From an uncultured Erysipelotrichaceae bacterium (GTDB lineage Bacteria > Bacillota_I > Bacilli_A > Erysipelotrichales > Erysipelotrichaceae): a DNA stretch of 64,000 bases. The position numbers and the translations under genes are program-made. Below, in pieces: positions 1 to 64,000 of the stretch (the stretch's first letter is position 1; each line of letters begins with the position of its first letter). The stretch lies in NCBI GenBank assembly GCA_947167125.1, contig CAMVGT010000006.1, positions 14,191 to 78,190 of the forward strand, in the 5' to 3' direction. Under the pieces are notes generated by a model that saw nothing but the letters and a program-made list of their open reading frames with translations, did no database searches and was not told the DNA's origin.

Positions 1-1075
1 CCATCCGGTCAGAATTCAGTTTGATGATGTCAGCCAGGAAGAAAGAACACAGCTTCTCAAACGTGTGGATGACGGCGCAAGAGCAGTGAGTGAAAAGATT
101 GTCAAAGTGCAGTCCTCTCTGCTCAATGTCAGACAGAATGTACAGATTTCCAACAGCACCGGCCGTCTGATTTCCGATACCCGCGTACGTACCAGAATCC
201 GTGCCAATGCCTATGCGCAGGAAGGCGATAAGATGCAGAGCGGCTTCTATGGACCCGGTGCCGGCATGGGACTGGAATTCTATGAAACAACGGTACCCGA
301 AGAAATCGGCAGGGAAGCAGCCCGCACCGCGCTGGTCAATCTGAACGCCATCGACTGCCCGTCCGGAAAAATGCCGGTTGTAATCGATAACGGATTCGGC
401 GGCGTCATTTTCCATGAGGCATGCGGCCATGCGCTGGAAGCGACTTCAGTTGCCAGAAACCAGTCCGTCTTTGCCGGCAAACTCGGTACAAAGATCGCAA
501 ACACGTGTGTCAGCGCCGTGGATGACGGAACCATTGTGAATGCATGGGGATCCCAGAATATCGATGATGAAGGCAATTTCCAGCAGAGAAGACAGCTGAT
601 CAAAGACGGCATTCTCACTTCCTATATGATCGATACTTTGAATGCGAGAAGAATGAAGATGGAACCGACCGGCTCATCACGCAGACAGTCCTATCAGTAT
701 GAACCGACATCCAGAATGTCAAATACCTTTATCACCGAAGGCAATTCTTCTTTTGAAGAACTGTTTGAAGGAATTGAAAAAGGTCTTTATGCAAAGAGAA
801 TGGGCGGCGGCAGCGTCAATCCGCAGACCGGCGAATTTAACTTCTCGGTCATGGAAGGCTATCTGATTGAAAACGGAAAGATCACCGTTCCGGTCAAAGG
901 AGCTGCGCTCATCGGCAGCGGCAGCGAGATTCTCATGAATATCGAAAAGGTATGTTCCAATCTCAGCCGTTCCCAGGGCATGTGCGGTTCCGCCAGCGGT
1001 TCGATTCCGACCGATGTCGGCCAGCCGGCAATCCTTGTCTCATCGATTACAGTCGGAGGTACGTCCAATGGATAA
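1..1075 (+). CDS. tldD: TldD family metalloprotease (5'-truncated by window edge)
   Basis: Frame open from base 2. Motifs GGVIFHEACGHALE (HExxxH), D+EG, SRMSNT and C-terminal GMCGSASGSIPTDVGQP. Confidence 0.93.
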   Translation, partial: HPVRIQFDDVSQEERTQLLKRVDDGARAVSEKIVKVQSSLLNVRQNVQISNSTGRLISDTRVRTRIRANAYAQEGDKMQSGFYGPGAGMGLEFYETTVPEEIGREAARTALVNLNAIDCPSGKMPVVIDNGFGGVIFHEACGHALEATSVARNQSVFAGKLGTKIANTCVSAVDDGTIVNAWGSQNIDDEGNFQQRRQLIKDGILTSYMIDTLNARRMKMEPTGSSRRQSYQYEPTSRMSNTFITEGNSSFEELFEGIEKGLYAKRMGGGSVNPQTGEFNFSVMEGYLIENGKITVPVKGAALIGSGSEILMNIEKVCSNLSRSQGMCGSASGSIPTDVGQPAILVSSITVGGTSNG

Positions 1076-2390
1076 AAACAGATGGTTTGCCTGCGCAAAA
1101 GAAGCAGGATTTGAAAGCTTTGAAATCTATCAGCTGCTGAATGAAGAAAGAAGCTTCACATGGTTTGAAGGGGAACTGGATTCCTATGTGACTTCGCATG
1201 TTCTCGGAACTGCGTTCCGCGGCGTGATTGATTCCAAAATGGTTAACGCGTCCAGTGAAGATACTTCGGATGATCAGATGGAAGATGTTATTGCGTCCAT
1301 GAAACAGCAGGCGCAGATGATTTCCAATGAAGAAAAAGCAGATCTGAGGAAGCCGGAAGAAATCAAACAGGAAGACAAGCAGATACCGGTGTCCGCAAAT
1401 GCCGATGTCATCCGCGCACTGCTTGGCGAAACGGAAAAGAAAATCCTCGCTTTTGATGAAAGAATCTTCCAGGTGACGGATCTGGTATATGAAGAAAGCA
1501 GAACAATCCGTACCATCGTCAATACCTATGGCATGGATCTGAAGGAAGTATCCGGCATCAATGTTCTGGTTGCCGGAGCTGCCGCAAAAGAAAATGAAGA
1601 GATCCGCAACCACTATGAATTTGAACCGGTGGATGATGCGGCTTCATTTGACAGCGATGATTTTGTGAAGCAGCTCTGCGAAAAGACGGTCGGAAAACTC
1701 GGCGCTTCAACTCCTGCTTCCGGGGAATATCCTGTGATCATTGAACGCGGCGCATTCACACAGCTTTTCGGCGCTTACAGTTCAATGTTCTGCGGCGATG
1801 CCTTCCGCAAAGGCATTTCTCCTTTATGCGGAAAGCTGAATGAAAAGATCTTTTCCGAAGAGATCGAAATCATCGATGATCCCAATGATTCCAGAGCCGT
1901 TCAGCGCTATGCATTTGATGATGAAGGCTGTCCTGCAAAGCGCAAGACGGTTGTCGAAAAAGGCGTGCTGAAAACCATTCTTCATGATGAAACAACAGCA
2001 CGCGCAGCGGGAACTGAAAGCACCGGCAACGGCTTCCGTTCCGGCTATTCCACACCGGTTGACGCAAGAGTCATGAATTTCGGAATTGAAAACGGTCCGC
2101 ATACACCTGATGAACTGATGGCAATCATCCATAACGGTATCCTGATCACCGATTTTGCCGGACTTCATGCCGGTCTCAATCATGTGACAGGCGACTTCTC
2201 GCTGCAGTGTTCCGGCTATGCAGTAAAAGACGGAAAGAAAGCGGAAGGACTGACTCTGTTCACTGCTGCCGGCAATATCATTTCATTGCTTGACCATGTG
2301 ACAGCCATCGGCAATGACCGCAGATGGGGAGCTGGTTCTGTTTCCTGTCCGAGCATTGCGTTTGAATCTCTTTCCATCAGCGGAAGCTGA
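1068..2390 (+). CDS. pmbA: PmbA/TldE family protein
   Basis: ATG 1068 overlaps the tldD stop and follows GGAGG. Has FDDEG motif, GLH-x-G...GDFS, and a C-terminal PSI motif. Confidence 0.9.
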   Translation: MDKNRWFACAKEAGFESFEIYQLLNEERSFTWFEGELDSYVTSHVLGTAFRGVIDSKMVNASSEDTSDDQMEDVIASMKQQAQMISNEEKADLRKPEEIKQEDKQIPVSANADVIRALLGETEKKILAFDERIFQVTDLVYEESRTIRTIVNTYGMDLKEVSGINVLVAGAAAKENEEIRNHYEFEPVDDAASFDSDDFVKQLCEKTVGKLGASTPASGEYPVIIERGAFTQLFGAYSSMFCGDAFRKGISPLCGKLNEKIFSEEIEIIDDPNDSRAVQRYAFDDEGCPAKRKTVVEKGVLKTILHDETTARAAGTESTGNGFRSGYSTPVDARVMNFGIENGPHTPDELMAIIHNGILITDFAGLHAGLNHVTGDFSLQCSGYAVKDGKKAEGLTLFTAAGNIISLLDHVTAIGNDRRWGAGSVSCPSIAFESLSISGS

Positions 2391-2402
2391 ACACACTGAG
2401 TG

Positions 2403-2431
2403 AAACATCTGCGCTCAGCAGGTGTTTTTTT
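2403..2431 (+). terminator. Intrinsic terminator after pmbA
   Basis: AAACATCTGC-gctca-GCAGGTGTTT stem followed by a T-run. Confidence 0.75.
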
Positions 2432-2476
2432 AACCTTTGCTGACGCAAGGAAACAACTGTGATTTTCTTTGCGGAA

Positions 2477-2485
2477 TGATATAAT
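2477..2485 (+). promoter_or_regulatory. Extended -10 promoter (TGaTATAAT) of lepB
   Basis: TG at 2477-2478, TATAAT at 2480-2485, 9 nt before ATG 2495. Confidence 0.65.
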
Positions 2486-2494
2486 AAACTACAT

Positions 2495-3265
2495 ATGGAA
2501 AACGAAAGAAAAGACATATTTGAGACACCGTCTCAGGATGATACACAGGATCTCGGATTTCTTGCGGAAACCAGCGTGCTGGAAAAACTTGCCGAAGGGG
2601 AAAATAAACCCGAAGAGCAGAATCTTTCCGAAACGCAGGTATTTGAAAAGCTGACGGAATCCGAAACAAAGCCTGCCGAAAAAGAAAAGCAGAACAAGAA
2701 AGACAGTACAAAGAAGGAAAGCTTCCGCTCTTCCGCACTCAGGGAAGTGCTGCTGTTCTTCCGCGATCTGGCTGTTTCGCTTGCGGCAGTGCTGCTGATT
2801 GTAAACTTTGTGCTCCGTCCGATTCAGGTCAAGGGAAGCTCCATGTATCCGAATCTGATCGACGGATCGTTCGGCGTTTCCAATCTGCTCGGCTACAACA
2901 TGGACGGCGTACGCCGCTTTGATATTGTGATTATTCATGAAGATTCCAAAAATGAATATCTTGTCAAACGCTGTGTCGGACTTCCCGGAGAAACAGTTTC
3001 CTACCGTAACGGTATTCTCTATATCAACGGCGAACCGATGGAAGAAGAATTCCTCGATACGGAATACAGGGACACGTATGACGGCGAGTTCATGGAGGAT
3101 GTGGAAGAAATCACACTGGGCGAAAATGAATATTACTGTCTTGGCGACAACCGGCCCCGTTCCACCGATTCCCGGTATTACGGACCGTTCGAAAAGGATC
3201 AGATCGTATCCAAGGGAGCCTTTATTCTCTTCCCGTTCTCTGCTTTCGGAGCTGCTTCATGGTAA
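2495..3265 (+). CDS. lepB: Signal peptidase I with acidic N-terminal extension
   Basis: One TM segment, GSSMYPNL (catalytic Ser), YLVKRCVGLPGE (catalytic Lys), GDNRPRSTDSRYYG. Confidence 0.95.
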   Translation: MENERKDIFETPSQDDTQDLGFLAETSVLEKLAEGENKPEEQNLSETQVFEKLTESETKPAEKEKQNKKDSTKKESFRSSALREVLLFFRDLAVSLAAVLLIVNFVLRPIQVKGSSMYPNLIDGSFGVSNLLGYNMDGVRRFDIVIIHEDSKNEYLVKRCVGLPGETVSYRNGILYINGEPMEEEFLDTEYRDTYDGEFMEDVEEITLGENEYYCLGDNRPRSTDSRYYGPFEKDQIVSKGAFILFPFSAFGAASW

Positions 3266-4131
3266 AAGTACAGTGGTATCCCGGCCATATGGAAAAGGCC
3301 AGGAGGCAGATGACAGAACGGCTGAAGGCAGTCGACCTGATCATCGAACTGCGTGATGCCCGAATTCCGGAAGCCTCCACCAATCCGATGCTGAATATGA
3401 TGGCGCAGGGAAAACCGCGCCTGATTGTTCTTGCCAAAACCGATATGGCCGATCCGGAACAGACGGAAAAATGGGTGAAGGCATTAAAGAAAGAAAACCA
3501 GTCGTGTCTGGCGCTGGATCTGATGCGGGACAATTCCTGCGGCAAAAAGATCATCCGCGAAGCACTTGCATTAATGAAGCCCAAGCGCGATAAGCAGAGG
3601 GCCAGAGGCATCAATCCGCGTGCTGTAAGAGCGATGGCATGCGGCATTCCCAATGTCGGAAAAAGCACGATGATCAACCGGATCGCCGGCAAAAATACTG
3701 CCAAGGCGGCAGATAAGCCGGGTGTGACCAGGAGCCTGACATGGATCCATGCCGATCCTCAGCTCGAGCTTCTTGATACACCGGGCGTATTATGGCCGAA
3801 GTTTGATGATGAACTGACCGGATCGCTGCTGGCGGCGCTCGGTTCGATCAATGATGATATCCTGGACCGCAAGATGATTGCGATGGACGCGGTTCATGTC
3901 ATTCAGGATCTTTATCCCGGCAGACTGGAAGAAATCTATGAATCCGGCGAAGTCAATCCCAACGGGATGCTGAAGGCAATTGCCGCAAAGCGCAATCTTG
4001 TCAGGGAAAACAGCGAACCGGATACCAAGCGGGCAGCGGAGCTGTTCCTCAATGAACTGCGGAAGGGAAGACTCGGAAGACTGAGTCTGGAACATGTATA
4101 TGCCGAAGACAGTCAGAACGACACCGAATGA
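3259..4131 (+). CDS. rbgA: Ribosome biogenesis GTPase RbgA/YlqF
   Basis: QWYPGHM N-terminus, GIPNVGKST, LLDTPG. Confidence 0.96.
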   Translation: MVKVQWYPGHMEKARRQMTERLKAVDLIIELRDARIPEASTNPMLNMMAQGKPRLIVLAKTDMADPEQTEKWVKALKKENQSCLALDLMRDNSCGKKIIREALALMKPKRDKQRARGINPRAVRAMACGIPNVGKSTMINRIAGKNTAKAADKPGVTRSLTWIHADPQLELLDTPGVLWPKFDDELTGSLLAALGSINDDILDRKMIAMDAVHVIQDLYPGRLEEIYESGEVNPNGMLKAIAAKRNLVRENSEPDTKRAAELFLNELRKGRLGRLSLEHVYAEDSQNDTE

Positions 4132-4729
4132 TTTTGAACACGATGCCTGGTCCGCCGGGCATCTGCTTTTAGGAATCGATGAAGCCGGCAGGGGACCTCT
4201 GGCCGGTCCTTTGACGGTAGCAGGCGTCATCTTTGAACCAGGATATGAAAATCCGCTGATTTATGATTCAAAGGGCCTTTCCGAAAAGAAGCGGGAAATG
4301 CTCTATGAAATCATCAAGGAAGACGCATTGTGGTTTCAGATTGTACAGGTTTCAGAAGCCGACATCGACCGCTATGATATTTATCATGCCGATCAAATGG
4401 CAATGGCCGCGATCGCTATGGAAGCCCCGGAAGCCATCGTTGTCACGGACGCGATGCCGCTGGATCTTGCACAGCGTACTGTCTATCATCCTGTCAAAGG
4501 CGATCAGAAATCGGTATCTGTCGCAGCTGCTTCGATTCTTGCCAAGGTGACGCGTGACAGAACGATGCTGATGTATGATGAGATCTGGCCGCAGTACGGA
4601 TTTGCCAAAAACAAAGGCTATCCGACAAAAGCGCATCTCGACGCAATCCGCGAGTACGGAATCACTGAGATCCACCGCCGATCCTTCGGACCGGTCCGCG
4701 CTGTACAGCAGAAACTGGATCTTTTTTGA
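4094..4729 (+). CDS. rnhB: Ribonuclease HII (start 4094 or 4100)
   Basis: GIDEAGRGPLAGP, DSK, SVAAASILAKVTRD, HRRSF. Confidence 0.96.
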   Translation: MYMPKTVRTTPNDFEHDAWSAGHLLLGIDEAGRGPLAGPLTVAGVIFEPGYENPLIYDSKGLSEKKREMLYEIIKEDALWFQIVQVSEADIDRYDIYHADQMAMAAIAMEAPEAIVVTDAMPLDLAQRTVYHPVKGDQKSVSVAAASILAKVTRDRTMLMYDEIWPQYGFAKNKGYPTKAHLDAIREYGITEIHRRSFGPVRAVQQKLDLF

Positions 4730-4805
4730 AAAAAATGAATTTTCTTGAAGAATTTTTGAGGATATCGGAAATTCGCTGAAATAAATAAGGCAGGAGGTCT
4801 TCAAA

Positions 4806-5564
4806 ATGGAAGAAAGAAAGAAACTCGCCTTATACGCATATAAATATGAAGGAAACTGGAACCGGATCTGTGAGGCGGTTGTTAACGGAGAAGAAGCGGT
4901 GGATCAGGAAATCAGGGAAAACTACATTACAATCCTTGATGAAAACTATCCCCCGCAGCTCAGAGAACTGCGCAATCCGCCCTGGGTCCTTTTTTATTCG
5001 GGAAATATTTACCTTCTCAATGAACCGATGATCACGATCGTCGGCTCAAGAGTGCTGAATGAATACGGAGAACATGTGACGATCGAAAGCGCCGATGAAC
5101 TGAAAAAACGGTTTGTGCTTGTTTCCGGTCTTGCCAAAGGAGCAGATGCCCTGGTGCATCAGTGCGCACTGGAAAACGGCCATTCAATCGGGGTAATCGG
5201 ATGCGGTCTGAAAACAAGATATCCGAAGGAAAACAGCTATCTTTACGGCGTGATGGCAAAGCGCGATCTCATCTTAAGCGAATATCCGTTTCATACCGGT
5301 GTAAAAAAAGAACACTTCCCCTGGCGCAACCGTATCCTTGCGGCATTGGGACAGGCGGTTATTGTGACGGGAGCACGGTACCGCTCAGGAACCATGATCA
5401 CAGTCAATGAAGCACTGACTCTTTCCAGGGATATCTATACCTTTCCTTATCCTTATGAATCGCATGAGGGAGAGGGCTGCAATCAGCTGATTGCCGATGG
5501 GGCGAACATCATTTTTTCCCATAAGCAGCTGACGGAAATCCGTCCGAAACTGTCATTATGTTGA
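4806..5564 (+). CDS. dprA: DNA processing protein DprA/Smf
   Basis: PPWVLFY, IVGSR, VSGLAKGAD, FPWRNRILAAL; SD GGAGG. Confidence 0.93.
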   Translation: MEERKKLALYAYKYEGNWNRICEAVVNGEEAVDQEIRENYITILDENYPPQLRELRNPPWVLFYSGNIYLLNEPMITIVGSRVLNEYGEHVTIESADELKKRFVLVSGLAKGADALVHQCALENGHSIGVIGCGLKTRYPKENSYLYGVMAKRDLILSEYPFHTGVKKEHFPWRNRILAALGQAVIVTGARYRSGTMITVNEALTLSRDIYTFPYPYESHEGEGCNQLIADGANIIFSHKQLTEIRPKLSLC

Positions 5565-5623
5565 AACTTTGATTTTTTTACGCTATTCTTTGTATCGTTC
5601 ACTTTATGTATGGAGATGAAACT

Positions 5624-7705
5624 ATGAAGAATCTTGTCATTGTAGAGTCGCCGTCCAAATCCAAAACGATCGCGAAATACCTCGGAACCGGCTATACCGT
5701 CGTTTCCAGCAAGGGCCATATCCGCGATCTTGCAATCAAGGGAAAGGACGGACTCGGAGTAGATACCGAAAATGATTTCGAACCGACTTATGTCGTTTCA
5801 AAAGATAAAACCGATACGGTAAAAGAACTCAGAAGCCAGGCTGCCAAAGCAGAGCATGTCTTTCTGGCAACCGACCCGGACCGTGAAGGGGAAGCGATCA
5901 GCTGGCATCTTGCCCAGGAACTCGGACTTGATGAAAATGCCAATGACCGCGTCACATTCCATGAAATCACCAAGAACGCGGTAACCGAAGCATTTGCCAA
6001 TCCCCGTGCCATCGATATGGATCTGGTCCATTCTCAGGAAACCAGACGCATTCTCGACCGCATGATCGGCTTCAAGCTTTCCAAGCTGCTCAATTCCAAA
6101 ATCCGCTCCAAATCCGCCGGCCGTGTTCAGTCGGTCGCACTGAAGCTGATTGTGGAAAGAGAAAAGGAAATCCGCGCATTTATCCCGCAGGAATACTGGA
6201 CAGTGGAAGCGGCTTTCACCAAAGACCGCAAGAAGTTCACTGCTTCTCTGACAAAGATCAACGGTGAAAAAGCGGAACTGCATACCGGTGAAGAGGCACA
6301 GAAGGTTCTTGACGCATGTCAGGACGCTTTCCGTGTTGCGGAAATCAAGACTGCGACCCGCAGGCGAGAGGCAAGACCTCCCTTCATCACCAGTACACTG
6401 CAGCAGGAAGCTTCGACAAAGCTTTCCTTCAGCGCCAAGCGCACAATGTCAATTGCCCAGCGTCTTTACGAAGGCATTGATGTCGGAAACGGCCAGGAAG
6501 GTCTGATCACCTATATGCGTACCGACTCCACCCGTCTTTCCGATGTGTTCATCCGCGACGCGCGCGATCTGATCACAGAAGAATACGGAAAGCAGTATCT
6601 CGGCCGTTATACCGTAAAGAATGACGCAAGCTCCCAGGACGCCCATGAAGCAATCCGTCCGACCAGTCTTGCCAATACACCGGAAAGGCTCAAGCCGTAT
6701 CTTTCCAGCGAGCAGTACAGGCTGTATAAAATGATTTACCAGAGAGCTCTGGCATCATTGATGGCAGCCGCGAAATATGATTCTCTGACTGTGATTCTTG
6801 AACAGTCCGGCTATGAATTCACAGCCCAGGGCAGCACGATGACATTCGACGGCTATCTGCGTGTCTACGGCGATTATGAAACCGGCAAGGATGTTCTTCT
6901 GCCGGCAATGAGCGAAGGCGAAATGATGAATGCGGATGAAGTAAAGAGCACCCAGCACTTCACCGAACCGCCTGCACGCTATACCGAAGCCAGACTGATC
7001 AAGGCGCTTGAAGAGGACGGCATCGGCAGACCGAGCACCTATGCGATGATCATCGATACCATCCAGGCCCGCGGCTATGTGAATCTTGAAAAGACAAGCG
7101 AGAAGAGCAGAACCAGAGTGTTCATCCCGACTGAGCAGGGTGAACTGACAGTTGAAAAGCTGGATGAATTCTTCTCCGATATCATCAATGTCCGCTATAC
7201 AGCGGAAATGGAAGACAAGCTCGATCAGATCGCGGAAGGCGAACTGAATGAGATCGAAACCCTGCGCAGCTTCTGGCAGCGCTTCATTCCGCTGGTCGAT
7301 AAAGCATATGCGGATATGGAAAAACTGCAGCCGGAAAAGGTCGGCGAGATCTGTCCGGAATGCGGAAGCGAACTTGTATACCGCAACGGCAGATACGGAA
7401 AATTCATCTCCTGTTCCAACTTCCCGTCATGCCGCTATACAAGAAAGATTGAAGTCAAGGAGAAGGAACAGCCTGAGCCGACCGGAAAGATGTGTCCGGA
7501 ATGCGGAAAGGAACTCCTGAAGAGAAAGAGCCGCTTCGGTACATACTTCCTCGGTTGTTCCGGATTCCCGAAATGCCATTACATGGAAAACCTGAACGGT
7601 GAGAAAATTGTCTCCCGCAAAGATAAGGCAAAAGCCGCAAAGGACGAGGATACTTCTGAAAAGAAGCCTGCCGCAAAGAGAACGCGCAGAAAGAAGGCCG
7701 CATGA
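5624..7705 (+). CDS. topA: DNA topoisomerase I with two C-terminal zinc ribbons
   Basis: [42 protein letters not shown] and two CPECG repeats. Start taken at MKNLV. Confidence 0.97.
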
Positions 7706-8997
7706 AAAGGGCGGTCGTAGTCGGCGCCGGCTTAGCCGGGTGCGAAGCGGCATGGCAGCTTGCAAAGCGCGGAATTCAGGCCGAACTGATCGAAATGAAA
7801 CCGCTGAAGCGGTCGCCGGCTCATCACGCCGATACATTTGCGGAACTGGTATGTTCCAATTCCCTGCGCTCCGACGCGCTGACAAATGCCGTCGGACTGC
7901 TCAAGCAGGAAATGCGGGAAATCGGTTCCCTGATTATGGAATGCGCAGACGTGTGCAAAGTTCCTGCCGGCAGTGCCCTGGCGGTTGACCGCACACAGTT
8001 TTCGGAAATGGTGACGGAAAAGATCCGTTCCAATCCGCTCATTGAAGTGACCGCAAAGGAAGTGACGGAAATTCCGGAAGGACCGTGCGTCATTGCCAGC
8101 GGACCGCTGACATCCGACGCATTGGCAGAAGCGATGATGGAACTGATGGACCATGATTCCTGCTATTTCTATGATGCCGCGGCACCGATTGTGACCTATG
8201 AGTCCATCGATATGTCCAAGGCATACCGCAAATCCCGCTATGACAAGGGAAGTGCGGATTATATCAACTGTCCGATGACATTTGAAGAATTTGAAGCTTT
8301 CTATCAGGCGCTCATCACAGCTGAAACGGCAGAGCTTCATTCCTTTGAAAAAGAAGTTTATTTCGAAGGCTGCATGCCTTTTGAGGTCATGGCAAAAAGA
8401 GGCCGCGACACGCTGCTGTTCGGACCGATGAAACCGGTCGGACTGGAAATTGACGGACAGCGTCCATATGCCGTCGTACAGCTGAGACAGGACAATCAGG
8501 AAGGGACACTGTACAACATTGTCGGTTTCCAGACCCATCTCAAATGGGGTGAGCAGAAGCGGATTCTGCAGATGATTCCGGGACTGGAAAACTGTGAGAT
8601 CGTCCGCTATGGCGTCATGCACAGAAACACCTATATCAATTCCCCGAAATGGCTGAAGGAAACCTATCAGTTCCGTGACCGGGACGATCTGTTTTTCGCA
8701 GGTCAGATGACCGGAGTGGAAGGCTATATCGAATCGAGCGCTTCCGGCATGCTGGCGGGGATCAACCTTGCCCATGTGCTGAACAATGAAGAGCCCGTCA
8801 TGCCTTCTTCAAAAACCATGATCGGTGCGATGTCGCATTATATCAGCACCGGGGATCCCGAACATTTCCAGCCGATGAATGCCAATTTCGGCATTATGTA
8901 TCTCGAGGGAAAAGTGAAAAAGAAAGACCGCAAGGCAGCCTACGCCCCGCAGTCGCTGAGTCTGATCCGGGAGATGATTCAGGATGGCAGACTTTGA
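7702..8997 (+). CDS. trmFO: tRNA (uracil-5) methyltransferase TrmFO (Gid)
   Basis: [38 protein letters not shown]. Confidence 0.96.
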
Positions 8998-9910
8998 AAA
9001 ATCCCTGGAACGCTTTCTGGCGCTGCTGGCGCTGGAGAGGACAGGATCCAAAGATACAGACGATGCCTACCGCAGGGATATCCTGCGGTTTCTGAATTTC
9101 CTGGAAGAAAAGGGAATTGATGATTATGAAAAGGCGGACAGGGAAACGGTCAGTGAATACATCACTTTGCTGAGAAGCGGTGAGTTTTCCGGAAAGCCGC
9201 TGAGCGACGCGAGTTTCAGCCGCTCGCTTTCGGCTCTGAAATCCTTCTGGCGCTATCTCAATATCCATGAAGGCGTCGCAAACAATCCGGTGGCGATGTT
9301 CAAAGGCGGAAAAAACAGACGGCATCTGCCGGATTATCTCACATTCGATCAGATGGAGCAGCTTCTTGAAAGTTTTGATCTCAATACGCCGGCCGGCATC
9401 CGCGACCGCTGCATCCTTGAAACCATGTATGCATGCGGGCTGCGTGTGTCCGAATGCGCAGGTCTCAAAAAGATGGATGTGCGGATCAAAGACGGCTGGC
9501 TCAGTGTCATCGGAAAAGAAAACAAGGAGCGCATGGTTCCTTTCTATCCAAGGTGCGGCGAACTGATCGATCTTTATCTGCGCAATGCCAGACCGCAGTT
9601 TATGAAAGACGTTCCCGAACACGGCATTCTGTTTGTTTCGCAGAAAGGAAAGCCGATCACATCCAGATCGATCCAGATGATCTGTGAAAAAGCTTCTGAA
9701 AATGCCGGTCTCAGCATGCATGTCCATCCCCATATGATCCGCCATTCCTTCGCGACCCATCTGCTTGACAATGGGGCGGATCTCAGAATTGTGCAGGAAC
9801 TGCTCGGACATGAGAATCTTTCGACAACCCAGATTTATACGCATGTGACGCAGGACAGGCTGCAGAAAGTGGTGGATGAAGCCCATCCCCATTCCCGCAG
9901 CGCGAAGTAA
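8984..9910 (+). CDS. xerC: Chromosomal tyrosine recombinase XerC/CodV
   Basis: [47 protein letters not shown]; conserved topA-trmFO-xerC order. Confidence 0.88.
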
Positions 9911-9917
9911 TTAGCTC

Positions 9918-9945
9918 TTGCAATCGCATGCCCATATGCTAGAAT
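9918..9945 (+). promoter_or_regulatory. Sigma-A promoter for the pyr leader
   Basis: TTGCAA 9918-9923, 16-nt spacer, TGc-TAGAAT 9937-9945. Confidence 0.7.
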
Positions 9946-10018
9946 ACTTCAGAACAGGAAAAGGACACTTTCATCGATATGGATATGTGCCTTTTTTTGG
10001 AAAGAGAAGGAGGCAGGC

Positions 10019-10114
10019 ATGAACCCAATTGCAGTCAGGTTCGATACACCGTATTCCGCAGTCGGCAATTCCGTATTTCATCCTGCGATTCTTTCCTGTT
10101 CATTCATCTTATGA
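10019..10114 (+). CDS. Putative 31-aa leader peptide MNPIAVRFDTPYSAVGNSVFHPAILSCSFIL upstream of pyrC
   Basis: AAGGAGG at 10007-10013, 5 nt before ATG 10019; TGA at 10112-10114. Too short for the ORF track. Confidence 0.6.
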   Translation: MNPIAVRFDTPYSAVGNSVFHPAILSCSFIL

Positions 10115-10120
10115 TTTTAT

Positions 10121-10152
10121 GACAGCAGTCTTTGGGACCGCTGTCTTTTTTT
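10121..10152 (+). terminator. Attenuator-like terminator directly upstream of pyrC
   Basis: GACAGCAGTC-tttgg-GACCGCTGTC followed by T7; 20 nt before the pyrC ATG. Confidence 0.85.
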
Positions 10153-10172
10153 GAACAGAAACGGAGGCGAAC

Positions 10173-11450
10173 ATGAAACGGAAGATTGTAAACTGTTCAG
10201 TTGTACAGGGTGACAGAACCGTAAACAAAGAGATTCTGTTTGATGAAAGCGGAATCCTTCAGGTAAAGGAACAGATCGATGAAGAATGCGAAATCATCGA
10301 TGCGGAAGGCGGTATTGTTCTGCCCGGTCTGATTGATGTCCATGTCCATCTGCGCGAACCCGGCTTTGAAGCCAAGGAAACAATTGCGACCGGTTCGAAA
10401 GCGGCTGCCCATGGCGGCTTCACAACAATTTTCGCAATGCCCAATCTCAATCCGTATCCCGACTGCGTGCAGACGGCTGAAGCATATCTTGCAAAGATCA
10501 GAAGCGATGCCTGCGTCAATGTCATCCCTTACGGAACCATTACCAAAGGGGAAAAGGGACAGGAAATTTCCGACATGGAGGATTTGGTGAAACTCGGCAT
10601 GCGGTATTTCTCCGATGACGGCGTCGGCGTGGCAGATGACGCGGTTATGAAAAAGGCGCAGGAAGAAGTCAGACGCCTGGATGGACTGATGGCATGCCAT
10701 ACGGAAGATATGAATTACCGCAGACCCGGGGCAAGCGTGCATGAATCGCCGCTGGCATATGAAAAAGGCTGGCTCGGCATTCCTTCCGAATGCGAAAGCG
10801 AGCAGCTGAAGCGCGATCTGAAGCTTGCGGAAGAAACCGGTGTCCGCTATCATGGCTGCCATATTTCAGCCGCTCTTTCCGTGGATGCCTTAAGACAGGC
10901 AAAAGAAAACGGCGCTGATGTTTCAGCGGAAGTTACCGCCCATCATCTGCTTCTGGAAGAAGGGGATGTCAAAGGACCGAACTGGAAAATGAATCCGCCG
11001 CTGCGTTCCCATGAAGACAGAATGGCATTGATTGAAGCACTGGAAGACGGAACACTGGATTTCATCGCTTCCGACCATGCCCCGCATACATACAGCGATA
11101 AAGACAAGCCGATGGCATCGGCCGCGTTCGGCATCGTTTCACTGGAAACCAGCTTCGTGCTGCTCTATACCGAATTTGTGGCAAGGCAGAAAAGATGGAC
11201 GCTGGAACAGTTATGTTCATGGATGAGCACAAAGCCGGCAGAGCGCTTCGGACTTTCGAAGAAGGGCAGAATTGAAGAAGGATATGACAGCGACCTTGTC
11301 ATCATTCATACCGGCATTGAAACAGCGGTCCATAAAGAAGAATTCTTCTCCAAAGGAAAGAACACACCGTTTGACGGATGGACAGTGAACTGCGAAATTG
11401 CCGAAACGATCTGCGGCGGGAAAACCGTCTACAGAAAAGAAAGCAGGTGA
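10173..11450 (+). CDS. pyrC: Dihydroorotase
   Basis: PGLIDVHVHLREPG, WKMNPPLR, IASDHAPH. Confidence 0.95.
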   Translation: MKRKIVNCSVVQGDRTVNKEILFDESGILQVKEQIDEECEIIDAEGGIVLPGLIDVHVHLREPGFEAKETIATGSKAAAHGGFTTIFAMPNLNPYPDCVQTAEAYLAKIRSDACVNVIPYGTITKGEKGQEISDMEDLVKLGMRYFSDDGVGVADDAVMKKAQEEVRRLDGLMACHTEDMNYRRPGASVHESPLAYEKGWLGIPSECESEQLKRDLKLAEETGVRYHGCHISAALSVDALRQAKENGADVSAEVTAHHLLLEEGDVKGPNWKMNPPLRSHEDRMALIEALEDGTLDFIASDHAPHTYSDKDKPMASAAFGIVSLETSFVLLYTEFVARQKRWTLEQLCSWMSTKPAERFGLSKKGRIEEGYDSDLVIIHTGIETAVHKEEFFSKGKNTPFDGWTVNCEIAETICGGKTVYRKESR

Positions 11451-11457
11451 ATGTGCA

Positions 11458-12189
11458 ATGAGAATTGAAGATGCAGTTGTAATCGAAAACAGCAGAATCG
11501 CTTCCGATACATTCCGGATGGTTCTGAAAACAGGAATCGCGGATGAAGCAGAATGCGGACAGTTTGTCCAGGTTCAGGTTCCCGGATATTATCTGAGAAG
11601 ACCGATCTCCATCTGCATGGCAGATCAGGGCACACTGACTCTGGTCTATAAAACAGTCGGAGACGGCACAGCGGCAATGAGCCGGATGAAAGCCGGAGAA
11701 ACTGTCAATCTCTTCGGACCTCTGGGCACGGGATTCCCGGTGGAAGACAGAGATGTGCTTCTGATCGGAGGCGGCGTGGGCACTCCGCCGCTGCTGTTTA
11801 CAGCGAAGAAATATCTGGAAAAAGGACATCAGGTGACTGCGGTCCTGGGTTACAATGACCGTGCGTCCGTTATGCTGGAAGAAGAATTCCGGAATCTTGG
11901 CTGTGAAGTGTATACGGCGACAATGGACGGCTCCTATGGTACAAAGGGAACCGTCATGAACGCGATCGAAGAAAACGGAATCAAGGAACAGTTTGTGCTT
12001 TCCTGCGGTCCGCTGCCGATGTTAAAGGCGGTTTCAGCAGCTTATACAGAAGGCTGTGTATCACTGGAAAGCAGAATGGCATGCGGCATGGGTGCCTGCA
12101 TGGGATGTGTTGTCAGGGATCAGGAAGGGGAATCCATGCGTGTATGCAAGGACGGACCTGTATTCCCGATCGGAAAGGCGGTGCTTTAA
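11458..12189 (+). CDS. pyrK: Dihydroorotate dehydrogenase electron transfer subunit
   Basis: LRRPISI, GPLGTGF, GGGVG, MACGMGACMGC...CKDGPVF (2Fe-2S). Confidence 0.95.
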   Translation: MRIEDAVVIENSRIASDTFRMVLKTGIADEAECGQFVQVQVPGYYLRRPISICMADQGTLTLVYKTVGDGTAAMSRMKAGETVNLFGPLGTGFPVEDRDVLLIGGGVGTPPLLFTAKKYLEKGHQVTAVLGYNDRASVMLEEEFRNLGCEVYTATMDGSYGTKGTVMNAIEENGIKEQFVLSCGPLPMLKAVSAAYTEGCVSLESRMACGMGACMGCVVRDQEGESMRVCKDGPVFPIGKAVL

Positions 12190-13791
<1,602 letters not shown>

Positions 13792-13805
<14 letters not shown>

Positions 13806-14454
13806 GAAGCAGTTTACAGAATTCATGCTGTCATGCAATGCGCTGAAATTCGGTGATTTCACTCTCAAGTCCGGCAGAAAGAGCCCGTTCTTCATGAATG
13901 CCGGCGCTTATGTCGAAGGCGGACAGCTCCACGATATCGCATGCTATTACGCAAAGGCGATCAATGACAACTTCGGTCTGGATTTCGATGTTCTCTTCGG
14001 ACCGGCCTATAAGGGAATTCCGCTGGCAGTTGCCACATGCATGGCAATCCATGAACTCTACGGCAAAGAAATCCGCTACTGCTCCAACCGCAAGGAAGTC
14101 AAGGACCATGGCGATACCGGCATCCTGCTTGGCACAAAGCTGAAGGATGGCGACAGAGTCATCATGATCGAAGATGTCACAACCAGCGGCAAATCCATGG
14201 AAGAAACCGTACCGATTGTCAAAGCGCAGGCGGATGTTGAAATCAAAGGTCTGATTGTTTCCCTCAACCGCAATGAAAAGGGCAAAGGAAACAAAACAGC
14301 ACTGGCGGAAATCTCCGATCTTTACGGATTTAAAACCGCAGCGATCGTTTCCATGCCGGAAGTTGTCGAGATCCTGAAGGAAAAGGGAGCTCTGGACGAT
14401 GAGCTTCTTGCAAGAATCGACGCTTACTACAAAGAATACGGCGCAACTGAATAA
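13792..14454 (+). CDS. pyrE: Orotate phosphoribosyltransferase
   Basis: FTLKSGRKSPFF, FGPAYKGIP, NRKEVKDHG, IEDVTTSG. Confidence 0.96.
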
Positions 14455-14463
14455 AGCATCCTG

Positions 14464-14490
14464 AGACCGGGCAACCGGTCTTTTTCTTTT
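14464..14490 (+). terminator. pyr operon terminator
   Basis: AGACCGG-gcaa-CCGGTCT followed by T-run. Confidence 0.85.
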
Positions 14491-14511
14491 GCGAAGTTTA
14501 AGATCGAACAA

Positions 14512-14523
14512 TTCGGTACCGAA
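14512..14523. promoter_or_regulatory. Palindromic operator 1 (TTCGGTACCGAA)
   Basis: Perfect 12-bp palindrome immediately upstream of the -35 of the MarR promoter. Confidence 0.7.
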
Positions 14524-14527
14524 ACAA

Positions 14528-14556
14528 TTGACTCGTATTCAGTGATCGGCTATATT
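14528..14556 (+). promoter_or_regulatory. Sigma-A promoter of MarR gene
   Basis: TTGACT 14528-14533, 17 nt, TATATT 14551-14556. Confidence 0.7.
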
Positions 14557-14559
14557 ATG

Positions 14560-14571
14560 TTCGGTACCGAA
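14560..14571. promoter_or_regulatory. Palindromic operator 2 (TTCGGTACCGAA)
   Basis: Identical second copy over the predicted transcription start. Confidence 0.7.
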
Positions 14572-14597
14572 ATAATACGGTGAAAGGAGAATAAAAA

Positions 14598-15143
14598 ATG
14601 ACAAGCGAACTCAATATTGAATTATATGAAAAGCTCAGAAGACTCAGCCGCAGATTCAGACACATGCACCATGCAGGAGATCATATGCCCGAATGTCCTC
14701 CTGAACACAGAGGTCACGGCCCGATGGACAGAATGATGACGCCGGAAGGAAGAATGCCAGAGGCGGGTCCGTTCAGGCCGCATCCTCACAGAAAACCCCG
14801 CTTCCACAGGGAAAGAATCCTTGCCGTTCTCAATGAAAGAGAGGACGGTCTTCACCAGAAGGATCTCGCGCAGATTCTCATGATCAATCCGTCTTCGCTT
14901 TCCGAAGCCATCGACAAGCTTGAAGCTGACAGGTATCTCGAGCGTACGGTTGATCCAGAAGACAGAAGGGCGACAATCATCCGCCTGACTGAAAAGGGAA
15001 AAGCGCGCGCCTATGAAGTGGAAGACGAAAGAAACGCTGCCATTGAAGAATTCTTCAAAGATCTGAATAAAGAAGAAAAAGTGCAGCTGCTGTCCCTGGT
15101 GGACAGACTTCTCAAAGACGACCCGCTGTCAAAACAGCTTTAG
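14598..15143 (+). CDS. MarR family regulator with His/Met/Pro-rich insertion
   Basis: wHTH QKDLAQILMINPSSLSEAIDKLEADRYLER..DPEDRRATIIRLTEKG; SD AAAGGAG. Confidence 0.88.
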   Translation: MTSELNIELYEKLRRLSRRFRHMHHAGDHMPECPPEHRGHGPMDRMMTPEGRMPEAGPFRPHPHRKPRFHRERILAVLNEREDGLHQKDLAQILMINPSSLSEAIDKLEADRYLERTVDPEDRRATIIRLTEKGKARAYEVEDERNAAIEEFFKDLNKEEKVQLLSLVDRLLKDDPLSKQL

Positions 15144-15156
15144 TCCTCCTCAATAC

Positions 15157-15188
15157 GGAACAGCCATGCCGGGCTGTTCCATTTTTTT
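15157..15188 (+). terminator. Terminator after MarR gene
   Basis: GGAACAGCC-atgccg-GGCTGTTCC followed by T-run. Confidence 0.85.
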
Positions 15189-15221
15189 CGGATTTATAAG
15201 GAAAACACGGCACATTCCGTA

Positions 15222-15250
15222 TTGTGAAGAGAGGGAGGCTATGCTAATAT
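15222..15250 (+). promoter_or_regulatory. rpsB-tsf promoter
   Basis: TTGTGA 15222-15227, 17 nt, TAATAT 15245-15250 with TG extension. Confidence 0.55.
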
Positions 15251-15304
15251 TATCCACGGCATCTCTTTTTATGTGCGTTTTTATCGTGCAGGATGCCTGA
15301 TTAC

Positions 15305-15396
15305 TCACACAGTGGATTCATTGCCCCGTGCACGTGGTTCTAATCGGTGCCTCAGCGTACTGATGCGCGTGTTGGCATGTTCGAAGCTGTGGTGGA
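15305..15396 (+). ncRNA. rpsB 5' leader (S2 autoregulatory, t44-like structure)
   Basis: CACACAGTGGATTC ... GAAGCTGTGGTG long-range stem in the rpsB 5'UTR, resembling known S2 leaders. Confidence 0.55.
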
Positions 15397-15422
15397 AAAC
15401 AACGGAAAGTGAGGTTAAAAAA

Positions 15423-16367
15423 ATGGCTGTTGTTTCAATGAGAAAAATGCTCGAAAACGGAGTACATTTCGGTCACCAGACACGCAAATGGAATCCGCAG
15501 ATGAGACCCTACATCTACACCGCTAAGAACGGTGTCTACATCATCGATCTGGAAAAGACAAGAGAACAGCTCGAGGTCGCTTATGCTGAACTCAAGAAGA
15601 TCACTGAGAACGGCGGAAAGGTTCTGTTCGTCGGAACTAAGAAGCAGGCTCAGGCTACAATCCTGGAAGAAGCACTGCGTTCCGGAAGCTTCTATGTCAA
15701 CCAGAGATGGCTCGGCGGCACAATGACAAACTTCCGTACAATTCAGAAGTCCATCAAGAAGCTGCTTGAGATTGAAGAGATGGAAGCCAACGGCACAATC
15801 AATGTCTACACAAAGAAGGAACAGGCAAACATGCTGAAGAAGAAGGACAGACTGGAAAACTTCCTCGGCGGAATCAAGGAAATGAAGAAGCTGCCTGACG
15901 CTGTATTTGTTGTTGACCCGCTGGAAGAGCACAACGCAGTTGCTGAAGCTAAGAAGCTCGGCATCCCTGTATTCGCTCTGATCGACACAAACGCAGATCC
16001 GAACTCTGTAGACTACCCGATTCCTTCCAACGATGACGCTGTACGTTCTGTCAAGCTGATGGTCAGCCTGATCGCAGACGCAATCGTTGAAGCAAAGGGC
16101 GGCGTTCTTGAGAATGCTTATCAGGAAGACGCAGAGATGGATGATATCACAATGGAAGATGTCATCATCAATGTTGAACAGCAGGCTGCTGAATACGAGC
16201 GCAAGAGAAGACAGAAGTATGAAGAGCGCCGTCAGCAGATGCAGCAGAGACGCTACAACGGCGAACGCCGTGTCTTCCGCAGAGACAACAACAACGCACG
16301 TCCGGCAAAGGCAGACGAAGCTGCAAAGACAGAAGCTCCTGCTGAAACAAAGAAAGTTGAGGAATAA
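15423..16367 (+). CDS. rpsB: 30S ribosomal protein S2 with long C-terminal extension
   Basis: GVHFGHQTRKWNP, GVYIIDL, RWLGGTMTNF, IPSNDDAVRS. True start 15423 after GAGG; the ORF track over-extends it. Confidence 0.98.
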   Translation: MAVVSMRKMLENGVHFGHQTRKWNPQMRPYIYTAKNGVYIIDLEKTREQLEVAYAELKKITENGGKVLFVGTKKQAQATILEEALRSGSFYVNQRWLGGTMTNFRTIQKSIKKLLEIEEMEANGTINVYTKKEQANMLKKKDRLENFLGGIKEMKKLPDAVFVVDPLEEHNAVAEAKKLGIPVFALIDTNADPNSVDYPIPSNDDAVRSVKLMVSLIADAIVEAKGGVLENAYQEDAEMDDITMEDVIINVEQQAAEYERKRRQKYEERRQQMQQRRYNGERRVFRRDNNNARPAKADEAAKTEAPAETKKVEE

Positions 16368-16372
16368 GGAAC

Positions 16373-17257
16373 ATGGCTATTACAGCATCCCAGGTTAAAG
16401 AACTCCGTGAGCTGACAGGCGCCGGAATGATGGACTGCAAGAAGGCTCTCACAGCAACTGAAGGCGACATCAAGAAGGCAATCGACTGGCTGCGTGAAAA
16501 CGGACTTGCCAAGGCTGCCAAGAAGGAAAGCAGAATTGCTGCAGAAGGATTATCCAGAATCCTGATCGACGGCAACAAGGCATGCATTGTTGAAATCAAC
16601 TCCGAGACAGACTTCGTCGCAAAGAACGACAAGTTCCTGGCTCTGCTTGATGAAACACTTGCAACACTGATCAATTCCGATGCAAAGACAGTTGAAGAAG
16701 CTCTCGCTCTCAGCTGTGCTGAAGGCACACTGAACGACGCATTCATCAACGCAGTCGCTACAATCGGTGAAAAGATCACTCTGAGAAGATTCGAAGTTAT
16801 CGAAAAGAACGATGATGAAACATTCGGCTCCTACACACACCAGGGCGGCAGAATCACAGCTGTCACAGTCGTAAAGGGCGGCGATGCTCAGGTTGCCAAG
16901 AACATGGCAATGCAGGTCGCTTCCATGAACCCGACATATGTCAGCCGCAATGACATGCCGCAGGATGTCATCGCTCACGAGCGTTCCGTGCAGGAAGGCA
17001 TCGTTGCCAACGATGAATCCCTGGCTAACAAGCCGGATAAGGTAAAGAAGGGCATCGTCGAAGGACGTGTGTCCAAGTCCCTCCAGGATATGTGCCTGGT
17101 TGATCAGGAATACTTCCTTGATACAAACCTCAAGTGCGGCGCTTACCTGAAGGAAAACAATGCTGAAGTACTGAAGTTCGTCAAGTTCACAGTCGGTGAA
17201 GGCATTGAAAAGAAGCAGGATGACTTCGCTGCAGAAGTCGCTGCTATGGCTAAGTAA
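16373..17257 (+). CDS. tsf: Elongation factor Ts
   Basis: VKELRELTGAGMMDCKKAL, EINSETDFVAKN. Confidence 0.98.
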   Translation: MAITASQVKELRELTGAGMMDCKKALTATEGDIKKAIDWLRENGLAKAAKKESRIAAEGLSRILIDGNKACIVEINSETDFVAKNDKFLALLDETLATLINSDAKTVEEALALSCAEGTLNDAFINAVATIGEKITLRRFEVIEKNDDETFGSYTHQGGRITAVTVVKGGDAQVAKNMAMQVASMNPTYVSRNDMPQDVIAHERSVQEGIVANDESLANKPDKVKKGIVEGRVSKSLQDMCLVDQEYFLDTNLKCGAYLKENNAEVLKFVKFTVGEGIEKKQDDFAAEVAAMAK

Positions 17258-17281
17258 GAAACATTACCATAACCTTTAAAG

Positions 17282-17313
17282 AAGAACGGTCCTCATGCGG
17301 ACTGTTCTTTTTT
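17282..17313 (+). terminator. rpsB-tsf terminator
   Basis: AAGAACGGTCC-tcatgc-GGACTGTTCTT followed by T-run. Confidence 0.8.
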
Positions 17314-17321
17314 CGTACTTA

Positions 17322-17348
17322 TAAAAAAAGATGAGATCGCTCTCATCT
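17322..17348 (-). terminator. Terminator overlapping the stop of the 75-aa membrane gene
   Basis: Minus strand AGATGAGA-gcga-TCTCATCT followed by T-run. Confidence 0.7.
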
Positions 17349-17570
17349 CCGGTTGGAATCCACATGATAGTTATACAGTCCCAGCAGCAATCCGAATAAT
17401 ACCGGTCTTACCAAATAGGACCTTATATCATAGACAAACGGCATACCGTTCATTTTCGCCAGCAGATATCCGAATAAAGGCCATAAGACCATTGAAAGTC
17501 CGATCAGCGCAAGCCCGTAAAGGACATAAAATTTCCAAGGTTTCATTTTGAACGGTTCTTTATCAGTCAT
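17343..17570 (-). CDS. Small two-TM hypothetical membrane protein
   Basis: SD AAGGAGG before ATG, two hydrophobic segments, overlaps the DUF402 stop. Confidence 0.7.
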   Translation of the reverse strand: MTDKEPFKMKPWKFYVLYGLALIGLSMVLWPLFGYLLAKMNGMPFVYDIRSYLVRPVLFGLLLGLYNYHVDSNRR

Positions 17571-18169
17571 ATCTTCCTCCTTATACGCAGCTGAGGCACT
17601 GTTTCAATCTGCAGTTTCGGCAAATTCTTCATTTCCGCATCGCACGGAATCAGAATATCATGGATTTCCTGCATCAGACGGATTACTTCATCAAGATGTT
17701 CATTCAGATACTCCCTGATCATTTCACCATGCCGGCATACAGCCTTGTATGTTTCTTCCTCAATCAGACCGCTTTGACGGGCATCTTCCAGTTCATAGCG
17801 GTCCAGTTCTTCAACTTCATTTTCACAGATCACATAATCCAGAAACAGATCGTGGAAATACGGCACTTCGCAATCAGTGCGATTGCCGTCCGTTACATCG
17901 ATATAGATCTGCAGGAATCTGCCGCATTCATCAAACATCGCCGTAAACCATGCAAAGTCATTGTCCATTGCCAGCTGCACCCAGCTGTAATTCAGATCCG
18001 CAAGGATCATTTTATTATCATGGAAGACTGCAGCAAACAGTTCGGACAGATCCAGGATTTTCAGCAGGGAAGCTTTTCCTGCATGTTCATTGCATTGGCA
18101 TTCCGCATAAATCAGTTCCTTCTGAAGAAACTGTTTCCATTCATCGCGGTTCATATCTTTTCTGCGCAT
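17567..18169 (-). CDS. DUF402 family protein
   Basis: WVQLAMDNDFAWFTAMFDECG...IYIDVT...DLFLDYVI...LDRYELEDA pattern typical of DUF402. Confidence 0.7.
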   Translation of the reverse strand: MRRKDMNRDEWKQFLQKELIYAECQCNEHAGKASLLKILDLSELFAAVFHDNKMILADLNYSWVQLAMDNDFAWFTAMFDECGRFLQIYIDVTDGNRTDCEVPYFHDLFLDYVICENEVEELDRYELEDARQSGLIEEETYKAVCRHGEMIREYLNEHLDEVIRLMQEIHDILIPCDAEMKNLPKLQIETVPQLRIRRKI

Positions 18170-18202
18170 AAAAAAAGTATAACCCGCATATGCAGGTTAT
18201 AC
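18170..18202 (-). terminator. Terminator after GlsB/YeaQ-like gene
   Basis: Minus strand GTATAACCTGC-atat-GCGGGTTATAC followed by T7. Confidence 0.8.
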
Positions 18203-18206
18203 CAAT

Positions 18207-18455
18207 TTATCTTGTTATGAATTTCCGGTATGCCCAGACACACAGACATCCGCCGGCAACCGAGAAGATCATACTGCCGATCAAGCCGTGTGCACCGATC
18301 CCAAGCAGCGATCCAAGGAATCCGGCAACAATACCGCCGATTAAACCCAGAGCGCAGTTGAAGATCATATTGGAGCTGTCCATTTTCATCAGAACGGTAA
18401 TAAGCCAGCCGGAAGCAGCGCCGATAATGAGATCCAGTAAAAGATTCAGTAACAT
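18207..18455 (-). CDS. GlsB/YeaQ/YmgE (transglycosylase-associated) membrane protein
   Basis: IIGAASGWL...LGLIGGIVAGFLGSLLGI...GGCLCVW glycine-rich TM pattern; start 18455 after GGAGG. Confidence 0.85.
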   Translation of the reverse strand: MLLNLLLDLIIGAASGWLITVLMKMDSSNMIFNCALGLIGGIVAGFLGSLLGIGAHGLIGSMIFSVAGGCLCVWAYRKFITR

Positions 18456-18466
18456 ACGATTTACCT

Positions 18467-18493
18467 CCATGTACAGAATGGTTCTGTACATGG
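18467..18493. promoter_or_regulatory. Perfect 12-bp inverted repeat over the glsB-like transcription start and SD edge
   Basis: CCATGTACAGAA-tgg-TTCTGTACATGG. Minus-strand promoter: TTTACA (18518-18523) and TGt-TATGAT (18496-18504). Confidence 0.6.
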
Positions 18494-18550
18494 CTATCAT
18501 AACACGTCTGCGTGAATTGTAAACAATAATATGACCGCCGGTCAGTTATC

Positions 18551-19417
18551 TCAGAGCGCGTCTATCCGTCTCATCAGGAATCCTTCGCGGATTCCGGTAT
18601 CCGAAATCAGAATCTCTTCAGCTTCAAATACCGCACAGATTTCAAGAATCATATGGATACCGGGCAGAAGGACAGGGATTCTGGAAGGCTCCACTGTTTC
18701 CTTCATATATCCGGTCATTTCCGGATCCGCATTCTTCAGCTTTTCAAAGAGAATCTGCAGATCTGCAGTTTTGATGCATGTTCTGTTTCCGAACGCCTTT
18801 GCGCATACAAGACCGACCGCTCTTGCCGTACCGCCGATGCCGATGATCTTATTGGAAATCCGTTTAAGTCCGGGATATTCATCCTGCGCCTTCAGAATTT
18901 CTTTTCTGCATTCCGGCGTATCAAGGGGCAGATGGGAAAGCCTGACACATCCGAGATGGAAGCTCATCGCTTCAATTGCTTTATGATTCTCAAATGCGAT
19001 CAGTTCGGTTGAGCCGCCGCCGACATCAAATGCGATTCCTTCCGATACTTCCGGCCAGGAAAGAACAGCGCCTTCAAATGTATAGACAGCTTCCTGCTGG
19101 CCGGTTAAAGGATAGATCTCAAATCCGCTCTCTCTGAGTGCATTGATCAGTTCATTGACATTATCAATCCGGCAGGGTTCGGTAATATCCGCAAAGCGGT
19201 ATGATACATGCATGTCGTCGAGAATCCGCGCATATTCTTTGAGGATATCCGCAGCCTTGCGGATGCCTTCTTCGCTCATCACGCCGTCTTTGACATCATC
19301 AATCAGATGTGCCGGTGTGGAAATGTATTTCAGCTGTTTCAGGGATGTTCCTTCTGCTTCATAAACCAGAAGCACAACGGTATTGGAGCCGATATCGGCA
19401 ATTCCGTACTGTGTCAT
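18551..19417 (-). CDS. ppx: Ppx/GppA family phosphatase (no HD domain)
   Basis: IADIGSNTV, TGQQEA, DVGGGSTE, GIGGTAR, GIREG; start 19417 after GAGGAGG. Confidence 0.88.
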   Translation of the reverse strand: MTQYGIADIGSNTVVLLVYEAEGTSLKQLKYISTPAHLIDDVKDGVMSEEGIRKAADILKEYARILDDMHVSYRFADITEPCRIDNVNELINALRESGFEIYPLTGQQEAVYTFEGAVLSWPEVSEGIAFDVGGGSTELIAFENHKAIEAMSFHLGCVRLSHLPLDTPECRKEILKAQDEYPGLKRISNKIIGIGGTARAVGLVCAKAFGNRTCIKTADLQILFEKLKNADPEMTGYMKETVEPSRIPVLLPGIHMILEICAVFEAEEILISDTGIREGFLMRRIDAL

Positions 19418-19541
19418 AAGCCACCTCCTCATTAATGGTAACAGATAACGGGACATATGCACAGAAGGGGTGAAAGCAGAAAAGTAATGGAATATGCATT
19501 CAGCTTTGATATAATAGATACAGTGAAATCCGGAGGAAATC

Positions 19542-20255
19542 ATGTATAAACGAGTATTATTGAAACTGAGCGGGGAAGCTCTTTCCGGCGAAGGGAAGAA
19601 TTTTGATCCCGATGTGCTTCATACACTTGCGGCTGAAATCAAAGAAGCTGCAGACCTCGGTACCGAAGTCGCGATTGTAGTCGGCGGCGGAAACTTCATC
19701 CGCGGCAAGACAGTCCAGGACATCGGCATCGACAGAGTCCAGGGCGATTATATGGGAATGCTCGCGACCATTATCAACGCGCTTGCAATCCAGAGCTCAC
19801 TGGAAAGTATCGGCGTGCATACCCGTGTCATGACAAGTATTGACATGCCGAAAGTCGCTGAGCCTTATATCCAGAGAAGAGCTGTACGCCATCTCGAAAA
19901 GGGAAGAGTCATCATCTTCGGCGGCGGAACGGGAAGCCCTTACTTCTCAACCGACACAACCGCGGCGCTGCGTGCAAGCGAAATCCGTGCAGATGTCATC
20001 CTGATGGCAAAGAACGGCGTTGACGGCGTCTATTCCGCAGATCCGAAAAAGGATCCCAACGCCAAGCGCTATGACCATCTGACATACCTCGATCTGCTCA
20101 ATGAAGGACTTGAGGTTATGGACTCCACCGCAACCAGCATGTGTATGGATACCAATATGGAAATTATGGTCTTCAACATGAATGAAAAAGGAAATATTGT
20201 GAAGGCCTGCAAGGGAGAAAAAATCGGAACGATCATCAGCAAGGAGGAGAATTAA
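19542..20255 (+). CDS. pyrH: Uridylate kinase
   Basis: [34 protein letters not shown]. Confidence 0.98.
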
Positions 20256-20258
20256 ATA

Positions 20259-20807
20259 ATGACATACGCAATTATCGATTCCAGTACAGTGAAAATGGAC
20301 AAGGCAGTCGATCATCTGCAGTCTGAACTCAACACCGTGCGCACAGGCATGGCTAACGCAAAAATGCTCGATAAAGTAATGGTTGACTATTACGGATCGC
20401 CGACACCGCTGAACCAGATCGCCGGTATTTCCGTACAGGAAGGCCGTACACTCGTCATCAAGCCTTATGACCCGAGCTCACTCCGTGACATCGAAAAGGC
20501 ATGCAACGCTGCTGACCTGGGCATCAACCCGCAGAATGACGGTTCTGTTGTCCGTCTGACTGTTCCTCAGCTGACCGGTGAAACAAGAAAGGAAATGACA
20601 AAGAAAGTTTCCAAGCTTGCGGAAGAAGCTAAAGTTCAGATCAGAAACATCAGAAGAGAAGCGATGACAGCTGTCAAGAAAGATGAAACAATGGATGAAG
20701 ACGTTCAGAAGGACGCTGAAAAGGAAATCCAGAAGCTGACAGACAGCTACACAAAGAAGATCGACCAGATGGCCGATGCCAAGAGCAAGGAAGTTCTGAA
20801 AGTCTGA
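20259..20807 (+). CDS. frr: Ribosome recycling factor
   Basis: VRTGMAN, DYYGSPTPL, P.NDG, AKVQIRNIRR. Confidence 0.97.
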   Translation: MTYAIIDSSTVKMDKAVDHLQSELNTVRTGMANAKMLDKVMVDYYGSPTPLNQIAGISVQEGRTLVIKPYDPSSLRDIEKACNAADLGINPQNDGSVVRLTVPQLTGETRKEMTKKVSKLAEEAKVQIRNIRREAMTAVKKDETMDEDVQKDAEKEIQKLTDSYTKKIDQMADAKSKEVLKV

Positions 20808-20817
20808 TTGACATATA

Positions 20818-20840
20818 GGGTGCCGGCGCACCCTTTTTTT
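20818..20840 (+). terminator. pyrH-frr terminator
   Basis: GGGTGC-cggc-GCACCC followed by T7. Confidence 0.85.
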
Positions 20841-20850
20841 GGGAATGCAT

Positions 20851-21888
20851 ATGACACGGATTCATCTGGAAAAACTGAACCGGAACTATGGGGAACACGC
20901 GGCTGTAAAAGACGTTTCTTTTACTGTGGAAGACGGATCATCCTGTGTGATTCTCGGACCTTCCGGTGCCGGCAAAACGACGCTGCTGCGATGTATTGCC
21001 GGACTGGAAAAACCGGATGGGGGATCCGTTTATTTTGATGAGAAAGATGTCAGTGCTCTGACTCCGGCAGAGCGGAGAATATCGATGATCTTTCAGACGC
21101 CGGCGCTGTTTGATCATACACGGGTCAAAGACAACATTGCCTATGGAATGGCAAAGCTCGGATTTGATCAAAAGGAAATTCAAAGACGGACAGAAGAAAG
21201 CGCGCGCATGCTGCATATCGAAAAACTTCAGGAACGGTATCCGCTTTCGCTTTCCGGCGGAGAAAAGCAGCGTGTATCCATCGCCCGGGCAATGATCCGC
21301 GAACCCTCGATATTGCTGCTGGATGAGCCGTTTTCCTCCCTTGATACAAGACTTGCGCAGGAACTATGCGAAGAGGTGCGCAGGCTGCAGAAAGAAAAGG
21401 GGATGACAATGATCACCGTCACCCATGATCAGACGGAAGCGATGGCGCTTGCCGATCAGCTGATCCTGATGAAGGACGGACGCATTGCGGCAATGGGAAC
21501 GCCATTATCGCTCTATAACGATCCGCCCAATCTCTTTGCGGCTGATTTCCTGGGAGAAACATCCGTCAATAAAGTGACCCGCGGCACAAAGCTGTTTGAG
21601 CAGCTGGAAGACACATATCCGGTTCCTCCTTCGGCTGAAACAATTGCCTTCCGGCCTTCAGCTGCCTGCATATCCAATGAAGGGAAATTCAGCGGTAAAT
21701 TGATCTCGCTGAAAAAAGGCTATGAAGCAGATCAGGCTCTTGTAAAAGCAGGGGATACCGATGTGCTGATCGCACTTGAAAAAGGAATGCGGCTATCCGG
21801 GGAGGTCCGCTTTGATCTCAATCCTGCGTCATTGTTAATATTTGATGAAAACGGTGATTCTCTGAATCATGCGAGAAACGTAGTATAA
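20851..21888 (+). CDS. Orphan ABC transporter ATPase, MalK/PotA type
   Basis: GPSGAGKTT, LSGGEKQRV, LLLDEPFSSLD, VTHDQTEA, C-terminal regulatory domain. Confidence 0.9.
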   Translation: MTRIHLEKLNRNYGEHAAVKDVSFTVEDGSSCVILGPSGAGKTTLLRCIAGLEKPDGGSVYFDEKDVSALTPAERRISMIFQTPALFDHTRVKDNIAYGMAKLGFDQKEIQRRTEESARMLHIEKLQERYPLSLSGGEKQRVSIARAMIREPSILLLDEPFSSLDTRLAQELCEEVRRLQKEKGMTMITVTHDQTEAMALADQLILMKDGRIAAMGTPLSLYNDPPNLFAADFLGETSVNKVTRGTKLFEQLEDTYPVPPSAETIAFRPSAACISNEGKFSGKLISLKKGYEADQALVKAGDTDVLIALEKGMRLSGEVRFDLNPASLLIFDENGDSLNHARNVV

Positions 21889-21914
21889 TAGTCCCGTTAC
21901 CCATGGAGGTTTCT

Positions 21915-22619
21915 ATGAAAGAATGTAAACATCTGGCAATTATCATGGACGGAAACGGCCGCTGGGCGAAGTCGAAGGGACTTCCGAGAACCGCTGGCCA
22001 TAAGGCGGGAGCCGACAATGTCCGTAACATAGCGATCGCCGCGAATGAACTCGGCGTCAAATACCTGACACTCTATGCTTTCTCAACCGAAAACTGGAAG
22101 CGTTCGGCCGATGAAGTCGGCTATCTGATGAAGCTTCCCGGTTATCTGTTCAATGTTTTCATGCCCGAATTTATGGAGCGCGGTTTCCGCATCCGTCTGA
22201 TCGGGGATATTGACGGCCTTCCTGAAGGCACAAGAAAAGTCATTCTCAAGGCTGCGGAAGATTCCAAAAACAATACCGGACTGAACCTGATCATTGCGAT
22301 CAACTACGGTTCCCGCGATGAAATCCGCAGGGCGATGGTCCAGATTGCAGAAGAAGTGAAAGAGGGAAATGTGAATCCGGAAGAGATCACTGAAGAAATG
22401 ATTTCTTCCCACCTTGATACGAAGGAATTCCCGGATGTCGACCTGCTGATCCGCACAAGCGGCGAACAGCGCATTTCCAATTATCTGCTGTGGCAGATCG
22501 CCTATGCGGAAATGGAATTTGTAAAGGAATCATGGCCGGCATTCACACCGGAGATCCTGGCCAAGTGCCTGGATGAATACTCCCACAGAGACAGAAGGTT
22601 CGGAGGCAGAAATGAGTAA
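21915..22619 (+). CDS. uppS: Undecaprenyl diphosphate synthase
   Basis: HLAIIMDGNGRWA, YAFSTENWKR, LLIRTSGEQRISNYLLWQ. Confidence 0.97.
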   Translation: MKECKHLAIIMDGNGRWAKSKGLPRTAGHKAGADNVRNIAIAANELGVKYLTLYAFSTENWKRSADEVGYLMKLPGYLFNVFMPEFMERGFRIRLIGDIDGLPEGTRKVILKAAEDSKNNTGLNLIIAINYGSRDEIRRAMVQIAEEVKEGNVNPEEITEEMISSHLDTKEFPDVDLLIRTSGEQRISNYLLWQIAYAEMEFVKESWPAFTPEILAKCLDEYSHRDRRFGGRNE

Positions 22620-23397
22620 GATGATGATCAAAACCCTGGTTGCCCTGGCAATGATCGCGGTATGTGTGCCGATCGCGATCATCGGCGGCATCCCGATGAA
22701 GATCCTGCTTGCGGCAATCGCATGCATGGCAGCCTGGGAGACAGCGAATCTGTTTCATAAGAACTCCTATATCATGGCGGCTCTGGATTTTGCGGCAATT
22801 GCCGGAATCTGGTTTGTGCCGACAACCCATCTTGCGGCAGTGATCGCTTTATGGCTTGTCATTCTCTTTACGATTGAACTGCTCGATGAAAACATCACAA
22901 CCGATCTTGTCGCATATTCGTTTCTGATGACGATGTTAACGGGTCTTGCGATCCGCTGCGTGCAGTTTATCTATGCCGATCAGGCAACAGCAGTCTACGT
23001 GCTTCTCTATATCGCATTCGCATGTTTCGGCTGCGATACCGGTGCCTATTTCTTCGGCGTCGCATTCGGAAAGCATAAGATGATTCCGCGCGTTTCCCCG
23101 AACAAGACATGGGAAGGCTCCATCGGCGGCTATGCCACCGGCGCTATCCTTTCCTTTGTGTTTGCGATGTTCTTCTGCAAACATCTTCCTATGGGACTTC
23201 TTGTCTCTGCTTCTTTGATTCTGCCGGCAGTCGCCCAGATCGGCGATCTTGCCTTCTCCAGCATCAAGCGCAGATTCGGCATCAAGGATCTCGGCAATCT
23301 CTTCCCGGGGCACGGCGGAATCCTGGACCGTGTTGATTCGATTATTTTCTGCTTAATGGTATTCAGCGGACTGCTGATTGTATGGGGGTTTGCATGA
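22612..23397 (+). CDS. cdsA: Phosphatidate cytidylyltransferase
   Basis: DTGAYFFG, SPNKTWEG, SSIKRRFGIKDLGNLFPGHGGILDRVDS. Confidence 0.96.
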   Translation: MSKMMIKTLVALAMIAVCVPIAIIGGIPMKILLAAIACMAAWETANLFHKNSYIMAALDFAAIAGIWFVPTTHLAAVIALWLVILFTIELLDENITTDLVAYSFLMTMLTGLAIRCVQFIYADQATAVYVLLYIAFACFGCDTGAYFFGVAFGKHKMIPRVSPNKTWEGSIGGYATGAILSFVFAMFFCKHLPMGLLVSASLILPAVAQIGDLAFSSIKRRFGIKDLGNLFPGHGGILDRVDSIIFCLMVFSGLLIVWGFA

Positions 23398-24551
23398 AAC
23401 GGCTTGTATTGTTAGGGGCAACCGGATCCATCGGCGTGCAGACAATTGATGTTGTCCTTCAGCATCCGGATCTTTTTGAAATCGAAGCGCTCAGCGCCGG
23501 AAAAAATATCGCAAAGCTGAAGGAAATCCTCGCAGATGTCCATCCGCATACAGTCTGCGTGCAGAATCAGAGCGATATGGAAAACCTGCAGCAGGAATAT
23601 CCTGACATCCGGTTTGTCTGCGGCGATGAGGGACTGAATGAGCTTGCGGCTTTGAAGGACTATGATGTACTTGTCAACGCGCTTGTCGGATTTGTCGGAT
23701 TCATGCCGACACTGACAGCGATTCAGAATCATCATGATGTCGCGCTTGCCAATAAGGAAACGCTGGTTGTCGGCGGCGAACTGATCAACCGCGCATTGAA
23801 AACATACGGACAGAAACTCTATCCGATTGATTCCGAACATTCGGCGATTTTCCAGTGCCTGCAGGGAAACAGGAAAGATGATCTTCTGCGTCTGATTATC
23901 ACCGCTTCCGGCGGCAGCTTCCGTACAAAAACAAGAGCGGAACTGAAAGACGTGACAGTTGAACAGGCACTTGCCCATCCCAACTGGTCAATGGGCGCGA
24001 AAATCACAATCGACAGCGCCGATATGATGAACAAGGGCTTTGAGGTCATGGAGGCCCACTGGCTCTTTGATGTCGATTATGATCATATCGATGTGCTGAT
24101 GCACAGGGAATCGGTGATTCATTCCATGGTGGAATACCGCGATCACAGCGTTATTGCCCAGCTCGGGGCACCGGATATGCGCCTGCCGATTCAGTATGCG
24201 CTCAGCTGGCCGGACCGTTTTGAGCTGCATCAGGACAAGCCGCTCGATCTTGCGGAAATCGCAGAACTGCATTTTGAAAAGCCCGATGTCAGACGCTTCC
24301 CGCTGCTTTCGCTGGCATATGAAACAGGACGCAAGGGCGGCAATCTGCCCGGTGTGATGAATGCGGCAAATGAAGCTGCGAACCTTGCGTTCAGACAGGG
24401 AAAAATCCCGTTCCTCAAAATCGAGGATATCGTGATTTCAGCTGTTTACAGAGCGCCTTTTAAAGAAGTGAATGATGTTCAGGACCTGATTGAAGCCAAT
24501 GCATGGGGTCAGTCATTCGCTTTGAAAATGATAGATGGAGATGTGAAATGA
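23394..24551 (+). CDS. dxr: 1-deoxy-D-xylulose-5-phosphate reductoisomerase
   Basis: LGATGSIG, LANKETLV, PIDSEHSA, HPNWSMGAKIT, NAANE. Confidence 0.97.
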   Translation: MKRLVLLGATGSIGVQTIDVVLQHPDLFEIEALSAGKNIAKLKEILADVHPHTVCVQNQSDMENLQQEYPDIRFVCGDEGLNELAALKDYDVLVNALVGFVGFMPTLTAIQNHHDVALANKETLVVGGELINRALKTYGQKLYPIDSEHSAIFQCLQGNRKDDLLRLIITASGGSFRTKTRAELKDVTVEQALAHPNWSMGAKITIDSADMMNKGFEVMEAHWLFDVDYDHIDVLMHRESVIHSMVEYRDHSVIAQLGAPDMRLPIQYALSWPDRFELHQDKPLDLAEIAELHFEKPDVRRFPLLSLAYETGRKGGNLPGVMNAANEAANLAFRQGKIPFLKIEDIVISAVYRAPFKEVNDVQDLIEANAWGQSFALKMIDGDVK

Positions 24552-25606
24552 CAATTGTTTATTTTCTGATTCTTCTTTCTCTAATCATTGTGATTCATGA
24601 AGCAGGGCATCTGGCTGCAGCCAAGAAGTTCGGTGTCTACTGCTATGAATTCTCATTCGGAATGGGCCCTGCGATTTTCCAGAAGAAGGGAAAGGAAACA
24701 GTCTATTCCATCCGCGCAATTCCGATCGGCGGCTATGTTTCCATGGCCGGCGAACAGGATGGCGATGAGATGTATCCGGATGTGAAAGTGGCAGAGGACA
24801 GAAGACTGATCAATAAGCCCTGGTGGCAGAAGGTGATCATCATGCTGGCCGGTGTGTTCATGAACTTCATGCTGGCATGGATTATCTTCTCGATGATCTT
24901 CCTTTCCAACGGTGTATTCTATGAACCTGCCAAGGCGGTGGTCAGTCAGGTCGTGGAAGGATCGCCTGCAGAAAAAGCAGGGTTCATGAGCGGCGATGTG
25001 ATCCGTAAAATCATCAAGGAAGACGGATCCAGCGCGGAAGTGGACACGTATCTTGACATGCAGACATTCTCAAACGGATATTCCGGATTGGAAACCTATG
25101 TGATTGAACGCAACGGCGAAACGATGGAACTGCAGGTGCAGCCGGCTTATGATGAAGAAAGCGGCATGTATCTGATCGGTATTGTCGGTTCGGAAGGTGA
25201 AACAAAGACCGTCAATCTTGTGAACTGCTGGTATTACGGTCTGGCGGAAATGGGGACGATCTTCCGTCTTCTTGTCATCACGATCGCTTCGATTTTCCAT
25301 GGATCCGGATTCAGTCAGTTCTCCGGACCTGTAGGCATCTACCAGGCGACGGAAACATATGCGGCAATGGGATTCGGAAGCTTTATGGCGCTGGTTGCCC
25401 AGCTGTCCATGAATGTCGGCATCTTCAATCTGCTTCCTCTGCCGGTGCTCGACGGCGGCCAGGTGGTTATTACACTTGCGGAAACCGTTGTCGGCAAAGA
25501 ACTGAATACGAAAGTAAAAACAGTTCTGATGGCGGCCTGCTGGGTTCTGCTAATCGGATTCATGTTATTCGTGACATGGAATGATATTGCAAAACTGTTC
25601 AGCTAA
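24548..25606 (+). CDS. rseP: RIP metalloprotease RseP/RasP
   Basis: IHEAGH, PDZ domain, FNLLPLPVLDGG. Confidence 0.95.
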   Translation: MTIVYFLILLSLIIVIHEAGHLAAAKKFGVYCYEFSFGMGPAIFQKKGKETVYSIRAIPIGGYVSMAGEQDGDEMYPDVKVAEDRRLINKPWWQKVIIMLAGVFMNFMLAWIIFSMIFLSNGVFYEPAKAVVSQVVEGSPAEKAGFMSGDVIRKIIKEDGSSAEVDTYLDMQTFSNGYSGLETYVIERNGETMELQVQPAYDEESGMYLIGIVGSEGETKTVNLVNCWYYGLAEMGTIFRLLVITIASIFHGSGFSQFSGPVGIYQATETYAAMGFGSFMALVAQLSMNVGIFNLLPLPVLDGGQVVITLAETVVGKELNTKVKTVLMAACWVLLIGFMLFVTWNDIAKLFS

Positions 25607-25635
25607 ACAAAAACAATTCAGATGATTTGAATCAT

Positions 25636-25666
25636 ACGGGATGACTTCAGCAGCCATCCCGTTTTT
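25636..25666 (+). terminator. Terminator after rseP
   Basis: ACGGGATG ... CATCCCGT followed by T-run. Confidence 0.7.
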
Positions 25667-25725
25667 CATTATAAAAAGAGCTTTTCAGAATCGATACAAT
25701 CCTGATCAGCTCCTGTCGGTGATTA

Positions 25726-26769
25726 TTACATCTTCTGTGCTTTTGCCAGCAGACGCACTTTTTCTTTGCGCGCATTCTGCAGCCCGGTATCTTCTTTGAA
25801 GCCCCATTCGTTTTCCAGCAGATCGATGATGCGGTCATACGTATCCGCTGCTTTTGCATATTCACCCATAATCTCATAGATGTCAGCGATGGACATCAAT
25901 GCATCAGTAAAGCGCGGTCTGTGTTTTTCTTTTTCAAAAGACTGCTCATAGAGTCCGACTGCTTTGGCATAATCGCTTTTTTTCGCATAATACTGTGCAG
26001 CTTCAAACAGGAAGTTAACGTCATCCGGATATTCAGAAACGAGATTTTCGATCATCCTGTCTGCAGTGGTTTCATCAAAACGGGCAAGCGCAATATGCGC
26101 CTTGTAAACCTGAATCATAAAGGGTCTTGCGTCATGAAGACTGCTTACTTTCTGCAGATACGTTTCTGCTTCGTCTGCGCGGTGATCGGCAAGCAGGTTG
26201 TCGATCAGATAGAGATAGGGCAGGCGTATATCCGGATTTTTTTCAGCGACATCGCTCCAGAATGCGATTGCTTTTGTATGATTGCACATATTCCAGTCCC
26301 ATGCGGCATGGCCCTCTGCTTTGTTCAGGATCCATTGACAGTCCTTTTCTCCCGGAGCCTTTTGAATCACATCTTTCGCATAGCGGGAAGCTTTTATGGC
26401 ATTTGAATTCATACGGTGCCAATACAGATATGCAAGCAGACTTTCTGCACGATGTCCGTTTGACGCATCATCAAGCTGTGCCTTCAGAAAGTCTTCGTAT
26501 TCACGGAACAGATCCTGTGAAATTTCCTCGTTGATATCAAGGCTGTTTTCAATCCGGTTCAGATGCTGTTCGCTGCTTAAGTCGAATAGATCATCGATGG
26601 ATACGCCGAAGGTTTCGGCAATCAGAGGAAGGGCGGTGATATCCGGCATGGATACGGCGTTTTCCCATTTGGAGACGGACTGCGGTCCGATGCCGAGTCT
26701 TTCGGCAAGCTGTTCCTGTGTAAGACCGGCTTTATAGCGAAGCTGTCTGATCTTTTTTCCCAGTTCCAT
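25726..26769 (-). CDS. XRE-family HTH regulator with C-terminal TPR repeats
   Basis: LRYKAGLTQEQLAERLGIGPQSVSKWEN (HTH_3), then helical TPR-like repeats; start 26769 after GGAGG (alternative 26784). Confidence 0.85.
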   Translation of the reverse strand: MELGKKIRQLRYKAGLTQEQLAERLGIGPQSVSKWENAVSMPDITALPLIAETFGVSIDDLFDLSSEQHLNRIENSLDINEEISQDLFREYEDFLKAQLDDASNGHRAESLLAYLYWHRMNSNAIKASRYAKDVIQKAPGEKDCQWILNKAEGHAAWDWNMCNHTKAIAFWSDVAEKNPDIRLPYLYLIDNLLADHRADEAETYLQKVSSLHDARPFMIQVYKAHIALARFDETTADRMIENLVSEYPDDVNFLFEAAQYYAKKSDYAKAVGLYEQSFEKEKHRPRFTDALMSIADIYEIMGEYAKAADTYDRIIDLLENEWGFKEDTGLQNARKEKVRLLAKAQKM

Positions 26770-26913
26770 ATATTGATCCTCCATGTATCATGATTGTTCT
26801 GTGATCACGGCTTCATTATACGGAAGTCGCGGAAGGGTTCCAATAACGCAGTATGCAAGCCGGTTCGCCTGATGGTTGAAATGTGTTTTTTTTTGCAGAA
26901 GAATACCGGACAT

Positions 26914-26940
26914 AAAAAGACTGCTGCACCTCCCGCAGTC
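26914..26940 (-). terminator. Terminator after nagA
   Basis: Minus strand GACTGC...GCAGTC followed by T-run. Confidence 0.6.
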
Positions 26941-26960
26941 CTTACCGGTTCTGTTCTTTA

Positions 26961-28100
26961 TTATTTCAGCATCGGGATGCCTTTGCAGAAAGTCTCGATG
27001 ACATGGAAGTCTTCATCCAGAACCGCCAGATCGCAATCATAGCCGACTTCGATTTTGCCCAGTCTGTTTCCCATGCCGATCAGGCAGGCCGGATTATGGG
27101 TGGCGCTCATGACCGCATTTTCAAACGGAACCATTGCTTTCTTTACCAGATTGCGCAGGCCGTCATTCATTTTCATAGTCGATCCGGCAAGATTCTTTTC
27201 TTCCACCAGATGTGCGCTGCCGTCCGGGTAAATCTCGATTTCGTGTCCGCCGAACAGGAACTTTGTGCCGGGTTCAAAGCCTTTGCACATTAAGGAATCG
27301 GAAATCATGACTGCCTTATCCGGATTTTTGGAATGGAAGAAGATATTGAGTGCCTGCGGCGTGCTGTGATTGCAGTCGCAGATGATCTCACTGTAAAGAT
27401 CCCGCATGCGCAATGCGGCACCGACCGTTCCGTTTTCGCGGTGTTTCAGCGGCGTCATCGCGTTGTATGTATGAGTGACTGACTTTGCGCCGTTGGCAGC
27501 TGCCAGGACTGCCTGAGCATAAGAGGCGGATGTATGGCCGATGGAAACAGCCACATCATGGGCTGCGCACCAGCGTGTCAGTGCGAAATCCGGATCGTGT
27601 TCAGGAGCCAGGGTGATGATGCGGATCAGACCGTCGGCGGCTTCCTGATATTCTTTGAATTCTTCAATGGAAGCGGGTACGATTGCTTCGGGAGGCTGGG
27701 CGCCTTTATAAGCCATATCGAGATAGGGGCCTTCAAAATGAATGCCGAGAATGCGCGCGCCTTCATATCCCTGCTTTACAACATCCGCGACATTGCGGAC
27801 AGCCTTGAGCAGTACATCTTTCTTTTCGGTAATGGTTGTCGCAAGAAAACCGGTGACGCCTTCCTGCACAATGCCGGCAGCCCATTTTCTGAGTCCTTCG
27901 GGATCGGCATAATCGGTATCGAAACCGTAAGCGCCGTGGCAATGGACATCAATCATGCCGGGGATGATGATCTGATCGCCGTAATCAAGATCGGCTTCTG
28001 TTTCATATGGATGGATGCGGGAAATGATTCCGTTTTCTGTTTCAATGACACAGGGAATCAGATCGGAATGCACGAAAATCCTGCTGCTTCTGATCTTCAT
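26961..28100 (-). CDS. nagA: N-acetylglucosamine-6-phosphate deacetylase
   Basis: PGMIDVHCHG, GIHFEGPYL, ITLAPE, SIGHT, HTYNAM, LAGST. Confidence 0.93.
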   Translation of the reverse strand: MKIRSSRIFVHSDLIPCVIETENGIISRIHPYETEADLDYGDQIIIPGMIDVHCHGAYGFDTDYADPEGLRKWAAGIVQEGVTGFLATTITEKKDVLLKAVRNVADVVKQGYEGARILGIHFEGPYLDMAYKGAQPPEAIVPASIEEFKEYQEAADGLIRIITLAPEHDPDFALTRWCAAHDVAVSIGHTSASYAQAVLAAANGAKSVTHTYNAMTPLKHRENGTVGAALRMRDLYSEIICDCNHSTPQALNIFFHSKNPDKAVMISDSLMCKGFEPGTKFLFGGHEIEIYPDGSAHLVEEKNLAGSTMKMNDGLRNLVKKAMVPFENAVMSATHNPACLIGMGNRLGKIEVGYDCDLAVLDEDFHVIETFCKGIPMLK

Positions 28101-28228
28101 AAGAAGTACCTCCGTGTTCATTATAATTCATCGGATCAAAAGCTGTGCAGGTTTGTTGTCAGGCACATACAATGACGTGCTTATCATGAAATGAATTGGT
28201 ATAATAATATCCAAATGGAGGTTTTTTT

Positions 28229-28654
28229 ATGATAGGCGTAATTGTGACCGGACACGGCAAATACGCGACGGGGATGGAATCGGCACTGCATCTGCTCGCC
28301 GGTAAGCCTGAAAAGTTCACGGCAGTGGATTTCAGGTTCGAAGATACAATTGATGATCTTGAATTCCGTCTGCGCGACGCGATCCGCGACATGAAAGACT
28401 GCAGCGGGATCCTGATTCTCGTTGATGTATTTGAAGGGGCACCGTATAAGGAATCGGTGGAAATGAAAGAGAAGATGACCGATCAGAAAATTGAGATCGT
28501 GACCGGCGTCAATCTCGGTATGTTAATGCAGGTCAACCTGTCAAGAGCTTATGTATCCGACGTGACGGATCTTGCTGAACTGGCTGTGGATGAAGGAAAG
28601 AAGCAGACTCTGCGCTATGTCTACAGCGAGGCGGAAGCGGAATATGACGACTGA
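28229..28654 (+). CDS. PTS mannose/GalNAc-family EIIA
   Basis: IVTGHG (phospho-His), LVDVFEGAPY, VTGVNLGML. Confidence 0.88.
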   Translation: MIGVIVTGHGKYATGMESALHLLAGKPEKFTAVDFRFEDTIDDLEFRLRDAIRDMKDCSGILILVDVFEGAPYKESVEMKEKMTDQKIEIVTGVNLGMLMQVNLSRAYVSDVTDLAELAVDEGKKQTLRYVYSEAEAEYDD

Positions 28655-28672
28655 ACCGGGAGGCAATGAAAT

Positions 28673-29455
28673 ATGAACTTTATGATCTTCATCGCCGCAT
28701 TTCTGATGGCGGCTGATGAAAATACATTTACCCGCACACTGCACAGACCACTTGCGGCATGCACGATTTTCGGTGCCGTACTGGGAAATGCGCCGGCAGG
28801 CCTTGCGGCAGGGGCAGTGCTGGAACTTGGGGCAATCACATTTGATCAGCTTTACAGCACCAACTATATTCTTCCGTCCCTTGCGGCAGCAGTGCTTGCC
28901 GTAAACGGAACTTCCGCGACGGAAAGCGCGGCAGCGGCAGCCGCATTCTTCGGAATCAGCTATCTGCTCAAGGAAATCACAGGTCTCATCAATACTGTTT
29001 TCCTTCCTGCCGCAAGAAAAGGCGCGCAGAACAGAAAGGAAAGCGGACTGCTTGTACCGCTGCTTCTTTCGCTCATCATTACCGGTGCCGTATACGGCGC
29101 ATGCGCAATGATTCTTGCGTCCTATGGCAATGATATTGTAAACGGTCTTGTGACACTGACATCTTCCTACGGCTGGATTGCCGGCGGTCTCCATGCGGCA
29201 GGCGTGCTGGTATCGGCTGTCGGTATTGCGATTCTGCTCAGGAACCTGAATGCAAAGCAGATTCCCGGCGCATATCTTGCCGGTTTCGGACTGGCGGCGG
29301 CGTTCCTTTCGGCAAACCGCGGCTGGCCGGTACTGCTGATCTGCGGAATGATCGCGTTCGGCATTTCAGCGATGGATTATCATATCCGTTCTGAATCCGG
29401 AGCACAGACAAATGAAACAAAGAAAATCGAGAAAGGAGGCAAGGAATGGTGGTAG
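28673..29455 (+). CDS. PTS mannose-family EIIC-like permease (divergent)
   Basis: HRPLAACTIFG..LG...GL..GAVLEL, multi-TM, ends KGGKEWW. Confidence 0.72.
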   Translation: MNFMIFIAAFLMAADENTFTRTLHRPLAACTIFGAVLGNAPAGLAAGAVLELGAITFDQLYSTNYILPSLAAAVLAVNGTSATESAAAAAAFFGISYLLKEITGLINTVFLPAARKGAQNRKESGLLVPLLLSLIITGAVYGACAMILASYGNDIVNGLVTLTSSYGWIAGGLHAAGVLVSAVGIAILLRNLNAKQIPGAYLAGFGLAAAFLSANRGWPVLLICGMIAFGISAMDYHIRSESGAQTNETKKIEKGGKEWW

Positions 29456-30315
29456 TAGGAACAGGTGTCTATCAGGATACCAATGAAGCTTATCCTCTGG
29501 ATAAAAAAACACTGAGCGCCGTTGCCCTGCGCTCAATTCTTGCAGGTGCTTCCCATAATGCGGAAACATCGGAATCCATCGGCTGGGCATGGGCATTGAT
29601 GCCGGCACTCAAAAAGATTCATACCAATGAAGAAGATCTTTCCTTATGCATCGGACACCATCTGGAAACCGTGAAAGCTTCTTCCATGCTTACAACTCTG
29701 ACAATGGGAACCGTTCTTGCCCTGGAACAGCAGAAAGCGGATCCGGAAACCATCCGTTCCGTGCGCACCGCAATGAGCGCTTCCATTGATTCGCTTGGAA
29801 CCGGACTGTTCCGCTATCTTCTGATTCCGTTCTGCGCAATGGCCTGCGCGGCGCTGGCTTCTGAGGGCAATACGCTCGGGGCTGTGCTGATGGTCATCAT
29901 TCCGGCAGTGATTTCAATTGTCTGCCGCATGATCCTGATCAATACAGGCTACGCAAAGGGAGTCCGGGCAGCTGAGTCATTCATGAAACATGCGGATGCT
30001 TTAAAACATGCTTCAAGAATTGCCGGCGTATTCATGCTCGGTGCATTGAGCGCCGTCATGACACGGGCGATCGGAAGCGCTGCGGAATTCGGAAATGCGG
30101 ATTCTTCTGTCGGCATTATGACATTGGTTTCTTATGTACTGCCGGGTCTCTTCGGACTGCTGGCGGTATGGTTCAGCTATACCTTAATGGCAAAGAAAAA
30201 CAGATCGCCGCTGTTTATGGTGATTGTATTGATCGCAATCGGACTTCTCGGCGCATTGATCGGCATCTGGACGCCATATCCGTCAGTCCTCAATGTTCCC
30301 TGGCTTGCCAGCTGA
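29446..30315 (+). CDS. PTS mannose-family EIID-like permease (divergent)
   Basis: LRS...N.E...GWAWALMPALKKIH...HHLE, IRSVRTAM. Confidence 0.78.
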   Translation: MVVVGTGVYQDTNEAYPLDKKTLSAVALRSILAGASHNAETSESIGWAWALMPALKKIHTNEEDLSLCIGHHLETVKASSMLTTLTMGTVLALEQQKADPETIRSVRTAMSASIDSLGTGLFRYLLIPFCAMACAALASEGNTLGAVLMVIIPAVISIVCRMILINTGYAKGVRAAESFMKHADALKHASRIAGVFMLGALSAVMTRAIGSAAEFGNADSSVGIMTLVSYVLPGLFGLLAVWFSYTLMAKKNRSPLFMVIVLIAIGLLGALIGIWTPYPSVLNVPWLAS

Positions 30316-30336
30316 TACTGAGCTGAACGGACTAAG

Positions 30337-30861
30337 ATGATCGAACTGAAACCATGGCCTCTGCGCTATGAAGTGATGAATGATCTCTACCGCAGGGTGG
30401 ATCAGAGCCATTGCCTGGTTCAGATCCCTGTTCCGCTTGAAAAGGAAAATACATTCCGCTATCTCAAGGCAGTGCAGACCGGCACATCCAACGGCAAAGA
30501 CCTTCTGGTCAGAGCGGTTTATCTTGAAGATTCCCTGATCGGCAAGATTGAACTGAGCCGCTATGAAAACAGGGCGGCTGAACTGGATATTGTGATCGTA
30601 AAGGAACATACTTCAAAAGGGTATGGGAAACAGGCACTGCAGAAGCTTGAGGAAGAAGTCAAAGAAACTGACTGGTGCACCGGCATCTATGCCTATGTGG
30701 ATACTGCCAATCTTGCATGCGGGAAAATGCTTGCAGGATGCGGCTATTCCATCGGACGCTTCTTTAACGCCAGTATTATGGTTCCGCAGAGCGGCAGCTA
30801 TGTATTCGGTGAACGGCGCGGATGCGAAATGCTGAAAAATTTTGAAGAGAGCACGCAGTAA
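30337..30861 (+). CDS. GNAT family acetyltransferase (RimJ/RimL-like)
   Basis: VKEHTSKGYGKQAL acetyl-CoA motif; VDTAN. Confidence 0.7.
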   Translation: MIELKPWPLRYEVMNDLYRRVDQSHCLVQIPVPLEKENTFRYLKAVQTGTSNGKDLLVRAVYLEDSLIGKIELSRYENRAAELDIVIVKEHTSKGYGKQALQKLEEEVKETDWCTGIYAYVDTANLACGKMLAGCGYSIGRFFNASIMVPQSGSYVFGERRGCEMLKNFEESTQ

Positions 30862-30899
30862 TGCGTGTTTTCTTTTGAATAATCGTGCGGAGGTGCAAC

Positions 30900-31622
30900 A
30901 TGGCATTGATCGCGGAATTGAATGAAAATGAAAAACCAAGAGAGAAAGCACTGCGCTATGGATTAAGATGTCTTTCCACGGCCGAGCTTCTCGCTCTGAT
31001 TTTGCGGACCGGAACCAAAGGACAGTCGGTACTGGAAACAGCAGAACAGCTGCTGAAGAAATCAAAAGGAATCAGCGGCATTCAGCGGATGAGCGTGAAT
31101 GAGCTTGCGTCCATCCGGGGAATCTCGAAAGTCAAAGCGGTTGAGCTTGCGGCATGTTTTGAAATCAGCAGGCGGGCGTTATGCGAAACAGCGATGGAAA
31201 GCGATGTCATGAACAGCCCGCAGGAAATCGTGCGGTGGCTGCAGAGCGAAATCGGAAATGAGCTGCAGGAAAAATTCATGGTACTGTATCTGGATACCCA
31301 TAACCGCATCATCAGCTGGAGAGTGCTGTTTGTCGGAACGATCAACCAGTCAGCAGTCTATCCCCGTGAAATCTTCCGGGAAGCGCTTTTATGCGGAAGC
31401 ACTCATTTGATTCTTGTCCATAATCATCCGGCAGGGGATCTGACCCCGAGCATGAATGATATCGCGATGACGCAGCGGATGATGGAAGCCGGCAGACTCA
31501 TGGGAGTGCGGGTTCTCGATCATCTGATCGTCACTTCTTCCGGATGGTATTCCATTGCCGCAGAAACCCTTGACGGCGGCATGGAACAGATGCGTAAAAA
31601 TGATATAATAAACAGAAGGTAA
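30900..31622 (+). CDS. radC: RadC/JAB-domain protein
   Basis: EKPREK, LSTAELLALILRTG, GISKVKA, HNHPAGD, VLDHLIV. Confidence 0.94.
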   Translation: MALIAELNENEKPREKALRYGLRCLSTAELLALILRTGTKGQSVLETAEQLLKKSKGISGIQRMSVNELASIRGISKVKAVELAACFEISRRALCETAMESDVMNSPQEIVRWLQSEIGNELQEKFMVLYLDTHNRIISWRVLFVGTINQSAVYPREIFREALLCGSTHLILVHNHPAGDLTPSMNDIAMTQRMMEAGRLMGVRVLDHLIVTSSGWYSIAAETLDGGMEQMRKNDIINRR

Positions 31623-31626
31623 TACT

Positions 31627-32736
31627 ATGTCTTTTATTGCGAGGTTAACAGAAAAACTGAGAGACGATCTTTCCGTCAGGGGATTGATCCGGATTGTGCT
31701 GTTATTGTTGGTGGTTCTGCTGCTGCAGTTAACAGCAGGATTCTGGAGCGGACTGCTGCACAAGGTCTGGTATTGTATCCGTCCGTTTGTGATCGGCTTT
31801 GTGATTGCCTATATCATGCATGACGCAATCGGATTCGGGGAAAAGCACGGGATATCGCGCAAGATCATGATTCCGGCACTTTACCTTCTGCTGCTGGGAT
31901 TATTGATCTGGCTTGCGGCTTCTCTGATCCCGATGCTGATCAACCGGCTTTCGGATTTTATGAATTCTTTGATCGGTGCCGTGCGGTGGATCCGGTCATT
32001 TGTCTATGAGCACTATACCGGAGACGCGTCATGGGTCACACAGATGTTTGATGCGTCGATTGAAACACTGACCGATGTCAAAGGGCTGATTCCCGGTGTT
32101 TCTTCAGCGCTTCCGGAACTGGTTTCCACAGCGCTCGGAACGCTGATTATCACGCTGCTTTCGATGATTATTTCGATCTTCATGTGCTTTGAATGGGAAA
32201 AGATCCGCTATTACACCGTATTGATCACAAGACGCATCTCAAAGCAGTTCTATGAATGCGTCTTTGAAATCGATGAAGAAATATCGGATTACCTGCGCTC
32301 TATGGCAGCCCTGATGGTGATCCGCTCGGTTGAATATTCACTGCTGTATCTGCTTGTCGGCCATCCCGACTGGCTGATTCTCGGCATCGCGTCTTCCGTC
32401 TCATTGATCATTCCGTATGTCGGTCCGACATCGGTCAATGTCATCGGTATCCTGACGGCGCTGCAGCTGCCGTATTCCAGCATTCTGATCCTGATCGGCA
32501 TGATTATGCTGCTGAGTCAGCTTGATGAATATGTCATCACCCCGATGGTCCATTCGCGCAATCTCAAACTTTCGCCGCTCTGGACACTGTTTTCCATCTT
32601 CTGTGCGAGCACACTGCTCGGGTTTGCCGGTTTTGTGACGGCGGTGCCGGGCTATCTTGTTGTAAGGGTGATCCTGAGAAGATATTTCAAAGACGAAGAA
32701 GAACTCGTGCAGAAACCTGCCGTGGAGGAGTCATGA
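31627..32736 (+). CDS. AI-2E (PerM-like) family transporter
   Basis: Multi-TM, LIIPYVGP, YVITPMVHSRNLKLSP. Confidence 0.85.
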   Translation: MSFIARLTEKLRDDLSVRGLIRIVLLLLVVLLLQLTAGFWSGLLHKVWYCIRPFVIGFVIAYIMHDAIGFGEKHGISRKIMIPALYLLLLGLLIWLAASLIPMLINRLSDFMNSLIGAVRWIRSFVYEHYTGDASWVTQMFDASIETLTDVKGLIPGVSSALPELVSTALGTLIITLLSMIISIFMCFEWEKIRYYTVLITRRISKQFYECVFEIDEEISDYLRSMAALMVIRSVEYSLLYLLVGHPDWLILGIASSVSLIIPYVGPTSVNVIGILTALQLPYSSILILIGMIMLLSQLDEYVITPMVHSRNLKLSPLWTLFSIFCASTLLGFAGFVTAVPGYLVVRVILRRYFKDEEELVQKPAVEES

Positions 32737-33812
32737 AGAACAAACTGCTGTGCGTGTTATGCGCATTGATGATTGCCGTCAGCACGGGATGTGCCAATGT
32801 CAGAAACGGCATCGCCTATACCGTTTATCCGATCGGCTATCTGATTCAGAGACTTGCCGGCAATACCGTGCAGTCCGTGTCTCTGCAGGATGACACCACA
32901 ATCGTGCAGCGGGCACAGATCCGTGATGATTATGAATCCATTCTTTCCAAATACGCGATTCTGTTCCATATCGGCGATCTTGAACCGTATCTTACCGTTT
33001 ACGGAAATGAAATCAGTGAAAGCGGTATTGTGCGCAATGATCTTTCCACACTGAACGCGGTTTATCCTTTCAAGCGCTATACCCAGGTAATTACCGACGG
33101 TGTGGTCAGCTTTGTGGAATCGCCGTATTACAAAGGGGAAGAATTCAATTCGGTCGATATGAATACGCTGGATCTGTATCTCTGGAACGACCCGATCGCG
33201 ATGCTTTCAATGGCAAAGGATATTTATCAGTATCTGGTCAGAACCTATCCGGAAAACGAAACGCTTTTCAAGGAAAATCTCGATAAGCTGGAAGCTGATC
33301 TGATCAATCTTGACGCCCAGTATCAGAACCTCGCGACTTCGCTTCTTGCCAATTCCCAGCAGATCCGCTTTGTCTCAATGACGGCAAGCTTCGGCAACTG
33401 GCAGAAGACTTACGGATTCCAGGTCTACCCGGTCATTCTTTCAAGATTCGGCGTACTGCCGGATGAGAAGCAGCTGGAAATCATCAAGAGCAGAATCCTG
33501 CAGGATGATGTCCGCTTTATCGTCTATGAACCGAATATGAGCGAGGACATGATCGCTCTGTTTGACCGTCTGGAAAGCGAACTGATGCTTACAAGAGTCG
33601 AGCTCAGCAATCTTTCTTCACTGACCGAAGCGGAGATTGCCGAAGGCAAGGATTATCTTTCACTGATGTATGAAAACCTCAGTGTGCTGGAAACCATGAA
33701 AACGGCAAGAGCCAGCGAACAGAACACGCTTCCGGTCACGGAAGAAGACGCTCCCGAAGCATCGGATGAAGAAGTATCAGAAGATGCCGAAGGCGTACAG
33801 GATGGAGAATAA
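32733..33812 (+). CDS. ZnuA/TroA-fold substrate-binding lipoprotein lacking canonical His ligands
   Basis: Lipobox STG-C20. IAYTVYPI..RLAG, DLYLWNDP and FVSMTASFGNW align by eye to ZnuA/AdcA motifs. Confidence 0.7.
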   Translation: MKNKLLCVLCALMIAVSTGCANVRNGIAYTVYPIGYLIQRLAGNTVQSVSLQDDTTIVQRAQIRDDYESILSKYAILFHIGDLEPYLTVYGNEISESGIVRNDLSTLNAVYPFKRYTQVITDGVVSFVESPYYKGEEFNSVDMNTLDLYLWNDPIAMLSMAKDIYQYLVRTYPENETLFKENLDKLEADLINLDAQYQNLATSLLANSQQIRFVSMTASFGNWQKTYGFQVYPVILSRFGVLPDEKQLEIIKSRILQDDVRFIVYEPNMSEDMIALFDRLESELMLTRVELSNLSSLTEAEIAEGKDYLSLMYENLSVLETMKTARASEQNTLPVTEEDAPEASDEEVSEDAEGVQDGE

Positions 33813-36439
33813 TGATGAAGAAACTGATGATTGCGGATGGCAATTCCATGCTGTTCCGTGCATATTACGCAACCGCATACGGAAGGCCGATGACCACAAA
33901 AGAAGGTCTGCCGACCAATGCCGTATTCGGATTTGTGCAGATGGTGCAGAAAGCCATTGAAACAGTCGGACCGGATTCGCTGCTGATTGCGTTTGACGCC
34001 GGCAAGCATACATTCCGGCATGATATCTATCCCGAATACAAAGGCGGCAGAAAACCGGCACCGGATGATCTGGTACCCCAGTTTCAGATGGTCAGGGACT
34101 GCCTTGACGCATTCGGAATCAAATGGGTGGAAATGCCCGATATCGAAGCCGACGATCTGATCGGTACAGTTTCAAAGAAAAACCCCGATTTCAATACCTA
34201 TATTCTGACCAGCGACCATGACATGCTGCAGCTGATTGATGATACAACTTCCGTTCTGCTCATGAAAAAGGGCATCACCGAAATGGATCTGATGACCCCG
34301 GCAGTATTAAAGGAAGAGATGGGAATCGAACCGCTGCAGATCATTGATATGAAGGGTCTGATGGGGGATAAGAGCGACAACATTCCGGGCATTGCCGGCA
34401 TCGGAGAAAAGACGGCATTAAAGCTTCTTCAGCAGTACGGCACCGTCGAAGAAGTCCTTGCCCATGAAGATGAACTCAAAGGCGCATTATATAAAAAGAT
34501 TTCAGGCGGCCATGAATCGGCGCTGCTTTCCAAGAAACTGGCAACGATCAGACGCGATGTGGAAGTTGATATGGACGCGGATGATCTTCTCTTCCATCCC
34601 GATTATCCTTCTCTGATCGCCTTCCTGCGCACACTGGATATGAACGCTCTGGCTTCCCGGTTTGAAGAAATCGCTGCTTCTTATAACGGACAGACGCAGC
34701 AGACAGCCGAAGAAGAAATGAAGGAGATCACATTCACACGTGTTTCGGAAGTTCCTTCCTTCTTCTATGAAAAGCCGTTCAGTGTGTTTGTCGATGGAGA
34801 AAATGCATTTTTCCTGGAAGCGGACATTCACGGTTTCGGTATCAGCGACGGCACATCATCCGTTTATATTTCACTTGAAGACGCAAAGAATGACGCTGCG
34901 CTTCTGAAAGCGCTGGCGGATGAATCTTCTGAAAAGATCGGTTTTGATATCAAGCGGGCAATGCATTTATGCAGAAAAGCCGGCATCGAAATCAAATGGC
35001 ATGATGACGCAATGATCCTTGCGGCGCTTTCCGATTCCACACTGACTTCGGAAGATAAGATCTTTGAGCATTATGAAATGAGCACATCGGTCAGCTATGA
35101 AGATGTCTACGGAAAGCCGAATAAACCGGTTCTTTTCGCGGATGAAGAAAAGCAGACTGCATATGGAGCAGAAAGCGCAAAGAATATTTTCGATCTGAAA
35201 ACCAGAGCGATGGAAGTGATCCGTTCCTTTAAAATGGAAAAGCTCTATGAAGAAATGGAAATGCCGCTGACTTCGATTCTGTTTGAGATGGAAGAAGAAG
35301 GAATCCGCTGTGAAATGGATATCCTGGATGAGATCGCACAGCGCACACTGGCTGAAATCGAAAAGGAACAGGCGGAAATCTGGCGCCTTGCGGGAAAGGA
35401 ATTCAATATCAATTCCCCCAAGCAGCTCGGCGATATCTTATATGATGATCTCGGACTTCCTTCCGGCAAAAAGCGTTCCACTTCGGCTGACAAGCTGGAA
35501 AAGCTGGCTGGCGAACATGAAATCATTCCGCATATTCTGACTTACCGCAAGCTTTCCAAAATCTACAGCACTTATGCGGAAGGCCTCAAGAAGTATATTT
35601 ACAAAGACGGACGTATCCATACGGTCTACAATCAGTGTGCAACCCAGACCGGACGTCTTTCCTCCAGTGAACCGAATCTGCAGAATATCAGTGTCCGCGA
35701 TGAGCAGGGCCGTGAAATCCGCAGGGCATTCCTGCCGGATGAAGGCTGTGTGCTGATTTCCAGCGACTATCATCAGATTGAACTGCGTATGCTGGCGGAT
35801 ATGGCGGATGAAAAGAGCCTGATTGAAGCTTTCAACTCCGGCATTGATATTCATACCAAAACCGCGATGGACGTCTTTGACAAGACGGAAGAGGAAGTTA
35901 CGCCTGCTGACCGCCGAAGCGCGAAGACCGTCAATTTCGGCATTGTCTACGGAATTTCCGATTTCGGCCTTGCCGAACAGCTCGGTGTTTCCCGCTGGGA
36001 AGCAGCTGACTTCATTGACCGCTATTATGAAAAATATCCGGGAATCCGGACCTATATGAAATCACTTGTTTCCTTCTGCGAAAAGAACGGCTATGTCGAA
36101 ACGCTTTCCGGACGCAGAAGAGAAATTCCGGAAATCAAAAATCCGAACCGCATGGTCCGTGAATTCGGCAAGCGTGCCGCAATGAACGCGCCGATTCAGG
36201 GATCGGCAGCCGATCTGATCAAGATCGCGATGATCCATATCGACGATATGATGAAAAAAGCAGGTGTAAAGAGCAGAATGATCCTGCAGGTTCATGACGA
36301 ACTGATTTTCAATGTTCCGGAAGAAGAAATCGAAACGATGAAGGAACTGATCCGCGACGGCATGGAGAACGCGATGAAACTCAAGGTTCCTCTGAGCGCT
36401 GAATGCGCGATCGGAAAGACCTGGTACGAGGCCAAGTAA
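33812..36439 (+). CDS. polA: DNA polymerase I
   Basis: ADGNSMLFRAYY, EADDLIG, LMGDKSDNIPG, TGRLSSSEPNLQNI, AKTVNFGIVYG, QVHDEL. Confidence 0.98.
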   Translation: MMKKLMIADGNSMLFRAYYATAYGRPMTTKEGLPTNAVFGFVQMVQKAIETVGPDSLLIAFDAGKHTFRHDIYPEYKGGRKPAPDDLVPQFQMVRDCLDAFGIKWVEMPDIEADDLIGTVSKKNPDFNTYILTSDHDMLQLIDDTTSVLLMKKGITEMDLMTPAVLKEEMGIEPLQIIDMKGLMGDKSDNIPGIAGIGEKTALKLLQQYGTVEEVLAHEDELKGALYKKISGGHESALLSKKLATIRRDVEVDMDADDLLFHPDYPSLIAFLRTLDMNALASRFEEIAASYNGQTQQTAEEEMKEITFTRVSEVPSFFYEKPFSVFVDGENAFFLEADIHGFGISDGTSSVYISLEDAKNDAALLKALADESSEKIGFDIKRAMHLCRKAGIEIKWHDDAMILAALSDSTLTSEDKIFEHYEMSTSVSYEDVYGKPNKPVLFADEEKQTAYGAESAKNIFDLKTRAMEVIRSFKMEKLYEEMEMPLTSILFEMEEEGIRCEMDILDEIAQRTLAEIEKEQAEIWRLAGKEFNINSPKQLGDILYDDLGLPSGKKRSTSADKLEKLAGEHEIIPHILTYRKLSKIYSTYAEGLKKYIYKDGRIHTVYNQCATQTGRLSSSEPNLQNISVRDEQGREIRRAFLPDEGCVLISSDYHQIELRMLADMADEKSLIEAFNSGIDIHTKTAMDVFDKTEEEVTPADRRSAKTVNFGIVYGISDFGLAEQLGVSRWEAADFIDRYYEKYPGIRTYMKSLVSFCEKNGYVETLSGRRREIPEIKNPNRMVREFGKRAAMNAPIQGSAADLIKIAMIHIDDMMKKAGVKSRMILQVHDELIFNVPEEEIETMKELIRDGMENAMKLKVPLSAECAIGKTWYEAK

Positions 36440-37246
36440 ATGCCGGAACTTCCTGAAGTTGAAACGGTTGTCAGAACCCTTGAGCATCTGATCAAAGACG
36501 CATGTATCGATCATGTGCAGATTCTCTATCCGAAAATGATCGAAGGGGACAGAGATGACTTCTGCAGAAAGCTGGAAGGAGAACATTTCCGCCGCTTTGA
36601 AAGAAGGGGGAAATATCTCATCTTCCGGATGGATCATGTGACGCTTGTCTCCCATCTGCGCATGGAAGGAAAGTATTATGTACAGCAGCCCGAAGAACCG
36701 TATGACCGCCATATTCATGTGATCTTTTCACTGAAAGACGGCAGGCAGCTGCGCTATCGGGATACCCGGAAATTCGGACGGATGTTCATTACTGATATTG
36801 ATGAGGATTTCAGCCATTTCAACGATCTTGGCCCGGAGCCCTTTGATGAAGCATTCAATGCGGCCTATGTCCGTTCTTTCCGCAAAGGAAAGAAGCAGCC
36901 GCTGAAATCGATGCTGCTGGACCAGTCCTTTACCGCCGGAATCGGCAATATCTATGCAGATGAAATCCTTTCCGCCTGCGGTTTAAGGCCTGGCAGATCC
37001 TGTGCCCGCATCACGAAAAAGGATGAAGAAAACATCGTCAATGAGACAAGAAGAATCCTGTCTGAAGCGATTGCGATGGGCGGCACAACCATCCGCACCT
37101 ATACTTCTTCTCTCGGGGTAACGGGAATGTTCCAGAACGACTGCTGCGTGCATTCGCAGAAGATCTGCAGAAGATGCGGCAGTGAAATTCATGTCAAACG
37201 GATCGGCGGACGTTCAAGCTACTACTGTCCGCATTGTCAGAAATAA
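36440..37246 (+). CDS. mutM: Formamidopyrimidine-DNA glycosylase
   Basis: MPELPEVETV, HLRMEG, GIGNIYADE, C-terminal zinc finger. Confidence 0.97.
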   Translation: MPELPEVETVVRTLEHLIKDACIDHVQILYPKMIEGDRDDFCRKLEGEHFRRFERRGKYLIFRMDHVTLVSHLRMEGKYYVQQPEEPYDRHIHVIFSLKDGRQLRYRDTRKFGRMFITDIDEDFSHFNDLGPEPFDEAFNAAYVRSFRKGKKQPLKSMLLDQSFTAGIGNIYADEILSACGLRPGRSCARITKKDEENIVNETRRILSEAIAMGGTTIRTYTSSLGVTGMFQNDCCVHSQKICRRCGSEIHVKRIGGRSSYYCPHCQK

Positions 37247-37264
37247 GAAAGGAGCAGGAAAGAT

Positions 37265-37879
37265 ATGATTAAAATCGGAGTGGCCGGAACAATCGCGTCC
37301 GGCAAGACAACCGTATCGATTCTTTTAAAACGCAGGGGCTTTCCTGTATTCAACAGCGATCAGTACGCTAAGATGGCCCTGCATCCAAACAATCCCTGTT
37401 TTGAAAAGATTGTGAACCGCTTCGGAAAAGAAGTGATCGGCGAAGACGGAAGAATCAGTTCATCCGCGCTTGCCGGCATCATCTTTCATGATGATCAGGC
37501 AAGGGAAGATCTGAACGCAATCACCCATCCTTATGTGAAGGAAGGCCTTCTGAAATTCTTTGAACGCAATCAGGAGATTCCGGCAGTCTTTGCCGAAGTG
37601 CCGCTGCTGTTTGATGCCGGCTGGCAGGACCTGTTCGATCATACACTGGTCATTACATGTTCCAGGGAAACAGCAGTGAAGAGAATGATGGAAGACCGCG
37701 ATTATACGCAAGAAGAGGCCAATGCCCGCTATGACAGCCAGATGGATCCCGCAAAGCAATGCGCAATGGCTGACAAAGTCATTTATAATGACGGATCGCT
37801 GGAGGAACTGGATCATCAGATCAATCTGTATATCCGCGATCTGAGAAAGGAGATCCGCCATGGCAGCGCAGGCGACTGA
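37265..37879 (+). CDS. coaE: Dephospho-CoA kinase
   Basis: GTIASGKTTV, LNAITHP, EVPLLFD. Confidence 0.95.
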   Translation: MIKIGVAGTIASGKTTVSILLKRRGFPVFNSDQYAKMALHPNNPCFEKIVNRFGKEVIGEDGRISSSALAGIIFHDDQAREDLNAITHPYVKEGLLKFFERNQEIPAVFAEVPLLFDAGWQDLFDHTLVITCSRETAVKRMMEDRDYTQEEANARYDSQMDPAKQCAMADKVIYNDGSLEELDHQINLYIRDLRKEIRHGSAGD

Positions 37880-39053
37880 TACCTACCGGTGTGAACTTAA
37901 CGGCGGCATCTCATTTGATTCCATCCGCTGCCTGATGGAATTCTATCAGCCGCTGATTACGCCGCAGGCCGCTGTTCTGTATCTGACCATGGCATCGGAA
38001 GCAGGCACGGAGCTGAGCGGACGCAGCCATATGCGGCTGTTCACTCTGACATCCCTGGATCCGCTTGCCTTTGACCGGGCGCTTGCGAAGCTGGAAGAAT
38101 TCATGCTGGTAAAAGTATGGTGCCGGAAGGTGAATGACAGCGCATCCTACATCTATCTTCTCAATACGCCGATGAGCACAGCGAACTTTGCGGCTTCATC
38201 GTTATATATGAACCGTTTCCGCCAGACTGTTTCCGCTGAAATTGCCGATACAGCACTTTTGCTTGTCGCAGGCGGTTCGCTTTCCACCCAGGGCTATCAG
38301 GACATCACCCGCGCGGCTGTATGGAAATCTGACATCACGGAAACCGAAGAAGAAAAAACGGTCAGACCGAACTACCGCTTCTCAATTGAGGATGATACGA
38401 CGATCCGCTTTGATTATGAACATTTCATTTCATCCACAAGCGCGCTTGTCTTCCCGGTTGAATTGAGAACACGCGAGAATCTGGCATTGATCGGAAAGCT
38501 TGCGACTGTATACGGCTTAAGCGCGGATCAGATGCGTGTTCTTGTATCAAGATGCGTCAATCTCAGCACGATGGAATTCAACAGCGAGAGGCTCAGGATT
38601 CTGGCTTCCCGCAGTGAACCGGAAGTGAAGAATGCGGAAGATATTTACAGTCTTTCTCCGGTATCCTTCCTGCAGTCAAAGCAGAACGGCGCCGAAGTTA
38701 CAATGACGGATAAAAAGCTGATTGAGCATCTTGCGATGGATATGAATTTTCCCAACGAGGTCATCAATGTCATGCTTGAATATGTTCTTTCTGTCAGCTC
38801 CAACCGGCTCAATCCGAAATTTGTCGATATGGTTGCCGGCGAATGGGCAAGGGATGGCATTGCGACAAAGGAACAGGCGCTGCTTGAAACTAAGAAGAAA
38901 CCGCGCAAGAGCAGCGGCGGAAAGCAGAATATCAAAATCGATATGCCGGAATATATCCGTCAGCAGCAGGAGGGCACACTGCCCAAATCCAGAAAAGCAA
39001 CACAGGAAACACTCGACGCAGTCAGGGAACTGCAGAATAAGATGAAGGACTAG
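37860..39053 (+). CDS. dnaB: Bacillota helicase-loader DnaB (replication initiation/membrane attachment protein)
   Basis: FYQPLI..QA..LYL, LEEFML, VINVMLEYVL...W..GI DnaD-like domains; coaE-dnaB-dnaI order. Confidence 0.85.
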   Translation: MAAQATDTYRCELNGGISFDSIRCLMEFYQPLITPQAAVLYLTMASEAGTELSGRSHMRLFTLTSLDPLAFDRALAKLEEFMLVKVWCRKVNDSASYIYLLNTPMSTANFAASSLYMNRFRQTVSAEIADTALLLVAGGSLSTQGYQDITRAAVWKSDITETEEEKTVRPNYRFSIEDDTTIRFDYEHFISSTSALVFPVELRTRENLALIGKLATVYGLSADQMRVLVSRCVNLSTMEFNSERLRILASRSEPEVKNAEDIYSLSPVSFLQSKQNGAEVTMTDKKLIEHLAMDMNFPNEVINVMLEYVLSVSSNRLNPKFVDMVAGEWARDGIATKEQALLETKKKPRKSSGGKQNIKIDMPEYIRQQQEGTLPKSRKATQETLDAVRELQNKMKD

Positions 39054-39056
39054 TAT

Positions 39057-39971
39057 ATGGAAAAGCCGTCATTCAATCAGATTTCACAGACAGAAAAGCA
39101 GAAGCAGGATACGGAAAAGCTGATCGGTCAGTTAAGGGACAATCCGGCCATCCAGTATCTGTTCCGCCGCAATGAAATCCCCGAACGGTATCTTGAAATA
39201 TCACCCTGGCGCTTGCGGCAGTGGCTGATTGATTTCAAACCGTGCCAGGGCTGCAAAGGAATGGAATTCTGCGGTCAGAAGACAAAAGGCTATTTTACAA
39301 ATCTCACCTATGACGGCATGTTGAAGACTGAAATCACGCCATGCCGTTTCATGAAGGCAAAACTCAAAGCGGAAGCGCATAAGGAAATGTATCTGGTTTC
39401 CGATCTGCCTGACAGGCTTTTAACGGCAAGTTTCCGCAATATCCGCACTGCGGAAGAGGAAGAAGACTACCTTCTGGTACTGCATACGGCAATGCAGCTG
39501 TCAAATGACTATCATGGACTCTATCTTCATGGTACGATGGGAAGCGGGAAGACCTATCTTGCGGCATGCGCATGCAATGAACATGCGCGCAATGGCGAGA
39601 AGGTCGCCTTCATTCATTATCCTTCCTTCTGTCAGCGCATGGCTTCGATGATGACAAGCGGGGAATACCGCGATGAAATCCGCCGCATGCAGTATGCGGA
39701 GTTTGCGGTCATCGATGATATCGGTGCCGAAAGCGTGACCGAATGGAACCGCGATTCAATTCTGCTTCCGATTCTCAATGCCCGCTATGAGAAGGGGCTT
39801 GCGACCTGGTTTACATCAAACTGCGATATCGCAAGTCTTCGGATTCATTATTCTTTCTCAAACCGCGGCAAGCAGGAAGAGCTCAAGGCAGCCCGCATTA
39901 TCGAGCGGATTGAGTCGATGTGCGAAGTGGTTGCGCTTACAGGCGAAGACAGACGTTTCAAAAACAGATAA
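39057..39971 (+). CDS. dnaI: Primosomal protein DnaI
   Basis: CQGC..C zinc site, GLYLHGTMGSGKTYL, DDIGAE, FTSN. Confidence 0.92.
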   Translation: MEKPSFNQISQTEKQKQDTEKLIGQLRDNPAIQYLFRRNEIPERYLEISPWRLRQWLIDFKPCQGCKGMEFCGQKTKGYFTNLTYDGMLKTEITPCRFMKAKLKAEAHKEMYLVSDLPDRLLTASFRNIRTAEEEEDYLLVLHTAMQLSNDYHGLYLHGTMGSGKTYLAACACNEHARNGEKVAFIHYPSFCQRMASMMTSGEYRDEIRRMQYAEFAVIDDIGAESVTEWNRDSILLPILNARYEKGLATWFTSNCDIASLRIHYSFSNRGKQEELKAARIIERIESMCEVVALTGEDRRFKNR

Positions 39972-40035
39972 ATGGAAAATACAGCTTTCACCAGCTGGTA
40001 AATAGTGCTAAGATCATTGGCGTTTGGAGGAAAAT

Positions 40036-40998
40036 ATGGTCAGAAAAATCGGTGTACTTACTTCAGGCGGTGACGCGCCGGGAATGAACTCGGCGATCCG
40101 TGCCGTGACAAGAATCGCTCTGAACAACGGAGTGGAAGTCGTCGGTGTGCAGAACGGCTACCGCGGACTTCTCGAAGAAACATTCATTCCGCTTGACCGC
40201 CGGTCTGTGTCAGACACACTTGACCGCGGCGGTACATTCCTGGGGTCTGCGCGTCTTCCTGAATTCAAGGAAGATGAGATTCAGGAAAAATGCGTCAAGC
40301 ATATGAAGAGAAGCGGGATTGACGCGCTCGTCGTCATCGGCGGCGACGGTTCCTACCGCGGCGCATTGGCACTGACAAGAAGAGGCATCAACTGCATCGG
40401 CCTGCCCGGTACAATCGATAACGATATTCCGGGAACCGATCAGACTATCGGTTTTGATTCCGCACTGCATACATGCGTGGAGAATGTCGACAAGCTGCGC
40501 GATACATCGAGCTCGCATCACAGATGTTCCATCGTGGAGGTCATGGGCAACCACTGCGGCGACCTGGCGCTTTATACAGCGATTTCATGCGGCGCTGAAA
40601 TGGTGATTTCACCGGAGACCGGCTACGATGAAAAAGAAGTTCTTGAACGTCTGAGATATCTTGGCAACGCGGTCAGAAAGAACCACGCGATTGTGATCAT
40701 TTCGGAAAAGATCACCGATGTCGAGGCGCTCGCGAAGAAGGTTTCCCTGCATACCGAATTCAGCGGCAGGGCAACTGTTCTCGGCCATATTCAGAGAGGC
40801 GGATCGCCTACTCCTGCAGACAGAATGCTGGCGAGCCGTATGGGCGAGAAAGCAGTTGATCTGTTAATGGAAGGAATCGGCGGACAGTGTGTCGGCATTA
40901 TCGATAACCAGCTGACCGCAATGCCGATCCAGGAAGCTCTGGAAAGACCCAAAGCAAGCAGAAAGCATCTGTACCGTCTGTTCGATCGCCTTATCTAA
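40036..40998 (+). CDS. pfkA: 6-phosphofructokinase
   Basis: GVLTSGGDAPGMN, IGGDGSY, PGTIDNDI, VEVMG, LGHIQRGG. Confidence 0.98.
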   Translation: MVRKIGVLTSGGDAPGMNSAIRAVTRIALNNGVEVVGVQNGYRGLLEETFIPLDRRSVSDTLDRGGTFLGSARLPEFKEDEIQEKCVKHMKRSGIDALVVIGGDGSYRGALALTRRGINCIGLPGTIDNDIPGTDQTIGFDSALHTCVENVDKLRDTSSSHHRCSIVEVMGNHCGDLALYTAISCGAEMVISPETGYDEKEVLERLRYLGNAVRKNHAIVIISEKITDVEALAKKVSLHTEFSGRATVLGHIQRGGSPTPADRMLASRMGEKAVDLLMEGIGGQCVGIIDNQLTAMPIQEALERPKASRKHLYRLFDRLI

Positions 40999-41013
40999 GG
41001 AGATTGTATTTGA

Positions 41014-42447
41014 ATGAGTTTTACCCACATGTTTAAAAAGACGAAGGTAATCTGCACCATCGGACCGAGTTCAGAGAATCCCAAAACGATTCAGGAACTT
41101 GCCGAAGCAGGCATGAACATTACCCGTCTGAACTTTTCCCACGGAACCTATGAGGAACATAAAGCAAGAATCGAGATGATCCGGAAGGTATCCGATCAGT
41201 GCGGTATTTCACTTGCGGTTGCCCTTGATACAAAGGGACCGGAAATCCGTCTGGGAAATTTCGTCAATGATGAAGAAATGTATGAAATCGGGGAAGAGGT
41301 TACTCTGACAAAGGAAGATATTCCCGGTACCCATGAAAGATTTCACATTTCCTGCCCTGAACTGTTTGAAGATCTGAAAGCAGGCAACTATATTCTGATC
41401 AATGACGGCAAGATGAAGCTGACTGTCATTGAAAACAATGGCGAAGAGATGCGCTGCAGCGTTGATGTCGCAGGACCGATCAGCTCCCACAAAGGATGCA
41501 ATGTCCCGGGCGTCAGATTGTCCATGCCGTTTCTTTTCGCGAAGGATAGGGATGATATCCGCTTCGGATGTCAGAATGATGTCGATTTCATCTTCGCCTC
41601 GTTTGTACGCAGGGCGTCGGATGTCCACGCAATCAGAAAGATTCTGATCGAGCAGGGCAAACCGCGCATCAACATCATTGCAAAGATTGAAAACCAGGAA
41701 GGTTTCGATAATGTCGAAGAAATCCTGGAAGCAGCCGACGGCGTCATGGTCGCAAGAGGCGATCTTGGTGTCGAGATTCCGACAATGATGGTTCCTGTAT
41801 ATCAGAAGGCAATCATCCGTCAGGCAAACATGGCCGGCAAACCGGTCATTACCGCAACCCATATGCTGGATTCCATGACCCATAACCCGAGATGCACCAG
41901 AGCCGAAGCGGCCGACGTGTGCAACGCGGTTCTGGATGGATCCGACGGCGTCATGCTCAGTGCTGAAACAGCAGCCGGCGACTATCCAGTTGAAGCATGC
42001 GAAACAATGTCGCAGATTGCGGAAGAAGCGGAAAAGATCCTTCCTTACAGAGAACGCATTGACTGGCTGCGCACCACTTCCAGCAAAACAGTGCAGGATG
42101 TTGTATCCCTGGCCATTGCCGAGACAACTCTGACGCTTGACAATGTCGGCGCAGTCGTTGTATTCACACAGGGCGGAACAACCGCAAGACGGATTTCCAA
42201 ATACCGTCCCAAGGTTCCGATTCTCGCAGTCACATTTACAGAAGATACCCAGCGCAAGCTGGCCAGCTACTGGGGTGTGATTCCGATTCTGTCCGATGTG
42301 CAGAACAACATGACCAATGACGACGATCTTGCAAGTCTGTTTGCCAAGGAATACGGAATCAAAAAAGATTCGCTGATTATCATCTCTGCCGGCTATCCGA
42401 CCGGAGAAGGATCCGCGAACATGATGAAAATTGTCAAAGTCAAATAA
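41014..42447 (+). CDS. pyk: Pyruvate kinase
   Basis: KTKVICTIGP, RLNFSHG, DTKGPEIR, DGVMVARGDLG, DGVMLSAET. Confidence 0.98.
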   Translation: MSFTHMFKKTKVICTIGPSSENPKTIQELAEAGMNITRLNFSHGTYEEHKARIEMIRKVSDQCGISLAVALDTKGPEIRLGNFVNDEEMYEIGEEVTLTKEDIPGTHERFHISCPELFEDLKAGNYILINDGKMKLTVIENNGEEMRCSVDVAGPISSHKGCNVPGVRLSMPFLFAKDRDDIRFGCQNDVDFIFASFVRRASDVHAIRKILIEQGKPRINIIAKIENQEGFDNVEEILEAADGVMVARGDLGVEIPTMMVPVYQKAIIRQANMAGKPVITATHMLDSMTHNPRCTRAEAADVCNAVLDGSDGVMLSAETAAGDYPVEACETMSQIAEEAEKILPYRERIDWLRTTSSKTVQDVVSLAIAETTLTLDNVGAVVVFTQGGTTARRISKYRPKVPILAVTFTEDTQRKLASYWGVIPILSDVQNNMTNDDDLASLFAKEYGIKKDSLIIISAGYPTGEGSANMMKIVKVK

Positions 42448-42474
42448 ATCCTGAACACAGGGTAAGGAGCTTAT

Positions 42475-43101
42475 ATGAGTCAGATCAGAATTGATTATTA
42501 CGGCCATTCCTGCTTCAGAGTTTCCTATGAAGGAAAAAGCGCTGTTTTCGATCCTTATAAGAAAGGCAGTGTTCCCGGTATCGATCTTCCCGAAGGAATC
42601 GAAGCTGACCGCGTTTACTGCTCGCATGAACACGGGGATCACAATGCGAAAGAACTGATTCAGGAAACAGGAAATTCCGATCCCTTCGAAGTTTCATTCC
42701 TTACAGTTCCCCACGACGACGCGGGCGGCAGCCTGCGCGGGATGAACCGGATCACAATGATCAAAGCAGGTCAGTGCACGGTATGCCATATGGGCGATAT
42801 CGGCCGCATGCCGACGGAAGACGAATATGCTGCTTTGAAACAAAGCGATATTGTCATGATTCCGGTCGGCGGCCATTATACGATCGATGCCGTACAGGCA
42901 AAAAAGATCATTGATGAAATCAAACCGGCACTTACAATTCTGATGCATTTCAGAAAAGGAAAGATCGGTTATGATGTCATCGCAGATCTTGATACCGTAC
43001 TGCAGAGCTTCAACGAAACGGAAGTTCTCCCGCAGGGAAGTATCTGCTTTGATGAAGCGGACATTCCCCATAAAGTCATTACCCTTGAACCGATTCAGTA
43101 A
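42475..43101 (+). CDS. MBL-fold Zn-dependent hydrolase
   Basis: YGHSCF, SHEHGDHN, CHMGD, IPVGG, MHF. Confidence 0.85.
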   Translation: MSQIRIDYYGHSCFRVSYEGKSAVFDPYKKGSVPGIDLPEGIEADRVYCSHEHGDHNAKELIQETGNSDPFEVSFLTVPHDDAGGSLRGMNRITMIKAGQCTVCHMGDIGRMPTEDEYAALKQSDIVMIPVGGHYTIDAVQAKKIIDEIKPALTILMHFRKGKIGYDVIADLDTVLQSFNETEVLPQGSICFDEADIPHKVITLEPIQ

Positions 43102-43140
43102 AAAAGAAGATGCGGTCAGACAGCTGACCGCATCTTTTTA
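43101..43140. terminator. Bidirectional terminator
   Basis: AAGATGCGGTCAG-acag-CTGACCGCATCTT with flanking A and T runs, between convergent genes. Confidence 0.9.
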
Positions 43141-44457
43141 TTATGGTCTGATCGTTCCGTATTGCGAACAGGCATCGATATGTTCACCTGCAGGAACCGT
43201 CATTTCAAATCCGGCGTCTTTGGAAAAGATCATGACGATATCGCTGCCGCCGAACAGGAAATAGCCGAGCGGATCGCCTTTCTTTACTTCTGCACCCGGC
43301 ACAACCGTGCTTTCAAAATTCACGGAAGAAACTTCGCACATGCGGACCGGCACAATTGCGCAGAGCGCACCGCTTTCCGTTTTTACAATGACGGCTCCTC
43401 TTGTTTCAATTGACTGCCATCCGAACACTTCCGAAAAATATTCTTTATAGCGCTGCTGCTCTTCATCCCATACAATCACGCCGCCCGGCGCGTCATCCTG
43501 CGGGATGAGAAGAACTTCTTCAACCGTGCCGCTGACCGGGAAGTGATAGCGGTGGTAATCGTTGATATCCAGGAAGGTATGGGTGAGTGTACCCGACGCA
43601 AACGCATTTGCATACTGACTTCCTTTGATAAGAACCGAAACATCCGTCAATGTGCCGGTTTTGATCGCAATGCCGTGATCATCTTCAATCTCATCCATGA
43701 TGATCCGGCTGTTTTCATCAATCTGCCAGATTCCCTGGGGAACCGAATCGGCAGGGGATATCACATAAGATTCATTGCCTTCTTCATATACAGGACGTTT
43801 TGAAGGATCGCTCAGTTTTCTTGCAAAGAAGTCATTGAATGTCTTCCAGTTTTTATGATCTTCAAACAGATCCCCATCCAGATGGAAATCGGGATTGGAC
43901 AGGGCATTCTGATAGAATTCATCCTTCCAGGAAGCTTCGGTATTCAAAAATGCACCCCACTCGGATGTGAACTGTATCAGCCAGCTGCGGAAGGGTTCAT
44001 GATACATGATGGAATTATGATAATAGCCTTTGTCTTGGAGTTCTTCCAGCGGCTGATCGCAGACAAAATAGAAACATCCCATTGACTGGTCAATGCGGTC
44101 ATATAAGCTGACATGTTCTTTGGAAGGGTTGATTTCCCATGGCAGGGCTTTGATGCAGAAATCGATGAAGCTGTATTAGGATTCCAGGGAATCCACCGGA
44201 TTGGTCTGCGGATCGGGATTCTGCGCTGCCGCCTGGACAATGGACTTTTCCAGAAGATGTTTTAATTCCGCATCATGATCAACAATCTGAATCAGATCCC
44301 ACGTGATTTCTTCATGGCTTTCATCGCGGATCTGATCGGTTGTAAAATCTGCTGTCTTTTCTGTATGTTCATCCGGTTTTACAGCTGCTTTGCACGATGA
44401 TCAGAAAGCAAGAGAAAGAATCATAAGAATGCGGAATGGTTTTCTCAGATGTTTCAT
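43141..44457 (-). pseudogene. Lipoprotein phosphatidylserine-decarboxylase-family gene with two in-frame stops
   Basis: One frame from ATG 44457 (SD AAAGGAA): MKHLRKPFRILMILSLAF*SSC...SLES*YSFID...; TGA 44401-44403, TAA 44176-44178. Downstream part has FNDFFARKL, ISPADS, YHRYHFPV, GYFLFGGSD. Confidence 0.8.
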
Positions 44458-44475
44458 GGTTGATTTCCTTTCATG

Positions 44476-44500
44476 AAAAAAGGGATCCCGCGGGATCCCT
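44476..44500 (-). terminator. rnj terminator
   Basis: Perfect 20-bp palindrome AGGGATCCCGCGGGATCCCT followed by T-run on the minus strand. Confidence 0.8.
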
Positions 44501-44507
44501 GATATGT

Positions 44508-46334
44508 TTACTGACTTGTTCTGCGGGGACGTCCGACCGGTCTTGTTTTGCCCTGTGATTTTGCCTGGATTTCGGCGATTGCCGCTTTCTGATTCAGAAT
44601 GACAGGAATGACGATCGGGTTGCGGTTGGTTCTCTGGAACAGGAACGGTTCAAGAGAGGAGCGGATGCAGTTTTTAAGTTCACCGAATGTTGTACGCTGC
44701 TGCATCTTTTTCTTCAGTGAATCATAGACAATCAGTTCCGCTTCCTTGAGCAGAGTCTGCGAATCCTTGATGAAGACGAAGCCTCTGGACACGATGGAAG
44801 GACGGCAGAGAATCTTGTTGTAGCGGGAGTCGATTGTGACAATGACCGCCACCAGACCGTTTTCCGCAAGGATCTTGCGGTCCTTGATGACGCTGGTGGA
44901 AAGGCCGCTGGCATCGTTGCCGTCGACATAGATCGCGTCAGTCTGCACTCTTTCATTTGCGATGAAGCATTCTTCATCACGGAGAACGACGATATCGCCG
45001 TTGGAGCAGATCAGGCAGTGGTCTTCTTCAATGCCGGTGAGCTGCGCGGTCTGAGAATGCTGGACAAGCATCTTGTATTCGCCATGGTTCGGCATGAAGT
45101 ATTTCGGCTTGATCAGATTCAGCATCAGCTTCTGTTCTTCCTGCGGTGCGTGACCGGTTGTATGGAAGGATGTCAGCGGAGAGTTTGTGACAACATTTGC
45201 ACCGACTCTTGTCAGCTGGTTGATGACGCCGCCGACCGATACGCCGTTGCCGGGAATCGGGTTGGAGGAGAACAGAACAGTATCGCCCGGAATGATCCGG
45301 ATGAATTTATGGGTTCCGTTGGCAATTCTGCTCAATGCGGCCATCGGTTCGCCCTGGCTGCCGGTGCATACGATGCAGATCTTGTTGGGCGGCAGGGTAT
45401 TAAGTTCATTGCCGGTGATAAAGGAACTGTCAGGAATGTTGATGACGCCGTTGCGTCTGCCGATTTCACAGACATTTTCCATTGAACGGCCGAAGACCGC
45501 GACTTTTCTTCCGCATGCGACTGCGGCTTCCAGAATCTGGTTGAGACGCAGGACGTTGGACGCGAATGTGGAAACGAGAAGTCTTCCCGGGGTCTTGCGC
45601 ATCTGTTCATTGATCGCAAGGGCAACCTGACGCTCGGAAATCGAGAAGCCGGGAACCGAGGAGTTTGTCGAGTCGCTCATTAACAATGTGACGCCGGCCT
45701 GACCCATGAATGCCATTTTCTGGTAGTCGCTGTTTCTGCCGACCGGGGTGAGATCGAATTTGAAGTCGCCGGTTTCGACGATTCTGCCGTTTGGTGTATT
45801 GATCAGGACACCGAGTGAATCCGGGATGGAGTGAACGGTGTCGAAGAAGCCGATGTTGAAATACTGTGTTTTCACACGGCTGTCGGAATTGATTTCAATG
45901 ACTTTGCAGGAGCGGGAAAGACGGTGCTCCTCAAGTTTCTTTTCAATTAAAGCTTTGGCAAAACGGGGCGCGTAGATTTCTTTCAGACGGACTGACCTAA
46001 GAAAGAACGGGATACCGCCGATATGATCTTCGTGACCGTGGGTGATGATCAGAGCTTTGACTTTGTCATGGTTCTTGACAAGGTAGGAATAATCCGGGAT
46101 GACATAGTCAACACCCAGAAGATCTTCTTCCGGGAATTTCACGCCGCAGTCAACAATGACAATCTCGTTGTCATGTTCAAAGCAGTACATATTTTTGCCG
46201 ATTTCGCCAAGTCCGCCGAGCGCATAAACAAGCGTGTCGGTGGAATGATGAATGATGCCGGCATTAAACGAGTCGGCAACATCAGAATAGCGGACGGCCT
46301 GCTGGGTCCTTCTTCCGTTATTAAGTTCAGACAT
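44508..46334 (-). CDS. rnj: Ribonuclease J
   Basis: GGLGEIGKNM, ITHGHEDHIGG, TGDFKFD, STFASN, GSQGEP, HTTGH, PNHGE. Confidence 0.97.
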   Translation of the reverse strand: MSELNNGRRTQQAVRYSDVADSFNAGIIHHSTDTLVYALGGLGEIGKNMYCFEHDNEIVIVDCGVKFPEEDLLGVDYVIPDYSYLVKNHDKVKALIITHGHEDHIGGIPFFLRSVRLKEIYAPRFAKALIEKKLEEHRLSRSCKVIEINSDSRVKTQYFNIGFFDTVHSIPDSLGVLINTPNGRIVETGDFKFDLTPVGRNSDYQKMAFMGQAGVTLLMSDSTNSSVPGFSISERQVALAINEQMRKTPGRLLVSTFASNVLRLNQILEAAVACGRKVAVFGRSMENVCEIGRRNGVINIPDSSFITGNELNTLPPNKICIVCTGSQGEPMAALSRIANGTHKFIRIIPGDTVLFSSNPIPGNGVSVGGVINQLTRVGANVVTNSPLTSFHTTGHAPQEEQKLMLNLIKPKYFMPNHGEYKMLVQHSQTAQLTGIEEDHCLICSNGDIVVLRDEECFIANERVQTDAIYVDGNDASGLSTSVIKDRKILAENGLVAVIVTIDSRYNKILCRPSIVSRGFVFIKDSQTLLKEAELIVYDSLKKKMQQRTTFGELKNCIRSSLEPFLFQRTNRNPIVIPVILNQKAAIAEIQAKSQGKTRPVGRPRRTSQ

Positions 46335-46417
46335 TATGGTTCGTTACCTCATTTCTGTGAGTGATTTACTTTTTAATATTATAGCAAAAAGAAAGCCCCG
46401 GTTGAAGGGGATCATTG

Positions 46418-46984
46418 TTAAATCTCCATGGCACCGGGTACTTCTTTGAATGGATTCTTTGCGTCGATATGATCGTAGAAGAGCGTTCCTTTGAAGTGGT
46501 CCAGCTCATGCTGGAGAACGATTGCGAGATATCCCTGGGCACGGATTTCGATATTCTGATCCGTGAGCAGATCATATGCACGCACTTTCACACGGGCGCT
46601 GCGGACGACATATCCTTCATGTTCATTGACAACCGAGAGACAGCCTTCTCCGCTTGACAGGTAAGCTTTCTGGACCGAGGAGGAGACAATCTTCGGATTG
46701 ACCAGCATGAATTCCCAGCGGATGGGATTTCCGTTTTTATCCTGGTCATCGACGACGATCGCTGTCATCTTCTTCGGTACGCCGACCTGAATGGCGCTGA
46801 TTCCCACAGCCGGGCGCAGATTCAGTTTTTCCGCTTTCTCCTCATCCGTGGAATCGACCACATACTGATACATATCACGCAGAAGCTGTTCGTCCTCTTT
46901 GGAAAGAGGAAGGGGAACATCTTCGGAAATCTGACGGATTCTTTCATCCGTGTCTTTGATGATTGTGTCATTATTGATCAGCAT
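46418..46984 (-). CDS. def: Peptide deformylase
   Basis: VGISAIQVG, EGCLSV, QHELDH. Confidence 0.96.
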   Translation of the reverse strand: MLINNDTIIKDTDERIRQISEDVPLPLSKEDEQLLRDMYQYVVDSTDEEKAEKLNLRPAVGISAIQVGVPKKMTAIVVDDQDKNGNPIRWEFMLVNPKIVSSSVQKAYLSSGEGCLSVVNEHEGYVVRSARVKVRAYDLLTDQNIEIRAQGYLAIVLQHELDHFKGTLFYDHIDAKNPFKEVPGAMEI

Positions 46985-47097
46985 TGCAATTTACCTCGGT
47001 GAATATTCTAGCAGAATCAATGATAATGTCAAAGGCTATCCTTAATATGTGCAAAGCTTTGTTCAGTGTCCTTTTGTTCTGTGATAAAATGCTTCAT

Positions 47098-48348
47098 ATG
47101 ACAACCTTATCCGTTAAGAAAAAACCCGCTGCGAAAAAGCGGAATATGAAACTGATCCGTCTGATCAGGGATATGATTCTGATGCCCAAAGGCTTTGACG
47201 GCCTGATTTACCTCTGTATGATCGGTCTTGCGCTGTTCGGCACAATCATGGTCGGCAGCGCGACAATGGGAATCAAGACCGGCAATTCGCTGTATCTGGC
47301 ATTCACGATTATCAAGCAGATCGTATTTGCGGTGCTGGGATATATCATGATGGCGCTTCTTGCCAACCGGTTTCAATTGAAATGGCTTAAATCGCGGAAT
47401 TTCGTTTCTGTGATCATCCTCACCTTCATCGCTCTGTTTGCATGTCTTGCATTCAAGCCGACCAGCAACGCGCATGCATGGCTGCGTGCGTCGATCGGCG
47501 GCATGGAAGTCACGATCCAGCCGTCCGAGTTCGCCAAGATCATCGCAATGTTAATCGTTGCGGCATATTGCGGCGATGTGAAAAGGGAATATAAAAACTG
47601 GTTTGAAATGACCCGTGTGCCGATTATGTTCTGCGGCGGTCTCTTCGCTGTTGTCCTGCTTGTGCAGTCCGACTTCGGCTCCGCGCTTGTCATTTTCTTA
47701 ATCACCTGCATCTGTTTCCTGATTCCGGAACATAAGAATATGTACAATTTCCAGCGTGTGCTGAAGATACTGTTCTGGCTCTCGGTTGCCTTTGCGGTCT
47801 ATCTGCTTTCACCGATGGGCGAACATATGATTGAAGGCTTCGATTTCCTGAAGGATTATCAGAAGGAACGCTTCCTTTCCGCATTCAATCCGTTTGCGGA
47901 TCCGTACGGAAACAGCTATCAGCTGATCAACGGTCTGATTTCATTTTCAACCGGCGGGTGGCTGGGAACCGGATTCGGCAGCTCAGTCAGAAAATATACA
48001 AATTTTCCGGCTGCCAATACCGACTATATTCTCGCGATTGTAGTGGAGGAATTAGGCTATGCGGGATTCTGCTTCCTGATGCTTCTATACTGCACGATCA
48101 TTTTCCAGCTGTTCCGCCATGCGACGAGGATCAAAAGCGAAAAGGCCAGGATTATCCTGATCGGCACGGCGATGTATCTTATGGTGCATATGTTCTTCAA
48201 TATCGGCGGGGTTACGGGACTTGTGCCTCTGACCGGTATTCCGCTGCTGATGATTTCCGCAGGCGGTTCCTCGACGATGAGCTTTATGATGGCAGTCGGC
48301 ATTTCCCAGGCTGTTATCTCCGCCTATCGCAGAGGTGAAATTCAATGA
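47098..48348 (+). CDS. ftsW: FtsW/RodA/SpoVE SEDS protein
   Basis: IQPSEFAK, QSDFGS, DP..NSYQ, P.ANTDYI, TGIPL..ISAGGSS. Confidence 0.9.
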   Translation: MTTLSVKKKPAAKKRNMKLIRLIRDMILMPKGFDGLIYLCMIGLALFGTIMVGSATMGIKTGNSLYLAFTIIKQIVFAVLGYIMMALLANRFQLKWLKSRNFVSVIILTFIALFACLAFKPTSNAHAWLRASIGGMEVTIQPSEFAKIIAMLIVAAYCGDVKREYKNWFEMTRVPIMFCGGLFAVVLLVQSDFGSALVIFLITCICFLIPEHKNMYNFQRVLKILFWLSVAFAVYLLSPMGEHMIEGFDFLKDYQKERFLSAFNPFADPYGNSYQLINGLISFSTGGWLGTGFGSSVRKYTNFPAANTDYILAIVVEELGYAGFCFLMLLYCTIIFQLFRHATRIKSEKARIILIGTAMYLMVHMFFNIGGVTGLVPLTGIPLLMISAGGSSTMSFMMAVGISQAVISAYRRGEIQ

Positions 48349-48896
48349 GAATCATCGCCGGTGAATACCGCAGCCGCAGAATTGAAACGCCTGCCGGCAT
48401 GAATACAAGACCCACGCTGGACAAAGTGCGCGAAGCTGTATTCTCAGTGCTCGGCGGCAGCTTTGAAGGCGGTGCATTTCTCGATCTTTATGCAGGCAGC
48501 GGCGCAAACGGGCTTGAAGCTCTTTCAAGAGGAATGGATTCTGCCGTATTTGTCGATAAGGACAGAAGGGCAATCAGTGCGATCCGGAACAACATCGGTT
48601 CCCTGCAGTGCAGAGAGCGTACATCTGTTCTCTGCATGGCAGATACCAAAGCGCTGCAGCTGCTTCGGGATGAAAACCGGAAGTTTTCGGTAATTTACCT
48701 TGATCCGCCTTATGCAAAGCAGAAGAATGAACAGATTCTGCAGATGATCAATGATTATGATCTGCTTGAAAAAGACGGATGGGCGGTCATTGAATCGCTG
48801 AAGGAAGATACATTCACAAAGGAATATGAACATCTTGTCTATGAAAAGGACAGGGTTTACGGAATCAGCCGCATTACATATTACAAAGGAAGATAA
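48345..48896 (+). CDS. rsmD: 16S rRNA m2G966 methyltransferase
   Basis: MRIIAG, TRPT.DKVRE, DLYAGSG, YLDPPY. Confidence 0.95.
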   Translation: MRIIAGEYRSRRIETPAGMNTRPTLDKVREAVFSVLGGSFEGGAFLDLYAGSGANGLEALSRGMDSAVFVDKDRRAISAIRNNIGSLQCRERTSVLCMADTKALQLLRDENRKFSVIYLDPPYAKQKNEQILQMINDYDLLEKDGWAVIESLKEDTFTKEYEHLVYEKDRVYGISRITYYKGR

Positions 48897-48899
48897 AAT

Positions 48900-49406
48900 A
48901 TGAAAGCATGTTATCCCGGTACATTCGATCCGATCACCAAAGGGCATCTCGATATCATCGAAAGAGCTGCTTCCGTTTTTGATGAACTGGATGTTGTTCT
49001 CATGGTCAACCCGAGAAAGAAATGTCTGTTTGACGCTGAAGAGCGCAAGCAGATGATTGAGGAAAGCATTGCGTCCCTCGGCACGCTGCATAATGTCAAA
49101 GTTGTCATCGGCGAAGGCCTGACGGTTGATTTTGCCAGAAAGACCGGTGCCAAGGCGATTGTCAGAGGCATCCGCGCGGTTACCGATTACGAATATGAAC
49201 TGCAGCAGGCGACTGCCAATATGATGCTGGCGCCGGATATTGAAACGATGTTCTTCATCGCCAAGCCGGAATATTCATTCCTGTCTTCTTCCGTTGTCAA
49301 GGAAATCGCGCTGAACGACGGCGATATCTCGGCAATGGTTCCGGAAGATACGGTCAAAGAGGTCATGAACGCGATGGCAGGAAAAAAGGATATCCTGAAA
49401 AAGTAA
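48900..49406 (+). CDS. coaD: Pantetheine-phosphate adenylyltransferase
   Basis: YPGTFDPITKGHLDII, RGIRAVTDYEYE, LSSS.VKE. Confidence 0.97.
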   Translation: MKACYPGTFDPITKGHLDIIERAASVFDELDVVLMVNPRKKCLFDAEERKQMIEESIASLGTLHNVKVVIGEGLTVDFARKTGAKAIVRGIRAVTDYEYELQQATANMMLAPDIETMFFIAKPEYSFLSSSVVKEIALNDGDISAMVPEDTVKEVMNAMAGKKDILKK

Positions 49407-49423
49407 TATTCTGCTTCATCCTT

Positions 49424-49447
49424 GCGGGACCTTCGGGTTCCGCTTTT
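49424..49447 (+). terminator. Terminator after coaD
   Basis: GCGGGACC-ttcg-GGTTCCGC followed by TTTT. Confidence 0.8.
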
Positions 49448-49458
49448 AATTTGTGTTT

Positions 49459-49485
49459 TTAGCACTTTGATATTGACAGTGCTAA
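49459..49485. promoter_or_regulatory. CIRCE element 1, containing the -35 TTGACA
   Basis: TTAGCACT-t-N9-c-AGTGCTAA versus consensus TTAGCACTC-N9-GAGTGCTAA. TTGACA 49473-49478; -10 TAATAT 49496-49501. Confidence 0.9.
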
Positions 49486-49502
49486 ACTGATGCCGTAATA
49501 TA

Positions 49503-49529
49503 TTAGCAGGCATAAAGACAGAGTGCTAA
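49503..49529. promoter_or_regulatory. CIRCE element 2
   Basis: TTAGCAggC-ataaagaca-GAGTGCTAA, directly upstream of the hrcA SD. Confidence 0.85.
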
Positions 49530-49542
49530 AGGAGGTTGTGAA

Positions 49543-50565
49543 ATGCTGACGCCGAGACGAATCGAGATATTCAAAGCGATTGTGGATGAATTTATCAAGA
49601 CGGCGGAACCGGTCGGATCCAAGACCCTTCAGCAGAAGTACAAGCTCCAGTATTCCAGCGCTACAATCCGCAATGATATGCAGGCACTGGAGGAAATGGG
49701 GTATCTGGAAAAGACACATACTTCCAGCGGACGGGTACCGAGCACGCTCGGATACAAGTTCTACTGCGAACATCTTCTGAACAACTCATCGATTGACAAG
49801 AAGATGGAAATCGCAATTAAGGAAGCATTCGATGCCAGCAACATGAATGTCGAGGAGGCGGTTCATCTGTCCTGCAGCATTCTTTCCGAAATGACGAATA
49901 TGACCAGCGGCGCGATCGGACCTGATTCCAGAACGCAGAAGCTGGAACATATCAAGCTGTTTCAGCTGGACGGAAGAAACGCGGTCTGTGTATTTATCAC
50001 AAACACCGGGCATACCGAAACCAAGACATTCCATTTCGATGAAGACATTCCTTACGAGGACATCGAATCCTGTACCGAAATCCTCAACGAGAAGCTGCGG
50101 GGAACACCGATCACCGAACTGCCGAGAAAGATGGAATACATCAAGCCGGCACTCAGTGGGGTTGTCCAGCGCCATGATCTTCTCTTTACCGCATTTGTCA
50201 AAGCATTCATCAAGTTCGCCGGTGAAAATGTTTATTTCTCCGGAAAGGACAAGATGCTTTACCAGCCGGAATTTGAAGACATTGACAAACTGAAGCAGCT
50301 GATGACGATGTTTGAGGATCCGACGGTCTGGACAAGAATGGACGAAGATGAAAACAACCTGGCTGTGACAACCGAACGGGGAGCGCAGCTGACATGGGTC
50401 AATGACCTGGCGGTGGTAAGATCGAAGTTCTATGTCAAAGGAAACGAGAGCGGCGAGCTGATGGTTGTCGGACCGAGCAGAATGAATTACGACAAAATCA
50501 TCGGCATGCTGGACTACGCGGCAAGGATGATCGAAAAAATGTACAGCAGCGGAGGTGATGACTGA
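49543..50565 (+). CDS. hrcA: Heat-inducible transcription repressor
   Basis: IVDEFIKTAEPVGSK, SSATIRNDM..LEE.GYL...HTSSGRVPS, VVGPSRMNY. Confidence 0.97.
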   Translation: MLTPRRIEIFKAIVDEFIKTAEPVGSKTLQQKYKLQYSSATIRNDMQALEEMGYLEKTHTSSGRVPSTLGYKFYCEHLLNNSSIDKKMEIAIKEAFDASNMNVEEAVHLSCSILSEMTNMTSGAIGPDSRTQKLEHIKLFQLDGRNAVCVFITNTGHTETKTFHFDEDIPYEDIESCTEILNEKLRGTPITELPRKMEYIKPALSGVVQRHDLLFTAFVKAFIKFAGENVYFSGKDKMLYQPEFEDIDKLKQLMTMFEDPTVWTRMDEDENNLAVTTERGAQLTWVNDLAVVRSKFYVKGNESGELMVVGPSRMNYDKIIGMLDYAARMIEKMYSSGGDD

Positions 50566-50567
50566 AC

Positions 50568-52998
<2,431 letters not shown>

Positions 52999-53010
52999 AA
53001 CGAATAATCA

Positions 53011-53046
53011 CGGAATGCGGAATTGGGTAAATAATTCCGCATTCTG
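53011..53046 (+). other. Intercistronic stem-loop between dnaK and dnaJ (partial terminator or mRNA stabiliser)
   Basis: GAATGCGGAATT-gggtaaat-AATTCCGCATTC with a weak U tail. Confidence 0.65.
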
Positions 53047-53069
53047 TTTACCAGGAAAGGCAGGCAGTG

Positions 53070-54215
53070 ATGGCAGAAAAAAGAGATTATTATGAGGTAC
53101 TCGGGATCTCAAAAGGCGCGAGCGAAGATGAAATAAAGAAAGCCTACCGCTCTCTTGCCAAAAAGTATCACCCGGATATTAACAAGGCTCCCGATGCGGC
53201 GGATAAATTCAAGGAAATCAATGAAGCATACGAAGTGCTTTCGGATCCCAATAAACGGGCGACCTATGACCAGTTCGGATTTGCCGGAATGGACGGCTCC
53301 CAGGCAGGAGGCGGTTTCGGCGGCTTCTCGCAGGGATTCGGATCCATGGATGATCTGAATGATATTTTCTCATCCTTCTTCGGCGGCGGCATGGGCGGAT
53401 TCTCGTCCTCATCCCGTTCCCGCCAGAGAAGCGGTCCCCAGCGCGGCAGCGACCGCATGATGCGGATGAAGATTTCCTTTATGGACGCATGCTTCGGAAA
53501 GACAGAAACCATCAATGTCGATCTGGATGAAACATGTTCCGCGTGCGGCGGCAGCGGCGCGGCTTCTCCTTCGGATGTGGAAACCTGTTCCACCTGCCGG
53601 GGAAGCGGCACGGTTGTCACCCAGCAGCGCACCGCATTTGGTGTTTTCCAGACCCAGGGGGTATGTCCTGACTGCAAAGGCACCGGCAAGAGGATCCGCA
53701 AGATCTGTCCCAAGTGCAAAGGCCAGGGCTACAATCGCAGACGTGTTGACAAGGAAATCCGGATTCCTTCGGGAATTGCGGACGGCCAGCAGCTGCGTGT
53801 GCAGGGTTTGGGTGAGCGCGGTATCAACGGCGGCCCGAACGGCGACCTCTATATTGAAATCAATGTCGAACCGCATCCGCAGTTTGAAAGAGACGGCAGA
53901 AATATTTATCTCGAAATCCCGATTTCCGCAGTTGACGCGACAATCGGTACAACCATTGACGTTCCGACCATCCATGGCGATGTGTCAATGAAGATTCCGG
54001 CCGGCACACAGAACGGCAGACAGTTCCGTCTGAAAGGAAAAGGCATCGAAGAATCCCGCACAGGCAGACAGGGCGACCAGATCTGCATTGTGACAATCAA
54101 GGTTGACGATGACCTGTCCAGAAGGGAAAAGGAACTGTATAAGGAACTGCAGGAACTTCAGGGCAAACGGGCAGGAGAAAGCATCTGGACCAGATTCAAG
54201 AAGAGCTTCTCCTGA
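53070..54215 (+). CDS. dnaJ: Chaperone DnaJ
   Basis: J-domain HPD, G/F region, four CxxCxGxG repeats. Confidence 0.98.
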
Positions 54216-54247
54216 GAATATAAGTCTGCCGCAAAGGAGGCTTGTAT

Positions 54248-56803
<2,556 letters not shown>

Positions 56804-56806
56804 AAC

Positions 56807-56846
56807 AAAAGAAAATGTATCCTGATCATCAGGATACATTTTTTTT
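56807..56846. terminator. Bidirectional terminator after clpB
   Basis: AAAATGTATCCTGA-tca-TCAGGATACATTTT. Confidence 0.88.
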
Positions 56847-56851
56847 GCGTT

Positions 56852-57217
56852 TTATTTGTCAAGCAGATCATCAAGATCGGGGAAATCAAACAGATTTTTA
56901 TCAACCAGCTGATCAAGCTGTTCTTCCAGCGAAAGTTCTTCGGTTCTTTCGTAATTCTTCCGGGTGGAAATCGGTTCATCAAATCCGAGGATCGGAATCT
57001 TGGTCGTATCTTCACGGGGAGGGAGGGTGACTGAGCGGATCCGGCTGATTTCAATCTCCGTCTGCAGGAGACCGTTGATCAGTCTCACGCGTTCGGTTTG
57101 CTCCGGAGCGTTTTTAAAATCAGAAGGATTCGCGATGTAACCCGAATCGATTGTACCGTCGTCAAGCCTGACGGATATAAATTTTGTCAGATAGGGAATG
57201 AGATCTTCCGCTTTCAT
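56852..57217 (-). CDS. Hypothetical protein, possible Sm/LSm-like fold with acidic tail
   Basis: SD AAGGAG. Pattern ISVRLDDG..DSGYI...VRL....EIEISRIRSV. Confidence 0.7.
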   Translation of the reverse strand: MKAEDLIPYLTKFISVRLDDGTIDSGYIANPSDFKNAPEQTERVRLINGLLQTEIEISRIRSVTLPPREDTTKIPILGFDEPISTRKNYERTEELSLEEQLDQLVDKNLFDFPDLDDLLDK

Positions 57218-57238
57218 TGAAACGCTCCTTATTCCTAT

Positions 57239-58108
57239 TTATTTTACTTCATCAAAAGCGGATTGGCCATCATTTTGAAGCAGATGCTTCGCAATCCATT
57301 TTGCGGCACCGTCTTCCGTATATTCTTCTTCAGTAATATAGACTGCTTTCTTTTTGACCGAGGGCATCGCGTTTTTCATCGCGACGGATATTCCGGCAGT
57401 CTCCAGCATCGGAATATCATTCTCCCCATCACCGATCGCCGCCGTCTCATCAGCATCGATTTCACAGAGATCCATGACGGTTTTCAGACCGGTCCCTTTA
57501 TCAATGCCGTAAGGCTGCACCTCAAGCCATGTCGGATTGACAAAAAAGAAGGAGAAGGCGGAAGGATCCAGAGAATCCGCAATCTTTTTCAAAGAGGAGG
57601 GAACACCGGTGAAACAGATCTTATAGATCGTATGATTATAAATCTGCTGATAATCCGAATGCATATCGTCATGCCATAAATGTCTGCCCAGCAGCAGTCT
57701 AGCCATGTTTTTCAATGTCTGAAATGCCCAGACACTGAAATGATGCCGTTTGGAACAGAAATAATGAAAGCAGTCTTCATAGGAACATCCGATCATGACA
57801 TTGTATTTTTCCAGATACGGAATCAATGTGCGGATTTCCTGCGGCGTCAAAGCGCGTTCTTCCTTGATCACAGTGCCGTCGTTTCGATAGATGGACTGTC
57901 CGTTGCGGCAGATTGCGTAATCATAAAATTCTTTCGGGAATTCTCTTTCAACCGAATAAAAGGGACGGCCTGTGCAGACAGCGATTAAAATGCCCTCATC
58001 ACGTGCCTTTTTCAATATTTCAGCGCTGTAAGCAGAGAGGGTCCCGTGTCTTGAGAAGATGGTGCCGTCGCAATCCAGCGCGATCAGTCTGATTCTGCTG
58101 TTTTTCAT
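57239..58108 (-). CDS. Cof-type HAD hydrolase
   Basis: LIALDCDGTI, CTGR, DKGTGL, AIGDGENDIPML. Confidence 0.93.
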   Translation of the reverse strand: MKNSRIRLIALDCDGTIFSRHGTLSAYSAEILKKARDEGILIAVCTGRPFYSVEREFPKEFYDYAICRNGQSIYRNDGTVIKEERALTPQEIRTLIPYLEKYNVMIGCSYEDCFHYFCSKRHHFSVWAFQTLKNMARLLLGRHLWHDDMHSDYQQIYNHTIYKICFTGVPSSLKKIADSLDPSAFSFFFVNPTWLEVQPYGIDKGTGLKTVMDLCEIDADETAAIGDGENDIPMLETAGISVAMKNAMPSVKKKAVYITEEEYTEDGAAKWIAKHLLQNDGQSAFDEVK

Positions 58109-58196
58109 CCCAACAATTTTATTGTCATATCTGAAGAAATACAACAACACGTGGTATAATATTCTCCGTTACACAAATCAGTGAGGTTATTTTTCT

Positions 58197-58700
58197 ATGA
58201 ATATGTATCTGAATATTGCCATCGGCACAGTATTTACCGTTTTCGGTGTTATCATGTTGGTCAGATGGATGAAGATCCACAAATACATCATGATTCAGGA
58301 CCAGCAGTGGGGCTATCTGAGAATCATGGTATTGATTCTCGGTATCCTTTCCATGATCACTCTTGTCACCAATACTGCCACCAATACAGCGTGGGATTAT
58401 TTCCGTATTGCGGCCACATTGATCGCGGTTACCGCATTCATGGCTGTTCATGACGGTGTCGGTGAAGAAGGCATGGTTTCCGGCGGCAAATTCTATCCGT
58501 GGAGCGAAGTCAGAAGCTACGACTATAAAGAAGAAAAAAATCATACAGCTGTTTATTTCACCGTTGAGTCCCAGAATGAAAAGAAGCCGGATGAATATAC
58601 AACCAAAGAACTCGACTTCTCCAATCAGGATAAGGAAGTCCTGATCAAATTCCTGAAGCTGAACCTCGGCCGCAAATATACAAGAATGAAGAAAAAGTAA
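58197..58700 (+). CDS. Membrane protein with C-terminal PH-like (DUF5673-like) domain
   Basis: Three TM helices then GVGEEGMVSGGKFYPWSEVRSY. Confidence 0.65.
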   Translation: MNMYLNIAIGTVFTVFGVIMLVRWMKIHKYIMIQDQQWGYLRIMVLILGILSMITLVTNTATNTAWDYFRIAATLIAVTAFMAVHDGVGEEGMVSGGKFYPWSEVRSYDYKEEKNHTAVYFTVESQNEKKPDEYTTKELDFSNQDKEVLIKFLKLNLGRKYTRMKKK

Positions 58701-58742
58701 GAAGGATGGAGAAATCCATCTTTTTTCAAAAAGGAGACATAT

Positions 58743-59066
58743 ATGATCAGCGATCAGACAATTGAAAGAATCCGGAAGTTCACGGACGACCGCGACTGGC
58801 AGCAGTTCCATACACCGGTCAACCTTGCCAAATCCATCGCAATTGAAGCCTCCGAACTGCTGGAATGTTTCCAATGGAGCGATACGGATTACAATGAGGC
58901 GCATGTCAAGGAAGAACTTGCGGATGTATTGAATTACTGCCTGCAGATGGCGGATGTGCTTGGCGTGGATGCCGATGAAATCATCAATGCCAAATGCGAT
59001 CTCAACGAAAAGAAATATCCTGTTGAAAAGGCAAAGGGCAAAGCCGATAAATATACAGAACTCTGA
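58743..59066 (+). CDS. MazG-like nucleotide pyrophosphohydrolase (dCTPase/RS21-C6 type)
   Basis: RDWQQFHTP.NLA.SI.IEASELLECFQW, EELADV, NEKKYP. Confidence 0.88.
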   Translation: MISDQTIERIRKFTDDRDWQQFHTPVNLAKSIAIEASELLECFQWSDTDYNEAHVKEELADVLNYCLQMADVLGVDADEIINAKCDLNEKKYPVEKAKGKADKYTEL

Positions 59067-59090
59067 AACCGGGAAACCGGTTTTTCTTTT
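59066..59090 (+). terminator. Terminator after MazG-like gene
   Basis: AAACCGG-gaaa-CCGGTTT followed by T-run, abutting the stop codon. Confidence 0.8.
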
Positions 59091-59100
59091 CGGAATAGTA

Positions 59101-59129
59101 TTGACGGTCAGTCAATGCAGGCATATCAT
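59101..59129 (+). promoter_or_regulatory. Promoter of NAD salvage operon
   Basis: TTGACG 59101-59106, 17 nt, TATCAT 59124-59129. Confidence 0.7.
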
Positions 59130-59131
59130 AG

Positions 59132-59152
59132 ATATAGTCAAAATGACTATAT
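59132..59152. promoter_or_regulatory. NrtR operator
   Basis: Perfect 21-bp palindrome ATATAGTCA-aaa-TGACTATAT over the transcription start, upstream of nrtR. Confidence 0.85.
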
Positions 59153-59164
59153 GGAGCAGAAAAA

Positions 59165-60028
59165 ATGGAACTTCTCAATGAAAAGGGACAGAACCTGGAA
59201 CAGTTTCTCGCTGAATATGATGAGACAAAGTTCCGGCGGCCGTCCAACACTGTCGATATGATTCTGATGACGGTTTCCCAGGCAAAGCTGAAGCTGCTTC
59301 TCATACGGCGCAAAGATCATCCGTTTATCTATGACTGGGCGCTTCCCGGCGGATTTGTCAACTTTGATGAGGATCTGGAAACCGCTGTTTCAAGGGAACT
59401 GGCAGAAGAGACAAACATCACAAAGGATACCTATTTCCGCCAGCTTTACACATTCGGCAAAAGCGACCGCGATCCCCGCACGCGCATCATTACAACAGCT
59501 TATCTTTCGATGACACCGGAAGAAAACATCCGTCATACAAGAGCAGGTGATGATGCGGCAGATGCCGGATGGTTCACAGTATCCAAGAAAATCATCGACA
59601 CGGATACGGACTGCAGGAAATCGCAGGTGATACTGGAATGCGAAGACAACTGCGTCAGGATGGTCTATGACGTGCTGGATCAGGTCAATTCCAATTATGT
59701 GCAGACCGATTCGGTTCTCAATGAAGCAGAATCGAACGCAAAGCTTGCGGCCGATCACATCAAAGCGATCAACATGGCAATGGACCAGGTGCAGCACAGG
59801 GCCGCATCCACCGGCATTCTCTTCAATCTGCTGCCTGAAGAATTCACCCTCCGGGAAGTGCAGAATGTCTATGAAGCTGTCATCGGACGCAAAACTGATA
59901 CCGGCAACTTCCGAAGGGATATCCGGAAGATGCTGAAGGAAACAGGAAAAAAGAAAAAAGTCAGCGGCAAATATGCTGCCCTGTACAGTTTCAATCCGCT
60001 GTACAGCTATATGGAGGAAAATCTGTGA
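59165..60028 (+). CDS. nrtR: NrtR Nudix-wHTH NAD regulator
   Basis: Nudix box WALPGGFV..DE.LE.AV.REL.EET, RDPR.R; C-terminal FTLREVQ.VYE...GNFRR wHTH. Confidence 0.88.
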   Translation: MELLNEKGQNLEQFLAEYDETKFRRPSNTVDMILMTVSQAKLKLLLIRRKDHPFIYDWALPGGFVNFDEDLETAVSRELAEETNITKDTYFRQLYTFGKSDRDPRTRIITTAYLSMTPEENIRHTRAGDDAADAGWFTVSKKIIDTDTDCRKSQVILECEDNCVRMVYDVLDQVNSNYVQTDSVLNEAESNAKLAADHIKAINMAMDQVQHRAASTGILFNLLPEEFTLREVQNVYEAVIGRKTDTGNFRRDIRKMLKETGKKKKVSGKYAALYSFNPLYSYMEENL

Positions 60029-60543
60029 AAAACGTACTGATTGTTGTGGACATGCAGAATGATTTCATCGACATGTCCTTAGGAACAGCCGAAGCATTAA
60101 AAACCATTGAACCGGTCTGTGATCTGATCCGCAATGAAGAATTTGATACCGTGATCGCAACCATGGACACCCATCCGGAAAACTATCTGGATACATTTGA
60201 AGGAAAGCATCTTCCGGTCGAACACTGCATCAAAGGCACAATCGGATGGCAGATCAATGAAAAAGTAAAGAAGGCATTGGAAGAAAGAAATGCAATGATC
60301 ATCGAAAAGCCGACCTTCGGCAGTGAAGAGCTTGCTGAACTGCTGAAAAAGGAACAGCCGGAAACAGTGACCTTCTGCGGTTTATGTACCGATATCTGTG
60401 TGATTTCCAATGCCATGCTTGTCAAGGCAGCATTAATGGAAACACCGTTATATGTTTATGAAAAGGCATGCGCAGGCGTCACACCGGAAAAACACAAAGC
60501 AGCACTTGAAGTTATGGCATCATGCCAGATTGAAATCAGATAA
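60025..60543 (+). CDS. pncA: Nicotinamidase
   Basis: LIVVDMQNDFI, DTH, HCIKGT.GW, GLCTDICV.SNA. Confidence 0.88.
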   Translation: MKNVLIVVDMQNDFIDMSLGTAEALKTIEPVCDLIRNEEFDTVIATMDTHPENYLDTFEGKHLPVEHCIKGTIGWQINEKVKKALEERNAMIIEKPTFGSEELAELLKKEQPETVTFCGLCTDICVISNAMLVKAALMETPLYVYEKACAGVTPEKHKAALEVMASCQIEIR

Positions 60544-60557
60544 GGAGAAAAACGATT

Positions 60558-62075
60558 ATGAGCGAAATCAGAGTGGAACCGTATCTTCCCGATGAAGATT
60601 ATGACAACCCGGCAATGGTGACCGACTTCTATGAATTCACTATGGCCAACGCCCTGTTTGAAAAGGGCTTCAAGGATACCGTCATGGTATTCGATATGTT
60701 CTTCCGCAAGAATCCGGACGACCTCGGCTATTCGATCAGCTGCGGCCAGAGAAAGCTTGTCCGCTTCCTGCAGAATTATCATTTCACCGACAGGGATGTG
60801 AAATGGCTCCGTTATAAAGGCATGAGCGAAGCATTCTGCGAATACCTGCGCACCTACAAATGGAAGGGCGATGTATACATGATGAAGGAAGGAACCGTTG
60901 CCTATCCGCAGGTTCCGATGATCCGTGTTGAATGCGATATGGTCGGCGCGATCCTGATTGAAACCTATCTGCTGCAGACCATCAACTTCCATTCCCTGAT
61001 TGCCACAAAGGCAACCAGAATCACCGGTCTCAACATCCACAGACCCCGCAATGTCATGGAATTCGGCACCAGAAGAGCACAGGGCGAATCCGCCGGCAAT
61101 GACGGCGCATATGCCGCGATTCTCGGCGGCTGCATCGGCACTGCCAACTGCCTTGCGGAAATGAGATACGGTTCCAGCGTCAAGGCGGTAGGTACAATCG
61201 CCCACAGCTTCATTGAATTCTTCCCGACTGAATATGATGCATTCAAGGCATATGCCGATATCTATCCCGACAATGTTTCCTTATTGCTGGATACCTACAG
61301 CATCTTTGAAAGCGGTCTGCCCAACCTGATCAAGATCGATGATTATCTGGCAGAAAAATATCCGGACAACCCCAACCGCAGAGTCAAGAGCGCAAGAATC
61401 GATTCCGGTGACCTTGCAAGAGGCTACAAGAGACTCAGAAAAGCATTGGATAAGGCAGGCAAGCCGTATATCAAGCTGGTCGCTTCCAACTCGCTGGATG
61501 AAAAGAAGATGATCAATATGGAAATCTATGAAGGTGCACACTTCGATTCCTATGGCGTCGGCGAAAACCTGATCACCAGCGCTTCCGATCCGGTATTCGG
61601 CGGTGTTTATAAACTGGTCGCTGTCAAAGAAGCGGACGGCACCTATACTCCGAAGATGAAATGTTCCGATTCTGTTTCCAAAGCAATCATCCCGGGCAAG
61701 CTGATGGCATGGAGACTGTTTGATGAAGAAGGAAAGGGACAGTGCGATATCATTGCCCTGGATGAAGAAGAATTCCATGACGGCGATGACATCGAAGTCA
61801 TCAACCTCGATCCGGACGCATATCATGCAAGAAGAGTTGTTCATGCATATCACATTGAAAAGCTCCTTGTGCCGCATCTGCTGAACGGCGAACTGGCAAT
61901 TGAGCTTCCTGATATCGAAACAAAGAAGGACTACATCCGCGATCAGATTGAAAACCGTGTATGGGAATCCGAACTGCGTCCGGAAATGCCCCATCAGCAC
62001 TATGTCGACCTGACAATCAAAGTCGCTGATCTGCGTTCCAAGATGTATGAAAAACTCCATGGAGGCAGAATTTGA
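60558..62075 (+). CDS. pncB: Nicotinate phosphoribosyltransferase
   Basis: TDFYEFTM, EFGTRRAQG, GTIAHSF, LLDTY, RIDSGDL, GGVYKL. Confidence 0.95.
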   Translation: MSEIRVEPYLPDEDYDNPAMVTDFYEFTMANALFEKGFKDTVMVFDMFFRKNPDDLGYSISCGQRKLVRFLQNYHFTDRDVKWLRYKGMSEAFCEYLRTYKWKGDVYMMKEGTVAYPQVPMIRVECDMVGAILIETYLLQTINFHSLIATKATRITGLNIHRPRNVMEFGTRRAQGESAGNDGAYAAILGGCIGTANCLAEMRYGSSVKAVGTIAHSFIEFFPTEYDAFKAYADIYPDNVSLLLDTYSIFESGLPNLIKIDDYLAEKYPDNPNRRVKSARIDSGDLARGYKRLRKALDKAGKPYIKLVASNSLDEKKMINMEIYEGAHFDSYGVGENLITSASDPVFGGVYKLVAVKEADGTYTPKMKCSDSVSKAIIPGKLMAWRLFDEEGKGQCDIIALDEEEFHDGDDIEVINLDPDAYHARRVVHAYHIEKLLVPHLLNGELAIELPDIETKKDYIRDQIENRVWESELRPEMPHQHYVDLTIKVADLRSKMYEKLHGGRI

Positions 62076-62686
62076 GAGCACTCGTCTACGGCGGCGCCTT
62101 CAATCCTCCGACAAAAGCGCATATTGAACTGGCAGATTTCTCAAGAAAGGAAGCCGGGTTTGAAAAGGTGATCTTTGTGCCTTCCAAGATGCGCTATATC
62201 CAGGATGATCAGAAGAAGGATTTTGCCTTTAAAGATGAAGAGCGCCTTGCGATGCTGAGAAAGATTGCCGACTCAAGAGACTGGATGGAAGTCAGCGATT
62301 ATGAGCTGCTGTCCAAAGAACAGCCGAGAACCTATTTCACGTTATGCCATTTAAGGGAAATGGGCTGTGAATGTTCACTGCTGTTTGGCTCTGACAAGCT
62401 GGCGGAACTGGAAACCGTCTGGCAGCACGTTGATGATATCGCCCATGAATTCGGCATCTACTGCATGGAGCGCTATGAAGATGACTGCGAAGCGATGATG
62501 AAAAACGATCCGTATCTTCAGAAGCTGATTCCCTATGTCACCATCATTCATACACCGTCCGATTTCCGAAGCGTCTCTTCCACCCAGGTAAGAAAGCTGT
62601 ATCTTGAGGCGGTGAACAATCTCAATGAAATCGCGGATCTGATTCCGGAAGAACTCGACGGTTTAAGGGATTACATCTGCGCATAG
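62072..62686 (+). CDS. nadD: Nicotinate/nicotinamide mononucleotide adenylyltransferase (TTG start)
   Basis: GGAFNPPTKAH, LLFGSD, VSSTQVR; position in the NAD operon. Confidence 0.88.
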   Translation: MRALVYGGAFNPPTKAHIELADFSRKEAGFEKVIFVPSKMRYIQDDQKKDFAFKDEERLAMLRKIADSRDWMEVSDYELLSKEQPRTYFTLCHLREMGCECSLLFGSDKLAELETVWQHVDDIAHEFGIYCMERYEDDCEAMMKNDPYLQKLIPYVTIIHTPSDFRSVSSTQVRKLYLEAVNNLNEIADLIPEELDGLRDYICA

Positions 62687-62696
62687 GAAGAATGAA

Positions 62697-64000
62697 ATGA
62701 AAAACACACTGATCAAGACAGCGGCCTGCGTTCCTGTCATGAAACCGGCCGATCCTGTCTTCAATACGGATGAAATCATCCGCCTGATGAATGAACATGA
62801 AGACTGCGGTCTGATTGTATTTCCTGAGCTCTGCGTAACCGGCTATACATGCGCTGACCTCTTCAATCAGAAAACACTTCTTGATGAAGCGCTTGTTCAG
62901 CTTCAGAGAATCGCAGAGAATACAGAGAAAACCGGTAATACGGTCATCGTCGGCATTCCGCTCAGATGGCGCAATGAGCTTTACAACTGCGCTGCAGCTG
63001 TTTCAGACGGAAAGATCAAAGGAATCATTCCCAAAATCCATATTCCGACCTACAGCGAATTCTATGAAAGCCGCTGGTTCACTTCCGGAAGAAAAATCAG
63101 GAATCAGACCGTGACAATCGGAGCTCATGAAATTCCTTTCGGATGGGATCTTCTGTTTGAGGATGCTGTTTCTGGTGCAGTCATCGGCGCTGAAATCTGC
63201 GAAGATCTCTGGGTTCCGGATACACCGGGCACACATGCATGCCTTGCCGGAGCGAATATCATCGTCAACCCGTCAGCTTCCGATGAAGTCATCGGCAAGC
63301 AGGATTATCGAAGAACCATGGTTTCTTCCAAATCCGCTTCCTGCTATTGCGAATATGTATATGTATCCGCCGGCATGTGCGAATCCTCAACCGATCTTGT
63401 CTTCGGCGGACATACCCTCATCGCGGAAAACGGAACCATTCTCAATGATTCCATCTTCCCGGAAATGAGCCATACCGAAACAGCGCTTCTGGATCTTGAA
63501 AAATGCATGTACAACCGCATGCACCAGAATACATTTGTGACGGATGATGAAGAAACATACAGAAGAATTCCGGTTTCCTGCAAAGCTGCAGGATGCGAAG
63601 AAATCACATCGAAGCAGCTGAAGGAACTCTTCCTGAAAGAAAACTATTTCATTCCCCGCAATCCGTTTGTGCCGGCGGATGATGATGAAAGAGGCAGAAG
63701 ATGCCGCAAAATCCTGCAGATCCAGGCAAACGGCCTTGCGACAAGAGTCAGGGCAACAGGAATCAGAACGCTTGTGATCGGAATCTCCGGCGGTCTTGAC
63801 AGCACGCTTGCACTCATTGTCTGCCATGAAGCCAAAAAGCTGGTTCCCGATATCCGTGTGATCGGCTATACCATGCCCAATGAAGGCAACACAACATCTC
63901 TGACATACAACAATGCACTGGGCCTGATGAGAGCCCTCGGCGTGGAAATCCGCGAAGTCCCGATCGGCAAGGGCGTCGCTTCCCATCTTGCCGATATCGG
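62697..64000 (+). CDS. nadE: Glutamine-dependent NAD+ synthetase (3'-truncated by window edge)
   Basis: Missing from the ORF track. Read manually: MKNTLIKTAACVP..., VFPELCVTGY, IPKIHIPTYSEFYE.RWF, EICEDLW, LVIGISGGLDSTLAL. Confidence 0.93.
   Translation, partial: MKNTLIKTAACVPVMKPADPVFNTDEIIRLMNEHEDCGLIVFPELCVTGYTCADLFNQKTLLDEALVQLQRIAENTEKTGNTVIVGIPLRWRNELYNCAAAVSDGKIKGIIPKIHIPTYSEFYESRWFTSGRKIRNQTVTIGAHEIPFGWDLLFEDAVSGAVIGAEICEDLWVPDTPGTHACLAGANIIVNPSASDEVIGKQDYRRTMVSSKSASCYCEYVYVSAGMCESSTDLVFGGHTLIAENGTILNDSIFPEMSHTETALLDLEKCMYNRMHQNTFVTDDEETYRRIPVSCKAAGCEEITSKQLKELFLKENYFIPRNPFVPADDDERGRRCRKILQIQANGLATRVRATGIRTLVIGISGGLDSTLALIVCHEAKKLVPDIRVIGYTMPNEGNTTSLTYNNALGLMRALGVEIREVPIGKGVASHLADI

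Follow-up and report, generated by a model that had tools for sequence, protein, structure and literature searches.

A candidate ribosome-dependent attenuator in the pyrC leader of an Erysipelotrichaceae bacterium without PyrR

We describe the 220-nt leader of pyrC in a rumen Erysipelotrichaceae bacterium whose assembly is 94% complete. With a probability that we put slightly above one half (about 0.55), this leader is a ribosome-dependent transcription attenuator driven by UTP/CTP supply, and one of a PyrR-independent regulon. The leader has a conserved anatomy, a maintained reading frame and an unusual U content, and the genome contains neither PyrR nor Rho. What the attenuator senses is most likely the speed of RNA polymerase, and thereby UTP/CTP supply; this signal is suggested by the composition of the leader, by what the regulated genes do and by analogy with pyrBI. 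An earlier note on this DNA had proposed a leader-peptide, nucleotide-sensing attenuator; the proposed layout has stood up, being conserved and recurring at pyrBI and carB, and the nucleotide signal is retained as an interpretation.

In the following sections, the window is the whole stretch of 64,000 nucleotides that was analysed, and all positions refer to its forward strand.

Organization of the locus

The gene 5' of the leader encodes a xerC-like tyrosine recombinase (8984..9910; NCBIfam TIGR02224/TIGR02225, E 1e-94) in a topA-trmFO-xerC arrangement, and relatives keep the order xerC-leader-pyrC. On the other side lies pyrC, encoding dihydroorotase (10163..11450; NCBIfam NF006837, E 2e-145), with GGAGG at 10163-10167 and its ATG at 10173. 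The remainder of the operon (11458..14454) consists of pyrK (about 11458-12189), pyrD (12190-13098), pyrF (13095-13805) and pyrE (13792-14454), assigned by NCBIfam matches with starts read from the sequence. The terminator scan places an operon-end terminator, an 8-bp stem followed by a T-run, at 14463..14492. No further copies of the pyrC leader were found in the genome by blastn.

The pyr promoter (9918..9945) consists of a -35 element TTGCAA (9918-9923) and an extended -10 element TGcTAGAAT (9937-9945). The promoter scan recovered this site, which the earlier note had also marked, with a score of 9/12 including the extended -10, TTGCAA and TG-n-TAGAAT being 16 nt apart; the pattern TTGCAx-N16/17-TGnTAGAAT is kept in 10/10 orthologous xerC-pyrC spacers. 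Transcription is predicted to start near 9952.

The leader ORF (uORF, 10019..10114) comprises 31 codons and TGA, MNPIAVRFDTPYSAVGNSVFHPAILSCSFIL, and is preceded by the Shine-Dalgarno sequence AAGGAGG (10007-10013), 5 nt 5' of the ATG at 10019. Its TGA ends 6 nt short of the stem of T2, an intrinsic terminator (10121..10152; stem-loop 10121-10145, U7 at 10146-10152) with a folding energy of -13.7 kcal/mol and a z score of -3.4, which we take as the attenuator. The pyrC ATG follows T2 by 20 nt, and the promoter scan found no promoter-like site between the two. All of these elements, including the strong terminator 6 nt after the stop and the lack of an obvious promoter for pyrC itself, had been placed at the same positions by the earlier note.

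Between the promoter and the uORF lies a further hairpin, T1 (9955..9999; -16.1 kcal/mol, z -3.8). Its 5' strand is rich in purines, its tail is a U7 run (9992-9998), and it looks like an intrinsic terminator or a pause site. In 10/10 related leaders a T1-equivalent hairpin folds, its stem sequence being unrelated. A pattern scan within 150 nt of gene starts found no T1-like hairpins elsewhere in the genome, and the idea of a regulon defined by such hairpins was therefore dropped. If T1 were a plain U-tract terminator, its response to low UTP should be opposite to the one required, a point against our main reading.

Conservation of the leader ORF

The comparison set contains 11 pyrC leaders from about 8 Erysipelotrichaceae lineages and, with the pyrBI and carB families, 27 leaders in all. 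When the pyrC upstream regions were aligned, as the earlier note had advised, the promoter, RBS, ORF, U/C tract and terminator proved to be kept across these lineages, and the peptide free to vary. The base of T2, GACAGC/GCUGUC, is kept and its upper stem varies.

In 11/11 orthologous pyrC leaders an RBS is followed by an ORF of 30-47 codons that reaches the terminator and stops at it, inside it or past it; the stop lies between -9 nt relative to the stem and the 3' arm, or the frame runs on to the pyrC ATG. Over all three families, the earliest stops are at -9 nt, and others fall within the hairpin or past it. Such an ORF ending at the terminator occurs in 27/27 leaders, the two other frames giving 2/27 and 3/27; with shuffled sequence, the chance of one such open frame is 0.12-0.39 per leader. 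The peptides are not conserved in sequence, and close pairs differ mainly by non-synonymous changes. The indels within the ORF measure 6, 9 and 9 nt, and the 1- and 3-nt indels of close pairs fall outside it. By these comparisons the reading frame of the uORF is maintained, and the uORF is probably translated. Of the about 115 leader-type terminators of the genome, few have a stand-alone RBS-led uORF that ends at them, and those of the pyrimidine operons belong to these few.

Two other pyrimidine operons of the same genome show this layout. The pyrBI operon, which encodes a class-B ATCase and a PyrI chain, is preceded by the uORF MKLFKAAHIRMIYPDRIFIL, with its stop 4 nt 5' of the hairpin, and the carB operon by a 25-codon uORF whose stop lies inside the terminator loop. 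Each of these arrangements is kept in 8 genomes. Since the pyrBI and carB leaders are paralogs of each other, the three families are not three independent inventions. Both carry YCGAAU at +21 to +28; since this sequence is common to these paralogous leaders only, and the three families have no motif in common beyond RBS and start codon, a shared protein-binding motif was rejected. All three leaders are carried by a cultured relative, Erysipelotrichaceae bacterium NK3D112; a metagenome scan returned nothing but near-identical copies of known leaders.

The pyrimidine tract and the RBS-sequestering helix

The 3' part of the uORF and the nucleotides up to T2 form a U-rich pyrimidine tract (10085..10120, 53% U), which we propose as a UTP/CTP-sensitive slow zone for RNA polymerase. 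The segment 10091-10120 contains 57% U and 77% pyrimidine, which bears out the U/C-rich character that the earlier note had given to the 3' part of the uORF. For comparison, 1498 predicted terminators of the genome are preceded by 26 +/- 9% U on average, and 0.1% of them reach 57%. The leaders fall within the top 0.1-10% of genome terminators in the U content before the stem, with family means of 47% for pyrC and 45% for pyrBI; the carB leaders are lower, at 33%.

The same tract is predicted to take part in a second structure. The purine tract that holds the Shine-Dalgarno sequence and AUG of the uORF (10000..10024) can pair with an anti-SD/anti-AUG strand inside the uORF (10074..10101), with a duplex energy of -19 to -22 kcal/mol. 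A pairing partner lies at +50 to +85 nt from the AUG in 10/11 pyrC leaders, the exception being one leader (L051) without a good helix of this kind. An alignment of six full leaders by MAFFT with RNAalifold was poor in the variable spacer and recovered T2 only; for the helix question it was replaced by duplex and partner-swap tests. In the partner-swap test on 9 leaders, a leader's own strands pair at -18.5 kcal/mol versus -14.5 kcal/mol with those of others (permutation p 0.0004). The duplex test did not find RBS sequestration in the pyrBI and carB leaders; it is significant in the pyrC family only, so we place it outside the common core. Pairing of the tract with the 5' arm of T1 was also considered; it reaches -16.9 kcal/mol in the window, is weak in relatives, always falls below the pairing of the tract with the RBS, and is not conserved. 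The earlier note was right about the elements that it listed; its picture is incomplete in that both T1 and this helix have to be added.

Absence of PyrR, Rho and known RNA elements

None of the seven PRTase-domain genes of the genome (hpt, prs, apt, pyrE, xpt, upp and comF) is pyrR. PyrR (NF003549) was found in 0/18 clade genomes, this genome and 17 others, in a screen of 41 genomes in which the control genomes were positive and all 12 PyrR-positive genomes lie outside the clade. The genome-wide search that the earlier note had called for thus extends the absence of pyrR to the whole PyrC-related clade. PyrR-positive relatives do occur in the same GTDB genus.

No Rfam family matched the window at the gathering threshold, and under permissive settings 9850-10250 gave matches at chance level only, the best of which, ylbH (opposite strand, E 0.018) and GcvB (E 0.06), are terminator look-alikes. 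RF00515 is unmatched in the whole genome, although this model scores poorly in PyrR-positive relatives too; a search of relatives with it was set aside because its sensitivity in this order is too low to inform. These results agree with the earlier statement that the PyrR RNA motif is absent. We accordingly rejected both a PyrR attenuation system, there being no pyrR gene and no PyrR-binding RNA (RF00515 / ARUCCNGNGAGGYU loop), and a riboswitch or other curated cis-regulatory RNA, for which there is no Rfam match and no conserved sequence within the region enclosed by the helix.

A search of the 94% complete assembly with TIGR00767 also found no rho, giving only cross-hits to ATP-synthase subunits, and Rho-dependent attenuation at the pyrimidine-rich leader was rejected on this ground. 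In addition, 45% of gene-end terminators lie within 11 nt of a stop codon, as the earlier note had cautioned from terminators of the window that sit very close to stops. Terminators adjoining stop codons, together with the absence of Rho, suggest that ribosomes normally lag RNA polymerase, and termination would therefore be the default state, in agreement with the mechanism proposed below. In Bacillota polymerase outruns ribosomes and translation-coupled attenuation is rare, which counts against our main reading.

Comparison with known systems

The enteric pyrBI leader ORF runs through the attenuator, and in E. coli rph-pyrE the frame that precedes the terminator belongs to a genuine gene (rph). 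The pyrC leader instead has a dedicated 31-codon ORF with a non-conserved peptide. Its stop precedes the hairpin by 6 nt and in relatives is found at the hairpin foot, within the loop or past the hairpin; the RBS-sequestering helix and the upstream hairpin T1 are extras of this leader. Like pyrBI (pyrL) of E. coli and Salmonella, which belong to a different phylum, this leader from Bacillota (Erysipelotrichaceae) combines a promoter with an RBS-led ORF, a U-rich stretch and, about 20 nt short of the first pyrimidine gene, an intrinsic terminator; the pyrBI operon of this genome has such a leader too. We regard the pyrC leader as a probable analogue, and not a homologue, of enteric pyrBI and rph-pyrE, likened to them by layout rather than by a pyrL alignment, because leader peptides are unconserved even within the clade.

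In E. coli pyrL, low UTP causes the polymerase to pause on a 49% U template, and the coupled ribosome prevents formation of the terminator hairpin (PMC10135430). The effect of stop position, as it bears on rph-pyrE, was quantified in E. coli: termination fell from ~90% to <10% when a stop codon 28 bp ahead of a terminator was shifted to 5 bp (PMC4824070). The stop-to-terminator distances of the leaders studied here lie within the ribosome-blocking range. By analogy, a ribosome finishing the uORF would overlap T2 and block the hairpin.

PyrR attenuation in B. subtilis and most Bacillota acts on the same pathway and at the same control point, an intrinsic terminator in the 5' leader, whereas here there is no pyrR in the genome or clade and no PyrR-binding RNA was found. 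In the Thermus pyr leader, as Van de Casteele et al. are said to have reported in 1997, translation of a leader ORF across the terminator gives read-through into the pyr operon, and PyrR binding gates the leader RBS. The likeness is the translation across a terminator that we propose here; the difference is that PyrR is missing and the RBS pairs with the pyrimidine tract. Within Bacillota, leader ORFs control intrinsic terminators at bmrB-bmrCD and vmlR of B. subtilis, where they reportedly sense antibiotic-stalled ribosomes and rearrange RNA structure (PMC4191407, PMC9226507). Unlike the pyrC leader, those leaders are not known to have a U tract or to regulate a biosynthetic pathway.

Proposed mechanism and alternatives

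In the mechanism that we propose, transcripts would start at the conserved promoter, and those that pass T1 would carry the strong RBS and the 31-codon ORF. By default, RNA polymerase would run ahead of the first ribosome, the leader RBS would in addition be shut by pairing with the pyrimidine tract once the tract has been synthesised, and T2 would fold and end transcription 20 nt short of pyrC. When UTP or CTP is scarce, the polymerase would be slowed across the 57% U tract and the U7 run, giving a ribosome more time to load before the RBS is closed, and to catch up. Once on or close to the stop codon, this ribosome would cover the 5' arm of T2, and with the hairpin blocked, transcription would read through into pyrC-pyrK-pyrD-pyrF-pyrE. 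The RBS helix would serve as a timer. The same logic may apply before pyrBI and carB, with different or paralogous leader sequences, so that the pyrC operon, pyrBI and carB would make up a PyrR-independent pyrimidine regulon.

The signal could also be translation capacity or growth state, that is, ribosome availability, initiation rate or ppGpp acting on polymerase, so as to match RNA demand. Such an attenuator would have an anatomy identical to that of our model, there is no codon run or conserved peptide motif that indicates a particular amino acid, and with many terminators adjoining stop codons coupling would be weak by default. We nevertheless consider this rather unlikely, since it gives no role to the extreme, conserved U content before the terminator, and since the layout is rare among the leader terminators of the genome, with pyrimidine operons among its few carriers.

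A little less probable again is a trans-acting RNA-binding protein or small ligand that replaces PyrR and acts on T1 and the RBS helix, the uORF being incidental or auxiliary. T1 is homologous to the sole leader element before pyrB in PyrR-less sister species, where the leader has no uORF, and an unknown clade factor could therefore exist; the strands of the RBS helix co-vary, and YCGAAU is kept in pyrBI and carB leaders even where the reading frame differs. Against this, neither sequence nor substructure is conserved in the roughly 50 nt that the helix encloses, the three families share nothing beyond RBS and start codon, Rfam gives no match, and an RBS-led ORF ending at the terminator in every one of the 27 leaders is left unexplained.

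That the uORF and T2 are a mostly neutral leftover of pyrB loss or a constitutive damper, with the real control at T1 or the promoter, seems improbable: the spacing from T1 to the uORF RBS and ATG does equal that from the T1-like hairpin to the pyrB RBS and ATG in the sister species, and the clade has swapped a B. subtilis-type pyrB for a pyrBI-type enzyme encoded elsewhere, but a tblastn search of all leaders with PyrB and CarA yielded chance matches only and no PyrB remnant in any of them, the ORF stays open to the terminator despite heavy turnover in 8 lineages, leaders that have lost T1 included, and the layout recurs before pyrBI and carB.

Returning to ribosome-dependent attenuation by UTP/CTP supply, we can extend it, as a tentative proposal that we hold possible at well below even odds, to the whole regulon (pyrC-K-D-F-E, pyrBI and carB): in this Rho-less and PyrR-less lineage it would run on "catch-up" attenuators, in which only an NTP-starved polymerase is overtaken. 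The pyrC tract would then be both a speed bump and an anti-Shine-Dalgarno sequence, forming a kinetic timer without a protein or ligand sensor, and T1, which the uORF-less pyrB leaders of sister species share, would be a second kind of attenuator for pyrimidine operons.

Conclusions

In the textbook view, pyrimidine control in Bacillota is exerted by PyrR, and leader-peptide attenuation through polymerase speed belongs to Enterobacteria. This clade lost PyrR and appears to have arrived by convergence at the enteric solution for three operons. It would have done so in an organism in which transcription and translation seem weakly coupled, to judge from where its terminators lie. If this is true, ribosome catch-up can be a regulated event in bacteria with runaway transcription, the leader would be a compact module that needs no protein to respond to NTP supply, and genome annotation could recognise pyr regulation where PyrR is absent.

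Organization of the pyrC leader

The source genome (G000, a 2.87-Mb assembly that is 94% complete) contains the window as positions 14191-78190 of its contig C6. Here topA (5606-7705), trmFO (7702-8997) and xerC (8984-9910) precede a 262-nt spacer, after which come pyrC (10173-11450), then pyrK, pyrD, pyrF and pyrE, to 14454, and finally a terminator, a MarR gene and rpsB.

The spacer contains every element on which the earlier note had based its proposal of an attenuator. A promoter scan finds TTGCAA-16 nt-TGcTAGAAT at 9918-9945, and AAGGAGG (10007-10013) stands 5 nt before the ATG (10019) of a 31-codon leader ORF (uORF) that ends with TGA at 10112-10114. The stop codon is followed 6 nt later by a strong intrinsic terminator (T2; stem-loop 10121-10145 plus U7, dG -13.7 kcal/mol, z -3.4). 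The GGAGG and ATG of pyrC lie 20 nt 3' of the U-run of T2, and the same scan gives no promoter-like site in this gap, as had been claimed. The 3' part of the uORF, described as U/C-rich, belongs to a pyrimidine tract (10091-10120) with 57% U; in the 30 nt 5' of the stem of 1498 predicted G000 terminators, the mean is 26 +/- 9%, and just 0.1% reach 57%. No Rfam family matches the leader, permissive thresholds included.

Two genes beyond the operon deserve mention. MarR models match the MarR-family regulator (14598-15143) only from about residue 72, which leaves about 70 aa as an unusual segment, either N-terminal or inserted. In rpsB (15273-16367), the open frame comprises 364 aa, of which residues 53-275 form the S2 domain; the true start is probably downstream of the called GTG, and a partial match to the 'sunset domain' S2 variant implies a C-terminal extension.

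Absence of PyrR

The earlier note saw neither the binding motif nor the gene of PyrR, the usual pyrimidine regulator of Bacillota, and a genome-wide search extends this observation. RF00515, the Rfam PyrR-binding RNA, has no match in the whole G000 genome, and the seven PRTase-domain genes are hpt, prs, apt, pyrE, xpt, upp and comF, with no pyrR among them. The PyrR model NF003549 was positive in 12 of 41 screened genomes and in both controls (B. subtilis, L. lactis), and had no match in G000, in any of the eight relatives with a PyrC at least 59% identical, or in nine further leader-carrying genomes, including the isolate NK3D112. PyrR loss is therefore a trait of the clade rather than an assembly gap. 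The relatives with PyrC are rumen Erysipelotrichaceae (strain NK3D112 and RUG, Solobacterium and Bulleidia MAGs).

Conservation of the pyrC leader

Genome and metagenome scans yielded ten further xerC-leader-pyrC spacers, making about eight distinct lineages in all, and the alignment of upstream regions that had been suggested as a check shows uORF, RBS and terminator conserved across them. All the leaders keep the promoter (TTGCAx-N16/17-TGnTAGAAT), a purine-rich RBS and a 30-47-codon ORF that opens with ATG and has a U/C-rich tract in its 3' part, and a GACAGC...GCUGUC-U7 terminator located 13-24 nt upstream of pyrC. The encoded peptides are not alignable across lineages, and in the close pairs L038/L039 and L047/L048 their differences are mostly non-synonymous. 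The frame itself stays open: in-ORF indels among the leaders L042, L046 and L056 are of 6, 9 and 9 nt, and close-pair indels of 1 nt and 3 nt fall outside the ORF. Counted from first base to first base, the stop codon precedes the stem by 9 nt to 1 nt in five lineages; in two, the stop is in the terminator loop adjoining the 3' arm, and in one the ORF continues across the terminator as far as the pyrC ATG, which it overlaps.

The earlier note missed a helix, with a duplex energy of -19 to -22 kcal/mol, that the SD and AUG of the uORF (10000-10024) form with the pyrimidine tract (10074-10101). In 10 of the 11 pyrC leaders, the RBS finds its best pairing partner at +50 to +85 nt, and the non-purine parts of the helix co-vary (GGCAGGCAUG:CAUCCUGC, GGCCGGC:GCCGG, GAUGCCG:CGGUAUC), with no conservation of the roughly 50 nt enclosed. 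In a partner-swap test, which included some near-duplicate sequences, pairing was at -18.5 kcal/mol with the leader's own partner and -14.5 kcal/mol with a foreign one (p 0.0004).

The upstream hairpin T1

Also missed was T1 (dG -16.1, z -3.8), a hairpin at 9955-9999, downstream of the predicted transcription start (about 9952) and upstream of the uORF RBS; its 5' strand is rich in purines, and its tail is U7. Window-type pyrC leaders have equivalent hairpins whose stems are unrelated in sequence, and three pyrC-leader lineages are without T1. In PyrR-less sister species, a T1-type hairpin is the sole leader element before pyrB-pyrC-carAB: the pyrB spacers (L012, L015, L016, L043, L044, L049) consist of promoter, RAAAAAGGR, variable stem-loop, CCU7-8 and RBS, and neither a uORF nor an Rfam match was found in them. 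Such a leader is a candidate for a pyr attenuator not yet described; it is homologous to the T1 of the window, which looks like an ancestral attenuator of the clade. If T1 is a plain U-tract terminator, low UTP should lead to more termination there, not less. The RBS and ATG of the uORF occupy the position of the pyrB RBS and ATG in the sister species; the uORF was also considered as a pyrB remnant, and this was rejected, no trace of PyrB being detectable in the leaders.

Leaders of pyrBI and carB

G000 carries pyrBI, encoding a class-B ATCase and a PyrI chain, on the minus strand of contig C1. Its leader (C1 about 143410-143620) contains TTGACA-17-TATATA, AGGAGA, a 20-codon uORF (MKLFKAAHIRMIYPDRIFIL) with its stop 4 nt before the terminator hairpin AGGUUUCC...GGAAACCU6, and the pyrB RBS. 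A stand-alone carB with its leader, without an adjacent carA, extends from C112:4340-4603 into C6:3-2609; the leader has a promoter, AGGAGAG and a 25-codon ORF (MKVVKRSIEYVSPSENNAGFSMFII) whose stop is inside the loop of a U8-tailed terminator. Both leaders are conserved, each in seven further genomes, and their ORFs end, without exception, at the terminator, inside it or beyond it.

In the pyrC, pyrBI and carB leaders taken together, the designated frame reaches the terminator in 27 of 27 cases. The other two frames do so in 2/27 and 3/27 (0 and 1 with an upstream SD-like 4-mer), and in shuffled sequence the frame is open with a probability of 0.12-0.39 per leader. Of the approximately 115 leader-type terminators of G000, few others coincide with the end of a stand-alone RBS-led uORF.

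Some further observations concern these genes. In G000, about 80 nt more of leader separate the terminator from carB. The pyrBI mRNA may be leaderless in three relatives, since the uORF ATG is just 8-9 nt past the -10 box. The carB of the arginine cluster argB-argD-argF-carA-carB (C1:144856-148899, minus strand) encodes 1348 aa, about 280 aa beyond the usual CarB, a form also found in NK3D112 and another relative. On the minus strand of contig C2 (reverse-complement coordinate about 40072), a gene for a putative BMP-family (nucleoside-binding type) ABC substrate-binding lipoprotein, judged by eye from the protein sequence, has a leader with GAAGGAGG, a 32-codon uORF (MKELFKSRTSDLIQPFHECDFYAAAESACFIE) and a terminator starting 4 nt past the stop codon, whose first base is 7 nt upstream of the stem; this gene may be controlled in the same way.

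Proposed mode of action and alternatives

The pyrC, pyrBI and carB leaders share a core: an RBS-led ORF of arbitrary sequence, an intrinsic terminator that a ribosome at the end of this ORF can reach, and, before it, an unusually U-rich stretch. The same logic underlies the attenuators of enteric pyrBI and rph-pyrE, which bears out the resemblance first proposed; they are alike in function but not homologous to the pyrC leader, which differs from them in stop position, RBS-sequestering helix, tandem T1 and host phylum. No such helix was detected in front of pyrBI or carB; it is therefore an addition of the pyrC family, outside the common core. Leader-peptide attenuators were rare in Firmicutes in a comparative study (PMC2965389), and no description of such a pyr system in Bacillota was found in the searchable literature.

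At pyrL, the E. coli pyrBI leader peptide, the polymerase runs ahead and terminates when UTP is plentiful; when UTP is limiting, it pauses on a 49%-U template and the coupled ribosome prevents hairpin formation (PMC10135430). Termination fell from about 90% to under 10% when a stop codon was shifted from 28 bp to 5 bp ahead of a terminator, and a ribosome had no effect beyond about 27 nt (PMC4824070). All 27 leaders are within the blocking range.

The caveat that terminators close to stop codons point to uncoupling also holds genome-wide: 45% of 703 predicted gene-end terminators in G000 start at most 11 nt after the stop codon, with 12% overlapping the end of the coding sequence. Together with the failure to find a rho gene in G000, this suggests that ribosomes normally trail RNA polymerase in this organism, as they usually do in B. 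subtilis. Such runaway transcription in Bacilli has been discussed (PMC13323073). With ribosomes trailing, the polymerase would terminate by default and be caught by the ribosome only if slowed. In the pyrC leader, the pyrimidine tract would be both the slow zone and the strand closing the RBS, and polymerase speed would set the time window for ribosome loading on the uORF. We infer uORF translation, T2 blockage and the identity of the signal from these comparisons.

The same device might report translation capacity instead of NTP supply, a reading that the U content renders unlikely. Slightly less probable again is an RNA-binding factor acting on purine:pyrimidine helices, which the T1-type leaders without a uORF favor and the conserved ORF-terminator geometry opposes. 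By the same geometry, a relic or a constitutive damper is an improbable explanation of the uORF and T2.

As for the origin of the leader-peptide layout, the pyrBI (group 1) leaders can be aligned with those of carB (z 4.8), which indicates that they are paralogues of one cassette and that the three families are not three independent inventions. The uORF-terminator layout is nonetheless kept on three operons of one pathway.
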